Below, piece after piece: positions 1-64,000 of a stretch of 64,000 nt of DNA; positions within the stretch are counted from its first letter, which is position 1, and each line of letters begins with the position of its first letter. The translations under genes were made by a program, and so were the position numbers. The notes beneath the pieces were generated by a model. It was not told the DNA's origin, made no database searches, and saw nothing but the letters and a program-made list of their open reading frames with translations. Where the stretch lies: assembly GCA_963716745.1 (NCBI GenBank), contig OY970320.1, forward strand, positions 608,001 through 672,000. Direction: 5' to 3'. The stretch is from an uncultured Gemmatimonadaceae bacterium. GTDB taxonomy: Bacteria > Gemmatimonadota > Gemmatimonadetes > Gemmatimonadales > Gemmatimonadaceae.

Positions 1-894
1 CAGCGTCGCGACGGTGCCGGCATACTCGAGCGCGGCGATCCCCACGGGTGAGATCGCGGCGAGATGGTCCGCGCTCACGGCGCCCAACTCGGCGGCGAGC
101 TCCGCGCCGCCGGACGGCTTGAGTTCGTCGGCGTGCAGCTTGAGCTCGAGCCCGTGCGCACGGCTCGCGGCCAGGATCGTGCGCGTCTCCTCCACGGTGA
201 ACACGCCGGGCTCGCAGAAGACATCGGCGAACTTGGCCAGCTTCGCCGTGGTGACGGCCGGGAGCATCTCCTGGGTGAGGAGATCGATGTACGCGGCGCG
301 CGACGCCGCGCTGCCGCGCGCTTCGAGCGGGATCTCGTGCGCGCCGAGCCATGTGGGGACGATCCGCATCGGCAGCTCCTGCGCGAGACGCGCGATCGCG
401 CGGAGCATCTTGAGCTCGTCCGCCACGGTGAGTCCGTAGCCGGATTTCACTTCCACCGTGGTGGTGCCGTACGACGCCAGGCGCTCGAGACGTGCGCGGG
501 CGAGCGCGACGAGCTCATCCTCGCCGCGCTGCCGCAGATCGCGCACCGATGCGTGGATCCCGCCACCGCGCGCCGCGATCTCCATGTAGCCGAGCCCGGC
601 GGCGCGCATCTCGTGCTCATCGGAGCGCGGCCGTCCGAAGATCGCGTGCGTATGCGAGTCGACGAGTCCCGGCGTGAGCACGCCGCGCGCGCAGTCGATG
701 CGCGCCGCATCCGGATACGACCGCTCGAGCGTCTCGCGGTCGCCCACCGCCGCGATGCGGTCGTCCTGCATCGCGACGGCCGCGCTCGTGAGCACGGTCG
801 CGTCCTGCATCTCGGCGCCGCGCCGCGCACGCGGCGGTCCGTTGCACGTGACCACCTGCGACGCGTTCACGAAGAGCGTCGTGCGCGCGCTCAT
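1..894 (-). CDS. hutI: Imidazolonepropionase (3' end runs off the window)
   Basis: Manual translation from ATG at 894 (MSARTTLFVNASQVVTC...). Contains GLVDSHTHAIF, GGGIHASV and GTTTVEVKSGYGL motifs. Lies in the hut operon. Absent from the ORF track because there is no stop in the window. Confidence 0.93.
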   Translation of the reverse strand, partial: MSARTTLFVNASQVVTCNGPPRARRGAEMQDATVLTSAAVAMQDDRIAAVGDRETLERSYPDAARIDCARGVLTPGLVDSHTHAIFGRPRSDEHEMRAAGLGYMEIAARGGGIHASVRDLRQRGEDELVALARARLERLASYGTTTVEVKSGYGLTVADELKMLRAIARLAQELPMRIVPTWLGAHEIPLEARGSAASRAAYIDLLTQEMLPAVTTAKLAKFADVFCEPGVFTVEETRTILAASRAHGLELKLHADELKPSGGAELAAELGAVSADHLAAISPVGIAALEYAGTVATL

Positions 895-1862
895 GCCATC
901 ACGTCGCGCACGCGCGAGATCGTGAGCGGCGCCTGCGCCTCGCCGCGGCACGCGTAGTAGCACGCGTTGCAGTCGATCGGCGCGTAACGGCGGAACTCGG
1001 TCCAGTGGAAATCGGGCGGAAAATCGGGGCAGCGCCGCACGTTGCCCACGGGATCGATGTGGATCGTGCGCATACCCGAGCGGCACGGCTCCTGCGCGTC
1101 GCCGCGGAACCAGCGCGCCACCTCTCGCAGATAATCGTCGGAGTTCACGATCACGCCGCGCCGCCGGCGCTTGTAGGCGAGCAACTGGGCGATCGTGTCG
1201 TCCACCTCGGCGGTCTGCTCGGCGCGCGGACGGTGCGCCTCGTTGCCGTTCTTGAATCCCGTGTAGGCGCTGAAGCTGACGCCCGCGCCCAGCTCGGCGG
1301 CGCGGTGCACGATCGGCAGCAGCTGGTCGAGATTCGAATTCTTGATCACCGTGTTGAACCGGATCCCGTCGATGCCGGCCTCACGCATGCGCGGCACGAC
1401 GGCCAGCACGCGCGCGGCGAGGCCCGGGATGCCGCGCGCGGCATCGTGGCGCTCATCCAAGAAATCGAGCGAGATGTTGAATTGATTGATGCCGGCGTCC
1501 CACAACGACTGCGCGCGTTCGAGCGAGAGCGAGCCGCCGTGCGTGATGATGGTGATGTACTTCAACCGAACGGCACCTGCGACCGTGGCAACTATGGATT
1601 CTAGGTCGCGGCGTAACAACGGTTCGCCGCCCGTGAAGGTGATCATGAGCGGGTTGAAATAACGGGCGGCGTCGGCGAAGCTCTTGAGCTCGGTGTCGCG
1701 CGCGGACGGATCGGTCTTCCAGTAGTCGCAGAAATCGCAGCGCGCGTTGCATCGCATCGTGACTTCGAAATGCACGAGCATCGGCGTGCCACGCACGTGG
1801 TGCCATGCGTACTTGCCGGCGAACAGCGGAACGTGCCACGGGCGGAAGCGCGCCGACAACAC
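891..1862 (-). CDS. Radical SAM protein with C-terminal Cys-rich (SPASM/twitch-like) extension
   Basis: CNARCDFC (CxxxCxxC) and FTGGEPLLR motifs. C-terminal C..C..CNACYYAC. Its stop overlaps the hutI start (ATGA). Confidence 0.88.
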   Translation of the reverse strand: MLSARFRPWHVPLFAGKYAWHHVRGTPMLVHFEVTMRCNARCDFCDYWKTDPSARDTELKSFADAARYFNPLMITFTGGEPLLRRDLESIVATVAGAVRLKYITIITHGGSLSLERAQSLWDAGINQFNISLDFLDERHDAARGIPGLAARVLAVVPRMREAGIDGIRFNTVIKNSNLDQLLPIVHRAAELGAGVSFSAYTGFKNGNEAHRPRAEQTAEVDDTIAQLLAYKRRRRGVIVNSDDYLREVARWFRGDAQEPCRSGMRTIHIDPVGNVRRCPDFPPDFHWTEFRRYAPIDCNACYYACRGEAQAPLTISRVRDVMA

Positions 1863-1873
1863 CGGTCAGCCTC

Positions 1874-3541
1874 TCACGCGCGCGGGCGCAGCATCGGGAT
1901 CTTGATCCCCTTCGCCTTCGCGGTAACGACGGCCGTGTCGTACCCCGCGTCGGCATGGCGCGCGACGCCGATGCCGGGATCGTTCGTGAGCACCCGTTCG
2001 AGTCGCGAGCGCATCTCCGGCGTGCCGTCCGCGACGATGACCTGCCCCGCATGCAGCGAGTTGCCGATGCCCACGCCGCCGCCGTGGTGGAAGCTCACCC
2101 AACTCGCACCGCTCGCGACGTTCAGCAGCGCGTTGAGGATCGCCCAATCGGCCACGGCGTCGCTGCCATCCTTCATCGCTTCGGTCTCGCGGAACGGGCT
2201 CGCGACGCTGCCGGTGTCGAGATGATCGCGGCCGATCGCGATCGGCGCCGACAACTCGCCGCTCGCGACCAGATCGTTGAGCGCCACGCCGAACTTCGCG
2301 CGCTCGCCCTGGCCGAGCCAGCAGATGCGCGCCGGCAGCCCCTGGAAATGCACCTTCTCGCGCGCGAGGGTGATCCAGCGCTTGAGATGTGCGTCCTGCG
2401 GGAAGAGTTCGAGCACGAGTTCATCGGTGCGGTGCAGGTCTCTCGGGTCGCCCGAGAGCGCGACCCACCGGAACGGCCCCTTCCCCTCACAGAAGAGCGG
2501 CCGCACGTAGGCCGGCACGAAGCCCGGGAACTCGAACGCGTTCGCGAGTCCGGCGTCGTGCGCCACGGTGCGGATGTTGTTGCCATAATCGAATGTGACC
2601 GCGCCGGCCTTCATGAGCGCGAGCATCGCGCGCACGTGCTCGACGATCGACGCGGTGGCCTTGGCCACGTAGGCCTTTGGATCCGACGCGCGCAGCGCGA
2701 GCGCGGCCGCGAGCGGCATCCCCGCCGGCACGTAGCCGTTGAGCGTGTCGTGCGCGCTCGTCTGATCGGTCACGACGTCCGGCTTCACACCGCGGCGCAC
2801 GAGTTCCGGCAGCACCTCGGCCGCGTTGCCGACGAGTCCCACCGAGAGTGGCTGCTTCTTCGCCTTGGCGTCCGCGATCCAGCCGAGCGCTTCGTCGAGC
2901 GACGCGGTCTGCCGGTCGCAGTATCCGGTCTCGACGCGCTTCGCGATGCGCGACGGATCCACTTCCACGCCGAGGAACGCGGCGCCCTGCATCGTGGCCG
3001 ACAGCGGCTGCGCGCCGCCCATGCCGCCGAGTCCCGCGCTGAGCACGAAGCGCCCCTCGAGCGTCCCGCCGAAATGCGCGCGCGCGATCGCGCCGAACGT
3101 TTCGAATGTCCCCTGAAGGATCCCCTGCGAACCGATGTAGATCCACGAGCCGGCCGTCATCTGGCCGTACATCATGAGGCCTTTCCGCTCGAGATCGCGG
3201 AACACGTCCCAGGTGGCCCAGCGCCCAACGAGGTTGCTGTTCGCGATGAGCACGCGCGGCGCACTCGCGTGCGTGCGGAACACCGCCACCGGTTTGCCGC
3301 TCTGCACGAGGAGCGTCTCGTCGTTCTCGAGGGCGCGCAGCGCGGTCACGATCGCATCGAAGCAGGCCCAGTCGCGCGCCGCTTTGCCCGTGCCGCCGTA
3401 CACCACGAGATCATCCGGCCGCTCGGCGACCTCGGGGTCGAGATTGTTCATGAGCATGCGAAGCGCCGCCTCCTGCTGCCATCCCTTGCAGGAGATCGAA
3501 CTGCCGCGCGGTGCACGGACCGGACGCGCTCCCGCGCTCAT
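1874..3541 (-). CDS. hutU: Urocanate hydratase
   Basis: [34 protein letters not shown] and GRDHLD motifs. Start set at the ATG (3541) that overlaps the hutH stop. Confidence 0.97.
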
Positions 3542-5064
3542 CGCGCGAGTCCGGCGGTGACGCGGTCGTACTCGCCGGCGCCGATCTGCGCCCGAAGCGC
3601 CGCGATGTCGCCCGCGAACACGCGGTCCTGCGCGAGCGGCTTCACCGCGCGCCGCACGATGGCGTGCGCGTCGCCCACACGCTTGGCCGGCGCAAGCGGC
3701 GCGCGATAGTCCACCGCCTGCGCCGCGCACATGAGTTCGATCGCGAGGATGTTCGAGAGGTTCTCGACGATGCGGCGGAGCTTCCACGCCGCGCCCATCG
3801 CCATCGGCACCACGTCCTCCTTGTTGCCGTCCGTGGGGATCGTGTCCACGCTCGCGGGATGCGAGAGCACCTTGCACTCGCTCGCGATGGACGCGGCCGT
3901 CACCTGCATCATCATGAAGCCGGAGTTCACGCCCGCTTCGGGCGACAGGAAGGCGGGCAGTCCCTCGTTGAGATCCGGATTCACGAGGCGTTCGATCCGC
4001 CGCTCCGCGATCGTCGCGAGGTTCGTGAGCGCGATCGCCATGAAATCGAGCACCATCGCGACGGCCTGTCCGTGGAAATTGCCGCCGCTGAGCATCGTGC
4101 CATCGTCGAACAGCAACGGATTGTCGGTCGCGGCGTTCAGCTCGCGGCCCACGATCTGCTCGGCGAACGCGAGCGCGTCGCGCACCGGGCCGTGCACCTG
4201 CGGCATGCAGCGCAGCGCGTAGGCGTCCTGCACGCGCGGATCGTTCTCGCGGTGCGACTCGCGGATCTCGCTGTCGGCGAGCAGCGCGCGGAGCAGCGCG
4301 GCGGACGCCGACTGGCCCGCCTGGCCGCGCGCGTCATGGATGCGCACATCGAACGCCACCGGCGTGCCGCGCAACCCTTCGAGCGTCATCGCGCCCGCCA
4401 CATGCGCCACGTGCCACAGCCGCAGCGCTTCGCGCAGCGCGAGCGCGGCGATGGCGGTATGCGCTTGCGTGCCGTTGATGAGCGCGACCCCTTCCTTCGG
4501 CTGCAGCGACACCGCCTTGAGCCCCGCCTCGGCGAGCATCGCCGCCGCCGGTCCGGTCTTGGCGCCCCAATGGAGCGTCCCTTCGCCAATCAGCGCGAGC
4601 GCGAGATGCGCGAGCGGCGCGAGATCGCCGCTCGCGCCCACGCTCCCCTGCTCCGGGACCGTGGGATACAACCCTGCGTTGAGCATCCCGCAGAGGAGTT
4701 CGACCAGTTCCGCGCGCGCGCCCGAGAATCCTTTCGCGATCACGTTCGCGCGCAGGAGCATCATCGCGCGCACTTCGCGCTCGGGGAGCGCCGGCCCGAC
4801 GCCCACCACGTGGCTGCGCACGAGATTGTTCTGCAGATCGGCCAGCCGGTCGGGCGGGATCGCGACGTCGCTCAGCTTCCCGAAGCCGGTGGTGATGCCG
4901 TACACGGCATCGTGTCGCTTCACTATCGCATCGACGAATTTCCGGCGATCGACGAGGCGGGTCCGGGCCGCGGGAGCGAGAGCTACTTTCGCTGATCCTG
5001 AGGCGACTTGGAAGACGGATTCGATGGTGAGCGATTCGCCATCGAGGAGGATCTCATTCGGCAT
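3538..5064 (-). CDS. hutH: Histidine ammonia-lyase
   Basis: [20 protein letters not shown] (ASG MIO motif), QDAYALRC and GGNFHG. Confidence 0.96.
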
Positions 5065-5078
5065 TCGGGAAAGCTATA

Positions 5079-5242
5079 ACGGCGAGACTGGTACCGCGAA
5101 CGGCGGGATTGGTACCGCGAGAGGCGTGTGTAGCGTTGGCGTTGGGAATTGCGAGCTCCATGGGAGCTGCTGTACCCAACGCCAACGCCACAGACGCCCT
5201 CAGCGGTACCAAGCCCGCCGTTCGCGGTCCCAGCTACGCCGT
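5079..5242. repeat. Long palindromic intergenic repeat, family A, copy 1
   Basis: ~68 bp inverted arms at 5079-5146 and 5175-5242, with GGTACCGC and TAGCGTTGGCGTTGGG/CCCAACGCCAACGCCA cores. Homologous to 21383-21527 and 52265-52400. Confidence 0.9.
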
Positions 5243-6054
5243 CAATTCGTCCAGCTGATGCTCATCGCGCCACCCGAATGCGTCACCGTCCCCGTCCGAT
5301 GGCGCAGCACATCATAGAACGTGAACGAGACCTTCTGCACTATCGGCTTCACGATATTCCCGTTCACCACATCCATGCTCGGCGTCACCGCGGCGGCCGT
5401 TGCCCACTGGCTCTCCTGGCCGGTGTTCGTGACCGCGCTCACGTCGAAACAATAGCCGGTGCCGTTCACGAGTCCGGTCGAGATGAAGTCCTCCGATACC
5501 GTCGTTCCCTCGAGGAACCACTGCGGGCCGCACACGCTATGCACCGCGTCATAGCTGCTGCTGTACACCCGGTAGTACGAGAACTGCGATGGTGACGCGA
5601 GGCGTGCGTTCGGATCCCAGAAGATCTCGGCGCCGCCGTTGAGCGGGTTCGCGTCGAGCCCTGTGGGCGCCGGCAGGATCGAGATCAGCACCACCGTGAC
5701 CGAATTCGAGATCGCGCTTTCGGTTCCGTACGCGTCGACCGCGGTCACGGCGTACTGCACATCGGGAACGCCAAGGTCATAGAACGATGCCGACGTGGTG
5801 GTGGCGCGCAGCACCCACGACCCCCCCGTCGTGGTACTGCTGGAGTAGACGTTGTACTGCGCGGTACCCGCCACGGGCGGCGGATCCCAGCGCAGGAGCA
5901 CGCCGACCGGATTCGCCGGCTCGCCGCTCGGGATCAGCTCGTACGAGAGATTCGCCGGCGGCGGCAGCGTCGTCGGTTGGGTGGGATAGGCGGTGTTGTG
6001 GTTGTAGCAAGCGGCGAGCGCGATCGAGGCGGCGAACAAGAGGGCGCGGCGCAT
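5242..6054 (-). CDS. Lipoprotein with fibronectin type III-like beta domains
   Basis: Lipobox-like ALAAC after a short signal peptide. Two Fn3-like segments (W...YNVY...YAVTAVD..G.ES and W...YRVY...FDVSAV...G.ES). Confidence 0.7.
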   Translation of the reverse strand: MRRALLFAASIALAACYNHNTAYPTQPTTLPPPANLSYELIPSGEPANPVGVLLRWDPPPVAGTAQYNVYSSSTTTGGSWVLRATTTSASFYDLGVPDVQYAVTAVDAYGTESAISNSVTVVLISILPAPTGLDANPLNGGAEIFWDPNARLASPSQFSYYRVYSSSYDAVHSVCGPQWFLEGTTVSEDFISTGLVNGTGYCFDVSAVTNTGQESQWATAAAVTPSMDVVNGNIVKPIVQKVSFTFYDVLRHRTGTVTHSGGAMSISWTN

Positions 6055-6230
6055 AGGGGCACTCCGTTGGGGCGCGTGTGGTCGTTGACGTGTGGCAACG
6101 GCTCTACGCTACTGGTATGCATACTACGCACCAGCGCGCGTTTCGCTCCCGGAACGACTTAGCTCAAGCCACGCGCCGCAAGCGTCCACCCGTTGGGACA
6201 GCGCGCGACACCGCCGCGACACGCTTCCCG

Positions 6231-9191
6231 CTACGGGGAGATCGGCCGGTTGCTCCGCCGGTTGTAGTCGAAGCGCAGGTCAGGCTCCGCATTGAGCGCG
6301 ATGAAGAAGCTGAACGCGAAATTCCCGTTCGGCGCCTGCGTGAACGCGAACACGGCGTGCCAGTCGTGCAGCTGCCGGGTGAGGCTGAGCACGTTGTCCG
6401 AGAACTTGTGCGCCACGAGATCGTAGCCGGTCGCCCAATTCACCGCCCAGTGCGGCGTGAGGTCGAATTGCGAGATCGCGCGTATGGTGCTCTGCGGCGG
6501 CGTGATGATCACCGGTGCGCCGGCGCCCGTGGTGTTGAGCGTGTCCGCCGGACCCGTGGCGGTCTGGAGGCACTGGTTGTACGACAGCGGATCGTTGATG
6601 AACTGCGCGCAGTATACCTTGGGATTGAAGTTGATCACGTTCGTGCCGGTGACCGGACGGCTCTGCGATTCGGTGAAGATGAGCGAGAGACTCCACCCGC
6701 CGCGCGTCGCGCCGCCGAGCGGCACGCGGTCGGTGATCGGGCCCGCGATCGGCGGTTGGACGAACGCGCCGCCGTTCGGCGCGAGCGACTGCACCGTGGA
6801 GGCAATGCTCGAATCGGGCGGCGTCGCACCACCGAAGATCCGGCTGAACGCCGCGAAGGGATTGTTCGATCGCCCGACGCTGAATGAGATCGAGAGATTG
6901 GTCCGGAACGGTGCGAATTTCGCCGTGTCGCTGATCGGATCGCCGGAGAACAACGAATACGCGGCGGAGACCTGGAAACCCGGCAGCAGATCGCTCTGCG
7001 CGCTCCAGTTCAACGCCGGCGTAGTGATGCCGCGTCCGATCTTGCGCGCGATCACGAAGTCGTAGGTCAGCGCCGAGATGTCGAAATTCAGGAGCTTGAT
7101 CTTGTCGCCGCCGGTGGTGTTCGTCGTGGTGTCGCCGCCCCTCGGCTTGAGCTTCGCCTCGATGGTGTTCAGCAGCTGCAGCGTGACCGCCTCGCGGGTG
7201 AGCCCGCCCAGATAGCCGAAGCGGATCTGGTTCAGCGCCCTGAGGAATTCGTCGCTGACGTTCGTGGCGGGCGAGTACGTGAACGCCAACCGCGGCTGGA
7301 TCGAATGGCGGATGCGCGCGAACGGACCGAACCCGGGAAAGAACCCGTAGAAGGTGGGCTGCACGCCGATGCCGGTCTGCACCGTCTTCGATTGTGCGAC
7401 CCAGGCGCCGCCGGTCTGTTCGGTGCGCACCCAGTAGCCCGCCGAGGGATCGGCATTCACGAACGCCACGAACGGCGTGATGTTCCAACTGCTGCCGAAG
7501 AAGGCGGGAAGCGCGACGCCCGTCTCGAAGTTCGCGTCGGTGCGAAAGGTGCGCGCGTACGTGCGCTGCCCGAGCAGCTTCCCGGTGTTGAAGTCGTAGA
7601 TCAGGTAGTTCTGCTCGAGGTCCTTCTCAACGTCGGTGACCTTGAAATCGAGCGGCAGCGAGAAATTGCCGAAGCGGAACGGCGTGTTCACATCGAACGA
7701 CGTCAGCCGCTGGCTGGCGTTCGCGAGCAGGCTGTCCACGCTATCGGTGGCCGCGATGTTGTAGTTGTAGCCGAAGCCGCGGAGGTGGTCGTTCATCGTG
7801 TTCGACACGGTGACCGCGGGCGACCACACGACGCCCGGCGCGACGGTGATCGGCTGCGAGGACAGGCTGAAATTCGGGAAGTTGGTGTCGACCTCATCCT
7901 GGCCGGCGTACTGGCTGCGGCTGCCCCCGACGCTCAGCGCGAAGGGGCCGAGGCGGTCCTGGTACGCCAGCTGCGACGTGATCGCCGCGAGGGCCTGCGC
8001 GACGGTCACCGCCTGATAGCGATAGAGGCTGGTGGAGCTCGAGTAATTCAGGTTCGCGTTGATCGTGCTGTTCTGATTGAACTGCTGCGCGAGCTGGAAG
8101 GTGCCGTCGAAACTGTTCGCGCCGTTCGTGTACGTCGTGTAACTCGCGCGGATGTTCGAAGAGATGAATCGGTCGAGGATGCGGAAACGGTACTGGCCAT
8201 CCAGTCGGGTCCAGCCCGGCTGGTTGTCCGGCTGCCCCGCGCCGCTGCGCCAACTGAGCGCGAGCAGCGCGTCCATGTAATCGTTCACGTCGAAGTAGTA
8301 GCCGACGTTCTCGATCTGACGCACGTAGGTGGGCGTCGTGCGGATGATGTCGGCGATGCCGAAGCGCGGCGTGAGGATGCCGCTGCGGCGTCCCTGCCGC
8401 ATGTCCTGGAAGATGAACGGCAGCCAGAGCACGGGCACGTCCGACACGTAGAGCACCGCGGGCCGCGCGACCATGATCGTCTTCGACACGACCTTGATCT
8501 CGGTGGCCTGGAAGTGGTAGTGCGGTTCGGTGAGATCGCAGCTCGTGATCGAACCGTCGAGCGCGAACGAGGTGTTGTGCCCCTGCCCCGTCGTGTCGCC
8601 CACGACCGCGGCCTGGTGGCCGTACACGTACCAGGTGTTCCCGGCTTGACGCGTGTTCGTGGCCAACGACCCCGCGAGCCCACGATGGGTCGCGAGATCG
8701 TAGTCGAGGTATCCGTGCGCCAGCATGTCGGCGGTGCCCTGTGACGGATCGCGCAGGAAGATGGTGTCGAGCGGCGGCGCGCTCGCTTTCATCATCTTGA
8801 GCGAATCCGAGTAGAAGATCGTGTCGGCCACCAGGATGGTCTGCCCGCGCTCGATCGCGCCGCGGCCGTCGAGCTGCAGATCGCGCTGCCCCGCCATCAG
8901 CTCGACCCGGTTGCCCTGATAGCGCGTCACCACGTAGCCCTTCTTGTCCATCAGGGCCTGCATCACGGAGTCCGGGTCTTCCCACTTCACGAGCGTTTTG
9001 GGCGCGTGCAGCGTGTCGGCGGTGGTATCGCGCGTGTAGTTGTCGCGCCGCGCGCGCGTCGCGGAATCGAACGGGCTCATCGTGATGCCCGGTGCGCCGG
9101 GGAGCGGCAACGAGGGCGGCGTCGGCTGCTGGGCCCTCACGGCTCCCGCGGCCGCCACGATCGACAGCAGGAGGAGCCGGAGATGGTTCAC
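6231..9191 (-). CDS. lptD: LptD-like outer-membrane LPS assembly protein
   Basis: Signal peptide, GSITSCDLTEPHYHF and PFIFQDMRQGRRSGILTPRFG motifs typical of the LptD N-terminal region, followed by a long beta-barrel-like C-terminus. Confidence 0.72.
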   Translation of the reverse strand: MNHLRLLLLSIVAAAGAVRAQQPTPPSLPLPGAPGITMSPFDSATRARRDNYTRDTTADTLHAPKTLVKWEDPDSVMQALMDKKGYVVTRYQGNRVELMAGQRDLQLDGRGAIERGQTILVADTIFYSDSLKMMKASAPPLDTIFLRDPSQGTADMLAHGYLDYDLATHRGLAGSLATNTRQAGNTWYVYGHQAAVVGDTTGQGHNTSFALDGSITSCDLTEPHYHFQATEIKVVSKTIMVARPAVLYVSDVPVLWLPFIFQDMRQGRRSGILTPRFGIADIIRTTPTYVRQIENVGYYFDVNDYMDALLALSWRSGAGQPDNQPGWTRLDGQYRFRILDRFISSNIRASYTTYTNGANSFDGTFQLAQQFNQNSTINANLNYSSSTSLYRYQAVTVAQALAAITSQLAYQDRLGPFALSVGGSRSQYAGQDEVDTNFPNFSLSSQPITVAPGVVWSPAVTVSNTMNDHLRGFGYNYNIAATDSVDSLLANASQRLTSFDVNTPFRFGNFSLPLDFKVTDVEKDLEQNYLIYDFNTGKLLGQRTYARTFRTDANFETGVALPAFFGSSWNITPFVAFVNADPSAGYWVRTEQTGGAWVAQSKTVQTGIGVQPTFYGFFPGFGPFARIRHSIQPRLAFTYSPATNVSDEFLRALNQIRFGYLGGLTREAVTLQLLNTIEAKLKPRGGDTTTNTTGGDKIKLLNFDISALTYDFVIARKIGRGITTPALNWSAQSDLLPGFQVSAAYSLFSGDPISDTAKFAPFRTNLSISFSVGRSNNPFAAFSRIFGGATPPDSSIASTVQSLAPNGGAFVQPPIAGPITDRVPLGGATRGGWSLSLIFTESQSRPVTGTNVINFNPKVYCAQFINDPLSYNQCLQTATGPADTLNTTGAGAPVIITPPQSTIRAISQFDLTPHWAVNWATGYDLVAHKFSDNVLSLTRQLHDWHAVFAFTQAPNGNFAFSFFIALNAEPDLRFDYNRRSNRPISP

Positions 9192-9991
9192 CCGGTGGGC
9201 TCCGCGCCCAACTCAGCGTCGCGCTCCGCCGCGCGCCGCTGGCGGCGCCGGTACACGACGTACGACAACACCACGCTCACCTCGTACAGGAGGTAGAGCG
9301 GCACCGCCATCGCGATCGTGGTCCAAATGAGGTCGCCCGGCGTGAGGAACGCGCCGACGATCACCACGGCCACGATCGCGTGCCGCCGGTACTTATTCAG
9401 CAATTGCGGCGTCACGATCCCCAGCGCCGCGAGCGCGAGGATGACGATCGGCAGCTCGAACGCCACACCGAACGCGAGCGCCATGCTCGTCGCGAATCCG
9501 AAGTACTCGCTCGCCGTGATCATCGGCTCGAGCGCCGTGCCGCCGAAGTCCATGAGCCACGGCAGCGCGAGCGGCAGCACCTCGAACCACGCGAGCGCCG
9601 CGCCGCCGAGGAAGAGGAACACCGCGAAGCCGAACACGCCCACGGCCACGCGCTTCTCGTGCTTGAACAGCGCCGGCGCCACGAAGCTCCACACTTGGTG
9701 CAGGATCACGGGCAGCGCGATCGCGACGCCGATCACCATGGCGGCGTTCAGCACGATCGTGAACGGATCGCCCGGGTGCGTGTACACGAGGTGGCGCCCG
9801 TGCAGATAGGGCAGGATCGGCCCCTCCAGCCACATCAGGACATCGAATTGGATGAGCACGAAGAACGCGAGCCCCACTCCGACGATGAGCGCCGCCAGCG
9901 ACTTGATGATGCGCCAGCGCAATTCCTCGAGGTGATCGAGGAACGGCATCTCGGCGCCGGCGGGTTCCGGCTGTTGGTTCGCGTCGCTCAT
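9188..9991 (-). CDS. tatC: Twin-arginine translocase subunit TatC
   Basis: EMPFLDHLEELRWRI, FVAPAL, FELP and LTPGD motifs. Start moved to ATG at 9991, which follows a CCGGAGG-complement-free gap after cpoB. Confidence 0.95.
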   Translation of the reverse strand: MSDANQQPEPAGAEMPFLDHLEELRWRIIKSLAALIVGVGLAFFVLIQFDVLMWLEGPILPYLHGRHLVYTHPGDPFTIVLNAAMVIGVAIALPVILHQVWSFVAPALFKHEKRVAVGVFGFAVFLFLGGAALAWFEVLPLALPWLMDFGGTALEPMITASEYFGFATSMALAFGVAFELPIVILALAALGIVTPQLLNKYRRHAIVAVVIVGAFLTPGDLIWTTIAMAVPLYLLYEVSVVLSYVVYRRRQRRAAERDAELGAEPTG

Positions 9992-10008
9992 CGCCGGAGG
10001 ATCGACCT

Positions 10009-10806
10009 CTAGTTCATCGTGCGCAGCTGCTCGCGCGCGAGTGCCGCTTCGTCCGACCGCGGGTACGCGGTGGTGAGTTGTGTGAACGCGGCGCGCGCCG
10101 CGGTCTTGTTCCCCGCCTTCTCGAGCGACAGCGCGCGCTTGTAGAGCGCCGTCGGTGCGCGCGGCGACTGCGGATACTTCGCCACCACGTTCGCGTACGC
10201 ACTGTCCGCCATGGCGGCGTTCCCTTCCGCCGCCCACGACTCCGCGATGTAGAATTGCGCTTCGGGCACGAGATCCGATTTCGGGTACTGCGTCACGAGC
10301 ATCGTGAGGCCGTTCCGCGCCGTCGCGTTGCTGCCGCGGCGCAGCTGGTCGAGCGAGAGCTGGAACAACTCGGCCGGGCCCGGCGCGGCCGGCGCCGTCG
10401 CCGACGCACCCACCGCCGCACCCGCCGCCCCTGCCGCCACCACGCCGCCCTGCGTGTCCGGCTGCCGCTGCTCCAGCGAGGACCGCAGGTCCTGCAGGCG
10501 CCGCTGACTCTGTCCCGTCAGCTCCTGGATCTGGATGAGCTGCTGGTTGATCGCGTAGAGATCGCCGCGCATGTCACCGTTCATCTTCGCGATCCGCGCG
10601 CTGAGCGCGCGCACGGAATCGTCGACGACGGCCATCTGCGCGCCGGTGGCGGCGATCTGCGCCGCACGCGCCGAGTCGGACCGGATCTGCGTGGCCTTCA
10701 GTTCATTGATGGTGACGCGGAGCGAATCCACGTCGGCGGAGGTCGCCATGCACGCGCCGGCCGCGAGACACACGGCCGGTGCGAGCGCGCGCGCGATGCG
10801 CTTCAC
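10009..10806 (-). CDS. cpoB: Tol-Pal system protein CpoB/YbgF
   Basis: Lipoprotein-like N-terminus, coiled coil and TPR repeats (YPKS...AQFYIAE, YPQSPRAPTALYK). Directly downstream of pal. Confidence 0.88.
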   Translation of the reverse strand: MKRIARALAPAVCLAAGACMATSADVDSLRVTINELKATQIRSDSARAAQIAATGAQMAVVDDSVRALSARIAKMNGDMRGDLYAINQQLIQIQELTGQSQRRLQDLRSSLEQRQPDTQGGVVAAGAAGAAVGASATAPAAPGPAELFQLSLDQLRRGSNATARNGLTMLVTQYPKSDLVPEAQFYIAESWAAEGNAAMADSAYANVVAKYPQSPRAPTALYKRALSLEKAGNKTAARAAFTQLTTAYPRSDEAALAREQLRTMN

Positions 10807-11417
10807 GGCGTCGCCGCCAGGTCGCCGACGGTGATCGTGAACTCGGCGCGCCGGTTCTGCGAGTACGACGTCTCATCGTGCCCCGGCGCCGCCGGCTTCT
10901 CCTCGCCCATGCTGATGATCGTGATCCGCGCATCGGCGATGCCGTGCTGCGTCAGATACCGCTTCACCGACGCGGCGCGCTGCTGGCCGAGCGCCAGGTT
11001 GTACTCCGCGGAGCCACGCTCGTCGGTGTCACCCTCGATCTGGATGCCGACCGCGGGATTCGCATTCATGATCGCGATCTTGCGGTCGAGCTTCGCCTTG
11101 GCCGAGTCGGTGAGTGTCGACTTGTCGAAGTCGAAGTAGATGGTGGAGGCCATGTCATGCTTCAACGCGTCCTTCTTCGCGGCCGCGGCCGCCGCCGCCG
11201 CAGCGGCCGCATCCGCGTTCGCCTTCGCGATGGAGTCCTTCGTCGCCTGCGCGGCGTTCGCCGCGGCCGTCGCCTTCGCGGCCGAGTCGGCGGCGTGCAA
11301 CTTCGCGATCGAGTCGGCGCTGAGCGGCGCCGGTCCCGTTTCCGGAGCCTTCTTGTTGCATGCGGCGACGGCGGCGAGCGTGACGACGGTGCCGAGGACT
11401 GCCAGTGAATGACGCAT
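10803..11417 (-). CDS. pal: Peptidoglycan-associated lipoprotein
   Basis: Lipobox AVAAC and OmpA domain IYFDFDKS...EGDTDERGSAEYNLALGQQRA...NRRAEF. Confidence 0.93.
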   Translation of the reverse strand: MRHSLAVLGTVVTLAAVAACNKKAPETGPAPLSADSIAKLHAADSAAKATAAANAAQATKDSIAKANADAAAAAAAAAAAKKDALKHDMASTIYFDFDKSTLTDSAKAKLDRKIAIMNANPAVGIQIEGDTDERGSAEYNLALGQQRAASVKRYLTQHGIADARITIISMGEEKPAAPGHDETSYSQNRRAEFTITVGDLAATP

Positions 11418-11470
11418 GGTGCTTCTCCGAGAAGAGATTGGGTTTGGTGTGTGAGAATGAATGAACAGGA

Positions 11471-12806
11471 TCACGGAGCCGACGCGAGCATCGGCGACCA
11501 CGCCGGGAGCCGCGCTCCCGGTCCGTGCGTCAATTGCCGCGCGCGCCCCGATTCCACATCGAGCACGAACAGCTCACGCGCGCCGGTGCGCGTCGAAGCG
11601 AACACCAGAATGCCGGCCGTCCGGCGCCCACGAAGGATCCTCGTTGCGTCCCTCGCTCGTGAGCTGCCGCACCGACCGGTCCCGCAGGCCGATCACCATC
11701 AACTGGAATACACCACTGAATTGCGCCTGGTAAGCCACCTGCCGGCCGTCGGGCGACCAGTCCGGGTTGGACCGGTACGCCTCCTCGCCGAATGCGAACG
11801 GCGTCAGCAATTCCGGGTTCGCGCCGTCCGCGTCCGCGAGGTAGACCTCCGGGTGTCCGATCCGCCCCGACGTGAAGGCGATCCGGCGGCCATCCGGACT
11901 GAAGGTCGGCGACACGTTGTCCGTGCCGCGGCCCACGGTGATCCGCCGCGCTTCGCCCGCCGCGCTCGTGCCGTTCACCGGCACCACGAAGAGATCGGCG
12001 CCCTCTTCATCGCCATGCGCGTACGCGAGCGAGGTCCCATCGGGCGAGAAGGCCGGCGTCATGTTCAGCCCCCGCGGCGTCGTGCCGAGCGCGTGGGCCG
12101 GCCCACCGCTGAAGTCGCGCAGCATGATCCGCCACCCGGCACCTGACACGGCGCTGTACGCGAACAATTTGGCCGACGGATGCCACGCCGGCGAGAGCAC
12201 GGTGCCGGCCTCGGTGAGCGCGCGTTCGCCCCATCCGTCGGAGTCGATCACGAGCACGCGTCCGCCCCGCACGAACAGGATGCGCGTCGTCGCGATCCCG
12301 CGCGTCCCCGTGAGCCATCGCTCCACCTCATCCGACGCCGCATGCAGCGACATCCGCCAGTCGGCGCTGCCCGGCGAGCCGGCGAGCGGAAAGTCCCGCG
12401 TCTGCAGCACCGTCTTCTTCGCCACGTCGTGCGCCGCGATGTGCAGCGTTCCGGGCACGAGCGACATCTGGAGCGCCGCGGCGGCGCCGATCGCCTTCCA
12501 CATCGCGTAGTTGATGCCCGGCCCCACCTGCGCGACCGTCGCGGCAGCCGGCGTGCCATCCACGCCGATCACCTCCACGAGATCGCTGTTGTCCAGATCG
12601 CGTTGCAGGATCGCGCGCACACTATCGCCCATCGGGCCGCGCACGATCCCCACGACGACGCCGGGCTTCGACCCCGATTCATAGGACAGGCCGATCCGCA
12701 CGCCGCGCGGCGTTGTCGAATCCTGGGCGCGAGCGGCGAACGCGGCGCAGCACACGGACAGCGACGCGCCGAGCATCGCGGATCGAAGAGAGGTGCGGCT
12801 TGTCAT
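11471..12806 (-). CDS. tolB: TolB (apparent +1 frameshift near 11609)
   Basis: PD40 repeats (PAWHPS, PAFSPDG, PDWSPDG, PSWAPDG). Removing one A at 11609-11610 restores GRHLVFASTRTGARELFVLD...PAWSP, ending at TGA 11471. Confidence 0.9.
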
Positions 12807-13528
12807 GGTGATCGCAACACTCGCGGGTCGAAGCTGAAGACGACAGGAAGCACATCATCGGCGAAGCCGGTGGGCAGCGGCCCGAAGGCTTTCACCGCGG
12901 CGGCTTGCTCGACCGCGCCCTCGGCCTCGAGATCGAAGGCGAAATTCCCGGAGCGCGTGACGAACTGGATGCTGCTCGGCACGATCGAGCCATCGCGCCG
13001 AATGATGAACGATACTTCGGCGCGCACGGCGGAGTTCCCCTGCGGCTTGAAGCGCTGCGCGATCACCCGCACGACGTTCTCCAGATACTGCGGATAGGGG
13101 AACTCGGCGCCTTCGCTCTGCACCGTCACAATGTCGGTGCCGCGGCCCGCAGTACTGGGGGCCGGAGGCGCCGGATTCGGCGGCGCGGGCGGCGCCGGCG
13201 CGGGTGGCGTCTTCTTCGGCGGCGTCTTGGGAGGCATCTTCGGCGGCGCGGCCATGGCCTTGGGCGGCGGCACCACCTTCTTCGCCGGCGGACTCGGCGG
13301 CGGCGCCGGCGCCGGCGGAGGCGCGGCGGGCGGCGCGGGCGCCGGTGCCGCCGCGGGCTCCGGTGGCGCGGCCACCAGGTTCACATGATACGAAGGCGGC
13401 AGCGCCCGGCGCGGCGCCGGATGCGCCGAGAAGAGCGCCGTCGCGAAGATCGCGTGCAAGGCGAACGACGCCGCGATCGCCCACGCGATCGACGGCCGGC
13501 GGCGCATGGTGTCCGGGCGCGCGCTCAC
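12803..13528 (-). CDS. TolA/TonB-family energy transducer
   Basis: N-terminal TM segment with SxxLH, Pro/Lys-rich linker, TonB_C-like domain (FIIRRDG...SGNFAFD...PLP). Confidence 0.85.
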   Translation of the reverse strand: MSARPDTMRRRPSIAWAIAASFALHAIFATALFSAHPAPRRALPPSYHVNLVAAPPEPAAAPAPAPPAAPPPAPAPPPSPPAKKVVPPPKAMAAPPKMPPKTPPKKTPPAPAPPAPPNPAPPAPSTAGRGTDIVTVQSEGAEFPYPQYLENVVRVIAQRFKPQGNSAVRAEVSFIIRRDGSIVPSSIQFVTRSGNFAFDLEAEGAVEQAAAVKAFGPLPTGFADDVLPVVFSFDPRVLRSP

Positions 13529-13941
13529 GGCGTGACCGTCTCCGGTTCGGCCACGAGACCAATGTCGCCGACGCCGGCGCCGCGCATCACCGCGAGCACG
13601 CGCACCACCGATCCGTACGGCACATTCTGGTCGGCGCGCAGATAGATGCCGTCGCGCCCGCGCTTGCCCGCGAGCGCCTTGAAGGTGGCGCGGAATTCTT
13701 CGTAGGTGAACTTGCCCTCATCGACGAAGATCGTACCGTCGCGCGCGACGGTCACGACGAGGCCGCTGGCCGCGCGCAGCGGGCGCGCGTCGGCGCGCGG
13801 CAGCGCGACGTCCACGCCCCCCTGCATCATCGGCGCGGTGATCATGAAGATCACCATTAAGAGCATCATCACGTCGATCAGGCTCACGACGTTGATGTCC
13901 GCGTTGAGCGGCAGCCCCCGGGTGCGCCGCCGCTGGCTCAC
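13525..13941 (-). CDS. tolR: TolR/ExbD
   Basis: INVVSLIDVMMLLMVIFMITAP motif. Located in the tol-pal operon. Confidence 0.88.
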   Translation of the reverse strand: MSQRRRTRGLPLNADINVVSLIDVMMLLMVIFMITAPMMQGGVDVALPRADARPLRAASGLVVTVARDGTIFVDEGKFTYEEFRATFKALAGKRGRDGIYLRADQNVPYGSVVRVLAVMRGAGVGDIGLVAEPETVTP

Positions 13942-14639
13942 TCGATGCGCCCCGCGCGCACCATCATCGCGATCACCGAGGTGCCGAAGCTCTCCAGTTG
14001 GCCCTCATAGCGCGCGAGCCGCGCGGCGAAGATGTTGTAGCCGAACACCGCGGGGATCGCGACGGTGAGCGCGGCCGCGGTCGCCACCAATGCCTCGGCG
14101 ACGCCCGGCGCGACCGCCGCAAGATTGCCGCTCCCCTTCACCGCGATGCCCACGAAGGCGTCGATGACGCCGAGCACCGTGCCCAGCAGCCCGATGAGCG
14201 GGCTCACCGAACCGATCGTCGCGAGCCACGGAATGAAGTGCGACAACTGATCGCGCTGGTCCATCGTCTCGGCATCGAGCACGAGACGGAGCGCTTCCAC
14301 CTGCGACGCCGAGAGGTTCCCGGAGTTCAGAACGGCCACGAAGTTGGACGCGCGCGATACGATGCTCGCGAACGGCCCCTCGGCGCCGCGCCGCACGAGC
14401 GCGGCCGCGGCCTCGAGCGTGTGCGCCGACGCGAAGTCCTTCTCGAACGCGCGGGCCCGCGCGTCGGCGCGGCGGAACTCGCGCCACTTCGCCAGCATGA
14501 TCGCCCAGCTGATCAGCGAGAGTGTGCCGAGCAGCACGAGCACGATCTTCGTCGCGATCGTGGACTGACGGATCAGGTCCATCGGCGTGGTGGGGAGCGC
14601 CGTGCCGAGCTGCAGCGCGAGCAGCGCGAAGGCGTTCAT
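13938..14639 (-). CDS. tolQ: TolQ/ExbB
   Basis: LATIGSVSPLIGLLGTVLG and VAPGVAEALVATA...VAIPA. Start at ATG 14639 overlaps the upstream stop. Confidence 0.9.
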   Translation of the reverse strand: MNAFALLALQLGTALPTTPMDLIRQSTIATKIVLVLLGTLSLISWAIMLAKWREFRRADARARAFEKDFASAHTLEAAAALVRRGAEGPFASIVSRASNFVAVLNSGNLSASQVEALRLVLDAETMDQRDQLSHFIPWLATIGSVSPLIGLLGTVLGVIDAFVGIAVKGSGNLAAVAPGVAEALVATAAALTVAIPAVFGYNIFAARLARYEGQLESFGTSVIAMMVRAGRIE

Positions 14640-15601
14640 GACACCACCGCCAGCCGCCGCGCGGCGAACCACGCGTGAGTCTGCTGCAGGCCGTCGTCGA
14701 GAGTGACCGCCGGGCGCCAGTCCAATGCGCGAGCGGCGGCGTCGATGCGCACCGCGGAGCGCCGCTGCTCGCCGGGACGTTCGGGCGCGTGTGTGAGGCG
14801 CGGCGGCACCGCGGCCGCGCCGGCAAGGATCGTGGCGAGTGTCAGCACGTCGGTCTCCACTCCAGTTCCAATGTTGATCGCGCGGGCGTCCACGCCGCCG
14901 GCCGGCGGCAAGGGCGCGAGCGCGGCGAGTTGCACGGCGCGCGCGACGTCCTCCACGAACACGTAGTCGCGCGTCTGCAGGCCGTCGCCGTACACCGTGA
15001 GCGCTTCGCCGCGCAGGAGCCGCTCGCAGAAGATCGCGACGACGCCCGCCTCCCCATGCGGGTCCTGGCGCGGGCCGTACACGTTCGAGAATCGCAGCGC
15101 GATCGTGGGCAATCCGTGCACGCGCGCGTAATACGCGAGGTAATGCTCCACCGCGAGCTTCGCGACGCCGTAGGGCGACTGCGGATCCTTCGGCGCCTGC
15201 TCTGCGGTAGGCGGCGGCGCGAGGTCGCCGTAGATCGCGCCGCCGGTGGAGGCGAAGACCACACGCGCCGTGGCGCCGGCTGCGCGCAGCGCCTCGAGGA
15301 GATTGAGCGTGCCCTCGACGTTCACGCGCGCGTCGTGCACTGGATCGGCCACACTGCGCCGCACATCCATCTGCGCGGCGAAGTGACACATGACATCGAA
15401 TCGCCCTTCGCGCACGGCGCGCGCGGCGTCGGCCGACCGGATGTCGAGCGTGAGGAGCTCGGCGCCGTCGGGAACGTTCTCGCGCTTGCCGGAGCTGAGG
15501 TCGTCGAGGATGGTGACGCGGTCGCCGGCGCCTGTGAAGCGGGCTGCGGCATGCGAGCCGATGAAGCCCGCGCCGCCGGTGACGAGGATGCGGCGCGTCA
15601 T
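14636..15601 (-). CDS. NAD-dependent epimerase (UDP-glucose 4-epimerase-like)
   Basis: GGAGFIG, STGGAIYG, YGVAK and NVYGPRQDPHGEAGVVAIF. Confidence 0.88.
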   Translation of the reverse strand: MTRRILVTGGAGFIGSHAAARFTGAGDRVTILDDLSSGKRENVPDGAELLTLDIRSADAARAVREGRFDVMCHFAAQMDVRRSVADPVHDARVNVEGTLNLLEALRAAGATARVVFASTGGAIYGDLAPPPTAEQAPKDPQSPYGVAKLAVEHYLAYYARVHGLPTIALRFSNVYGPRQDPHGEAGVVAIFCERLLRGEALTVYGDGLQTRDYVFVEDVARAVQLAALAPLPPAGGVDARAINIGTGVETDVLTLATILAGAAAVPPRLTHAPERPGEQRRSAVRIDAAARALDWRPAVTLDDGLQQTHAWFAARRLAVVS

Positions 15602-15731
15602 GTCAACGCGTGGACGCGGCGCCGGAGCGCGCGAGGAAAAACAAAATGGGCGATCGCAGTCATGCGTCGCCCATAATGTAACACGCGCGGCGCCACGGCG
15701 GGGCCGTGGCGCAGCGAAAAACGGAGAGCGC

Positions 15732-16904
15732 CTAGGGCATGCGCGCGGTCAGCCGGACGGACGCATCCGCGAAGATCGCCGGATTGCGAATGTCCGTGAC
15801 CAGCGCCGTGGCGCCAAGCTCCGTCACCTTGATCACCTGCACGCGCCCGATCAACCCTTCCGGGATGGTCACATCGGGACCGTGCTCCTGCGGCTGCTTG
15901 AACGACGGACGGTAGACCGTGAACTGGTCGCCGATCTTCACGCCATCCTTCAGGCCCACGTTGAGGATGATCCAGTCCTGCGCCGACGCGATCGTGACCG
16001 CCGGCGGGATGAAGATGACCTTGCCTTCGGTGCCGAGGAGCAGCGGCGCGGGGCGCGCGTCGGGGTTCATCGCGAAGTGCTCGAGCGGCATGATCTGCTG
16101 CCCGATCCAGACCTCTTGGTAGAAGTTCGTGATCAGGGCCATTGCCGCATCGGTGCCTTCAATGCTGATGATCTTTATCTGGCCGGTGGGGCGCATCACT
16201 ACCGTCCCGTTCCCGAGATCCGCGAGCGTCTCGAATACGAGGAACTGGTCGCCCTTGGCCGCCACGACGCCCTTGGGCAGCGTGACGAAGACGTAATCGT
16301 TGATGTTGAATTTGTCGCGCTGCACGCCGCGCACTTCGCCCGGCACGTTCGCCGTACGAATGATCCGGCCGGTGTTCGGCGGACCGGCGGACGAATCGAG
16401 CCACGGCGCCGAGTAGAACTCCGCCGCGCGCACCGCGGTATGCTGGTACGTGTTGGCCGTGCCGCCGAAGCGCGACGCGCTGATGGTGCGCTTGCGGTTG
16501 GCCGCCGCGAACACCGTAGACCCGACCGGCTGGCGCGGCGCTTCCGCGATCGGCGCGGCCGGCTGCTCCATCTGGTCTTCCGAGACGACCTGTGCGCCGC
16601 CGCCGGGATTCTCGGCGACCTGCGGCGTGCCGCCGGGGAGCGTCAGGACCTCGCCGGGATAGATCCAGTGCGGATCTTCCACGATGGCCGTGTTGAGCCG
16701 GTAGATCTCAGGCCAGAGGAAGGGATCGTTCAGGTACATCTTGGCGATGTCCCAGAGCGTATCGCCCTTCTTCACGGTGTGGGTCGCAGGGATCGCGGTC
16801 GGCTCCTGCGCCTTGAGCGGCGAGGAAGCCAGCGTCGCAGCGGCGACGGCGAGCGCGAACGCGCGACGGACGAGAGGCGAAAAGCGCATCGGATGCTGGA
16901 TCAT
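15732..16904 (-). CDS. Exported LysM-domain protein
   Basis: Signal peptide, then HTVKKGDTLWDIAK..L.DPFLWPEIY..N...DPHWIYPG. GAGGA RBS upstream of ATG 16904. Confidence 0.88.
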   Translation of the reverse strand: MIQHPMRFSPLVRRAFALAVAAATLASSPLKAQEPTAIPATHTVKKGDTLWDIAKMYLNDPFLWPEIYRLNTAIVEDPHWIYPGEVLTLPGGTPQVAENPGGGAQVVSEDQMEQPAAPIAEAPRQPVGSTVFAAANRKRTISASRFGGTANTYQHTAVRAAEFYSAPWLDSSAGPPNTGRIIRTANVPGEVRGVQRDKFNINDYVFVTLPKGVVAAKGDQFLVFETLADLGNGTVVMRPTGQIKIISIEGTDAAMALITNFYQEVWIGQQIMPLEHFAMNPDARPAPLLLGTEGKVIFIPPAVTIASAQDWIILNVGLKDGVKIGDQFTVYRPSFKQPQEHGPDVTIPEGLIGRVQVIKVTELGATALVTDIRNPAIFADASVRLTARMP

Positions 16905-17049
16905 AGCGGTGTCCTCGTGGTCCTCACTCGGTGCGCAACGGGTGCGCGGTTCCCCAAGGAAAACGGAACTGCGCACCCCCGGCAAGAAGCCGAGGCGCGC
17001 ACGGGTTCCCTACTAGGACGCGTGATGGGGCAACGGGTTACGGCGAAGA

Positions 17050-17146
17050 GGCGCGCCTGGCTGTTGGCGTATGGTAATACCCACCCGCCAACCCCCAAAC
17101 GCGCCCCTGCGATTCGTCGTACCATACGCCATACGCCAGGCGCGCC
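17050..17146. repeat. Palindromic repeat, family B, copy 1
   Basis: 27-bp inverted arms GGCGCGCCTGGC...GCGTATGGTA / TACCATACGCC...GCCAGGCGCGCC with a 43-nt spacer, just downstream of ssb. Core shared with 55944-56040. Confidence 0.7.
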
Positions 17147-17156
17147 CCTGCAGTTG

Positions 17157-17657
17157 TTAGAAGGGCAGATCGTCGTCCGTCTCCTCGAGGCTGCCTTTGA
17201 AGTCCTCGAAGTCGCCGCCGGCCGGACTGGGCCCGGCGCCGGACCCTGCGCCTGCCGCCGCCGCGCGCGGGCGGCTCCGCGGAGCGCCCTCGGCGTCGTC
17301 CGAACCGCCCTGGCGGCCGGACAGCATGATCAGCTCCCGGACGTTGATCTCGGTGCTGTAGCGGGTCTGATTCTCCTTGTCCTGCCACTGGCGGTACTCG
17401 ATCCGCCCCTCGACGTACACCTTGTCGCCCTTCTTCAGGTACTTCTCGACGATATCGGCGAGCGTGAAGGCCTTGGAATTCCAGACCACGCACCGGTGCC
17501 ACTCCGTCTTCTCCTGCTTCTCCCCGTTGGCGCCGGTCCACTGGCGGCTCGTGGCGAGAGAGAAGTTCGCGACGCGGTTGCCGCCCGTGGCGGACCGGAC
17601 TTCGGGATCGGCGCCCAGATTGCCGATCAGGGTGACCTTATTCAGACTGCGGCTCAC
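17157..17657 (-). CDS. ssb: Single-stranded DNA-binding protein
   Basis: SLNKVTLIGNLGADPE, EKTEWHR and C-terminal DDDLPF. GTG start with GGAGG RBS. Confidence 0.97.
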   Translation of the reverse strand: MSRSLNKVTLIGNLGADPEVRSATGGNRVANFSLATSRQWTGANGEKQEKTEWHRCVVWNSKAFTLADIVEKYLKKGDKVYVEGRIEYRQWQDKENQTRYSTEINVRELIMLSGRQGGSDDAEGAPRSRPRAAAAGAGSGAGPSPAGGDFEDFKGSLEETDDDLPF

Positions 17658-17745
17658 GGTTCCTCCTGGCAGATGGCGAATGACATCGCCGGACAAAGTA
17701 TATCGGACGGGCCGCCCCTATGCCACCGAGCGAACGCGCGGCGGA

Positions 17746-18214
17746 TCATCGTTCTGCGGTGGCCGGGAGATCGCAGCGCAGGACCAGTGCGTCCTCGACC
17801 GGCTCCCGGTAATAGTCGCGGCGCCGGCCGACTTCGGTGAAGCCGAAACGCGCGTAGAGCGCGCGGGCGGCGGCGTTGGATTCGCGCACATCGAGAATGC
17901 ACCGTGGCGGCGCGGCGATCGCGCGCTTCCGTCATCATACCGCCGAGCAGCAGGGCGCCGACCCCCGCTCCTCGCCGCGCGGGTGCGACGGCGAGATTGA
18001 GCACCTCGGCTTCGTCCGCGGCGAACTGGGCCACAATGTATCCCACCAGCGTCTGGTCATCCCCGAGTACGACATCGAAGCGCGAACCCGCCGCCCGGAG
18101 CGCGCCGGCGAACAGCGCGCGCGTCCATGGATCGCCGAAGGAGGCGCGTTCGATCTCGACCACGGCGTCGAGATCCGACGGCGCCGCCGCGCGGACCGTC
18201 AACGCCCGCGGCAC
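17746..18214 (-). CDS. rimI: RimI-like N-acetyltransferase (apparent +1 frameshift near 17896)
   Basis: IERASFGDPW and NLAVAPARRGAGVG. Removing one base restores VHLDVRESNAAARALYARFGF..VGRRRDYYREPVEDAL, ending at TGA 17746. Follows tsaE-tsaB. Confidence 0.88.
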
Positions 18215-18215
18215 G

Positions 18216-18884
18216 CTACGCGCCGGTGAGCGGGCGGCCGTGCTCGCGCTCCCACTTCGCCTGCGCTTCGGCGACGCGGCCGTAGTGCGGTTCCCAGGTC
18301 GCGAGATCCACGGGTCCCGCGACCGCGAATTGCTCCACGAGCATCGCGGCGCCGCGGGCGTGCGGCGCGCAGGCGAGAAGCTCGGCGGGGCCGGCGGTGC
18401 GCGCGCCGAGCGCGTCAGCCATCGCGGCGACCGCGCTGCGCGCGACGAGCGCCGGCGGGGCGATCTCCTCGATCGTGTGCGCAGTGCGCGCGTAGCCGGC
18501 GACGTAGCATTCGCCGCGCATCGCGTCGAGCACGGCGAGGTACGCGCCGGGCGGCAGCGGGTTGCCGGCGACGATCAGCGCGAGCGACGGGAGCGCGAAC
18601 ATCGGGATGCCGCGCGCGCTGGCGATCCCCTTGGCGATCGAGCCGGCAATGCGGAGACTCGTGAAGCTTCCCGGGCCGGCGCCGCACACCACGCGCGTGA
18701 TGTCCGCGGCCGTGACGCCGGCCTCCGCGAGTGCTGCGGCGACCGCCGGCAGCAGGCGTTCTTCGTGCTCGCCGCGCATCGCGACCGACCGCTCGGCCGT
18801 TACCACGCCCGAACGCAGGATGGCCACCGTGCCGGTGTACGTCGCGGCGTCGAGCGCGAGCGTGACGCTGGGGCGGCCGGTCAT
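18216..18884 (-). CDS. tsaB: tRNA threonylcarbamoyladenosine biosynthesis protein TsaB
   Basis: LALDAAT, GAGPGSFTSLRI and LDAMRGECY motifs. Confidence 0.92.
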   Translation of the reverse strand: MTGRPSVTLALDAATYTGTVAILRSGVVTAERSVAMRGEHEERLLPAVAAALAEAGVTAADITRVVCGAGPGSFTSLRIAGSIAKGIASARGIPMFALPSLALIVAGNPLPPGAYLAVLDAMRGECYVAGYARTAHTIEEIAPPALVARSAVAAMADALGARTAGPAELLACAPHARGAAMLVEQFAVAGPVDLATWEPHYGRVAEAQAKWEREHGRPLTGA

Positions 18885-19306
18885 CCGGCGGTGAGCAAGC
18901 GGCGCTCGGGATCCGAGGGATCGTACTCCAGCGCGATCGGGTACGCGCCGGGTGGCAGGCGGCGTCCCGCGCGTTCCGGCCACTCGACGAGCACGAGCGC
19001 GGGCGCGGAAATGATCTCGTCCCACCCGAGGTTCGTGAGTTCGTCCGGCCGGTCGAGCCGGTACAGATCGAAATGGTACACCGGCCAATTCGCCGCCGCG
19101 TACTCGTGCACGAGCGCGAAGGTCGGACTAGTCACTTCCTGCGTGACGCCCGCCCCGCGGCTGATCGCTTGCACCAGCGTGGTCTTTCCGGCGCCGAGCT
19201 CGCCGCGGATCGCGACCACGAGCGGGGCGGCCGCGGTGCGCCCGAACGCCTCGCCCCACGCGGTGAGTTCCGCACGGGTGAGCGCTACGGTGGCCTGCAC
19301 GGTCAC
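18881..19306 (-). CDS. tsaE: tRNA threonylcarbamoyladenosine biosynthesis ATPase TsaE
   Basis: [22 protein letters not shown] and VEWPE. Confidence 0.95.
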
Positions 19307-21360
19307 GCGCGCGGCGCCCGCAGGCGGCCGAGGCCCGCGCCGCGTTTCGCACCTCCGCCCGAGGCGCCACCGCTCATTCGCGCCTTGAGCTCGAACACCT
19401 GGTCGCGGAGCGACGCCGCTTCCTCGAAGTCGAGTCCTTCGGCCGCCTCCTTCATCTGCGCCTCGAGCATCTCGAGCAGCGCGGCATCATCCATTTCGGA
19501 GGCGTAGGTGTGCCGCGGCTCGGCGACCTTGCGTTCCGGCACCTCCATCCGCGCATCGGCCAATCGCGTGCTGAAGTTCACCTCGTCCGTGCTCTTCACG
19601 ACTGTCGTGGGCGTGATACCATGCTCCTCGTTGTGCGCGCGCTGGATCGCGCGCCGGCGCTTGGTCTCGTCGAGGCAGCGTTGCATCGAGCCGGTGATCC
19701 GGTCGGCGTAGAAGATCGCGCGTCCGCTCACGTTCCGCGCCGCGCGGCCCACGGTCTGGATCAGCGAGCGGTCGCTGCGCAGGAAGCCTTCCTGATCGGC
19801 GTCGAGGATCGCGACGAGCGACACCTCGGGCAGGTCGAGCCCTTCGCGCAGGAGGTTGATCCCTACGAGCACATCGAAGTCGCCGAGTCGCAGCCCGCGA
19901 ATGATCTCCATGCGCTCGATGGCGTCGATGTCCGAGTGCATGTAGCGCACGCGCACGCGCATCTGCTGGAGATAGTCGGCGAGGTCCTCCGACATGCGCT
20001 TCGTGAGCGTGGTGACGAGCACGCGCTCGCCCCGCCGCTCGCGCAGCCGGATCTCGTTGAGGAGATCGTCCACCTGGCCGCGCACCGGGCGCACCTCGAT
20101 CTCGGGATCGAGCAGCCCGGTGGGACGGATGATCTGCTCGACGACGACGCCGTCGGAGAGCTGGAGTTCGAGGTCGCCCGGCGTGGCGCTCACGAACAGC
20201 GCCTTGGGGGTGAGCGCGAGGAACTCATCGAACATGAGCGGCCGGTTGTCGAGGGCGCTCGGCAACCGGAAGCCGTACTCGACGAGCGTGAGCTTGCGCG
20301 CGCGGTCGCCATTGAACATGCCCGAGATCTGCGGGAGCGAGACGTGCGATTCGTCGACGACGACGAGAAAATCCTCGGGGAAATAATCGAAGAGGCACGC
20401 GGGACGCTCGCCCGCCTGCCGGCCCGAGAGGTGGCGCGAGTAGTTCTCGATGCCGGCGCAGGTGCCTACTTCGAGCATCATCTCGATGTCGAAGTTCGTG
20501 CGCGACTCGAGGCGCTGCGCCTCGAGGAGCTTGCCCGCGCTCCGCAGGAGCGGCAGCCGCTCGTTGAGCTCGGTGCGAATGAGCGACACCGCGCGCTCGA
20601 GCGTCGGGCGCGACGTCACGAAATGCTTCGCCGGGTAGATCGCCGCGCGCTCGAGCTTCGCGATCGCGTCGCCGGTGATCGGATTGATCTTGGAGATCCG
20701 CTCCACCTGATCGCCCCAGAGTTCCACGCGCACCGCCTGCTCCTCGTACGCGGGGAAGATCTCCACCGTGTCGCCGCGCACGCGGAAGGTGCCGCGCTCG
20801 AACGCGACGTCGTTGCGTGAATACTGGATCGACACGAGCGCGCGCAGGATGTCGTCGCGCGGGCGCGTCTCGCCGACGTTGATGCTCACCATGCGCTCGC
20901 GGTATTCCACCGGATCGCCGAGTCCGTAGATCGCGCTCACCGTGGCGACGATGATGACATCGTCGCGCTCCATGAGGCTCGACGTCGCGCGCAGGCGCAG
21001 GCGGTCGATGTCCTCGTTGATCGAGGCGTCCTTCTCGATGTACGTGTCGCTCGAGGGGACGTACGCCTCGGGCTGGTAGTAGTCGTAGTACGAGATGAAA
21101 TACTCGACCGCATTGTTCGGGAAGAAGCCCTTGAGTTCACCGTACAGCTGCGCCGCGAGGGTCTTGTTGTGGCTCAGCACGAGCGTGGGCTTCCGGTAAT
21201 GCTGGATGACGTTCGCGACGGTCATCGTCTTGCCCGAGCCGGTGACGCCGAGGAGCGTCTGGAACCGGTCGCCGCGCGCGAGTCCCTCGTTCAGCTCGGT
21301 GATGGCACGAGGCTGATCGCCGGCGGGGCTGAAGGGAGCGGTGAATTCGAAGGATGGCAC
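19303..21360 (-). CDS. uvrB: Excinuclease ABC subunit B
   Basis: [37 protein letters not shown] and a C-terminal UVR domain. Confidence 0.98.
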
Positions 21361-21382
21361 TGTGTCAGAAAAATCAGTCGTG

Positions 21383-21527
21383 TGGTACCGCTGGAGGCGG
21401 GGACTGGTACCGCGAACGGCGCGTTAGCGTTGGACGTTGGGACCGCCAGCACCGAGGAACGCGCTGTTCCCAACGCTAACGCCACACCCGCACCTCGCGG
21501 TACTAACCCCGCCGTCAGCGGTGTCCA
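21383..21527. repeat. Long palindromic intergenic repeat, family A, copy 2
   Basis: TGGTACCGC...TGGTACCGC...TTAGCGTTGGACGTTGGGA / TCCCAACGCTAACGCCAC...GCGGTAC...CCCCGCC..CAGCGGT, between rel and uvrB. Confidence 0.88.
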
Positions 21528-21537
21528 GTCTGCGCAG

Positions 21538-23718
21538 TTATTGCTCCTCATTCGCGTGCCGTTCGCGGCGCGCGACATCCGTGATCCCTTTGATCTTCCG
21601 CACCACCCGGATCACCTTCTGCAGGTGCGCGAGGTTCTCGACTTCCACGAGCATCGTGCCCGAGACACCGCCGCCGTCGCCGGACCGCAGATCCACGCTC
21701 TTGATGTTCGTGCCCGTGGCCGTCACGGCTTCGGCGACATCCGCATACAGGCCGCGGCGGTCGGTCCCCTCGAGCGCGAGGCGCACGAGGAAGATCTGCC
21801 CCTGCACTTCCTGCCAGTCGATGTCCAGCCGGCGCTCCGGTTCGCTCGAGAGCGACAGCACGTTGGGGCAATCCGCGCGGTGGATGCTCACACCGCGCCC
21901 GCGCGTGACGTAACCGACCACCGGGTCGCCCGGCACAGGCTGGCAGCACTGCGAATACCGCACCATCAGCCCGTCCACGCCCTGGATGCGCACGCCCTTG
22001 GGCGCGCCGCGCATGCGCGTGACGAGCCGCTCGAACGCGCTCGGCTTCTGCGCCGGCTTGTCCGACGGCGTCTCGAGCATCGGATAGAGCGCCTTGATCA
22101 CCTGGTCCTTGTGCACGTCCCCCTGCCCCAGGCTCGCGATCAGATGGTGCGCGTCGTTGAGGTTCAGCAGCTTCGCGGCGGCCTTGAGCGAGTCGTCGTC
22201 CGGCTTCGCGAGTCCGCGGCGGCGCACTTCGCGTTCGAGGATGTCGCGCCCGAGCCGTGCCGAGGTCGTCTGCTCCTCCTGGCGGATCCACTGGCGGATG
22301 CGGTGGCGCGCGCGCCCGGTGCGCACGTGCGCGAGCCAGTCGCGGCTCGGCCGCGCGTTGGGCGACGTGATGATCTCCACCGTGTCCGAACTCTTGAGGA
22401 CGCGCGAGAGCGGCGCGATGCGGCCGTTCACCTTGGCGCCCTGGCAATGCAGCCCGACCTCGGAGTGCACGGCGAAGGCGAAGTCGATCGGCGTCGCGCC
22501 ATCCGGCAGCTCGACCACATCGCCCGTGGGCGTGAGCACGAAGATCTCGCGCTGGTAGAGATCCAGCTTCAGGAATTCGAAGAATTCCGCCGGGTTCTTC
22601 GCGTCGAGCTGGAACTCGAGGATCTGCCGCAGCCAGTTCATTTGCTGGTCGGCCTGATCCGGATCGCGCTCCTCCTTGTACAGCCAGTGAGCCGCAATGC
22701 CATACTCGGCGGTCTGATGCATCTCGCGCGTGCGGATCTGGACTTCGTACAATTGCCGGCCCGGCCCGAATACGGTCGTGTGCAGCGACTGATAGCCGTT
22801 GGATTTCGGCTGCGCGATGTAGTCCTTGATGCGCTCCTGCAGCGGCGTGTACGCGTCGTGGATCACGCCAAGCGCGTGATAGCACTCGGGCACGGTGTTC
22901 ACGAGCACGCGCACGGCCATGAGATCGTAGATCTCCTCGTACGGCTTGTCGCGCTGCTTCATCTTCTTCCAGATCGACCACAGATGCTTCGGCCGCCCGA
23001 CGACCTCGACGTCCTTGATGCCGGCCGCCTTGAGGTCGCGCGCGAGCGGGCCCTCCATCTGCGCGATGAGCCCCTCGCGATGTCCGCGCTTCGACGTGAC
23101 CAGCTTCGCGAGCGCCTTGTAGTCCGCGGGCTCGAGGTACTTGAAGGAGAGGTCCTCGAGTTCCCACCGCACCTGCGCCATACCGAACCGGTGCGCCATG
23201 GGCGCGTACAGGTCCATCGTCTCCTGCGCGATGCGCCGGCGCTTCTCCTCGGCCAGATAATCCAGCGTGCGCATGTTGTGCAGGCGGTCCGCGAGCTTGA
23301 TCAGGATGACGCGCACATCCTTCGCGATCGACAGCAGGAGCTTCCGGTAGTTCTCGACCTGCCGTTCCTCGCGGCTCTGGAAGGCGAGCGATCCGATCTT
23401 CGTGACACCGTCGACGATCTGCGCCATCTCCGCGCCGAACTCGCGCTCCACGTCGGCGACGGTGACCGCGGTGTCCTCGACGACATCGTGGATGAGTCCG
23501 CACGCGACAGTGACCGAGTCGAGGTGCAGCTCGGCGAGGATCCGCGCGACCTGCACGCAGTGCGCGACGTACGGCTCGCCCGATGAGCGCTTCTGCCCGT
23601 GGTGCGCGACCTCGCTGAACCGGTAGGCGCGCGCGAGCAAGTCGGCGTCGAGCCGCGCGAGCAGCTCAGTGTCGAGGTCCCACCCGGGGATCACGCTCTT
23701 GAGGACCGGAACCGTCAC
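21538..23718 (-). CDS. rel: Bifunctional (p)ppGpp synthetase/hydrolase Rel
   Basis: Intact HD motif (IHDVVEDT), IKLADRLHNMRTL, RIKDYIA.PK.NGYQSLH, plus TGS and ACT domains. Confidence 0.95.
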   Translation of the reverse strand: MTVPVLKSVIPGWDLDTELLARLDADLLARAYRFSEVAHHGQKRSSGEPYVAHCVQVARILAELHLDSVTVACGLIHDVVEDTAVTVADVEREFGAEMAQIVDGVTKIGSLAFQSREERQVENYRKLLLSIAKDVRVILIKLADRLHNMRTLDYLAEEKRRRIAQETMDLYAPMAHRFGMAQVRWELEDLSFKYLEPADYKALAKLVTSKRGHREGLIAQMEGPLARDLKAAGIKDVEVVGRPKHLWSIWKKMKQRDKPYEEIYDLMAVRVLVNTVPECYHALGVIHDAYTPLQERIKDYIAQPKSNGYQSLHTTVFGPGRQLYEVQIRTREMHQTAEYGIAAHWLYKEERDPDQADQQMNWLRQILEFQLDAKNPAEFFEFLKLDLYQREIFVLTPTGDVVELPDGATPIDFAFAVHSEVGLHCQGAKVNGRIAPLSRVLKSSDTVEIITSPNARPSRDWLAHVRTGRARHRIRQWIRQEEQTTSARLGRDILEREVRRRGLAKPDDDSLKAAAKLLNLNDAHHLIASLGQGDVHKDQVIKALYPMLETPSDKPAQKPSAFERLVTRMRGAPKGVRIQGVDGLMVRYSQCCQPVPGDPVVGYVTRGRGVSIHRADCPNVLSLSSEPERRLDIDWQEVQGQIFLVRLALEGTDRRGLYADVAEAVTATGTNIKSVDLRSGDGGGVSGTMLVEVENLAHLQKVIRVVRKIKGITDVARRERHANEEQ

Positions 23719-24419
23719 AGCAGCCCTGCCTCCGCGAAACTGGTGTACCGGCCGCGCCCCACGATCACGTGGTCGTGCACCGGGATATCCAGCAACCGCC
23801 CGGCCGCGACGAGTTGCTCCGTCACCAACCGGTCATCCGCCGAGGGCGTGGGGTCGCCGCTCGGGTGATTGTGCACCAGGATGATCGCCGCCGCGCGTTC
23901 GGCGATCGCTTCCCGGAAGACCTCGCGCGGATGCACGAGCGACGAGTTCAGCAGCCCGCGCGTGACGGTGACATCGCGCTCGAGCCGGTGCTGCGCGTCG
24001 AGGATCGCCACGTGGAACTCCTCGACGGGCAGGTCCTCGAGTCGCGGCGCGAATGCGGCCGCCACGTCGCGCGGACTCCGCATCGGCGCGCCCTCGTCGC
24101 GCACCTCCGCCGCCAAGCGGCGCCCGAGCTCGAGCGCCGCATGGACCGCCACGGCGCGCGCGGGCCCCATCCCGCGCATCGCCGTGATCGCCGCCACCGG
24201 CTGCGACGCCATCCGCCGCAATGAACCGCCCGCCGATGCCAGCACTTCGTGCCCCAACTGCAACGCCGACGACCCACCCCCCGCCGAGCCGATGACGATG
24301 GCCAACAGCTCGGCGGCGCTGAGCGAACTCGCGCCGTTGTTCCGCAGCCGCTCCCGGGGCCTCTCCCCGCGCGGCATCTCCCTGATACTTAACAACCCTC
24401 CGCCCGCGAAGCCAGACAT
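23715..24419 (-). CDS. radC: RadC / JAB-domain protein
   Basis: ERPRERL, HPREVF and HNHPSGDPTPSADD...DHVIVG. GGAGG RBS before ATG 24419. Confidence 0.94.
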   Translation of the reverse strand: MSGFAGGGLLSIREMPRGERPRERLRNNGASSLSAAELLAIVIGSAGGGSSALQLGHEVLASAGGSLRRMASQPVAAITAMRGMGPARAVAVHAALELGRRLAAEVRDEGAPMRSPRDVAAAFAPRLEDLPVEEFHVAILDAQHRLERDVTVTRGLLNSSLVHPREVFREAIAERAAAIILVHNHPSGDPTPSADDRLVTEQLVAAGRLLDIPVHDHVIVGRGRYTSFAEAGLL

Positions 24420-24496
24420 GGAGCCTCCTGAATGCAGGCGTGCAATGTGGCGATCGGGAGTCAGGGGTCGCCCATCAGATCCTCGCGCGAAGCACG

Positions 24497-24526
24497 AAAA
24501 GCGCCCGGCTATTCGCCGGGCGCTTT
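24497..24526 (-). terminator. Probable intrinsic terminator after secA
   Basis: Hairpin AAAGCGCCCGGC-N5-GCCGGGCGCTTT ending in TTTT on the minus strand, about 30 nt after the secA stop. Confidence 0.7.
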
Positions 24527-24557
24527 GGCAGTGACGCACGACTCGCTACTCACGCCC

Positions 24558-27765
<3,208 letters not shown>

Positions 27766-27774
27766 CTCGATCCT

Positions 27775-28347
27775 CTAGCGGTACAGGCTGGTGTCGCGAA
27801 TGAAGCGCGCCACCGGCTCAGCGACGAATCCGTTGATCGGCAATCCGGCTTTCACTCTCGCTCGCACTTCCGTGGACGATATCTCAATGCGCCGCGTGGC
27901 AATGCGGCGCATCGGCGGGCCGCCCGCCGCGGGCGCGGCCGCGCCGGCGTCACGCGACATCACCGCGATCCGCGCCAGCGACGCGATCCGCTCCGGCTCC
28001 CGCCACGTGGCGACCTGCGCCGCGAGGTCCTCGCCGATGAGCAGAACCAACTCCGCGCCCGGCTCGGCGCTCGACAGCGACGCCAGCGTGTCCACCGTGT
28101 AAGATAACCCCCCTCGCAATATCTCCGAGCGGTCCACCGCGAAGCGCGAATCGACGCCGAGCATCAACTCGCACATCGCGGCGCGCTGCTCGGGCGAGGC
28201 GCCCACGCGATCACCCTTGAACGGCTGCTGCGCCGCCGGCACGAAGAGGAGCCGGTCCAACTGGAGCGCCTCGTGCGCGTCGCTCGCCGCGAGCAGATGT
28301 CCGAGATGCGGCGGATCGAACGTGCCGCCGAACACGCCGAGGCGCAC
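27775..28347 (-). CDS. nadD: Nicotinate-nucleotide adenylyltransferase
   Basis: GVFGGTFDPPHLGH, SYTVDTL and ISSTEVR. GTG start at 28347. Confidence 0.94.
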   Translation of the reverse strand: MRLGVFGGTFDPPHLGHLLAASDAHEALQLDRLLFVPAAQQPFKGDRVGASPEQRAAMCELMLGVDSRFAVDRSEILRGGLSYTVDTLASLSSAEPGAELVLLIGEDLAAQVATWREPERIASLARIAVMSRDAGAAAPAAGGPPMRRIATRRIEISSTEVRARVKAGLPINGFVAEPVARFIRDTSLYR

Positions 28348-28352
28348 TCCGG

Positions 28353-29228
28353 TTACGGCTTCGCCGGCGCCTTCGCGGCCGGGACCGCCGCCGGCGGTGG
28401 CGGAGGTGGCGGCGCGACCGTCGCTGCCGCCGGCGCCGCCTTCACCGGACACAGGTGCTGCACATCGCGGTCCTTGCCGTATTTGTCGCGCAACGCGGCG
28501 CACGTCTCGTTCGCATCGTCGATGTACGAGATCGCGCGGTACGCCTTGATCAAACCCATCATCCCCTTCTTCGCCGTCTTCGTCTGCGGATAGCGGGTGA
28601 GGATGTCCTTGTAATAGATGATCGACGAGTCGTACGCCTTCTGCTTGGAGTACAGGTCGGCCGTCTCGAGGTTCTTCTCGGCGAACATCTCGTTCAAGCG
28701 GTCGATCGCCAACGCGGCGCTATCGCGCAACGGCGAGTCCGGGTACGCGGCGAGGAAGCTCTGGAAGGTGCTGATCGCCGTCGTGCCGTAATCGGCATCG
28801 AGATCCGGGCGCCTCCAGAGTTTCGCGTACGACACGCCGGCCTCGTAGGTGGCGAGCGATGCCATCGTGTCTTCTGGGAAATTCTCCGGCACGCGCGAGA
28901 ACGCCTGCGCCGCGAGGATGTACTCGCCGGTGTGCTGGTGCGCGACGCCCAGGTAGTAATACGCGAGCGGCAGCGCCGGGTCGCGCGCCGGGAGCTGGAA
29001 GGTGAGCTGCTCGAATCCCTTCGCGGCCTTCGACCAGTACGAATGCTTCAGCGCCGAGAGCGACGCCTCGAAGAGGTTCGCATTGGTCGACGCCTGCTTC
29101 TGCGTGAAAGTGGCGCTGGCGCACGCGGCGGCCGCTGTGGCGGCGGCGATGACGACGAGCCGGCGAACCGTGCTGCGGACAGAAAAAGTCATGCGGGTGT
29201 GGTACCCGGGTGTGAGAGTTCGGTTCAT
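28353..29228 (-). CDS. bamD: Outer membrane protein assembly factor BamD
   Basis: Lipobox AAAAC and TPR repeats (F...YPDS, AEKNLETADLY..Q.AY.SS..YY...L..YP.T). The start could instead be ATG 29192. Confidence 0.82.
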   Translation of the reverse strand: MNRTLTPGYHTRMTFSVRSTVRRLVVIAAATAAAACASATFTQKQASTNANLFEASLSALKHSYWSKAAKGFEQLTFQLPARDPALPLAYYYLGVAHQHTGEYILAAQAFSRVPENFPEDTMASLATYEAGVSYAKLWRRPDLDADYGTTAISTFQSFLAAYPDSPLRDSAALAIDRLNEMFAEKNLETADLYSKQKAYDSSIIYYKDILTRYPQTKTAKKGMMGLIKAYRAISYIDDANETCAALRDKYGKDRDVQHLCPVKAAPAAATVAPPPPPPPAAVPAAKAPAKP

Positions 29229-30223
29229 CGCGCGCCTCCCGCGGCCATCGCGGGTGCGGCGTGACGGCGGTACCAGTCGACGAAGCGCGGGATCCCCTCG
29301 CGCACGCCGACGCTCGGCGCGTAGCCGAGGAGCGTCCGTGCGCGCGAGATGTCCGCGAACGTGCGGCGTACGTCGCCCGGCTGGGAGGGGCGGCGCTCGA
29401 TCGTCGCGCGGCGGCCGGTGGCCGACTCGATCAGCGCGACGAGTTCGTTCACGGTGGTGGTGGCCTGCTCGCCGAGATTGATGATCTCGTGGCGCAGCGC
29501 CACGGTGCGCGTGCGGTCGATCGCCGCGACCACGCCTTGCACGATATCGCTCACGAACGTGTAATCGCGGCTCGCCGTCCCGTCGCCGAAGACGGGGATC
29601 GGCCGGCCCGTCTCCATCAATCGCGTGAAGCTGTGGATCGCCAAGTCGGGACGCTGGCGCGGCCCGTACACGGTGAAGAAGCGCAGGGAGATGATCCGCA
29701 TCGCCGCGTCGAGCGCGCTGAACGCCTCGCACTGCAGTTCGGCGCCGCGCTTGCTGGCGGCGTACGGACTGATCGGCAGCATCGCGGGATCGTCCTCGCG
29801 GAAGGGAGGCGTCGCGTTGTCGCCGTACACCGACGAGCTCGAGCCGAAGATGAACCGCGCGATCCCAGCCGCGCGCGCCGCCTGCAGCAGCGCGACGGTG
29901 CCGCCAATGTTCACGTCGGCGTACAGCGCCGGCTGTGCGATCGATGGCCGCACGCCCGCGCGCGCGGCGAGGTGCACGATCGCCGCGGGCTTCCACTCCG
30001 CGATCGCGCGCTGCATCGCCGCGGCGTCGCGCACGTCGGCCTCTACGAGCGTGAACTTCGCGTGGCCGAGCGCCTCGGCGAGATTCGCGCGCTTCACGGC
30101 GGCCGGATAGAAATCGTCGAAATTGTCCACGCCCATCACGGCGTCGCCGCGCGCGAGGAGCGCCTCGCTCACGTGCGAGCCGATGAAGCCGGCGGCGCCG
30201 GTCACGAGCACGCGCTCAGCCAT
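29225..30223 (-). CDS. UDP-glucuronate 4-epimerase-like NAD-dependent epimerase
   Basis: [30 protein letters not shown] and [15 protein letters not shown]. Confidence 0.88.
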
Positions 30224-31169
30224 GGAGCGCCATCCGCGAGGCGTCGAGCGAGCGGAAATACTCGATCGTCTCCTGCAAGCCGGTCTTGAGCGGCACCTGC
30301 GGCTCCCAGCCGAGCAGTTTCTTCGCGCGCGTGATGTCCGGGCGGCGCACCTTCGGATCGTCTTCCGGCAGCGATCGCCGCTCGACCGTCGACGTGGATC
30401 CGGTGAGCTGCAGCACGAGCGTCGCGAGTTCCTGCACGGTGCACTCCACGGGATTGCCAATGTTCGTCGGCTCGGAGTCGCCGCGCATGAACAGCTGGTA
30501 GATCCCCTCCACCTCATCGCTCACGTAGCAGAAGCTGCGCGTCTGCGAACCGTCGCCGTAGAGCGTGAGCGCCTCGCCGTTCAGCGCCTGCACAATGAAG
30601 TTCGACACCACGCGGCCATCGCGCGGCCGCATGCGCGGACCGTACGTGTTGAAGATCCGCACGATGCGCGTGTCGAGCTGGTGGAAGCGGTGATACGCCA
30701 TCGTGAGCGCTTCGGCGAACCGCTTCGCCTCGTCGTACACGCCGCGCGGGCCCACCGGGTTGACGTTGCCCCAGTAGGTCTCGGGCTGCGGGTGGATGAG
30801 CGGATCGCCGTACACCTCGCTCGTGCTCGCGAGGAAGAAGCGCGCCTTCTTCGCCTTCGCGAGGCCGAGCGCGTTGTGCGTGCCGAGCGCGCCCACCTTG
30901 AGCGTCGGGATCGGGTGCTCGAGATAATCGCGCGGGCTCGCGGGCGACGCGAAGTGCAGCACGCCGTCGAGCGTGCCGGCCACGTACGTGTACGTGGAGA
31001 TGTTGTGCTGCATGAACTCGAACTTCGGGTTCGACGACAGATGCGCGATGTTCTCCGGGTGCCCGGTGATGAAGTTGTCGAGTCCCACCACCTCGTGGCC
31101 GTCGGCGAGGAACCGGTCGCACAGATGCGAACCGAGGAAGCCGGCGGCGCCGGTGATCATGACCCTCAC
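30216..31169 (-). CDS. uxs: UDP-glucuronate decarboxylase (UDP-xylose synthase)
   Basis: [41 protein letters not shown] and [10 protein letters not shown]. Confidence 0.92.
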
Positions 31170-32467
31170 GCGCCGCGCCCGATCGAGAGATAGGTGAAGC
31201 CGTTCTCCTTCATGCGCGCGGGATCGTACAGATTGCGGCCATCCACGATGAGCGGACGCTTGAGCGCCGCCTTCATGCGCGCGAAATCGGGGTGGCGATA
31301 CTCGTTCCAGTCGGTGACGATCGCGAGCGCGTCGGCGCCGGAGAGCGCGTCGTAACCGCTTTCGGCGAACGTGACCGCGTCGCCCAGCTTCTTCTTCGCC
31401 TCCGGCATGGCGACGGGATCGTGCGCGACGACGCTCGCGCCGGCGGCGCGCAGCTCCTCGATGAGCGTGAGCGCGGGCGACTCGCGGAGATCATCCGTCT
31501 GCGGCTTGAACGCGAGTCCCCACACGGCGACGCGCGTGCCTTTCACCGTACCGAGCGCCTTCGAGAGCTTCTGGAAGATCCGGTGCTTCTGCCGCTCGTT
31601 GGTCTTCTCGACCGCTTCGACCACGTCGAGCGGCATCTGCACCGACTTCGCCGTGCGCAGCAGCGCCTGCACGTCCTTCGGGAAGCATGAGCCGCCGTAG
31701 CCCGGACCGGGGAACAGGAACGAGCCGCCAATGCGCGAGTCGCTGCCGACGCCCTTGCGCACGGAGTCGATGTTCGCGCCCACGGCCTCGCAGAGATTCG
31801 CGATCTCGTTCATGAAGGAGATGCGCGCGGCGAGCATCCCGTTCGCGGCGTACTTGGTCATCTCCGCGCTCGGGATGTCCATGAAGATCACCGGTTTCCC
31901 TGTGCGCACGAAGGGCGAGTACAGCTCGGCCATCACCGTGTGCGCGCGCTCGCTGTCCACGCCCAGCACTACGCGGTCGGGCTTGAGGAAATCCTCGACC
32001 GCGGCGCCTTCCTTCAGGAATTCCGGATTGCTGCATACGTGGAACGGGAACTTCGCCTGCTTGGCGACGGCGGCGCGCACGTGCGCGGCGGTGCCCACGG
32101 GCACCGTGCTCTTCGTGACCACCACCGTCTCGCGCGTCATGTGCTTGCCGACCAGCTCGGCGACGGCGAGCACGTGCCGGAGATCGGCGGAGCCATCCTC
32201 GTCGGGCGGCGTGCCGACCGCGATGAACACGACCTCCGCGCCCGCGATCGACGCGGGCACGTCGGTCGTGAAGCTCAGCCGCTTCTGCGCCTGATTCCGT
32301 TCGACGAGCGCGTCGAGGCCGGGCTCATAGATGGGGAGGATGTTGCGCGTGAGGCCGTCGATCTTGCCGCGATCGACGTCCGCGCACACCACATCGTTCC
32401 CCGTCTCCGCCAGACATGCGCCGACCACGAGGCCGACGTAGCCCGTACCAACGACCGATATTCGCAC
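31166..32467 (-). CDS. ugd: UDP-glucose 6-dehydrogenase
   Basis: [34 protein letters not shown] and WGLAFKP.TDD.RESP. Confidence 0.96.
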
Positions 32468-32563
32468 GCGTCGAAATGCACCCGGGCAAGAAGTCCAAAA
32501 TAGTTACAGCTATTGAAGTTAGCGGGCCGTTCTAGGGCGGGCAATGGCGCGCGCCCACGGAGT

Positions 32564-33891
32564 TCACGGCGCTGGATTCTTCCCCGAGAACCTCGGGCAT
32601 TTCCCGTCCGGCGGGCCCGCCAACCGGCAATCCAGATAGCCGACCGACACCTCGTCGCTGCCCTCCGGATGTGTCAGCCGGATCCAGTACTGCGCGGGCC
32701 CCTTCAGCCACGAGACGAACGATGCGTCCGGCGTGGTCAGCACATCACTCGGCTGCCCGTAGGCCTTCACCGACTCGCGCCGAAGCGAGTCATACGCCGT
32801 CGGCGCACCCGGCGCGGCTGCGGGATAGCGCGTGCGCAACACGATCATGTACAACCGGCGGCCGTAGAATTGCGCCGCCAGCATGCGGTTCGCGCTGCTG
32901 TTCTCCGTGCGCGACGGCTCGCGGAAGACCACCATGCCCCGCGCGCTGTCCACGAGCACGAACGAGGACGTGCCGCCGTCGGGACACCAATCTTCCTTCT
33001 CGCAATCCTTGGGATCCGCGCCCGCTGCGAGCGCGAACGCACTCTCGGTCATGCCGAGCGTGATCGTCGCCCAGCCGCGCGGCAGCGGCCAAGTGGGCGA
33101 GGGCGGGATGGAATCGGCGTGCACGATCGAGTCGGCGCGACGGATGGAGACCTTCACCGCCTGGTTGTAGTCCGCGAGCTGCGGCTGCGGATCGTGCAGG
33201 GTGACGGACAGGATCGCGCCTGGCGGCGGCGCATCCTTCATGGCCGCGAGCGCGGCCGACGCGCGCAGCCGCACGACCGTTGGGCCGCGGCTCCATCCCT
33301 CGGTGCGCGACGTGCTGTCGCTGTCCATCGCGGCCGGGGCGCCGAAGAGCAATGAGTATTTCTCCCGCAGCGAATCGCGCGCGAAGGGCGCGCGGCGGAT
33401 CTCCTCGATCGTGACGAGCGTATCGCGGAAGAACGCAGCGAGCAGTTCCACGGCGCAGCTCGTCGCGGAGTCGGCGACGATTGGGCGGTACGCCGGACCA
33501 CGATCGCGCCGGCCTCGACGGTGAACAGCGCGCTCGAGGAGTGCGGGCCGAGGTTGTGGCGCGCGCAGTCCTCGGCGCGGCACGGCTGCAACGGGAGTCC
33601 GGTGAGCTTCGTGAATTCGCCGCCCGTCATGCCGAGGCTGATGGCGCCGAACTCGCGTGGAAGCGTGCGCTCGGCGACGGAATAGGCGCTCTGTTCGGGC
33701 GGCGGCGCGTAGGCGGCGAGCGTGCGCTGCAACGCTGTCGCGGGCGGCGGACAATGCGCCGCGCTCTTCGCTGCCGACTGCTTCGACGCGGCCGAATCCG
33801 CGGCCCCGCCTGATGGCGGCGCATCGGAGTGCTTGCAGCCGGCGACCGCGCCGAGCACGACCAACCCGAGGAGTGATCTAGCGAGTGTCAT
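32564..33891 (-). CDS. Hypothetical lipoprotein with an internally duplicated domain (apparent frameshift near 33498)
   Basis: Lipobox AVAGC after ATG 33891. Two track ORFs (33238..34008 and 32564..33754) join near 33500. Repeated LPR..(A/T)I(S/T)LGMT...F motif. Confidence 0.6.
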
Positions 33892-33974
33892 CGATCCGTG
33901 GCTTGATGTCATCCCACACAGAACGCGCGCGACCGGTCCGGCGCAACGCGCTGGAATATGCGCAAGATCCCGCC

Positions 33975-34929
33975 TTACCGCGCGCGCTTCACTGGTTTCG
34001 GGCGCCATTCCGTGCGCAATGCGGCACCGAGCAGCGCCGAGAACCTCATCGCGCCATCCCGATTCAAGTGTTCGCCGTCGCTGAAGAGCGCCGGATCGTT
34101 CTCGATCGCGGTGTCGTCGAACACGAGAAGAGTGAGGCCGCGATCCCGCGCGAGCTCCCGGTACGCGTCGAGGACGCGCGCGCGGTTCGTCACGGCCCGT
34201 GCCGCCGCGCCGAGCTGCGGCGCCATGAACATCGTGAGCTTCACGCGGTGCGCCGCGGCGACATCGAGGATCCGCTCGAACGCATGGACCCGCTCCGTGT
34301 CGATGCGGTACAGGTGTCGCGGATCGCGCGCACGGCCGAGTCGGAGATCCGGCCCGCGGAGAGCCGTGACCCCCACTCGTCGAATTCCGGCGGCGGGTGA
34401 TGGATCACGTCGAGCACGCTCGGCCACCCGATGCGCTCATTGAACTCGGCATACTTGAACAGCGGGATCCAGCGCCATGCGAGTTCGCGGGCGCCGAATT
34501 GCCGCTCGAGGTTCTCGGCGACGATCGGCTCGTCAATGTATGGCACGTACAGATACGGGTGCAATTGGTCGTGCAGCCACCGCTCGTCGAAGCCGAATGG
34601 GTCCACCTCGAGCGCGATGCGCTGCGTGGTGTTCCGCGAGAGGAAACGCTCGAGCACGAGCGCCACTCTCCGGGTACGGCGGCCCCGTTAAGGCCGAGGT
34701 TCGCACCCCGGCCGCCCACCGCGTTCTCGATCGTGGGGATGTACACCGTGTGGTACGCGCGCGACGAGCCGAGCACGATGAAGTCGAGATCCGGCCATCC
34801 ATCGCGAAGATCCAGTTCACTTTCACGACGGGATCGCGCCGCGCGGCCGTCATCGTACACGGCGGCGAGCGCCACGCTCAGGGCGACGAGCGCCACGAGG
34901 AAGCCGGCGGCACGAAGGGAGGGTCGCAT
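33975..34929 (-). CDS. SGNH-hydrolase-like protein, partner of the MBOAT (two apparent frameshifts near 34667 and 34314)
   Basis: N-terminal TM segment, IVLGSSRA (block I), NLGLNG (block II) and FSDGEHLN..GA (DxxH, block V), spread over three frames. Confidence 0.72.
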
Positions 34930-34933
34930 CACG

Positions 34934-36373
34934 TCAGAACTGGAAGTAGATGAATTCCATCGGCGTGTGGAACATGCCGAAGCTGATGATCAGCAGGATG
35001 AGGCCGTAGTAGAATGCCCAGCGCACCAGCATGGGTTTCTCGTCGAGGAGCTGCCGCATCTTGCCGTGGCGCTCCGCGACGTGCACCGCCTCCATGATCG
35101 CGATCATGCATACGCTGATGACGAAGTACTGCGTGCCGACGATCGCGCGAAGCGAGGCCATGTCGAGCCCCCGCAGCGCATGGCTGATGATGTACGCCGC
35201 GTCGTCGAACGAGTTGGCCCGGAAGAAGACCCACGACACCAGCACGAGATGGAACGTGACGAACGCTCGGATCCAGCGGTGGCTCCATCGCACGCGCTGC
35301 ATCGGCGCGCTGGCGTACCAGCGCCGGCGCGCGCGCTCGGTGAACCTGCCCGCGAGAATGTAGAACCCGTGCAGCGCGCCCCACACGACGAAGGTCCAGC
35401 TCGCACCGTGCCAGAGTCCGCTCAGCAGGAAGACGATCGCGATGTTGAAGCACCAGCGCGGCACCGGCACGCGATTCCCGCCCAGCGGGAAATAGAGATA
35501 GTCGCGGAACCAGGACGAGAGCGAGATGTGCCAGCGCCGCCAGAATTCGGCGATCGACTTGGCGAAATACGGGCGATTGAAGTTGTCCATCAGGCGGAAG
35601 CCCATCACCTGCGCGGCGCCGATGGCGATATCGGTGTAGCCCGAGAAATCGCAGTAGATCTGGAAGGCGAAGAAATAGGTGGCGACGATGAGCGACCATC
35701 CGTGATGACCGGTGGGCGCCTCGTACACCTGATTCACGTACAGGCCAATGCGGTCGGCGATCACGACCTTCTTGAAGAAGCCCCAGAGCATCAGCTTGAG
35801 GCCGTCGGAGACACGCCGCAGGTCGAACGCGTGATGCTCGCGGAACTGATGGAGCAGCTGGTACGGCCGTTCGATCGGTCCGGCCACCAGCTGCGGATAG
35901 AACATCACGTAGAGCGCGTAGATCCCGAGATGCCGCTCAGCCTTCTGGCGGCCGCGATACACCTCGATCGTGTAGCTCATCGCCTGGAACGTGTGGAACG
36001 AGAGGCCGATGGGCAGGATGATGTTGAGCTGCGGGATCACCCAATCGAGACCGGCCCACGCGAAGAGCGCGTTGAGATTCTGGTCGGCGAAATCGAGGTA
36101 TTTGAAGACGCACAGGAGCCCGATGTTCGCGATGAGGCTCATCAGGAGCATCGCGCGCCGGCGCCGGCCCTCGGCGTTCTCGATCCCCCGCCCGGCGACG
36201 TAGTCCACCAGAATGAGGAACGCGAGGATGAGCAGGTACTTCGGAATGAACGCGGCGTAGAACACGCAGCTGGCGGCGAGGAGCACCACCCAGCGCAGTC
36301 GCTGCGACGCGAGGAAATACAGCGTCGTGACGACCGGGAAGAACAGGAGGAACTGCAGGGAGTTGAAGAGCAT
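34934..36373 (-). CDS. MBOAT family O-acyltransferase (AlgI/DltB-like)
   Basis: MLFNSLQFLLFF, LPIGLSFHTFQ, QIYCDFSGYTDIA, FWRRWHISLSSWFRDYLY and LSGLWHGA. Confidence 0.95.
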   Translation of the reverse strand: MLFNSLQFLLFFPVVTTLYFLASQRLRWVVLLAASCVFYAAFIPKYLLILAFLILVDYVAGRGIENAEGRRRRAMLLMSLIANIGLLCVFKYLDFADQNLNALFAWAGLDWVIPQLNIILPIGLSFHTFQAMSYTIEVYRGRQKAERHLGIYALYVMFYPQLVAGPIERPYQLLHQFREHHAFDLRRVSDGLKLMLWGFFKKVVIADRIGLYVNQVYEAPTGHHGWSLIVATYFFAFQIYCDFSGYTDIAIGAAQVMGFRLMDNFNRPYFAKSIAEFWRRWHISLSSWFRDYLYFPLGGNRVPVPRWCFNIAIVFLLSGLWHGASWTFVVWGALHGFYILAGRFTERARRRWYASAPMQRVRWSHRWIRAFVTFHLVLVSWVFFRANSFDDAAYIISHALRGLDMASLRAIVGTQYFVISVCMIAIMEAVHVAERHGKMRQLLDEKPMLVRWAFYYGLILLIISFGMFHTPMEFIYFQF

Positions 36374-36627
36374 CAGGCGGGCGCGAGAGAGTGTGGGGTG
36401 CGAGCCGTCGCGCGTCAAGCTCGAACGACGGTCCCTCTTGTGAGCGGCAGAGTGCTGCGGCTGTCGCGCAGCAGAGGAAGAGGTTTTCCGACCCCTTCGT
36501 GGAGTTGAGCGCCTCCTCTCGGCGTCGTGGTTCAATCCGCGACGCGCCGTGAACTTGCCGGTGAGATCGCCAACGCGCATCGTTCCTCGAGCGGACGAGC
36601 GCTTCCGGCCTCAGTCGAAGGATGCGA

Positions 36628-38733
36628 ATGACACGACGGCGCTCGACCTCCGGAACGGTTCGCGCGACGCCGGCGGCGGGAGGTCAGAAGAACGGACCGT
36701 CTACCTGGTGGGCGCGGGCGTTCGCGGTGTTCCTCGCCCTGTTCGGCCTCGTCCCGCTGTCGAATCTCCTGAGTGAGCAAACGCCAGACTCGTGGTATGG
36801 CGGCGCCGCACTGCTCTGGCTCATCCTCACTCTACTCACACTCGCGCTCGCCTTCGCGATCGCCGCGGCGTTCGGGCCGCGTCTCGACCACTGGATCGAC
36901 TCGCTCGAGAGCGTCGTTCTCGGGATCGACCCGCGCACGTTCGGCATCGCATGCGCCGCGCTAACGCTCCTCGTCTGCGCGGCGAGCGCACTGTACGCGT
37001 TCCCGCGCCACTGGCTTCCGACGGATGAAGCGTCCGCACTCTGGGAGGGCCGGCTGATCCTGTCAGGCCGTCTCTGGGTGCCGGAGGATCCGAATAGTCT
37101 GTTCTTTCCCGCCGGCAGCGCCGTGGTCCAGGGGCGCGCCTACGCGCAATACCCGATCGGCGGCCCGACGCTGCTAGCGCTGGGGGACGCGGCGCACGTC
37201 CGGTGGATCGTCGGCCCGCTCTTGTCTGGGATCATGGTGTTGGCGTTCTACCGCTTCGCGCGACAGGCGGTCGGCGAGGGGCTGGCCCGCGCAGTGACGA
37301 TCGGGATCGCACTCTCCGGCAGCATCGTGCTCATGGGTGCCACAGGCATGTCGCACGTTCCGTCATTGACGCTCATCATGATCGCCCTCGCCGCATTCCC
37401 CGTCTGGGCCGAGAGCGAGTCGAGGCGAAGCGTATTCGCGAGCGCCGCGGTGATCGGCGCGTGCATAGCAGGCGATCTCTTGTTCCGGCCATACGACGCG
37501 GTGCTGGCCGCGATCGTGATCGGCGCGTTCCAATTGGCGATGATCCGTCGATCACGAGACCGCGTCGCGTCACTGGTGGTTCAGTTTCTGGGTGGCCTGC
37601 CGCTGCTCGCGCTGACGCTTGCCGCGAACACGGCGATCACCGGCCACCCATTCGTATTCGGCTATGAGGCCGTGTACGGAAACCAGCACGATCCGGGATT
37701 CCACATGTCGCCGAGCGGATTCGAGCACACACCGCTCCGCGGCGTAATGCTCGCGTCCTCCTATCTGCTCGAACTCAATCATTCCCTGCTCTACTCGCCC
37801 ATTCCCGCGCTGCTGTTGGTGGTGGTCGGGCTCTTGGCCATGCGGCGGGTGACGCGTTGGGATCTGCTCAGTTGGAGCATGATCCTTTCGTTCGTCATCG
37901 GCTATGGCGCGTACTGGTACGACGGCCGAATGTTCGGCCCGCGGTTCCTGTATCCGACGGTACCTCTCTTCATCCTCCTCGCCGTGCGGGCGCCGGCGGC
38001 GATCGCGGACCGCCTCGCCGGCGCGGCAGCACGCGCGATGTGGCTCGTGATCCCGCTCTGCCTTGTGTACGCGTGGTGCCTGCCCGGCGCGCGGTTCTCG
38101 TTGACCACACTCACCGCGTCGTTGCACGCGAGCGCTCTTCACGAGGAGATCGACCTCGAGCGCGTCACCGAGGATGCCGGCGCCCATCACGCGATCGTCT
38201 TCGTGCCGGTGAGATGGTCGGACCGGCAGATGGCGCGGCTGCTGGGCCTTCACATCGACCTGGCGAGCGCGCAGCAGATACACCGTTTCGCGGATGCGTG
38301 TGACCTGGAGCATGCGCTCGATCGCGAAATGACGCTGCCCGGCGATCCCGCCGCGCGGGTTGCTCGCATCGTGGCCGCGACGCGCGCGGCGGACGCGGCG
38401 CCGCAGATCAAGGACTCGATCCGGGGAGACTCGCCACGTTTGCGCACGACCGACTCTCTCCCAGCCGATTGCGCGGCCGAGCACGCTGGCGACAGCGTGA
38501 GAGCGATACCCTTTGACTACGTGCTGCCGCTCGCGACTTATGACCGCGCCGGGATAGTGACGGGCGACGTGATATTTGCGCGCGACATGGGCGGCCGGTT
38601 GAACGAGGAACTGCGGAGCCGCTTCCACGATCGCACCTGGTATCTCATGCGGCGCGCCGCCGCTCCGGGCGGCGGGATCCTGGTTCCCTACCCGGCCCCG
38701 CCTACGGGTACTGGTATCTCCAGCTCGCCGTGA
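36628..38733 (+). CDS. Polytopic membrane GT-C-fold glycosyltransferase-like protein (ArnT/PMT-like)
   Basis: Many TM segments, a loop DE motif (LPTDEAS), YAQYPIG, FRP and GPRFLYP, followed by a soluble C-terminal domain. Start may be 36622. Confidence 0.7.
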   Translation: MTRRRSTSGTVRATPAAGGQKNGPSTWWARAFAVFLALFGLVPLSNLLSEQTPDSWYGGAALLWLILTLLTLALAFAIAAAFGPRLDHWIDSLESVVLGIDPRTFGIACAALTLLVCAASALYAFPRHWLPTDEASALWEGRLILSGRLWVPEDPNSLFFPAGSAVVQGRAYAQYPIGGPTLLALGDAAHVRWIVGPLLSGIMVLAFYRFARQAVGEGLARAVTIGIALSGSIVLMGATGMSHVPSLTLIMIALAAFPVWAESESRRSVFASAAVIGACIAGDLLFRPYDAVLAAIVIGAFQLAMIRRSRDRVASLVVQFLGGLPLLALTLAANTAITGHPFVFGYEAVYGNQHDPGFHMSPSGFEHTPLRGVMLASSYLLELNHSLLYSPIPALLLVVVGLLAMRRVTRWDLLSWSMILSFVIGYGAYWYDGRMFGPRFLYPTVPLFILLAVRAPAAIADRLAGAAARAMWLVIPLCLVYAWCLPGARFSLTTLTASLHASALHEEIDLERVTEDAGAHHAIVFVPVRWSDRQMARLLGLHIDLASAQQIHRFADACDLEHALDREMTLPGDPAARVARIVAATRAADAAPQIKDSIRGDSPRLRTTDSLPADCAAEHAGDSVRAIPFDYVLPLATYDRAGIVTGDVIFARDMGGRLNEELRSRFHDRTWYLMRRAAAPGGGILVPYPAPPTGTGISSSP

Positions 38734-40316
38734 GCTTCACCAACAGGTAGTCCTTTGAATCCGTCGGCTGGTTGTTCACGTTCGAGATGCGCGCATCGCC
38801 CACTTCGAGCGTGATCGGGAACTCGCTCATCGAGCCACGCGGCGCTCAGCCCGCCGATGAGCGAATGCTGCACATCGGGCCGCAGCGCGGTGGTATCGGG
38901 GAACGGGTCGCCCGCGTGGCCCGTGCGGTTGATCGGCGGGCGCTCATTGAGCCGCTGCGATCCGCGCTCCCACCAACCGCCGGTCGCGGCGAAACGCAGG
39001 CGCGCCGACGTCATCACTTCGAACGTGCCGAGCACCGTCTCCGCGTCGGGACCCAGGCTCGAGCCGAGCGGTGCGTCGAAGTTCTGGTAGATCTTCGCGT
39101 ACGTCTCCTGCCCCACATAGGTGAAGCTCTGCACCTTCTGCCAATTGATCGAGATGCTGCTCGCCATCGCGAGCCGGATCGGATAACTCGCGCCGAGGGT
39201 CCACGCGAGCTGGTTGGGATAGATCTGCTTGTCGTTCGCGTCAAGCTGATAATCGTCCACGAGCAGTTCGCCGGTGAGCGATGCTTTGCCGAGCGTCGCG
39301 CGCGCCGAGAAGAAGCCGGTGAGGTTCGCGTCGCCCTCGCCGGCCTGGTTGGTCTCGTGCTGCGTGGTCTGGTACGGCATGATCGGATTGAGGTACGCCC
39401 AGTCGAGTCCGCCGGTCGTGCGCGGCACGAGCGCGGTCTCGCCAAGCGTGAGCTCCACGCTCCGCACCGGCCAGAACGTGATGGCGTGCGCATATAGTGT
39501 GCGGAGCCACTTCTGCGACGCGGGCACGCTGTCGAGCAGCGGATCGAGGTTCACGTCGCTCAGCTGCCCAACGAAGCTCATGAACTCCCACTGGCGCAGT
39601 CGCAGGGCGAATCCGAAGTGGTCGATCGGCGGACCCACCGCGCTCAGCGCGAGCGACTGGGTGCCGTCGCCCATCCAGGCCACGGGCTCGCGGCCGAAGA
39701 AGAAGAACGCCGGCCCGGCGCGCGCGGTGAAATACGCTTCATCGGATCCAATGACGCCCGAACCGTGACGGAAGGCTTCCTGCCGGATCGTTGGATCGTC
39801 GCGTACGCCCGTTTGCGCGAAGAGTTCCGACACGGCGACGAAATGTTCGCCGCCGTTGAACGTGAGCCGCGCCGCCGCGTATCCGACCGCGGGCTGCGGG
39901 CCGGAATCCACCGGACGCACGTCCCGCCAGAGCGGCGCGACGGTGCCGTTCGTCTCGCCGGTGGCGCGCAGCGAGATGACGGAACCGAAGCGCAGGCGAC
40001 TTCCCGCGGTATCGTGCACCCATCCCGTGTCGCGCGTGAACCGCGCCGTGAGCAATTCGAGGATCGGCCCCTGGCAATTCTTCTCGTCGTGCGCCGCGAT
40101 GAGCGCCTCACGCACCGCGAGCGTGATGTACGGCCGGTACGGCGACAGCCGCGCCGCCACGCACCCCTGCCGCATGAGCGCGTCGAGCTGCACGTACATG
40201 GGATCATCCAGCGGGATGGACACGAGCGGATGTTGCGCAGCGCCGGCGCTCGCGCCGGCGCTCAGAAGTATCCATACGCCAGACGCCACACACGCCCGTG
40301 CTGTTGCCCGCATCAC
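38702..40316 (-). CDS. Capsule assembly Wzi-like outer-membrane protein (apparent +1 frameshift near 38823)
   Basis: Signal peptide, IPLDDPMY..LD.L, GRE...W.G....SL.LS, ELTLGET, ELLVDD and PLG..LGPD. The corrected C-terminus ends ...ASWRYQYP at TAG 38702. Confidence 0.62.
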
Positions 40317-42281
40317 ATTGCCTCGCGACTTGGAGCCCTGACCTCACCAGATACCCGATCGCGCACCCTCGCCAGCAACGCCGACTGCGGCAGGTACTCG
40401 GGTACGAGCACTTGCAACGTACGGAGCAGCTTCCGGTCATCGTGCGATTCCAGCGCCTCCCACAATTCGGCCAGCCCCGCCTCGAGCGGCACCGGTGCGT
40501 CCGTTTGCACGATGCGGATCTTCTTGTAGCGCGTGGGGAGCGTAGCTTCGCTCTCATCAGTGAGCTGCTCGTGCAGTTTCTCCCCCGGGCGCAGGCCGGT
40601 GAAGATGATCGGGATGTCCACGTCGGGCTCGAGCCCCGACAGCCGGATGAGATTCCGCGCGAGGTCGATGATCCGCACGGGCTCGCCCATCTCCAGCATC
40701 ACGATCTTGTCGCGCGCTTCATCCAGCGCAGAAGCCTGGAGCACGAGCTTCACCGCCTCGGGAATGGTCATGAAATAGCGCGTCGCATCCGGATGCGTCA
40801 CGGTCACGGGGCCGCCGTCGGCGATCTGGTTCGCGAACAGCGGCACCACCGACCCATTGCTGCCCGAGCACGTTGCCGAACCGCACGACCACGAAATGCT
40901 GCCCCGCGCTGCGATTCAGCGAGAGCACGATCTTCTCGGCGAGCCGCTTCGTGGCGCCCATCACGTTGCTCGGACTCACGGCCTTGTCGGTGCTCACCAT
41001 CACGAACTTCGCGCCGTGCTCGGCCGCCGCCGACGCGATGATCCGCGTGCCGAACACATTGTTGTGCACGGCGTGCGGGAGGTGGTCCTCCATGAGCGGC
41101 ACGTGCTTGAACGCCGCCGCGTGGAACACCACCTGGGGGCGCACCTCGCGGAAGAATCGCCCGATGTCCGCGCTGTCGCGCACGTCGCACAGCACGGCGC
41201 GCACCGAGAGGTTCGGGTGCCGGCGCCGCAGTTCCTGCTCGATCAAATACAGCGAATTCTCGCTCCGATCCACCAGCGAGATCTCGGCGGGATCGAAGGT
41301 CGCCACCTGACGCGCGAGCTCCGCGCCGATCGAGCCGCCGCCGCCCGTGATCAGCACGCGGCGCCCGGTGATGTCCACGCGCACCACTTGGGAATCGAGC
41401 TCCACGGGATCGCGGCCGAGCAGGTCTTCGACGCGCACCGGGCGCAGCTGGCTGACCAGCACGCGCCCTGAGAGCGCCGCGATCGCGGGCAGGATCTTGA
41501 AGGGGAGCCGCAGCGCCAGGCACCGGTTCACGATCGCCTGGATCGTCTCGCGCGAGGCCGACGGGATCGCGATGATGAGTTCGTCGGCCGGATGCGCCGC
41601 GAGCACGCCCGCGAGATTCGCGGTGAGCCCGATCACGGCGACGCCATGGATCTGGAAGCCCGTCTTGCGCGGATCATCATCCACGAAGCCCACGGGCTCG
41701 TATCCGAGCCGCGGATTGTTCTGGATCTCGCGCAGCAGCAACTCACCGGCATCGCCGGCGCCGATGATCAGCACGCGCCGCTTGCGCACGCCGTCGGCCC
41801 GCGGCCGGCGGCTCTCGCGCAGGGCGCGCAGGGTGAAGCGTGCGCCGCCGATCATCATCATCGTGAGCACCGCGTCGATGAAGATCACCGAACGCGGGAA
41901 CGCGAGCGCACGCCCGAGCAGCACCAGCGCCGCGGCGAAGAGGATGCTGCTCGAAAGCACGGCCTTGAGCAGTGCGTACAGATCGCGCATGCCCACGTAG
42001 CGCCACCAACCGCTGTAGAGCTGGTAGTAGGCGAACGCGCTCGCCCGCATGAGCAGCAACGGGGCGAGCGTGGTCCAGAACGTGATCAGGTCCGCCGGCG
42101 GGATCCGGAAATCGAAGCGCAGTGCGAACGCCAGCCAGTAGCTGACGGCCACAAGGAGGAGCTGGAGCCCGACCACGAGCGCGCGGCGCACATGGAAGCC
42201 GAGCCCGAGCAGCGGGAACGCGCGCTCGGGCGCATCTCCGCTCTCCGGCGTGGCCACTACGGGGGCATCGGCTTGGGTCAT
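40313..42281 (-). CDS. Membrane-anchored nucleotide-sugar 4,6-dehydratase (CapD/PglF/WbpM family; +1 frameshift near 40863)
   Basis: Four TM segments, IGAGDAG, EDLLGR, TGGGGSIG, HAAAFKHVP, STDKAV, RFGNVLG|SNGSVVP and RYFMTIPEA...GLRPGEKL. Confidence 0.92.
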
Positions 42282-42371
42282 GACGCGGCTCCCTCCGTCG
42301 GGCCCGCCGGCAAGCGTTGAGCGTATGTCATGCGCTCATTCGACGCACGCCGGCGCGCCGTTGTCACTGGG

Positions 42372-43484
42372 TCAGCGTCCGAAGAATTCGCGTACGGCCG
42401 CGATCGTCTCGTTCTGCTGCGAGCGGGTCAGTTCCGGATACACCGGCAGCGACAGGACCTCCTTCGCGGCCAGCTCCGAGTGCGGGAACGTGCCCGCCTT
42501 GACGCCAAGATACGCAAAGCATTTCTGCAAGTGCAATGGCAGCGGATAATAGACCGAATTGCCGATCCCTTTCGACTTGAGATGGGCCTGCAACTCGTCG
42601 CGCCGCGGGACACGGATCGTGTACTGGTTGTAGATCGATTCGTTGTTCGGATCGATCACGGGCGTGCGGATGTCCGCGGTTCCCTTGAACGCCTCGTTGT
42701 AGTACGCCGCGTGTTCCCGGCGCGCCGCGCTCCACGCGGCCAGGTGCCCCATCTTCGCGAGCAGCACCGCCGCCTGCAGCGCGTCGAGCCGGCTGTTGTA
42801 TCCCACTTCGTCATGGAAGTAGGTGGTGGTCGCGCCGTGCGTGCGGAGCTTGAAGAGGCGCGCGGCGATCGCGTCGTCCTGCGTGACCATCATGCCGCCG
42901 TCGCCGTAGCCGCCCAGGTTCTTCGACGGGAAGTACGAGAAGGTGCCGATCGTCGCGCGCTCGCCCGCCATGGTCCACTTGCCGTCGATCTTTCGCCGCG
43001 CACCGATCGTTTGCGCAGCGTCCTCGATGAGCGGCAACCCCGGCATCGCCGCGAGATACTGCTCGATCGGCGCCATCTGGCCGAACAAGTCCACCGGCAT
43101 GATGGCCTTCGTCTTCGACGTCACGGCCGCCTTGGCGGCCGCCACCGAGAGATTGAACGTGTCGGGCTCGATGTCCGCGAACACCGGCGTCGCACCCGCG
43201 TTGTGAATGGTGCCCGCGGTCGCGAAGAAGGTGAACGGCGTTGTGATCACCTCGTCGCCCCGTCCGATGTCCAGCGCCTTGATGGCGAGCAGGAGCGCGT
43301 CGGTGCCGCTCGCGCATCCGATCGCATGCTTGGTCTTCGACAATTCCGCCGTCGCCTTCTCCAGCGCGGCGACCGGCTTGCCCAGGATGAACAGCTGATC
43401 GTCCACCACCTGCATCATCGCCTGCACGATCTCGTCGCGGATCGTGGCGTGCTGGGCCTTTAGATCGAGCAGAGGGACTGGCAT
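42372..43484 (-). CDS. DegT/DnrJ/EryC1/StrS aminotransferase
   Basis: VPLLDL, ASGTDAL, IEDAAQ, SYFPSKNLGGYGDGG and NSRLDALQAA. Confidence 0.94.
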   Translation of the reverse strand: MPVPLLDLKAQHATIRDEIVQAMMQVVDDQLFILGKPVAALEKATAELSKTKHAIGCASGTDALLLAIKALDIGRGDEVITTPFTFFATAGTIHNAGATPVFADIEPDTFNLSVAAAKAAVTSKTKAIMPVDLFGQMAPIEQYLAAMPGLPLIEDAAQTIGARRKIDGKWTMAGERATIGTFSYFPSKNLGGYGDGGMMVTQDDAIAARLFKLRTHGATTTYFHDEVGYNSRLDALQAAVLLAKMGHLAAWSAARREHAAYYNEAFKGTADIRTPVIDPNNESIYNQYTIRVPRRDELQAHLKSKGIGNSVYYPLPLHLQKCFAYLGVKAGTFPHSELAAKEVLSLPVYPELTRSQQNETIAAVREFFGR

Positions 43485-43540
43485 TCTCGTGAGGGCTGGA
43501 GTTCGGGGCTGCGGAAGTTTGACGCGGGGACCGTCAGCCG

Positions 43541-46767
<3,227 letters not shown>

Positions 46768-46784
<17 letters not shown>

Positions 46785-47730
46785 GGATCAACTCATCGAT
46801 GAGAGTGTCGAGCGGCCGCTCCGGCGTCCATCCGGTGGCGGCACGCAGCTTCGAAGCATCGCCCACGAGCGCGGGCACATCCACGGGGCGCTGGAGCGCC
46901 GGATCGGGCTGCAACATGGCCTGCACGCCGGCGCGCGCGAGCACGAGCCGCGCGAGTGCGGCGACATCCGTGCCCACGCCGCTCGCGATGTTGTACGCCT
47001 CACCCGGCGCGCCGCGCTCGGCGAGCAGCACGTATGCGCGCGCGACATCCGCCACGTGCGAGAAATCGCGCACCGGCGTCATGTTCCCTACTGGCACCAC
47101 GTTCGCGCCGCTCGCCTTCGCTGCGATCGCCCGCGCGACGAGCGCCGGCAGCAGGAACTGCGCCGACTGCCCCGGGCCGCTGTGATTGAACGCACGCACG
47201 GCGATCACCCGCACGCCGGCGCTGCGATGCGCCTCGAGTGCGAGCACCTCCTGCGCCGCCTTGCTCGCCGCGTACACGCTGAGCGGCCGCTGCTTCGTGG
47301 TCTCGCGCAGCGGCACATCGGCGGAGTCGTGCCGCCCGTACTGCTCGCCGCTGCCGGCAATGATCACCACCGGATCGAGCGTGCCCGCCGCGCGCCGCAC
47401 GCGCAGGTCGCCGAGCAGACGCGCGGCGGCGCCGACGTTCACGTCCACCGCCGCGCCCGGATCCTTGTCGGCCGCGGGCACGAACGCGACGCCGGCGAGA
47501 TGGAACACCATGTCCGGCTTGGACGCCTCGAGCGCGCCGCGCACGTCGTCCATGCGCGTCACGTCGCAGCTGCGCCAGGTCACGGCTCTCTTCTCGTCCG
47601 AGGTGAGCGCACCGGCCGGCACGTCGCCGCCCAGCGCGGTGCCGGTCACGGCAATGCCCTGGCGCAGCAGCTCGTGACAGAGCCACTGGCCGACGAATCC
47701 GGCCGCGCCGGTCACCAGCGCGCGGCGCAT
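46768..47730 (-). CDS. GDP-6-deoxy-D-lyxo-4-hexulose reductase (Rmd)-like SDR
   Basis: [29 protein letters not shown] and RDFSHVADV. Adjacent to gmd. Confidence 0.78.
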
Positions 47731-47732
47731 GC

Positions 47733-48785
<1,053 letters not shown>

Positions 48786-48803
48786 CTATTCGCGCCGGTC
48801 GCA

Positions 48804-49016
48804 TCACGCGACGGGGACCCCGCGCGGCGCGCGCTGGATCTTGCCGGCCGCGAGACAGCGGGTGCAGACCTTGATCTTGGTGATCTTGCCGTCGACGAGG
48901 ATGCGCGCGACCTGGAGGTTCGGCTTCCAGACCCGGCGCGTCCGGTTATTGGCGTGCGAGACGTTGTTCCCGAAGGTCACGCCCTTCTTGCACACGTAGC
49001 AACACTTGCTCTGCAT
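48804..49016 (-). CDS. rpmB: 50S ribosomal protein L28
   Basis: [24 protein letters not shown]...VCTRC. Confidence 0.96.
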
Positions 49017-49019
49017 GGG

Positions 49020-49376
49020 TCAGCCCTCGATCAGCTCGATGCGCGCCATCTCGGCGCCGTCACCCTTGCGGTGACCGATCTTCAGGATGCGGGTGTAGCC
49101 GCCGGCGCGCGTCTTGAAGCGCGGGCCGATCTCGGTGAACAGCTTGTCGCCCAGGTCGCGCTGCTGCACATGACGGCCGGCGAGGCGGCGCGCATGCAGC
49201 GTGCCGGTCTTGGCCTTCGTGATCAGCTTCTCGACGAACGGACGGAGCTCCTTGGCCTTCGCCTCGGTGGTCTCGATCGCGCCGTGCTCGATGAGCGCGG
49301 ACGCGAGCCCGCGCATGAGCGCGAGCTTCTGTTCGCCGGTGCGGCGGAGCTGACGGCCTGCCTTCTGATGGCGCAT
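49020..49376 (-). CDS. rplQ: 50S ribosomal protein L17
   Basis: MRHQKAGRQL, IETTEAKAKELR and GGYTRILK...RKGDGAEMA.IEL. Confidence 0.97.
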   Translation of the reverse strand: MRHQKAGRQLRRTGEQKLALMRGLASALIEHGAIETTEAKAKELRPFVEKLITKAKTGTLHARRLAGRHVQQRDLGDKLFTEIGPRFKTRAGGYTRILKIGHRKGDGAEMARIELIEG

Positions 49377-49382
49377 GGTGCT

Positions 49383-50448
49383 CTACTCCTCGTCGTCTGG
49401 TGCGGCGGCGGCGGCGCGGCTCGGCGGCGTGCCCCAATCGGTGACGCGCACGCCCTCGGCGCCTTCCTCGTACCGCATGCCGAAGTTCAATCCTTCACGC
49501 TCGAGGAGCGTCGCGATCTCCTGCAGCGACTTCTTCCCGAAATTCTTCACCTGCAGCATTCTGCGTCTCGGTCTGGCGCACGAGGTCGCCCAGCGTGCGG
49601 ATGTCCGAGTTCTTGAGCGAGTTCACCGAACGCACCGACAGCTCGAGCTCGTCGATCGGCGTCAGGAGCAGCGTCGCGAGACGGTGTCCGTCGCCCGAGT
49701 GGTCGCCCTCGACGCCGGCCACGCCCTGCGAGTGCGAACCGAAGTTCGCGAAGAACTGGAAGTGCGTCTGCGCCAGCGCGGCCGCGTAGCTCACGGCCTC
49801 TTCCGGCGTCAGCGTGCCGTTCGTCTCGACGGTGAGCGTGAGGCGGTCGTAGTCCGTCCGCTGGCCGACGCGGGTCTCGGCGACCGCGAAGTTCACGCGG
49901 CGCACCGGATTGTAGATCGCATCGATGCGCACGAGGTCGATCGGCAGGCCGCGGTCGGCGGGATGCTGGTCGCTCTCGAGGTAACCGCGCCCCTTGTTCA
50001 CGTAGAGCTCGATGTTCAGCTCGCGGTCATCCTGCAGCGTGAGGATGTGGTGCGAGGGATCGATGACCCGCGCCGCGCCGCTCTCCTCGATGTCGCGCGC
50101 CGTGACCGCGCCCGTGCCGTTCTTGCGGATCTTCAGCACCGTCTCGTCCACGTCGTCCGCGAGGACGAGCGTGAGCGTCTTCAGGTTGCCGATGATCTGG
50201 TGCACATCCTCGACGACGCCGGGGATGGTCTGGTGCTCGTGCAGCACGCCGTCGATGCGGAAGCCCCACACCGCCGAGCCGCGGAGCGACGAGAGCAGCA
50301 GGCGACGCATCGCGTTGCCGAGCGTGTGGCCGTAGCCGCGCTCCAGAGGCTGGACCCGGAATTCCGCGACGTTCGGACTGTCGTCCCGCTTCGTCGCCTC
50401 AACTACCTGCGGGCGAACCAGGCCCGTAAGATCGATCGCTTGCGCCAT
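49383..50448 (-). CDS. rpoA: RNA polymerase alpha subunit (apparent +1 frameshift near 49559)
   Basis: PLERGYGHTLGNAMRRLLLSS and LELSVRSVNSLK. Removing one base restores QMLQVKNFGKKSLQEI, ending at TAG 49383. Confidence 0.97.
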
Positions 50449-50464
50449 GCTTGGATTCCTCGAA

Positions 50465-50573
50465 TGGTCAGACCGGGAGAGCCCGGCCACGCTTCACCTC
50501 GCCTCTGATGCGCGGTGAACCCGTACGGGGATCAGAGCCCCGACCAGTGCAGCGGCACGCCGGAGCGCGCCGC
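50465..50573 (-). promoter_or_regulatory. Candidate structured cis-regulatory RNA upstream of rpoA (kissing-loop multibranch structure)
   Basis: Stems UGGUC/GACCA, GGGG/CCCC (loop CUCUGAU), UUCACC-CGC/GCG-GGUGAA (loop AUCAGAG) and GGCCGGG/CCCGGUC, plus an upstream cUCCGg hairpin. Ends 3 nt before the GAGGA Shine-Dalgarno. Confidence 0.6.
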
Positions 50574-50588
50574 ACCAATGCAACCGGA

Positions 50589-51221
50589 TTACTTGCTGTA
50601 CAACTCGACGATCAACTGCTCCTGCGCTGCGATCGGGATGTCCGTGCGGCTGGGCTTCTCGAGCATCTTGCCGCTGAACGTGTCCTTGTCCACGGCGATC
50701 CACGAGAGCGGCACGCCGCGTCCCGCCTGCTCCATCGCCTGGATCACGGACACCTGTTCGCGCGACGCCGGACGCACCCGCACTTCCTCGCCGGGACGCA
50801 CGAGATAGCTCGGGATGTCCACCTGCTTGCCCTTCACCTCAATGTGCCGGTGCCGGATGAGCTGGCGCGCGGCCTTGCGGCTCGCAGCGAATCCCATGCG
50901 GTAGACGATGTTGTCGAGGCGGCTCTCGAGCGCGCCGAGCAGGTTGTGCCCGGTGATGCCGGGGAGCTTGGACACGCGCACGAACGTGTTGCGGAACTGC
51001 AGTTCGCTCACGCCATACATGCGCTTCACCTTCTGCTTCTCACGCAGCTGCTTCGCGTACTCGCTCGCCTTGCGGCGGCGCGCGGTGCTCTGGCCGTGCT
51101 GGCCGGGCGCGTACGGACGGCGCTCGACCGGGCACTTCTCGGTGAAGCACTTGGTGCCCTTCAAGAAGAGCTTGGTGCCTTCGCGGCGGCACTGGCGGCA
51201 GCTGGGACCCGTATAGCGCAT
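50589..51221 (-). CDS. rpsD: 30S ribosomal protein S4
   Basis: YTGPSCRQCRREG, PGQHG, QLREKQK and LESRLDNIVYR. Confidence 0.98.
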   Translation of the reverse strand: MRYTGPSCRQCRREGTKLFLKGTKCFTEKCPVERRPYAPGQHGQSTARRRKASEYAKQLREKQKVKRMYGVSELQFRNTFVRVSKLPGITGHNLLGALESRLDNIVYRMGFAASRKAARQLIRHRHIEVKGKQVDIPSYLVRPGEEVRVRPASREQVSVIQAMEQAGRGVPLSWIAVDKDTFSGKMLEKPSRTDIPIAAQEQLIVELYSK

Positions 51222-51224
51222 CGG

Positions 51225-51617
51225 TCAGACCCTCCGGCGCTTCGGCGGACGGCACCCGTTGTGCGGGATGGGCGTCACGTCACGGATCGACTTGATCTGC
51301 AGACCGGCGGCGGCGAGCGCCTGGATGGCGGACTCGCGGCCGCTGCCCGGGCCCTGCACGCGCACATGGAGGCGCTTCACGCCGAGGTCCTTCGCTTCCT
51401 TCGCGCACATCTCGGCGGCGACGGTCGCGGCGAACGGCGTGGACTTCTTGGAGCCCTTGAACTGCGCCTTGCCCGACGACGCCCACGCGACGGTATTGCC
51501 GTGCATGTCCGTGATCGTGATGAGCGTGTTGTTGAAGGTCGCGTTCACGTGCGCGATCCCTTCGGATTCGACGGCACGCTTCGCCTTCTTGGGAGCGCCG
51601 GGTTTTGCGGTTGCCAT
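51225..51617 (-). CDS. rpsK: 30S ribosomal protein S11
   Basis: [23 protein letters not shown] and [18 protein letters not shown]. Confidence 0.98.
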
Positions 51618-51674
51618 GCTGTGCGAGCCTCTAGATCGGTAGTCGGAGAAAGCGGAGAATGCGGAGCGCCGCGA

Positions 51675-52052
51675 TTACTTGGTGACCTTCTTCTTCCCGG
51701 CGATGGCGCGGCGCGGGCCCTTCTTAGTGCGGGCGTTCGTATGCGTGCGCTGGCCGCGGACGGGCAGACCCTTCCGGTGGCGGACGCCGCGATACGAACC
51801 GATGTCCATCAGTCGCTTGATGTTCATGGCGACTTCGGTGCGGAGCGCGCCTTCGACGCGCAGGTCCTTCTCGATCGCCTGGCGGAGGCGGTTCGTGTCG
51901 GCGTCGTTCAAGTCCTTCGCGCGGATATCGGGGCTGACCCCGGTGTCGGCGAGGATCTTGCGCGCGGTCGCGCGCCCAATGCCGAAGATGTACGTCAGGC
52001 CGATCTCGATGCGCTTCTCGCGCGGCAGATCGACTCCCGCAATGCGTGCCAT
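51675..52052 (-). CDS. rpsM: 30S ribosomal protein S13
   Basis: [18 protein letters not shown] and [17 protein letters not shown]. Confidence 0.98.
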
Positions 52053-52055
52053 GGA

Positions 52056-52172
52056 TTAACCCTGCCGCTGCTTATGCTTTGGATTGCGCTTGCAGATGAT
52101 GCGAGTCACGCCGTTTCGCTTGACGACTTTGCAATGCTCGCAGATCGGCTTCACGCTGCTTCGAACTTTCAC
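52056..52172 (-). CDS. rpmJ: 50S ribosomal protein L36
   Basis: Manual translation from [41 protein letters not shown]. Too short for the ORF track. Confidence 0.97.
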
Positions 52173-52218
52173 AGGAACTCCGGTTTGGTGCCGAAACTGA
52201 AATCCGGTCAAGTCTCAC

Positions 52219-52247
52219 AGAATAACCAACTTAGAGTTCCAATGCAA
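52219..52247 (-). promoter_or_regulatory. Probable sigma70-type promoter of the alpha operon
   Basis: TTGCAT-N17-TATTCT on the minus strand, 46 nt upstream of rpmJ, in an AT-richer patch. Confidence 0.65.
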
Positions 52248-52264
52248 GGGAGGCGCAGGAGGTC

Positions 52265-52400
52265 ACCGCAGACCGCGGGGTTGGTACCGCAAGAGGCGCG
52301 TTAGCGTTGGCGTTGGGGATGACAATCACGACGCAAGCCACGGTTCCTAACGCCAACGCCACACACGCCCCCAGCGGTACCAGCCCCGCCCTCAGCGGTT
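52265..52400. repeat. Long palindromic intergenic repeat, family A, copy 3
   Basis: ACCGC..GCGGGGTTGGTACCGC..GGCGCGTTAGCGTTGGCGTTGGGGA / TCCTAACGCCAACGCCACACACGCC..GCGGTACCAGCCCCGC..CAGCGGT. Overlaps the pyrF stop codon. Confidence 0.88.
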
Positions 52401-53081
52401 CAACTCACGCAGTATTTCCGTGAGTTCCGCACCTGGATCCGTCGCCTCGGTCACCGCCCGGCCGAGCACCAAATAACTCGCCCCCGCCGCCACCGCCGCG
52501 GCCGGTGTCACCACCCGCGCCTGGTCATGCGCGTCCCCGCCCGCCCGTCTGATCCCCGGCACCAGAATAGCCAGCTCGTCTCCGAACGCCGCCTTCACCG
52601 CCCCACACTCGGCGCCCGAGCACACCACCCCATGCGCGCCCGCCTCCGCGGCGATCCCCGCGAGTCTCAACACCTCGGCGCTCAGACTCGTGATCGAGCG
52701 CCCCCACGCCGCGCCGAGCGATGGCGCGTCGAGCGAGGTGAGCACCGTCACCGCGAGCACTTTGCAATGCGCGCCTGCCCCTTCGACGGCCGCCTCGATC
52801 ATCGCGCGGCCGCCCGACGCGTGCACCGTCACGAGCGCCGCGCCCGTCGCGGCCGCATTGCGCGCCGCGCCGCGTACGGTGTTCGGAATGTCATGCAGCT
52901 TGAGGTCCAGGAACACGTCGCGTCCTTCGTCGCGCATGGCGCGCACGACCGGCGGCCCTCCCGCGGTGAACAGCTCGAGTCCCACCTTCACGAAATCGCA
53001 CGCCGCGCCGAGGCGCGCGGTGAGCGCCGCCGCCCGCGCGAGATCGGGCACGTCGAGCGCGACGATCGCGCGCGGCTTCAC
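52392..53081 (-). CDS. pyrF: Orotidine-5'-phosphate decarboxylase
   Basis: IVALD, KVGLELF, FLDLKLHDIPNTV, PGIR, DQARV and LVLGR. GTG start overlaps the corrected pyrD stop. Confidence 0.95.
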   Translation of the reverse strand: MKPRAIVALDVPDLARAAALTARLGAACDFVKVGLELFTAGGPPVVRAMRDEGRDVFLDLKLHDIPNTVRGAARNAAATGAALVTVHASGGRAMIEAAVEGAGAHCKVLAVTVLTSLDAPSLGAAWGRSITSLSAEVLRLAGIAAEAGAHGVVCSGAECGAVKAAFGDELAILVPGIRRAGGDAHDQARVVTPAAAVAAGASYLVLGRAVTEATDPGAELTEILRELNR

Positions 53082-54014
53082 GACGGCCACTCCAGCGTGC
53101 CGATCACTGCGCCGATGGATCGCACACCCTCGCGCTCGCACCACCGCTCGAGATCCGCGCACGATGCGCGCGGGCGCGCGCGGGTCGCGCAGTGCCGCCG
53201 TGCCCACCGCGAAGATCGTCGCGCCGGCCAGGAGATATTGGAGCGCGTCGTTCGCGGAGGCGATCCCGCCCACGCCGCAGAGCGGCACCGCGGCGCCGAG
53301 CGCTTTGCGCACGCGCCACACCGCGAGCACGCCTACCGGCAGCAATCCCGCCCCGCTCACGCCGCCCGTGCCGAAGCCGAGCGCGGGGCGTCGCGTGCTC
53401 GTGTCCACGAGCAGACCGGGGATCGTGTTCACCACGCTGATGCCATCGGCGCCCGCATCGACGGCGATGCGCGCGCTCGCGCCAATGTCGCTCAGCACGG
53501 GGCTGAGCTTCACGAAGAGCGGCTGCGAGGTCGCGGCGCGCGCTGAACGCACGACGGCCGCGAGCGTCGCCGGGTCGGCGCCGAATTCCATGCCGCCCGC
53601 TTTCACGTTCGGACAGCTGACATTCAGTTCGAAGCCGTGCACGCCCGGCGTGCCGGTGAGTCCGCGCACCACCTCCCCGTATTCCTCCACGGTGTCCCCC
53701 ACGACGTTCACGAGCGCACGCGCGCGGCGGAGATGCTCCGCGATCCAGGGGATCTCGTCGCGCCGCACCGCCTCGAGACCGGGATTGGCCAGACCCACCG
53801 CGTTGATCATCCCGCCGGGGAAATCGGCGGCGCGCATTGCTGGCGCACCGGCGCGCGGCCGCACGCTCACGGCTTTCGTGAATATCCCGCCGAGCGCGTC
53901 GAGATCCATGACATCCTGCAGCTCGCGCCCGTATGCCGCGGTGCCGCTCGCGAGCAGCAGCGGATTCTGGAAGCGGATCCCGGCCGCTTCGACTTCGAGC
54001 GCTCCGGCCGTCAC
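53078..54014 (-). CDS. pyrD: Dihydroorotate dehydrogenase, family 1 (apparent +1 frameshift near 53159)
   Basis: NPLLLASGT, NAVGLANPG, ELNVSCPNV, KLSP, VNT and GGVSG. The corrected end ...DLERWCEREGVRSIGAVIGTLEWPS stops at TGA 53078. Confidence 0.93.
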
Positions 54015-55225
54015 GGCGTGCCGCCGCGCACGCGGCGCTCGTAGTGGTCGAGATACTCCATGGTCGCGTCGGCGATCACGTTGGCGATCTTCCGCTGCTG
54101 CGCCTGATTCGTGAGCAGCTTCGCGTCATCCGGGTTCGTGCCGAAGCCGATCTCCACGAGCACCGCCGGCATGTACGCGGTCTTGAGCACCACGAACCCA
54201 GCCTGCATTACGCCGCGGCTCGGTCCCGGCATCGCGTCGCCCAGGCGCCGCTGCACGATCTCGGCCAGTTCCTTGGACTCGCGCAGGTGTTCGTTTTGCG
54301 CCATGTCGTTGATAATGAAGTTGAGCGGGTCGCCCTGCGGCGCGTTGGCCCCCGTCTCGAACTTGATCACGTCGTTCTCCATCTTCTCGACGCGGCGCGC
54401 GTCCTCGGTCTTCGCTTCGGACAAGAAGTACGTCTCGAACCCGCGCGTGTCGCCCGGGCGGTGCCACTCGAGCGGCGCCGCGTTCACGTGCACGGAGACG
54501 AACACGTCGCCGTGCCATTTGTTGGCCATCGGCCCGCGATCGTAGAGACCGATGAGCGTGTCGGCGGTGCGCGTCATCATCACGTCCACGCCGCGGTCGC
54601 GAAGGTTCGCGGCGAGCTTCTTGGCCACCGAGAGCGTGATGTCCTTCTCGTGCATCTGCCAGTGCGAGCCGATGGGACCGTGCATGCCGCCGTCGACGCC
54701 GCCATGTCCGGCGTCCACCACGACGCGGCGGCGGTGCTTCCGAACGCCGGGGCGCGTAGCGTTCCCCTTCTTCGTGACCGGCACGTCGGCGACCGCGACG
54801 ATCGGCGGCCGCTCGCCGGGGGCGACGAGCGTGAGCTGGCGGTTGGGCGGATCGTACACCCAGCGCGACGGCGTCACGCGCGGCAGCATCTCCGCGAACA
54901 CCTCGTAGGGGACGAGCAGCACGCCGTCGCGCTCGCGCGGCGCGACGGCGAGCGGAATGGTCTCGCCGTCCACGCGCATGTACGGTACGTCGAGCGCGAG
55001 TTCGACGAGCGTTCCGCCGATGAGCAGTTCATGGCGCCCGCCGAGGCCGATGCTGTCGCGCACCGCGATCACGGGCGCGAGGCCGATCACGGGCACGAAC
55101 GAGATGCCGTCGCGCTGCGCGACCGCGACGTCGGCCGTCGCGGCGCCCGAGCGGATGCTCAGCACGCCGGGCGCCGCGGCCGGCATCCCCGCGGCGAGTT
55201 GCAGCGCGATCGCGAGGTGGATCAC
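54011..55225 (-). CDS. N-acetylmuramoyl-L-alanine amidase (Amidase_3)
   Basis: VVVDAGHGGVD.G, EKDITL, FVSVHVNA and F.VLK...MPAVLVEIGF.TN. Confidence 0.93.
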   Translation of the reverse strand: MIHLAIALQLAAGMPAAAPGVLSIRSGAATADVAVAQRDGISFVPVIGLAPVIAVRDSIGLGGRHELLIGGTLVELALDVPYMRVDGETIPLAVAPRERDGVLLVPYEVFAEMLPRVTPSRWVYDPPNRQLTLVAPGERPPIVAVADVPVTKKGNATRPGVRKHRRRVVVDAGHGGVDGGMHGPIGSHWQMHEKDITLSVAKKLAANLRDRGVDVMMTRTADTLIGLYDRGPMANKWHGDVFVSVHVNAAPLEWHRPGDTRGFETYFLSEAKTEDARRVEKMENDVIKFETGANAPQGDPLNFIINDMAQNEHLRESKELAEIVQRRLGDAMPGPSRGVMQAGFVVLKTAYMPAVLVEIGFGTNPDDAKLLTNQAQQRKIANVIADATMEYLDHYERRVRGGTP

Positions 55226-55689
55226 CGGACGCGGCGCGCGCGCGCCATCTCGCGCTCATCGTCCTTCTTGCGCTCGTCGGCCCGCTTGTCGTGGAGTTTC
55301 TTTCCCTTGCCGAGCGCGATCGTCACCTTCGCCTTGCCCTTCTTGAAATAGAGGTCGAGCGGAACGAGCGTGAGTCCCTGTCGCTCGGTCGCGCCGATGA
55401 GCCGGCGGATCTCGCGCCGGTGCATGAGCAGCTTGCGCGTGCGCGTGGGCTCGTGGTTGAACTGGTTCCCCTGCTCGTAGGGCGAGATGTGCAGGTTGAG
55501 CAGGTAGACCTCGCCGCCATGCACGATGCCGTAGCTGTCCGAGAGGTTCGCTTTGCCGTTGCGCAGCGATTTCACTTCGGTGCCCGTGAGCGCGATGCCG
55601 GCTTCCCACGAGTCGAGGATGGAATATTCGTGGCGCGCCCGCCGGTTCCGGGCGATGAGCTCCTGGTCGCCGCGCTCCTCGCTGGCCAT
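55222..55689 (-). CDS. smpB: SsrA-binding protein
   Basis: NRRARHEY, EAGIALTGTEVKSLR, RTRKLL.H and GKKLHDKR. Confidence 0.98.
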   Translation of the reverse strand: MASEERGDQELIARNRRARHEYSILDSWEAGIALTGTEVKSLRNGKANLSDSYGIVHGGEVYLLNLHISPYEQGNQFNHEPTRTRKLLMHRREIRRLIGATERQGLTLVPLDLYFKKGKAKVTIALGKGKKLHDKRADERKKDDEREMARARRVR

Positions 55690-55737
55690 CGTGGGCGGAA
55701 GTTAGACGGCGTTCTCGCATCGGGCAACGGCGTCGCG

Positions 55738-55766
55738 TTGACTTCGATTCTCACGCGGCCTAGCTT
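55738..55766 (+). promoter_or_regulatory. Probable sigma70-type promoter of tRNA-Leu
   Basis: TTGACT-N17-TAGCTT, 9 nt upstream of the tRNA. Confidence 0.6.
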
Positions 55767-55775
55767 TGCAATCCC

Positions 55776-55859
55776 GCCGAAGTGGTGGAATTGGTAGACG
55801 CGCTGGCTTCAGGAGCCAGTGAGGGCAACCTCGTGGGGGTTCGAGTCCCCCCTTCGGCA
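55776..55859 (+). tRNA. tRNA-Leu(CAG); CCA end not encoded
   Basis: Acceptor stem GCCGAAG/CTTCGGC plus discriminator A, D-loop GGAATTGGTAGAC, anticodon arm CTGGC-TTCAGGA-GCCAG, long variable arm and GGTTCGAGTCC T-arm. Confidence 0.97.
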
Positions 55860-55896
55860 CTCCATGTGACGCGATCCTCCGTGAGCCATATCGAAG

Positions 55897-55930
55897 AAGG
55901 GCGGCACACCATTCGGTGTGCCGCCCTTTT
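55897..55930 (+). terminator. Intrinsic terminator after tRNA-Leu
   Basis: AAGGGCGGCACACC-ATTC-GGTGTGCCGCCCTTTT. Confidence 0.88.
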
Positions 55931-55943
55931 CGTGTGCCAGAGG

Positions 55944-56040
55944 CGCGTGTGGCAACGGAGCGTATGGTACTACTTTCTGCGCTCGTAGTGAGTAGTCCAA
56001 CGGACGCCCTGCCGTACCATACGCTTAGTTGCTAGACGCG
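55944..56040. repeat. Palindromic repeat, family B, copy 2
   Basis: 27-bp arms CGCGTGTGGCAACGGAGCGTATGGTAC / GTACCATACGCTTAGTTGCTAGACGCG. Shares the GCGTATGGTA/TACCATACGC core with 17050-17146. Confidence 0.7.
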
Positions 56041-56073
56041 TATTTACAGCGGTACTAAGGCCCACACGCGCCG

Positions 56074-56637
56074 TTATCGCCGCGCCGCCATCGCGCTCGG
56101 CGCGATGTCCTCTGGCAGTTCCGCCGCGCCGTATGCGGCCCGCAGCGCCGCGTTCGCCTCCGCGAGATAGCGCGCCGCGATGTCGCCGGCGCGCGCGATC
56201 TGCTCGTCGGATCCCGGCTCGAGGCGGCCAGCGAACTGCAGCAGCGCGCTGCCGAGATGGTAGCCGGTGCCCGGCGCCTCGCGGCGGCCCAGCGCGTCGG
56301 CGTAAGCGCGGAGACGCGCGTTCAACTGATGCTCCACGATGCGGCGCTTGTCGGGCGCCACCGCGGCATCGGTGGCCATCACATCATCGAGCGCGCGCGC
56401 CACTTCCGACGCCGTGCGGTCGTCGAGCGCATCGCGCTGCGAAGTCACCAGCCCCAGTGCGCGCCGCGCGTAGCGCAGTTCCCAGCGCGCGTGATCGAGA
56501 TCGCCCTGCGTGCCCGCGTCGGCGAGCCACGCGACATCGTCGGCATCCGGTTCGATCTCCAGCGCCGCGACGAACGCCACCGCGCTCGCCTCGCGCGCAC
56601 GCGCCTCGCGCCACCGCCGCAGGAAGGAAGGAAGCAT
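56074..56637 (-). CDS. Hypothetical alpha-helical protein
   Basis: 187-aa ORF with coding-like composition, co-oriented 20 nt downstream of the Rrf2 gene. No recognised motif. Confidence 0.7.
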   Translation of the reverse strand: MLPSFLRRWREARAREASAVAFVAALEIEPDADDVAWLADAGTQGDLDHARWELRYARRALGLVTSQRDALDDRTASEVARALDDVMATDAAVAPDKRRIVEHQLNARLRAYADALGRREAPGTGYHLGSALLQFAGRLEPGSDEQIARAGDIAARYLAEANAALRAAYGAAELPEDIAPSAMAARR

Positions 56638-56657
56638 GCCGTCGCGCGCGGCCGCGC

Positions 56658-57113
56658 TCAGCCGTGCAGCACGGGGAGACCCACCCGCAGCCGGACCTCC
56701 GGCTCGTCATGCAGCAGGTCGGCGAGATGCACGCCATCGAGCACGTCGTCGATCTTCTGCTGGAGGAGCATCCACACCGGCCGGATGCTGCACTCGTGCG
56801 ACGCGTCGCACCGCTCGTCATCCACCGGATGCGACACGCAGTGCAGATCGAACGTCGCCAGCTCGGACGCGTTGATGACGTCGCGCACCGAGATCTCGGC
56901 CGGCGTGCGCGCGAGCGCGTAGCCGCCCCGTGCCCCTCGCGTGCTGTTCACGATGCCCGCGCGCCGCATGCGGAGCAGGATCTGCTCGACGTAATCGGCG
57001 GGGAGTTTCTCCCGCGCGGCGATCTCCCGCCCGGTCACCGGCTCATCGTTCGATCGGCGCGCGAGATGCAGCGCGCAGATCAAGCCGTACTCGGCCCACG
57101 TCGTGATCCGCAT
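56658..57113 (-). CDS. Rrf2-family transcriptional regulator (IscR-like, three Cys)
   Basis: YVEQIL..MRRAGIV.STRGARGGY.LAR and C-x8-C-x5-C. Confidence 0.92.
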   Translation of the reverse strand: MRITTWAEYGLICALHLARRSNDEPVTGREIAAREKLPADYVEQILLRMRRAGIVNSTRGARGGYALARTPAEISVRDVINASELATFDLHCVSHPVDDERCDASHECSIRPVWMLLQQKIDDVLDGVHLADLLHDEPEVRLRVGLPVLHG

Positions 57114-57158
57114 GGATGGACGATAGGCACCTTTCCGGGGCGCGACAAGGGCGCCCGT

Positions 57159-58587
57159 TCAGCCCGCGGACACTCCGCCGTGCTTGCCGCCGGGCACGCC
57201 GATCTCGGTCATCTTGCGCAAATCGAGCGTCTCGTCGATCTCGGCGTCGGGCAGCACGTGCTCGCGGTGCACGAGCTCGCGAATGAGCGTGTTCTCCTTC
57301 ACCGACTGCTTGCTCAGCTCGGCCGCGCGCGCGTACCCGATCTGCGGGGCGAGCGCGGTCGCGAGCGCCGCCGAGCGCTCCACCCAGTACTCGCACATCT
57401 CGCGGTTCGCCTCGATGCCGCGCACGCAGCGCTCGGTGAATACCGTGAGCGCGTTCGTCGGTGATGCCGATCGCCTGGAACAGATTGTGCGCGATCACCG
57501 GCATCATCACGTTCAGCTCGAGCTGCCCCTCCGATGCCGCCATCGCAATGCATGCATCGTTGCCCACCACTTGGCACGCCACCTGGTTCACCATCTCGGG
57601 GATCGACGGATTCACCTTCCCCGGCATGATCGACGAGCCGGGCTGCACCGCCGGCAGCCGGATCTCATCGAGGCCGGTGCGCGGGCCCGACGCCATCAGC
57701 CGCAGGTCGCTCGAGATCTTCGCGAGATCGCACGCGAACGCGCGCAATTGCCCCGAGAACGCCGCGGCGTCGCCCATGCTCTGCATGAGCTGGATGCGGT
57801 CCGTTCCCTCGCGCAGCGCGAGACCGCTGATCGCTTTCAGATTCGCGACCATCAGCGCCGGATACTCCGGCTCGACGTTCACGCCCGTACCTACGGCGCT
57901 GCCGCCGATCCCGAGGTCGCGCAGATCGTCGGCCGCGTGCTCGAGCCGGCGGCGATTCCGCTCCACGGTATTCCCGTACGCGCGGAACTCCTGGCCGAGC
58001 CGGATCGGCATCGCGTCCTGGAGATGGGTGCGGCCGCTCTTGATGATCCCGTCGAACTCCTTGCCCTTCGCGAGCAGCGCATCGCGCAGTGCCGCCATCG
58101 CGCGGTCGAGATCGGCGGCCAGCTTGAGCGCGCCGAGCCGGATCGCGGTGGGGATCACGTCATTGGTGGACTGCGCCATGTTGACGTGGTCGTTCGGATG
58201 CACCGGTGCGTAGGCGCCGCGCGCCGCGCCGAGGATCTCGTTCGCCCGATTCGCGAGCACTTCGTTCGCGTTCATGTTGTGCGACGTGCCCGCGCCGGCC
58301 TGGAAGGGATCCACCACGAAATGCTCGCGATGCTGGTCCGCCAGCACTTCATCCGCGGCGCGCACGATGGCATCGGCGAGCCGCGGCTCGAGACGCCCCG
58401 TCTTCTTGTGCGTGAGGGCCGCCGCTTTCTTGATCCACACCACTGCGGTCACGAACATCGGCAGCGGACGCGCACCGCTCACCGGGAAGTTCTGCACGGC
58501 GCGCAGGGTCTGCACGCCATACAGCGCGCTGGCGGGGACCGCCAGCGCGCCGAGTGGGTCCTTCTCCGTGCGTGTCGCCTCCGTCAC
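57159..58587 (-). CDS. Aspartate ammonia-lyase / class II fumarase family (apparent +1 frameshift near 57460)
   Basis: YGVQTLRAVQNF, GTS.NMNANEV, HPNDHVNMAQSTND, KSGRTHLQDA and GSSIMPGKVNP. The C-terminus continues in ORF 57159..57425. Confidence 0.92.
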
Positions 58588-59388
58588 GGTGCTAGTACAC
58601 CCACCGTGTCGAACTTCGAGTAGCTGTACAGCAGGCCGTTGTTCGTGGTCGTCGCGTAGGTAGTGACCCAGCGGAATGCCGTCACGCGCTGGTAATAGTT
58701 CGCCGCCGTGTCCCAGTGCACCGCCATCGCGCGAGGCACGTAGATCTGGCCATCGTCATCGGCGGAGCAGATGATCTGGCGGTCCGGCACGAGGGAGGTG
58801 GGCGTCTCGTAGATCAGGTAAATGTTCACGGCATCCGTGCCCGGCACACCGGCCGTCCAGTTGATCGGGAACGAGTCGGTGGGATGCGACGGCACCGGCG
58901 CCAGCTCCAGCTTCTTCGCCGTGAGGGCGGGGATCGTCGCGGCATCGAATCCGCCCGACGCGCCGGGGATCGTGAACGCGATATTCGCGCCAGGAACGTA
59001 CTGGAATCCCGCGCCGTGATAGCGGTAGACGATCTGGACGTTCGGGATCGTATCCGGCTTCAGTGCGCCGGTCGAGAGCGTAGACACGAACAGGATCGAA
59101 TCGCCGGCATTCAGCTGGTTCGGCACCACGGCGTGCGATGTATCGGGCTTGAAATAGATCGTATCAATGCACGCATCCGGCGGTGCGTTGCTCCCGGGCA
59201 GCGAGACGTTCGACGCATCCCAGAACACGGCCTGCGGCGAGGTCAGATAACCGCCGACGCCATCGGAGGAGTCGCCGAGCGTGATGACGCCCAGCGGCCG
59301 CGACGTCGGCGGCGATGCGCTGGAGCCGCACCCCGCGGCGATGGCGGCGATCGACGAGCATGGTGCACAGACGAGCACTGGGTCGCAT
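58584..59388 (-). CDS. Hypothetical lipoprotein (apparent +1 frameshift near 59355)
   Basis: ATG 59388 with a GAGGA RBS gives MRPSARLCTML|SIAAIAAGC (lipobox) after one-base correction. The body is beta-rich and Thr/Pro-rich. Confidence 0.62.
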
Positions 59389-59546
59389 AGCGGATCCTCG
59401 AGTCATGGTCCAACGGACCGGGGCGCCACCTCAGCGCGGCGCCGGCCAGTCACGCCTGAAAGGTGCATCCGGTGACGGCATTCCGACAACCGGGGGCCTA
59501 ATGCGATCGAACCTCATACCCCACTGGCGAGATCAGGCTCCGTCCG

Positions 59547-60191
59547 TCAGCCACCCGCGGCGACGCGCGCCAGACCATTCAAGAACGGATTCTCGGCGCG
59601 TTCGCGCGCGATGGTCGTGGCCGGACCGTGGCCGCTGTAGACGACAGTTGCGTCACCCAGCGCCGCGATTCGCGCGAGCGTGCGGCCAAGCTGGCGGCCG
59701 TTCGCCAACGGAAGATCGGTGCGCCCGATCGAGCCAGCGAAGAGACAATCGCCGACGAACGCAACGCCATTCCCGTGGATCACGACGTGGCCCGGTGCGT
59801 GGCCGGGCGCGTGCAGCACCGTGAACGCGAGCGATCCGACGCGCAGCACTTCGTCGTCGGCGAACTCCCCGTCGGGATCGGGCGGCTGCTCGATCGTCGT
59901 GCCGAACATGAGACCGTGCTCCGCCGCGGCGCGATAGAGCGGCAGGTCGGCGGGATGCAGGAGCACCGGCACCGGGAGTGCGCGCTTGATCGCCGCGATC
60001 GCGCCCACGTGGTCGACGTGGCCGTGGGTCACCCAGATCGCGTCGAGCGTCGCACCCGATTCGCGCACCGCCGCGAGCAGCCGCGAGGCCTCGTCGCCGG
60101 GATCGATCAGCACCGCGTGGCGCGTCGCGTCGTCGATGAGGAGATAGGCGTTCTCCTGCATCGGCCCGACGGTGAACGCGCGGATGATCAT
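59547..60191 (-). CDS. MBL-fold metallohydrolase (glyoxalase II-like)
   Basis: THGHVDHVG, PGHAPG, GDCLFAGSIGRTDL and GHG. Confidence 0.93.
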   Translation of the reverse strand: MIIRAFTVGPMQENAYLLIDDATRHAVLIDPGDEASRLLAAVRESGATLDAIWVTHGHVDHVGAIAAIKRALPVPVLLHPADLPLYRAAAEHGLMFGTTIEQPPDPDGEFADDEVLRVGSLAFTVLHAPGHAPGHVVIHGNGVAFVGDCLFAGSIGRTDLPLANGRQLGRTLARIAALGDATVVYSGHGPATTIARERAENPFLNGLARVAAGG

Positions 60192-61180
60192 CGCGCGACG
60201 GCCGCCGCTCCATGCACGGCCGCGGCGGCGCGCTCATGGTCGCGGCGCATCGCCAGATATTTCTCGGCCGCGATCGTCGCGGTGGTCGCGTCGCCCGCCG
60301 CGGTCGTCACCTGGCGCGTGAGCTGCGCGCGCACGTCGCCCGCCACGAACAACCCGGGCAGCGATGACGACATGTTCTGGTCCGTGACGATGTAGCCGGA
60401 CGCATCGTGCTGCACGTGTTCCTGCAGGATGCCGGTGTTCGGCTTGAATCCGATGAACACGAACAATCCGCTCGCGGCGAGCGCGCGCGATTCGCCGGTG
60501 ATCGCGTCGCGGAGCATCACGCGGTGCACGAGACCTTCGGCGTCACCCTCCACGCGCTCCACGAGCGTGTTCCAGATCACTTCGATCTTCGGGTTCTCGG
60601 CCACGCGCTTCTGGATGATCTTCGATGCGCGGAATTCGTGGCGCCGGTGGACCAAGTAGACTCTCTCGGCGTAGCGCGTGAGGTAATCCGCCTCTTCGCA
60701 CGCCGCATCGCCGCCGCCGACGACCGCGATCGTATGCCCGCGGAAGAAATGGCCATCGCACACCGCGCAGTACGACACGCCCTTCCCCGCGAACTCGAGC
60801 TCGCCGGGCACGCCGAGCTTCACGGGCGTGCCGCCGGAGGTCATGATCACGGCGGGCGAGCGGTACATGTCGCCGGTGTCGCTTACGGTCTCGAACGTGC
60901 CATCGTGGAGCCGACGCAGCGCGACGACGTTCACGCCGGTCGCGATCTCGACGCCGAATTTCTTCGCGTGCTCCTCGAACTTCTGCGCGAGCTCCCAGCC
61001 GTCCACGCTCTGGAAGCCGGGATAGTCCTCGACCTTCTCGGTGTTGAGCAGTTCGCCGCCCGGCGCGCCCTTCTCCAGCGCCACGGCGCGCAGCATCGAC
61101 CGGCCCGCGTACAAGGCGGCGGTGAGCCCCGCGGGCCCCGCGCCGATGATCACGATGTCGTATTCGAGCGTCCGGGCCAC
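60188..61180 (-). CDS. trxB: Thioredoxin-disulfide reductase
   Basis: GAGPAGLTAA, GKGVSYCAVCDG, GGGDAACEEA and GLFVAGDV...RQV.TA.GD. Confidence 0.95.
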   Translation of the reverse strand: MARTLEYDIVIIGAGPAGLTAALYAGRSMLRAVALEKGAPGGELLNTEKVEDYPGFQSVDGWELAQKFEEHAKKFGVEIATGVNVVALRRLHDGTFETVSDTGDMYRSPAVIMTSGGTPVKLGVPGELEFAGKGVSYCAVCDGHFFRGHTIAVVGGGDAACEEADYLTRYAERVYLVHRRHEFRASKIIQKRVAENPKIEVIWNTLVERVEGDAEGLVHRVMLRDAITGESRALAASGLFVFIGFKPNTGILQEHVQHDASGYIVTDQNMSSSLPGLFVAGDVRAQLTRQVTTAAGDATTATIAAEKYLAMRRDHERAAAAVHGAAAVAR

Positions 61181-61250
61181 AATGCGTCCTCACGAATGAT
61201 GCCGACGGTTAAATATGGCGACTCCCGCAAGGGTCCGCCCGCTCCGCCGC

Positions 61251-61985
61251 CTACCGGATGTGACGTCCTCCGTCCACGATGAGCGTGTCGCCGGTCACGT
61301 ATTCCGCCTCGAGCAAGTAGAGCACCGCGCGCGCCACGTCATCGGCGTTGCCGATGCGCCCGAGCGGGGTGGTCTTCGCGAGATGCTCCGCGTCGGCCGC
61401 GCTCCAGCTCGCGGGCAGCATCACGGCGCCGGGCGCGATCGCGTTCACGCGGATGTGCGGCGCGAGCGCGAGCGCCAGTTCGGTGGTCATGTGGATCACG
61501 CCTGCCTTCGAGATGCCGTGCGGCACGTAGGCCGGCCACGCCTCGAGCCCCGCGAGATCGGCGATGTTCACGATCGATCCACCGCGCGTGCCCATCACGC
61601 GCGCCGCGGCGCGTGCGCAGAAGAATGGCGCGCGCAGGTTCAGCGCCATGATCTCGTCCCACTGTTCCACTGTCACGTCGGCGACGGGCGTGCGCACCAT
61701 GCTCGCCGCCGAGTTCACGAGCACGTCGAGCGCTCCGAAGTGCGCGGCCGTGTCGCGCACCAGTCGCTCGGCCTCGGCGGCGTCGCGGAGATCGGCGGTG
61801 ACGGCCCATCCCTCGCCGCCGGCGGCTTTCAGTTCCTGGACGAGTTGGTCGGCCTCCTCGCGCGATGCGTGGTGATGCACCGCGATGCGCATCCCGCGTG
61901 CCGCCAGCGCGACGGCGATCGCCCGTCCCACGCGACGGCCGGCGCCGGTCACGAGCGCGACGCGCCCTGCGAGCGCGAACGTCAC
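61251..61985 (-). CDS. SDR oxidoreductase (pteridine reductase/FolM-like)
   Basis: TGAGRRVGRAIA, LVNSA, IVNIAD and RVNAIAPG. The usual YxxxK is replaced by HGISK. Confidence 0.82.
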   Translation of the reverse strand: MTFALAGRVALVTGAGRRVGRAIAVALAARGMRIAVHHHASREEADQLVQELKAAGGEGWAVTADLRDAAEAERLVRDTAAHFGALDVLVNSAASMVRTPVADVTVEQWDEIMALNLRAPFFCARAAARVMGTRGGSIVNIADLAGLEAWPAYVPHGISKAGVIHMTTELALALAPHIRVNAIAPGAVMLPASWSAADAEHLAKTTPLGRIGNADDVARAVLYLLEAEYVTGDTLIVDGGRHIR

Positions 61986-62428
61986 GCGTTCAAGGCGGCG
62001 AGCACCTCGGCGGGGGGTGGCGCGCCGCGTTCGCCGAAGCGGATCACACCGTCGCGTCCGATCAAGTACACCGTGCGCTGGATGCCGCGCCCGTCCTCCT
62101 TGAGCGCGTGGTACGCGCGCGCGATCGAGTGATCGGCGTCGCTGAGCAGCGGGAAGCCGAAGGCGAATTTGGCCGCGTACTTCGCGTGGCTCTCCACGCT
62201 CGCCGGATTCACACCGAGGGGCTGAACGCCTGCTTTATGGAACGCTGCCATCTCATCGCGCACGGCGGAGAGTTGTTTGTTTCAGCCAGGGGTGTTGTTG
62301 CCCGGATAGAAGAACAGCGCGACGCCGCCGTCGCGCAGCAGGTCGGCGAGCGCGTAGCGCCGCCCGTCGTCAGCTGGCGCGTCGAACGCCGGCGCGGGCG
62401 TCCCACGCGCGAGCGGCACGCCGGTCAC
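61982..62428 (-). CDS. BCP/PrxQ-type peroxiredoxin with in-frame UGA at the peroxidatic position (candidate selenoprotein)
   Basis: GTG start with GGAGG RBS. FFYPGNNTPG[TGA 62282-62284]NKQLSAVRD...FPLLSD...RTVYLI...G.IR in one frame, 148 aa. Confidence 0.85.
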
Positions 62429-63282
62429 GCGACGACCTCCGACGCGGAACGCGACCGCACCAGCGCATCCTGCCGCTCGAGCCACTCGGCCGGCACGTTC
62501 ATGCAGCCGATCGTACGCGGCCCTTCCGAGGCTCCGTGCCAGTCCGAGCCGCCGCTGGGCAGCAGCTCGAGTTCGGCGGCGAGCGTCGCGAGGCGTGCGG
62601 TCTCGGAGACGCCGTGCCCGGGATGGCGCACTTCCACGCCGTCCATGCCCGCGGCCGCGAGCGCGGCGAGCTTCTCGCGCGTGCCATCGGGCCCCGGATG
62701 CGCGATGACCGCGAGTCCGCCCGCATCGTGGATGAGCGCGAACGCTTCGGGGATCGTGAGTCGGCGCTTCTCGACGAACGCGGGCCGGCCCGCGCCGAGC
62801 CAGCGGTCGAAGACCTCGCGGTGATCCTTCGCGAAGCCGCCCGCGACGAGCGCCCGCGCGACGTGCGGACGGCCGATCGCCGCATCGCCCGCCTGCTCGA
62901 GCACCGCCTGGGCGGTGACCGGTATCCCGAGCGCGTTCAAGCGCTCGACGATCTCGAGCGCGCGCGCGCGGCGCGCGGTGCGGAAGATGTCGAGGGCATT
63001 CTGCAGCGGCCCGGGTCGCGCAATGTGCAGTCCGAGGATGTGCACCTCCGCGCCCGCGGAATCGACCGCGCTCAACTCCACGCCCGCGATGACGCGCACG
63101 CCTACGCGGTCGCCCGCGGCGCGCGCCTCGTCGAACCCCGCGAGTGTGTCGTGATCGGTGAGCGCGATCGCCGCGAGTCCCGCACCCAGCGCCGCGGCGA
63201 CGACCGCGGCCGGCGCCTGCGAGCCATCCGATGCCGTCGAGTGCATGTGCAGATCGACGCGCGCACCGGCGATGGTGCTCAC
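62425..63282 (-). CDS. PHP-domain phosphoesterase (TrpH/YciV-like)
   Basis: DLHMHSTASDG, ALTDHDT, GVELS, HILG, GRPHVA, AHP and GGSDWHG. Confidence 0.93.
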   Translation of the reverse strand: MSTIAGARVDLHMHSTASDGSQAPAAVVAAALGAGLAAIALTDHDTLAGFDEARAAGDRVGVRVIAGVELSAVDSAGAEVHILGLHIARPGPLQNALDIFRTARRARALEIVERLNALGIPVTAQAVLEQAGDAAIGRPHVARALVAGGFAKDHREVFDRWLGAGRPAFVEKRRLTIPEAFALIHDAGGLAVIAHPGPDGTREKLAALAAAGMDGVEVRHPGHGVSETARLATLAAELELLPSGGSDWHGASEGPRTIGCMNVPAEWLERQDALVRSRSASEVVA

Positions 63283-63551
63283 CGCGAGTAGCCCGCTTCG
63301 GGCGATCGCACGCTCGACTGCGACTGCGCGAACAGGCGCTGGAGCTCGGCGCCGCTCAGCTCGGCGAACGAGGCCTCGCGCACGCGCGCGCCCTGCGGCG
63401 AGTATCGCGTCACGCGGACCTCGGGCGGTGCGCCCGCCGGCGCGCGGCGCGTGAACAGGAGCGTGAATTCATCGCGGTCGGACTGGGTGATCCGCCCCGC
63501 GGGGGCGACCTCCCACGTGTCGCCGCCGACGGTGATCGTGCGCACGGGCAT
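63279..63551 (-). CDS. Small hypothetical protein
   Basis: 90-aa ORF whose start and stop overlap those of its neighbours. Confidence 0.7.
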   Translation of the reverse strand: MPVRTITVGGDTWEVAPAGRITQSDRDEFTLLFTRRAPAGAPPEVRVTRYSPQGARVREASFAELSGAELQRLFAQSQSSVRSPEAGYSR

Positions 63552-63811
63552 CAGGCGAGCTCCACTTCCTGGTAGATCCGAGCCGGGTCGAGCACCGGAT
63601 CGGGCGCGGCGGTGAGCGCCTTGTAGAGCGTCTCGCCATCCGCCGCTTCAATGAATTCGATGAACGCACCCGAAAGTTCCGCTTCCTCGAACACCCAGTG
63701 CTTGCACTGGTTCGCGAGATAGAAGGCGTGCCGCGCCTGCAGCTTGGCGAGGAACTTTTTGCGGTCGCCGGCCGGGACGATGGACCGCTTGAGAGTGAGG
63801 GCGCGCGGCAC
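63551..63811 (-). CDS. Small hypothetical protein
   Basis: GTG start 2 nt after the upstream stop. 86 aa, including HWVFEE...GAFIEFIEA. Confidence 0.68.
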   Translation of the reverse strand: MPRALTLKRSIVPAGDRKKFLAKLQARHAFYLANQCKHWVFEEAELSGAFIEFIEAADGETLYKALTAAPDPVLDPARIYQEVELA

Positions 63812-63813
63812 GG

Positions 63814-64000
63814 CTACAGTACCGCGTCGGGGAAGGTCTCGATCTGTTGCTTCACGAACGCGAGGAACTGATCGGCGACGGCGCCGTCGATGATGCGGTG
63901 GTCGAACGAGATCGAGAAGAACGCGCACGTGCGGATCGCGATCACGTCCTCGCCGTCGGGGCCGGTCTTCACCTTCGGGCGCTTCTCGATCGCGCCGACG
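63814..64000 (-). CDS. Dihydrolipoamide acyltransferase (E2), C-terminal fragment
   Basis: Manual translation VGAIEKRPKV...IAIR....SISFDHRIIDGAVADQFL, containing the catalytic DHRxxDG motif. Begins outside the window. Confidence 0.93.
   Translation of the reverse strand, partial: VGAIEKRPKVKTGPDGEDVIAIRTCAFFSISFDHRIIDGAVADQFLAFVKQQIETFPDAVL

Follow-up and report, generated by a model that had tools for sequence, protein, structure and literature searches.

In Gemmatimonadaceae, the mRNA that leads from rpsD, the gene for ribosomal protein S4, into rpoA, the gene for the alpha subunit of RNA polymerase, carries a structured RNA that, judged by comparative sequence analysis, is a family-wide feature. 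By structural class it is a kissing-loop RNA, as read from the compensated pairing between the 7-nucleotide loops of two supported hairpins (P2 and P3), and a predicted four-way junction is completed in most genera by two further helices, a closing stem (P1) and the stem of a variable hairpin (P4). The copy described here lies on the minus strand of the window, by which we mean the whole stretch of 64,000 nucleotides that was analyzed.

Locus and architecture of the element

The spacer between rpsD and rpoA had been given, in a preliminary description, as 140 nucleotides with a particular mRNA-sense text, and both the length and the text, letter for letter, proved accurate. Coordinates of the spacer, its helices, and the surrounding genes are collected in Table 1, together with pairing statistics from one of the alignments discussed below.

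Table 1. Features of the operon and of the rpsD-rpoA spacer in the window, with pairing in alignment A2
Feature	Position	Strand	Description	Cells paired in A2	Pairs changed on both sides in A2
rpmJ	52211-52056	-
rpsM	52052-51675	-
rpsK	51617-51225	-
rpsD (S4)	51221-50589	-	gene 5' of spacer
rpsD-rpoA spacer	50588-50449	-	140 nt; from stop TAA of rpsD to ATG of rpoA at 50448
Upstream hairpin	50573-50552	-	9 bp, UCCG loop closed by C-G, one G-U pair
Whole element, P1-P2-P3-P4	50546-50465	-	82 nt; one copy	96.4%	25/35
P1, 5' strand UGGUC	50546-50542	-	partner 50469-50465; outermost pair mostly unpaired in A2 (63/78)	83.1%	5/5
P2 hairpin	50541-50527	-	4-bp stem 50541-50538/50530-50527; 7-nt loop CUCUGAU 50537-50531	99.0%	3/4
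P3 hairpin	50524-50489	-	7-nt loop AUCAGAG 50509-50503	99.9%	5/12; 6 pairs never vary
Loop-loop (kissing) helix	50537-50531 with 50509-50503	-	7 bp, exact reverse complements	99.6%	6/7
P4 hairpin	50488-50471	-	7 bp, loop CUCU; loop length and sequence variable	95.2%	6/7
Single-stranded tail	50464-50449	-	SD-like GAGGA 50461-50457, then 8 nt, AUG 50448-50446
rpoA	50448-49383	-	frame shift near 49555; true C-terminus in ORF 49559-49383
rplQ (L17)	49376-49020	-	6-nt spacer from rpoA
rpmB (L28)	49016-48804	-	3-nt spacer from rplQ

The open reading frame that begins at the rpoA start runs to 49495 with an unrelated tail, and the conserved alpha C-terminal domain is found in the frame at 49559-49383. 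Similar breaks in rpsD or rpoA are seen in the related long-contig assemblies G002, G004, and G005, and the frame change in the window probably reflects an indel of the assembly and not a biological event; with the true end of rpoA at 49383, the distance to rplQ becomes the 6 nucleotides given in Table 1. Among 80 public loci, collected via the RpoA protein, rpoA and rplQ are 3 to 7 nucleotides apart in 79 of the 80 with both genes, and rpmB lies downstream of rplQ in 76 of 80, so that the spacer before rpoA is the only room from which the block rpoA-rplQ-rpmB could be controlled. The only other noncoding gap within the operon is the 57-nucleotide rpsM-rpsK spacer (51618-51674). Farther upstream, an imperfect hairpin of ~45 bp (52276-52388, minus strand) sits between a 540-amino-acid open reading frame (stop at 52392) and rpmJ; none of 200 shuffled sequences folded as stably (z = -5.55), and the hairpin could be a terminator-like barrier or a leader of the block rpmJ-rpsM-rpsK-rpsD. 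Weak miRNA-like Rfam matches at the same positions were dismissed, as they merely reflect this hairpin.

Within the element, P2 and P3 are joined by a linker of 2 nucleotides, and P3 is built, from its base, of 3 bp, a 2-by-1 internal loop, 6 bp, a 1-by-1 purine-purine mismatch, 3 bp, and the loop. These two hairpins, with the helix between their loops, form the universal core. The exact complementarity of the loops had been noted before; it is present in the window and is retained in relatives, with compensatory change. The closing stem that was said to enclose three hairpins fared less uniformly: it is found in most genera, but P1 and P4 are missing in several, and where P1 is absent, P4 is absent too. 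P4 loops range from 2 to ~30 nucleotides across relatives. Similarly, the 9-bp UNCG hairpin described upstream of the element does appear in the minimum-free-energy fold, which recovers it along with the three hairpins, but it is kept only in the genus of the window. P1, on the other hand, is not in the minimum-free-energy fold of the window copy and was not predicted by RNAalifold. The fold energy of the window's spacer is ordinary for its composition (z = -1.11; 21 of 200 shuffled sequences were equally stable), and it is therefore on comparison between genomes that the more-than-chance status of the element rests. A BLAST search placed the spacer as a single copy in its own 3.29-Mb genome, the remaining hits being chance GC-rich matches of 14 to 27 nucleotides; a reading of the spacer as a repeat or mobile element was rejected on this result.

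Covariation of the helices

A first alignment (A1) was made with MAFFT from 20 elements, one row of which comes from the unpublished genome G012. On this alignment RNAalifold independently gave P2, P3, and P4, with 23 pairs, of which 16 showed compensatory changes. When the full structure, including the pseudoknot, was imposed on A1, 94.3% of cells were paired, versus 84.1% after shuffling and 39 to 46% with slid partners; the loop-loop helix reached 99.3%, and six of its seven pairs were changed on both sides. The covariance model R1 holds only the nested helices, the loop-loop pairs having been left out, and alignment A2, which consists of the R1 matches (79 distinct rows, public contigs only), is therefore not fitted to the loop-loop helix. 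The pairing in A2 is given helix by helix in Table 1; the corresponding controls for the whole structure were 83.8% after shuffling and 39 to 48% when partners were slid by 1 to 3 columns. P1 retains its four inner pairs, for which GC, UA, AU, and CG occur as alternatives (A2). P2 occurs with the stem variants GGGA/UCCC, GGGG/CCCC, GAGA/UCUC, GGAU/AUCC, GGUU/AACC, and GACU/AGUC.

Pooling A1 and A2 with a third alignment from 30 genomes (A3) yielded 130 rows and 110 distinct cores, 104 of which have gap-free loops of 7 and 7 nucleotides. All seven loop pairs can form in 103 of these 104, in 18 different types of loop pair, and the sole exception, with six of seven, belongs to an assembly in which frameshifts occur as well. 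The complementarity ends exactly at the loop boundaries in the pooled cores. Covariation of the helices, the loop-loop helix included, thus strongly supports the earlier proposal of a structured kissing-loop element.

Column statistics located the compensated variation at the center of the loop-loop helix, in P2, in the middle of P3, and in P4, while the inner pairs of P3 and three loop-loop pairs are nearly invariant. The P3 helix positions that never vary are CC/GG, CGC/GCG, and CG/CG, and they include the three pairs next to the loop. The 1-by-1 loop of P3 is always purine-purine (GG in 80, GA in 14, AA in 11, and AG in 4 of the 109 rows with letters there). Most of the invariance lies in helices; nearly invariant unpaired positions are the G of the 2-by-1 loop, the G opposite, and the U before P3, and the junction linkers are variable. 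Frequent G-U pairs, claimed earlier as a sign that the structure works only on the mRNA strand, were observed in P2 (pair 16-31, in 28 of 77 letter-bearing cells of A2) and in P4 (pair 72-115, in 32 of 78). The opposite strand would have a C-A mismatch at each of these pairs, which assigns the structure to the mRNA-sense RNA.

Distribution and origin

All 80 public rpoA loci of Gemmatimonadaceae were matched by R1, each time on the coding strand and with the match ending at the rpoA start; 79 of the matches span the full model, the remaining one being truncated by the end of its contig. On the window's own genome the model gave a single match (102 bits, E = 1.6e-24). Two samples were then searched, a phylum sample of 151 genomes and a family sample of 151 genomes, at least 90% complete and including the unpublished genomes G012 and G183. 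In the phylum sample, besides the window's own genome, 30 of 31 genomes of the family had a match, as did 1 of 71 genomes of the next family and none of 48 in ten further families. The match outside the family, in G170 (E = 4e-4), was judged false, as it lies inside an open reading frame of 465 amino acids on a contig without rpoA and its loops are not complementary; R1 thus found no true copy in the 119 genomes of this sample that belong to eleven other families. A match was present in 148 of the 151 genomes of the family sample, which represent 60 of its 61 genera. The comparison of related spacers, proposed as a check in the preliminary description, showed the stems of the core and the complementarity of the loops to be conserved. 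There is one copy in each of 147 of the 148 matching genomes, and two, on different contigs, in G206.

Two of the three genomes without a match, G013 and G015, have no rpoA match in their assemblies either. The third, G126 (96% complete), has an rpsD-rpoA spacer of 128 nucleotides with another sequence and the same gene order. In this spacer (L152, 1374-1501), an unrelated GC-rich hairpin stands in place of the element, as a natural loss or replacement that makes this genome a useful point of comparison. Since G126 manages without the element in spite of the same gene order, the element is dispensable.

A BLAST search with the junction against 40 related genomes returned loci from 29 relatives, i.e., 30 loci together with the window's. 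The 20 loci from the window's family have spacers of 107 to 229 nucleotides, the 3' parts of which all share one conserved core. In two sister families, represented by five loci each, rpsD and rpoA are only 0 to 7 nucleotides apart, from which we infer that the element arrived when rpoA was uncoupled from rpsD. The 5' part of the long spacers is ~4 to ~150 nucleotides in length and is unrelated between genera, consisting of hairpins and tandem repeats. It appears as an insertion hotspot between the rpsD stop and the element in L026 (G021), L017 (G007), L015, L016, L018, and L024; the repeats have a unit of 8 to 9 nucleotides in G021 and of 7 nucleotides in G007, and long GC-rich hairpins are found elsewhere.

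The position of rpmB differs as well. In Gemmatimonadaceae it is codirectional behind rplQ (L009 to L025 and L152); in the two sister families it is convergent, on the opposite strand (L027, L029, L031 to L033, L035, and L153). This difference in orientation suggests that rpmB was brought into the operon by an inversion, which coincides in the tree with the appearance of the rpoA leader. While a link between element and rpmB was considered as a clue to the ligand, we discarded it, as it represents a single evolutionary event and G126 keeps the gene order without the element.

The start-codon side and transcription

Between the 3' end of the fold and the AUG lies a tail of 10 to 22 nucleotides (median, 17) in 87 distinct sequences, a count from which 11 rows were dropped because the last three positions of the model were not ATG. 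Of these 87 tails, 52 contain an SD-like 4-mer. The other 35 are G-poor, a few of them being parsing artifacts in which the SD abuts P1. Tails without an SD are rich in C, A, and U (e.g., L136, 1504-1520) and include single-contig genomes of the genus g35. The 3' end of the 16S rRNA of the window's genome carries the usual anti-SD. In genera that lack P1 and P4, the SD follows directly after P3, and the SD and AUG lie outside the conserved helices.

No terminator-like site was found in 50300-51000, and no promoter was detected in the same region by a scan for the sigma-70-type consensus only. In one relative, G096, only ~4 nucleotides separate the stop codon of rpsD from the element, too few for that spacer to hold a promoter. 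ARAGORN reported no tRNA-like gene in 50300-50750. Public sequencing runs numbered 24, with 14 recorded as RNA and 4 compared, in the form of contigs that carry no strand, ends, or level, so that no meaning attaches to stretches left uncovered. One RNA-library contig of 236 nucleotides (run X1, record 4), identical to G096, spans the 3' end of rpsD and the element, and a relative's contig spans rpsD, a 68-nucleotide insert, the element, and the start of rpoA. Such bridging contigs are compatible with a polycistronic mRNA and may also derive from DNA in the library. Finally, a crude short-motif sequence scan for mimicry of rRNA did not find the conserved P3 motifs together in either the 16S or the 23S rRNA of the window's genome.

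Possible functions

The element occupies a leader-type position, in that a conserved structure, recognized by its covariation, directly precedes the block it would regulate, with rpoA as the first gene. Its placement fits cis-regulation of rpoA-rplQ-rpmB, which we consider likely on these grounds. As for the mode of action, we lean, tentatively and short of real confidence, toward a translational operator that is likely protein bound, with L17 as the first candidate ligand. This reading draws on the compact and sequence-specific fold, the short and fixed distance to the AUG, the coupled gene block, and the occurrence of pseudoknotted operators in this operon. The element would act on the initiation of rpoA translation and would affect the coupled genes rplQ and rpmB by way of the junctions of 3 to 7 and 3 nucleotides, respectively. 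Ending 10 to 22 nucleotides before the AUG, the fold would reach the 5' edge of the stretch covered by the 30S subunit. As the SD and AUG are unpaired in the conserved fold, repression would have to be steric, with a protein on the invariant P3 helix blocking or trapping the 30S subunit, as in known operators of ribosomal proteins. The helix positions of P3 that do not vary speak for recognition of a specific sequence and not just for stability, and they suggest a protein ligand. Following the logic of autogenous control, that ligand would be encoded downstream, i.e., L17 and then L28; S4 would be less likely, as rpsD lies upstream of the element and outside its control. Counted against an operator are that L17 and L28 are not known as repressors in tested organisms and that L17 leaders are predictions, according to the available portion of the literature source (PMC7247131). 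The failure of the short-motif scan to find a sequence mimic in rRNA, the 35 of 87 tails without an SD, and the existence of G126 without the element also speak against it.

In three dimensions, a straight stack of P2, the loop-loop helix, and P3 would put the bases of the two hairpins ~25 layers apart, though a linker of just 2 nucleotides has to join them, so that P3 would have to fold back sharply. Its two conserved interruptions may be hinges that let its loop reach back to that of P2. Alternatively, the loop-loop helix and the basal helices might form by turns, which would make the element a switch. Such a switch is part of a more specific and, in our view, rather improbable reading, a dedicated sensor of the transcription machinery that binds free alpha, an assembly intermediate of RNA polymerase, or a signal molecule of the growth state, with the loop-loop helix and the full junction as alternative conformers and the P3 interruptions as hinges. 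If true, it would be the first rpoA-specific regulator, an inserted RNA switch that uncouples the synthesis of polymerase from that of ribosomal proteins within one operon.

It is possible, if on balance unlikely, that the element binds no ligand at all and serves as passive architecture, either insulating the ribosome-binding region of rpoA from the GC-rich hairpins upstream or shielding a processed rpoA-rplQ-rpmB mRNA at its 5' end; in either form it would fix an independent rate of rpoA translation after the uncoupling from rpsD. This would agree with a tail that is unpaired, and G-poor where the SD is absent, with the hotspot of unrelated hairpins and repeats in the 5' part of the spacer, with the examined loci of two sister families that have no spacer, and with G126, which does without the element, as well as with the lack of visible rRNA mimicry. 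However, mere architecture needs no invariant helix sequences, no fixed 7-bp loop-loop helix, and no interruptions of P3 conserved over 60 genera. Another idea is a riboswitch-like sensor for a small molecule or ion (e.g., an alarmone or Mg2+) that tunes synthesis of the alpha subunit, in which the loop-loop contact would preorganize a pocket. Such contacts do so in the purine and lysine riboswitches, a multihelix junction locked in this way being a common aptamer design, and a few unpaired positions of the element (the G of the 2-by-1 loop, the G opposite, and the U before P3) are nearly invariant. We nevertheless regard this option, raised in the preliminary description, as weakened and distinctly unlikely: no expression platform is apparent, there being neither a terminator nor a conserved helix to mask the SD or the AUG, both of which lie outside the conserved fold; the linkers vary, and P1 and P4, and with them the junction, are absent in some genera; most invariant positions are inside helices; and the downstream genes encode parts of the polymerase and ribosome rather than functions in metabolism or transport.

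A signal for transcription or processing (a pause, antitermination, an RNase site, or a tRNA-like substrate) that separates rpsM-rpsK-rpsD from the transcript of rpoA-rplQ-rpmB is very unlikely in our estimate. P1 and P4 would stack to 12 bp, like acceptor and T arms, a four-way junction with a 4-bp arm and a 7-nucleotide loop is cloverleaf-like, and the element does lie at the boundary of two gene blocks, where upstream hairpins could end or protect the upstream transcript; yet ARAGORN finds no tRNA-like gene, there is no terminator-like site, some genera have neither P1 nor P4 and yet show the same spacing to the AUG, and the RNA-library contigs, for what weak evidence they provide, run through the element. 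Hardly credible at all is the view that no functional RNA is involved and that we are looking at chance complementarity, a repeat at the DNA level, or a neutral insertion remnant. The fold energy of the window copy would allow it, but the element is single copy, 60 of the 61 genera have it, its loop pairs come in 18 compensated types, pairing collapses in the slid-partner controls, and the G-U pairs work on one strand only.

Relation to known systems

When both strands of 48500-52600 were searched against Rfam 15 (cmscan, E values up to 10), 50449-50588 remained without a match; the four weak matches elsewhere in the searched region were at chance level and lay outside the spacer. The expectation that the element would match no known Rfam family was thus borne out. 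Families covered by this search include the S4 operator of the E. coli alpha operon, listed in Rfam as Alpha_RBS, the S4 leaders, the L17 leader, L17DE, riboswitches, and ribozymes. Full-text searches of the literature, with subscription-only papers and supplements outside their scope, found no description of an rpsD-rpoA element, and the 2020 survey of ribosomal leaders (PMC7247131), in its available portion, contains no rpsD-rpoA motif and 0 mentions of Gemmatimonad-. We conclude that the element, previously proposed to be undescribed, is an apparently new RNA family that matches no described one, its general kind being known.

RNAs for feedback in ribosomal operons are lineage specific and mostly unknown beyond a few phyla, and we found none described for Gemmatimonadota. 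A conserved pseudoknotted fold before rpoA, set against the direct coupling of rpsD and rpoA in the sister loci, amounts to a natural experiment on the balance between polymerase and ribosome. In addition, the fully paired, 7-bp intramolecular kissing loop is unusually clean and, with 18 compensated variants, would be useful for structure work and for tests of pseudoknot prediction. The reach of the finding is limited to one bacterial family and to a regulatory class already known in principle.

Neighboring hairpins locked by Watson-Crick pairing of their loops are known from the lysine and purine riboswitches and from the X/Y "K" helix of the enterovirus 3' untranslated region, and RNA I and RNA II of ColE1 pair through loops of 7 nucleotides; fully paired loops of this size are sterically possible. 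None of these kissing loops is related to the element by sequence or family. The element differs from them in its very unequal hairpins (4 bp versus ~14 layers), which are only 2 nucleotides apart, and in its location in a ribosome-binding region inside an operon.

Closest in genomic setting is the E. coli S4 operator, which shares with the element the operon family (rpsM-rpsK-rpsD-rpoA-rplQ) and the principle of a pseudoknotted mRNA beside a start codon. It lies at the start of rpsM, where it traps the 30S subunit, and it does not control rpoA, the one gene of the E. coli alpha operon to escape S4 control, by a route left unexplained in the part of the source available (PMC3616713). The element, in contrast, lies at the start of rpoA, downstream of the S4 gene, and consists of two kissing hairpins in a junction, found in Gemmatimonadaceae, where the S4 operator is a double nested pseudoknot of Gammaproteobacteria.

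Predicted S4 leaders of Bacteroidia, Flavobacteria, Clostridia, and Fusobacteriales resemble the element as narrow, lineage-specific structures in the same operon, and their regulated sets include rpoA and rplQ, as described in the accessible text (PMC7247131); they lie upstream of rpsD or rpsM, where S4 can control itself, while the element lies behind rpsD. The predicted L17 leader of Actinobacteria and Proteobacteria (Eckert and Weinberg 2020, PMC7247131) is, like the element, a candidate L17 operator toward the 3' end of the alpha operon and is likewise known from covariation only, again going by the available portion of that survey. It is placed directly upstream of rplQ there, whereas the element precedes rpoA, with 3 to 7 nucleotides between rpoA and rplQ, and belongs to another phylum. 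A pseudoknot beside a ribosome-binding site is also found in the operators of S15 (rpsO; PMC3616713) and L20 (PMC1888825), which are bound by ribosomal proteins and act sterically or by entrapment, the latter being stated for the pseudoknotted operators of S4 and S15 alike, with 30S as the entrapped particle (PMC3616713), as far as the accessible parts of these two papers describe them. The S15 and L20 operators regulate the ligand's own, first gene, and their folds and lineages differ from those of the element, which, as a putative L17 operator, would act through rpoA on a gene farther downstream.

Follow-up and report, generated by a model that had tools for sequence, protein, structure and literature searches.

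Introduction

PrxU of Eubacterium acidaminophilum is said to be the founding member of the selenocysteine (Sec)-containing peroxiredoxins, going back to Sohling et al. (2001). UGA-blind gene callers routinely cut such Sec enzymes in two. Atypical 2-Cys members of the BCP/PrxQ subfamily typically carry their resolving Cys at position +5, counted from the peroxidatic residue, but it is not universal. Gemmatimonadota, the phylum studied here, are widespread soil bacteria.

The Prx selenoprotein family (PF00578, TxxU motif) appears in the list of experimentally verified families in PMC13188914, and 12 members were counted in PMC1794560. The bacterial SECIS (bSECIS) model described in the Figure 2 legend of PMC13188914 comprises a 3-9 nt apical loop, a G in the first two loop positions and a 4-16 bp stem; the same source gives a UGA-to-loop distance of 16-37 nt and a minimum free energy (MFE) of -7.5 kcal/mol or lower. 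In the main texts of the literature searched, Gemmatimonadota were never named together with the Prx selenoprotein family; Table S1 of BSepDB, which covers the genomes analysed there, holds 323 rows matching 'Gemmatimonad'.

In the present study, we analysed a 64,000-nt window of contig OY970320.1 (assembly GCA_963716745.1, positions 608,001 to 672,000) from an uncultured Gemmatimonadaceae bacterium. An initial sequence-only reading had noted a candidate selenoprotein gene in it. The gene is less novel than that reading implied, since TxxU Sec-peroxiredoxins are already a listed and verified family (PMC13188914); the window gene is a new, mis-annotated member of this established family and not a new kind.

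Gene structure and neighbourhood

Two adjacent open reading frames had been proposed to form one frame, broken only by a TGA at a PxxxTxxC motif. Inspection of the minus strand confirmed this: positions 61982-62428 comprise a single frame whose sole interruption is the TGA at codon 49 (Table 1), in the context ...FFYPGNNTPG-U-NKQLSAVRDEM.... This stretch is one intact gene, not two ORFs. In the table-11 ORF list, the gene is split into a 67-aa frame at 62282-62485, opened by an upstream GTG, and a 93-aa frame at 61982-62263. The 148-aa read-through product contains no Cys residue at all, as had been claimed. Full-length relatives with Cys at the TGA position (Cys forms) were 147-152 aa long and shared the start point of the window peroxiredoxin.

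Table 1. Features of the Sec-peroxiredoxin locus (window positions).
Feature	Position	Strand	Details
PHP-domain protein, upstream neighbour	62425..63282	-	PF02811, 1.4e-11; stop overlaps the peroxiredoxin GTG start (GTGA)
GGAGG Shine-Dalgarno-like motif	62436..62440	-	7 nt upstream of the GTG start; putative, read off the sequence
Sec-containing BCP/PrxQ-type peroxiredoxin CDS (predicted)	61982..62428	-	148 codons + stop; GTG 62428-62426, TGA 61984-61982
In-frame UGA, codon 49, probably read as Sec	62282..62284	-	peroxidatic position, P42-x-x-x-T46-P-G-U49
Spacer, A-rich, 9 nt (AAC AAA CAA)	62273..62281	-	AAC 25/25, CAA 23/25; middle codon variable
Predicted SECIS core, 21 nt, CUCUCCGCCGUGCGCGAUGAG	62252..62272	-	small hairpin; RNAalifold consensus of 25 orthologues
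Short-chain dehydrogenase/reductase, downstream neighbour	61251..61985	-	PF13561, 1.1e-53; GTG start overlaps the peroxiredoxin stop (GTGA)
Thioredoxin-reductase-like flavoprotein	60188..61180	-	PF07992 (Pyr_redox_2), 1.2e-47; CAVC motif; two genes downstream of the peroxiredoxin

The adjacency of the PHP gene was kept in most related loci, for Sec and Cys forms alike, and that of the short-chain dehydrogenase/reductase gene was also conserved in related loci. The thioredoxin-reductase-like gene belonged to the same cluster in most related loci with flanks reaching that far; its position agrees with the earlier placement of the peroxiredoxin two genes upstream of trxB. A scan of six neighbouring ORFs (59547-63551 and 58584-59378) found no thioredoxin gene.

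Family, fold and active site

The read-through product scored 110.1 bits with PF00578 (AhpC/TSA; cut-off 26, E=9e-32), and the match spans positions 2-122 of the 124 in the profile. Both the peroxidatic motif PxxxTxxC(U) and the conserved Arg are present, as P42, T46, U49 (the TGA codon) and R118; P42, T46 and R118 were invariant in 33 aligned sequences (the query and 32 relatives) and in 25 orthologues. The best solved relatives by sequence were BCP/PrxQ proteins (5enu, 8e-22; Xanthomonas BCP, 1e-16). Of the 13 best PDB sequence matches, 12 were entries for BCP, for BCP homologues or for the BCP-like 5enu, and the remaining one was the AhpE entry 5id2; typical 2-Cys peroxiredoxins scored 1e-8 or worse. 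JGI annotates Cys-form relatives as 'peroxiredoxin Q/BCP'. The protein stayed below the equivalog cut-offs of NCBIfam for both BCP (NF006960, 74 vs 140 bits) and PrxQ (NF053650, 62.8 vs 260). As judged by these sequence comparisons, the window protein represents a divergent clade within BCP/PrxQ rather than an equivalog of the enzymes that have been characterised.

All 97 Sec forms have Ser at +5. The 76 full-length Cys-form relatives from the database are mixed at this position, with Ser in 42 and Cys in 26 (41 and 25 by motif script, with two more read by eye). These results support the earlier proposal of a BCP/PrxQ-type protein without a resolving Cys.

The AF2 predicted model (pLDDT 94.8) places residue 49 in the opening turn of helix 47-58 (alpha2), and the top Foldseek matches to the model were BCP, PrxQ and AhpE structures (TM 0.82-0.88). 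The model bears on the possibility that the UGA mostly terminates translation, yielding a 48-residue peptide and an internally started piece of 89-93 residues, which would either function together as a split protein or stay inactive unless selenium is supplied. UGA recoding is usually less than 100% efficient, and 44 of the 120 best database matches were shorter than 120 aa (89-101 aa among those listed) and represent the C-terminal portion. Such a split would, however, divide the active site, leaving P42, T46 and U49 in the first piece and R118 in the second, whereas the model is one compact thioredoxin-fold domain. The database fragments are the unavoidable output of a TGA-blind gene caller, and the internal starts vary among relatives (M, or V from GTG). 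We therefore consider predominant termination very improbable.

Conservation of the TGA and Sec/Cys alternation

The 25 best matches among 61 related genomes each contained exactly one TGA, in every case at the T-P-G-U column; these orthologues span 52-99% identity and three families of one order. Fetching of 120 loci gave 97 distinct Sec-form loci. TGA-form loci from independent assemblies diverged down to about 47-52% protein identity, with both halves of the gene under purifying selection. The in-frame TGA aligns with the redox-active Cys of the Cys-form homologues, eight of which fall within the same 83-row clade as the Sec forms; Cys was found at +5 in two of these eight. More distant homologues also carry Cys at this position, mostly as CxxxxC. 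The alignment thus revealed the Cys/UGA alternation at codon 49 that a selenoprotein reading would predict.

In a 301-genome sample of the phylum, 76 genomes had an orthologue at E<=1e-35, and it carried TGA in 71 of them; because of this proportion, Gemmatimonadota appear, from sequence, to be committed to a selenium-based defence against peroxides.

A quick maximum-likelihood (ML) tree required at least three Sec/Cys changes, with a seven-member Cys clade (SH-aLRT 99) nested among Sec forms, which suggested a Sec-to-Cys reversion in that clade. The backbone forks of the same tree were weak (80-83), and its well-supported branches alone were compatible with a single origin.

These data also bear on the reading that the TGA is a nonsense mutation in a pseudogene, or an assembly error for TGC or TGT. 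Marker genes put the completeness of the assembly at only 89.8%, although it consists of one contig, and it has at least one apparent frameshift nearby, in an aspA/fumC-like housekeeping-type gene (window 57159-58587); together, these indicate that errors do occur in it. A chance lesion would not, however, account for the same TGA codon in 97 distinct loci of independent assemblies with both halves selected, nor for the Sec machinery and a dedicated downstream element that co-varies with TGA versus TGC (both described below). On this comparative evidence, the reading is effectively refuted, and we assign it next to no probability.

Standard annotation splits or shortens the window gene and at least 96 orthologues in other assemblies; of the 120 best database relatives, 76 were full-length and none was a Sec form. 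Since annotation splits the Sec forms, the main small peroxiredoxin of a conserved redox cluster is effectively missing from Gemmatimonadales proteomes.

Selenocysteine machinery

All four of selA, selB, selC and selD were found in the same genome, so its Sec machinery is complete. SelA (486 bits), SelB (347 bits, cut-off 242) and SelD (389 bits) all exceeded the curated cut-offs. The tRNA-Sec (anticodon tca), found by ARAGORN, adjoins selD and scored 73.2 bits against Rfam RF01852 (gathering score 47). Of the 25 TGA-form genomes, 22 yielded a SelA match, the three misses being MAGs of 83, 95 and 85% completeness, and the TGA form was present in none of 10 other SelA-negative genomes.

Another PF00578 gene of this genome (C1:486670-487077) also has an in-frame TGA, which lies in a UxxC motif and is followed by a strong hairpin with a GGG loop; the product of this second gene is only 34% identical to the window peroxiredoxin. 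A GC3-based genome scan for genes with in-frame TGA was set aside, as nearly all of its 44 candidates were adjacent same-frame genes or non-coding frames. It recovered the UxxC gene and missed the window gene, and is therefore not usable as a selenoproteome census.

The element downstream of the UGA

A hairpin just 3' of the UGA had been proposed from the window alone. The comparison of orthologues upheld it as the consensus fold, with nucleotide-level selection only in TGA forms. The hairpin (62272-62252) starts 9 nt after the TGA. Its apical loop starts 17 nt after the UGA and has G-U as its second and third nucleotides (62263-62262). Eight base pairs and two bulges make up the stem (or, alternatively, 3+3 bp around an internal loop), and the loop is CGU (or CGUGC), 3-5 nt, with G second and then U. 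In loop, G position, stem length and 17-nt spacing, the hairpin fits the published bSECIS geometry. The non-canonical recoding structure suggested earlier is therefore unnecessary.

The 21-mer was identical, synonymous sites included, in 92 of the 97 distinct Sec-form loci bar one U/C position. At the same site, the eight Cys-form relatives had eight different sequences, each with at least one change, whereas they retained the N-x-Q-L start of the peptide, seven as NRQL[S/C]AVRD and one (L040) as NRQLTMLQDE. Across codons 50-59, six of seven invariant-residue codons were codon-invariant, against one of 27 elsewhere in the gene (Fisher p=3.5e-5, for relatives that are not independent). The A/U-ending codons to which the sequence-only reading had drawn attention were conserved in part: CAA (23/25) and GAT/GAC hold conserved positions of the recoding region, but AAA is not conserved.

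The five variant Sec forms kept a predicted stem-loop in the same place, and in four the apical loop retains G-U; three of the five come from one genus. The L115 variant reads CUCUCA-AGUU-UGAGAG. In L118, L124 and L126, CUC>CUG and GAG>GAC changed jointly, L126 being the weakest variant (-4.0 kcal/mol, predicted loop GCC), and in L026, G>U and U>G occurred together and gave a new CUCC/GGAG stem. Compensatory changes were seen at none of the eight pairs of the core hairpin in the 25 orthologues, because the sequence is invariant; the structure consequently rests on synonymous-site invariance and on the five variants.

A lower-stem extension (columns 11-14 with 38-41) was rejected: 82% of the tested-structure cells paired, compared with 82.1% in shuffles, and each of its four pairs was formed by just 10-18 of the 25 sequences, without any excess of covariation. 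The earlier suggestion that GGCUGAA, spanning the UGA, pairs with UUCAGCC did not hold as a conserved element. This pairing exists in the window sequence, within its 86-nt MFE fold, but only 3 of 25 orthologues, all members of the genus to which the window belongs, can form all seven pairs; the 86-nt fold itself was not unusual (z = -1.51, with 17 of 200 shuffles folding as well or better). An Rfam scan of 61900-62500 returned no SECIS and no credible match, the best hit being an unrelated sRNA (E = 1.7). A genome search with the 17-nt core of the element found this locus only, and the 12-nt core occurred 40 times in the GC-rich genome with no pattern.

The predicted energy of the hairpin was -5.1 to -5.4 kcal/mol for the 21-mer alone and -7.9 kcal/mol in a 45-nt context, values at or above the bSECIS limit of -7.5; in longer contexts, RNAfold favoured pairings other than the core hairpin. 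The weakness of the isolated hairpin relative to this threshold would suit a reading in which near-cognate suppression or a lineage-specific code change puts Cys or Trp at the UGA, with the 21-mer as a general read-through stimulator, and Sec insertion itself is what we infer. Against it, TGA serves as the ordinary stop of the flanking genes and of the peroxiredoxin gene itself. Alignment of the TGA with a redox-active Cys makes a classical Sec/Cys pair, and the loop has the G-U that the bSECIS model demands. Moreover, the genome maintains selA, selB, selD and tRNA-Sec, and the TGA form tracks the presence of SelA. Decoding as Cys or Trp is thus very improbable.

Proposed mechanism

Taken together, the comparative data make it highly probable that the window gene encodes a 148-aa BCP/PrxQ-type Sec-peroxiredoxin, likely a 1-Sec enzyme, whose UGA 49 is recoded via SelB/Sec-tRNA(Sec) and the 21-nt hairpin. 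The core of the sequence-only reading, namely Sec at the UGA in a BCP/PrxQ protein with no resolving Cys and a 3' hairpin, was retained, and its long-range pairing and non-canonical structure were dropped. SelB and Sec-tRNA(Sec) would recode codon 49, and the signal would be the hairpin, which presents G-U in its small apical loop. With no Cys and with Ser at +5, the product would most likely act as a '1-Sec' peroxidase. The U49 selenolate, activated by T46 and R118, would reduce a hydroperoxide and become a selenenic acid, which an external thiol reductant would then reduce directly through a transient selenenylsulfide. This reductant would probably be thioredoxin, kept reduced by the reductase two genes downstream, so that the thioredoxin-reductase-like flavoprotein is the probable ultimate electron source. 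The integrity of the gene, the conserved TGA, the Sec machinery, the TGA-linked constraint on the nucleotide sequence, and the family and fold are shown by the analysis, whereas Sec insertion, the peroxidase chemistry and the reductant are steps that we infer.

More tentatively, the Gemmatimonadales Sec-BCP may rely on a minimal SECIS recognised by its sequence, and this element may lock the enzyme into the 1-Sec mechanism, a possibility to which we give less than even weight. The 21-nt hairpin, at about -5 kcal/mol, is frozen at synonymous sites across three families, and the Ser codon UCC at +5 lies in its 5' arm. The recoding signal would then hold Ser at +5, as seen in all 97 Sec forms, and a return to Cys would release the codon. 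If this is true, the locus would be a clean natural example in which an RNA recoding element dictates the catalytic mechanism of an enzyme, and SelB recognition would be lineage-specific and fall below the thresholds of current SECIS predictors.

The paired Sec and Cys clades, with frozen and relaxed SECIS sites respectively, form a compact natural data set that could serve for training predictors of bacterial SECIS elements and for studying Sec-to-Cys conversion. The window gene leaves the knowledge of Sec encoding and of peroxiredoxin function unchanged.

Comparison with known systems

The window protein resembles the known Sec-peroxiredoxin family in its PF00578 domain, in the predicted Sec in place of the peroxidatic Cys of PxxxTxxU and in a putative SECIS within the coding sequence 3' of the UGA. 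It is not an orthologue of PrxU, as it reached 42.4 bits against the NF040737 equivalog cut-off of 270, and it differs in being a short, 148-aa BCP/PrxQ-type protein without Cys from Gemmatimonadota. The closest solved sequences and folds are the PrxQ/BCP of Xanthomonas campestris (5iiz, 3gkk) and 5enu of Burkholderia ambifaria, which have the same P, T and R. Cys BCP/PrxQ enzymes use Cys, whereas the window protein has a predicted catalytic Sec and a Ser at +5 whose UCC codon lies in the SECIS stem. Four distant Gemmatimonadota BCP homologues (L041-L044) carry a second Cys, at +5 in two and at +6 in two.

AhpE of Mycobacterium tuberculosis (1xvw) is similar to the model in fold (TM 0.86) and likewise has one catalytic chalcogen and no resolving residue, so that in both proteins the oxidised form would need an external reducing partner. 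AhpE differs as a Cys enzyme of another Prx subfamily with lower sequence similarity (E about 1e-9). The 'Prx-like thiol:disulfide oxidoreductase' selenoproteins (PF00578, UxxC), to which the second TGA-containing gene of this genome belongs, share the Pfam family, but their Sec lies in a thioredoxin-like UxxC motif and not in the PxxxTxxU peroxidatic site.

The minimal SECIS of E. coli fdhF was taken as a further reference for likeness to bacterial SECIS elements. Compared with the bSECIS consensus in PMC13188914, the window element is similar in having a stem-loop about 10 nt after the UGA, a small loop with G then U, a single-base bulge in the 3' arm and a UGA-to-loop distance of 17 nt, inside the 16-37 range. 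It differs in being very short and weak and in being conserved in sequence as well, across three families of one order. The L115 sequence is a family-level outlier, with a different, perfect 6-bp hairpin whose AGUU loop follows the UGA by only 15 nt.

Gene, reading frame and protein family

The sequence-only reading had described two ORFs as one frame broken only by a TGA at codon 49. Direct reading of the frame showed that this description was accurate; the two pieces in the table-11 ORF list are what gene callers would give. A GGAGG was located 7 nt upstream of the GTG, and GTGA overlaps linked the start of the gene to the stop of the upstream gene and its stop to the start of the downstream gene. 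The read-through product consisted of 148 residues, included FFYPGNNTPG-U-NKQLSAVRDEM and, as had been noted, contained no cysteine.

Coordinates of the features (window positions unless contig C1 of the source genome G000 is named)
Feature	Position	Strand	Remark
Sec-peroxiredoxin frame	GTG 62428-62426 to stop TGA 61984-61982	minus	single frame
In-frame TGA	62284-62282 (codon 49)	minus	sole interruption
21-mer recoding element CUCUCCGCCGUGCGCGAUGAG	62272-62252	minus	begins 9 nt after UGA
Conserved 90-aa ORF	63279-63551	minus	directly upstream of PHP gene
Second TGA gene, locus L135	G000:C1:486670-487077; TGA C1:486955-486957	minus	outside window
Aspartate-ammonia-lyase/fumarase-like gene	57159-58587	minus	apparent frameshift
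Plausible C-terminal part of the lyase/fumarase-like gene	57159-57494		other frame
ARAGORN call 'tRNA-Ala (tgc)'	13395-13490 (C1:621395-621490)	minus	96 nt

The read-through protein matched PF00578 (AhpC/TSA) with E=9e-32 (110 bits against a cut-off of 26). In a search of solved-structure sequences, the closest were BCP/PrxQ-type peroxiredoxins (5enu, 8e-22; Xanthomonas BCP, ~1e-16), and typical 2-Cys peroxiredoxins reached 1e-8 or worse. A confident AlphaFold2 model (pLDDT 94.8, pTM 0.91), built from 33 aligned sequences (the query and 32 relatives), placed residue 49 in the first turn of helix 47-58, and its top Foldseek matches were BCP, PrxQ and AhpE structures (TM 0.82-0.88). The peroxiredoxin active-site residues P42, T46 and R118 showed no variation across the aligned relatives. 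The Pfam match, the closest solved relatives and the Foldseek ranking bore out the earlier assignment to the BCP/PrxQ type. Its scores fell short of the NCBIfam equivalog cut-offs: 74 against 140 for BCP, 62.8 against 260 for PrxQ and 42.4 against 270 for the Sec-peroxiredoxin PrxU. The protein therefore belongs to a divergent clade of the BCP/PrxQ subfamily and is not an orthologue of a characterised enzyme.

Conservation of the TGA codon

Loci were classed as Sec forms (in-frame TGA at the peroxidatic codon) or Cys forms (Cys codon there). When 61 related genomes were searched, exactly one TGA was present in each of the 25 best matches, which spanned three families of one order at 52-99% identity; the weaker matches were mostly without it. 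The homologue alignment proposed in the sequence-only reading placed this TGA at the T-P-G-U column in 25/25 sequences and revealed Cys in other clade members. In an evenly drawn phylum sample of 301 genomes, an orthologue (E<=1e-35) was found in 76, with the TGA present in 71 and absent in 5. By family, matches were found in 10/69 (family f1), 61/125 (f2), 3/3 (f3) and 1/3 (f12) genomes, and the eight other families of the sample yielded no orthologue at this threshold. A scan of public genome contigs gave 70 loci, comprising 57 with TGA, 12 with Cys (7 from Gemmatimonadaceae or Gemmatimonadales and 5 from Vampirovibrio) and one distant Cys homologue. After deduplication, 97 of 120 loci were distinct Sec forms. 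A sequencing error or a pseudogene would also interrupt the frame, and both were excluded because the TGA was kept at this codon across independent loci (25/25; 71/76; 97 distinct loci). One unpublished genome (G012, locus L023) was included in the 61-genome, 25-orthologue, 301-genome, 97-locus and SelA counts, and two others (G102 and G216) in the 301-genome count only; no conclusion rests on any of them.

Selenocysteine machinery and other features of the genome

The source genome (one contig, 3.29 Mb) was searched for the Sec machinery, as the sequence-only reading had suggested, and all components were present: SelA (486 bits), SelB (347 bits against a cut-off of 242), SelD (389 bits) and, directly downstream of selD, a tRNA with anticodon tca that scored 73.2 bits as tRNA-Sec in Rfam (gathering score 47). 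With the full machinery encoded, the organism is predicted to be able to make selenoproteins. SelA was detected in 22/25 genomes with the TGA form; the three in which it was not found (G005, G040 and G054) were fragmented MAGs, 83, 95 and 85% complete. Of the other 10 SelA-negative genomes among the 61 searched, none contained the TGA form. At locus L135, the encoded protein matched PF00578 (E=9.3e-22) and carried the UxxC motif F-W-U-P-N-C; downstream of the UGA lay a strong hairpin whose loop was GGG. The locus is probably a second selenoprotein gene of this genome, of the 'Prx-like thiol:disulfide oxidoreductase' type; in the 61-genome search, many relatives had homologues with TGA.

Two other features of the genome were observed. 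In the lyase/fumarase-like gene, the 514-aa ORF ran into Arg-rich nonsense beyond ...VIAHNLFQAIGI, and a plausible C-terminal part (…FTERCVRGIEANRE…) lay in another frame; an indel in the assembly or a genuine pseudogene would account for this, and the frameshift fits the 89.8% marker completeness of the single-contig genome. The tRNA-Ala (tgc) call was far longer than a normal tRNA-Ala, and two tRNA-Ala(cgc) calls elsewhere in the genome were also long, at 79 and 98 nt; these may be intron-containing genes or false calls.

A sequence-conserved recoding element downstream of the UGA

The hairpin proposed in the sequence-only reading coincided exactly with a 21-mer conserved in Sec forms. Nucleotide identity between the coding sequences of the 25 orthologues was only 56-96% (median 66%), but the 21-nt stretch was constant among them save one U/C position and one outlier sequence. 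Within codons 50-59, 6/7 columns with an invariant degenerate residue used one codon in all 25 sequences, compared with 1/27 such columns in the rest of the gene (Fisher p=3.5e-5, which overstates the significance because the sequences are related). The canonical 21-mer was found in 92/97 Sec-form loci (69 with GAU and 23 with GAC). At the sequence level, the eight Cys-form clade members provided a decisive natural control. All eight kept N-x-Q-L where the following peptide begins, and nearly all of C-N-R/K-Q-L-S/C-A-V-R-D-D was kept in seven (L040 had CNRQLTMLQDE), but they had eight different nucleotide sequences at the element, with 1 to 11 differences from the canonical one, and the final GAG was lost in all of them. 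The constraint thus acts on the RNA and is tied to the TGA.

In the RNAalifold consensus, a CGU loop capped an 8-bp stem interrupted by two single-base bulges; an equally good alternative had 3+3 bp around a 2x2 internal loop and a CGUGC loop. In both folds, the loop began 17 nt after the UGA and carried G-U at its positions 2-3. The bacterial SECIS model, as outlined in a review (PMC13188914), has a loop of 3-9 nt, G in the first two loop positions, a stem of 4-16 bp, a spacing of 16-37 nt and an MFE <= -7.5 kcal/mol. The element fits this geometry, so the possibly non-canonical recoding structure suggested earlier is not needed. Its energy (-5.1 to -5.4 kcal/mol alone, -7.9 within 45 nt) is marginal relative to the limit. 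Rfam contained no matching family. Compensatory changes were observed in 0/8 stem pairs of the 25 orthologues, since the core never varies and no covariation is available from it. A lower-stem extension of the hairpin, also without covariation, was rejected. The second pairing proposed in the sequence-only reading, GGCUGAA with UUCAGCC 55 nt downstream, did not hold up, being complete in only 3/25 orthologues.

The five non-canonical Sec forms were informative. At the same place, L115 (different family, 47% identical) had the perfect hairpin CUCUCA-AGUU-UGAGAG. In L118, L124 and L126, CUC -> CUG and GAG -> GAC occurred jointly and the lower stem re-paired in a shifted register; L126 was the weakest variant (-4.0 kcal/mol, predicted loop GCC). 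L026 combined G -> U with U -> G, giving a new CUCC/GGAG stem and a loop starting with GU. A stem-loop was thus predicted at the same place in 5/5 and an apical-loop G-U in 4/5, which represent few independent events because three share one genus. Collectively, the results support an intact selenoprotein gene for a 1-Sec BCP/PrxQ-type peroxiredoxin with a compact, sequence-conserved SECIS.

Evolution and gene neighbourhood

In a quick maximum-likelihood tree of 92 distinct proteins, one clade (SH-aLRT 97) united 75 Sec forms with 8 Cys forms, and seven Cys forms made up a well-supported subclade (99) nested among Sec forms. At least three state changes were required; backbone forks were weak (80-83), and the well-supported branches alone were compatible with a single origin. 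The nested Cys subclade and the decaying SECIS-like sequence in Cys forms suggest, without proving, Sec-to-Cys reversion.

The nearest non-Gemmatimonadota homologues in the contig scan were from Vampirovibrio chlorellavorus and relatives (L108-L112; 45-47% identity, CxxxxC form), with no shared synteny. By the same tblastn, the other Gemmatimonadota BCP paralogues examined (L041-L044) were 39-45% identical, at most slightly more distant. Horizontal transfer is possible.

The gene cluster comprised, in order, a 90-aa protein, a PHP-domain protein, the peroxiredoxin, a short-chain dehydrogenase, a thioredoxin-reductase-like flavoprotein and a metallo-beta-lactamase-fold protein. The flavoprotein, two genes downstream, matched the trxB position described in the sequence-only reading. 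This order was kept in most Gemmatimonadales loci, Sec and Cys alike, and was absent from Vampirovibrio loci. The 90-aa ORF had no Pfam match; it was kept at its position in most related loci (38-100% identity; missing in six with short upstream flanks) and therefore belongs to the cluster. A reductant from the thioredoxin system is supported by the conserved order. Six neighbouring ORFs were scanned, and none was identified as a thioredoxin gene.

Annotation, catalytic mechanism and comparison with known peroxiredoxins

Sec-containing peroxiredoxins as a kind are well established. In the 2026 review (PMC13188914), 'Peroxiredoxin (Prx), PF00578, TxxU' is one of the prokaryotic selenoproteins listed as experimentally verified, and the PxxxTxxU motif is described. 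Zhang et al. 2006 (PMC1794560) counted 12 Prx selenoproteins whose site was T/SxxU and inferred that Cys had changed to Sec several times. No mention of Gemmatimonadota/Gemmatimonadetes with this family was found in the main texts of these two papers and of the BSepDB paper, and none of the further papers found on the phylum and selenocysteine appeared relevant. BSepDB analysed 64,762 genomes with known-family queries, including Gemmatimonadota according to its supplement, and may already have catalogued these genes. Among the 120 best protein-collection matches (P0002-P0121), none of the 76 full-length relatives was a Sec form (Cys in 74, Arg or Ser in the remaining two). The other 44 were C-terminal fragments of <120 aa named 'peroxiredoxin Q/BCP', some of them present in NCBI records, and are truncated gene calls of Sec forms. 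The Sec-BCP/PrxQ gene is typical of Gemmatimonadales and systematically mis-annotated.

The residue five positions after U49 (+5) was Ser in 97/97 Sec forms. In the eight Cys-form clade members it was Ser (5), Cys (2) or Thr (1), and in the 76 full-length database relatives it was Ser in 42 and Cys in 26 (41 and 25 by motif script, plus two proteins added by eye). The distant homologues L041-L044 had a second Cys at +5 (two) or +6 (two). The +5 Ser codon UCC lies within the 5' arm of the hairpin, and we infer from this position a physical link between the recoding signal and loss of the resolving Cys. A tentative and rather doubtful extension is that the element is a minimal SECIS read by its sequence and lies under the thresholds of current predictors; its stem would fix the +5 codon and, through it, the mechanism. 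From the Ser at +5 and the absence of any Cys, the enzyme should act as a 1-Sec peroxidase, in which the selenolate would attack the peroxide and the resulting selenenic acid would be reduced by an external thiol partner. Atypical 2-Cys BCPs, in contrast, have their resolving Cys at +5, where this protein has Ser.
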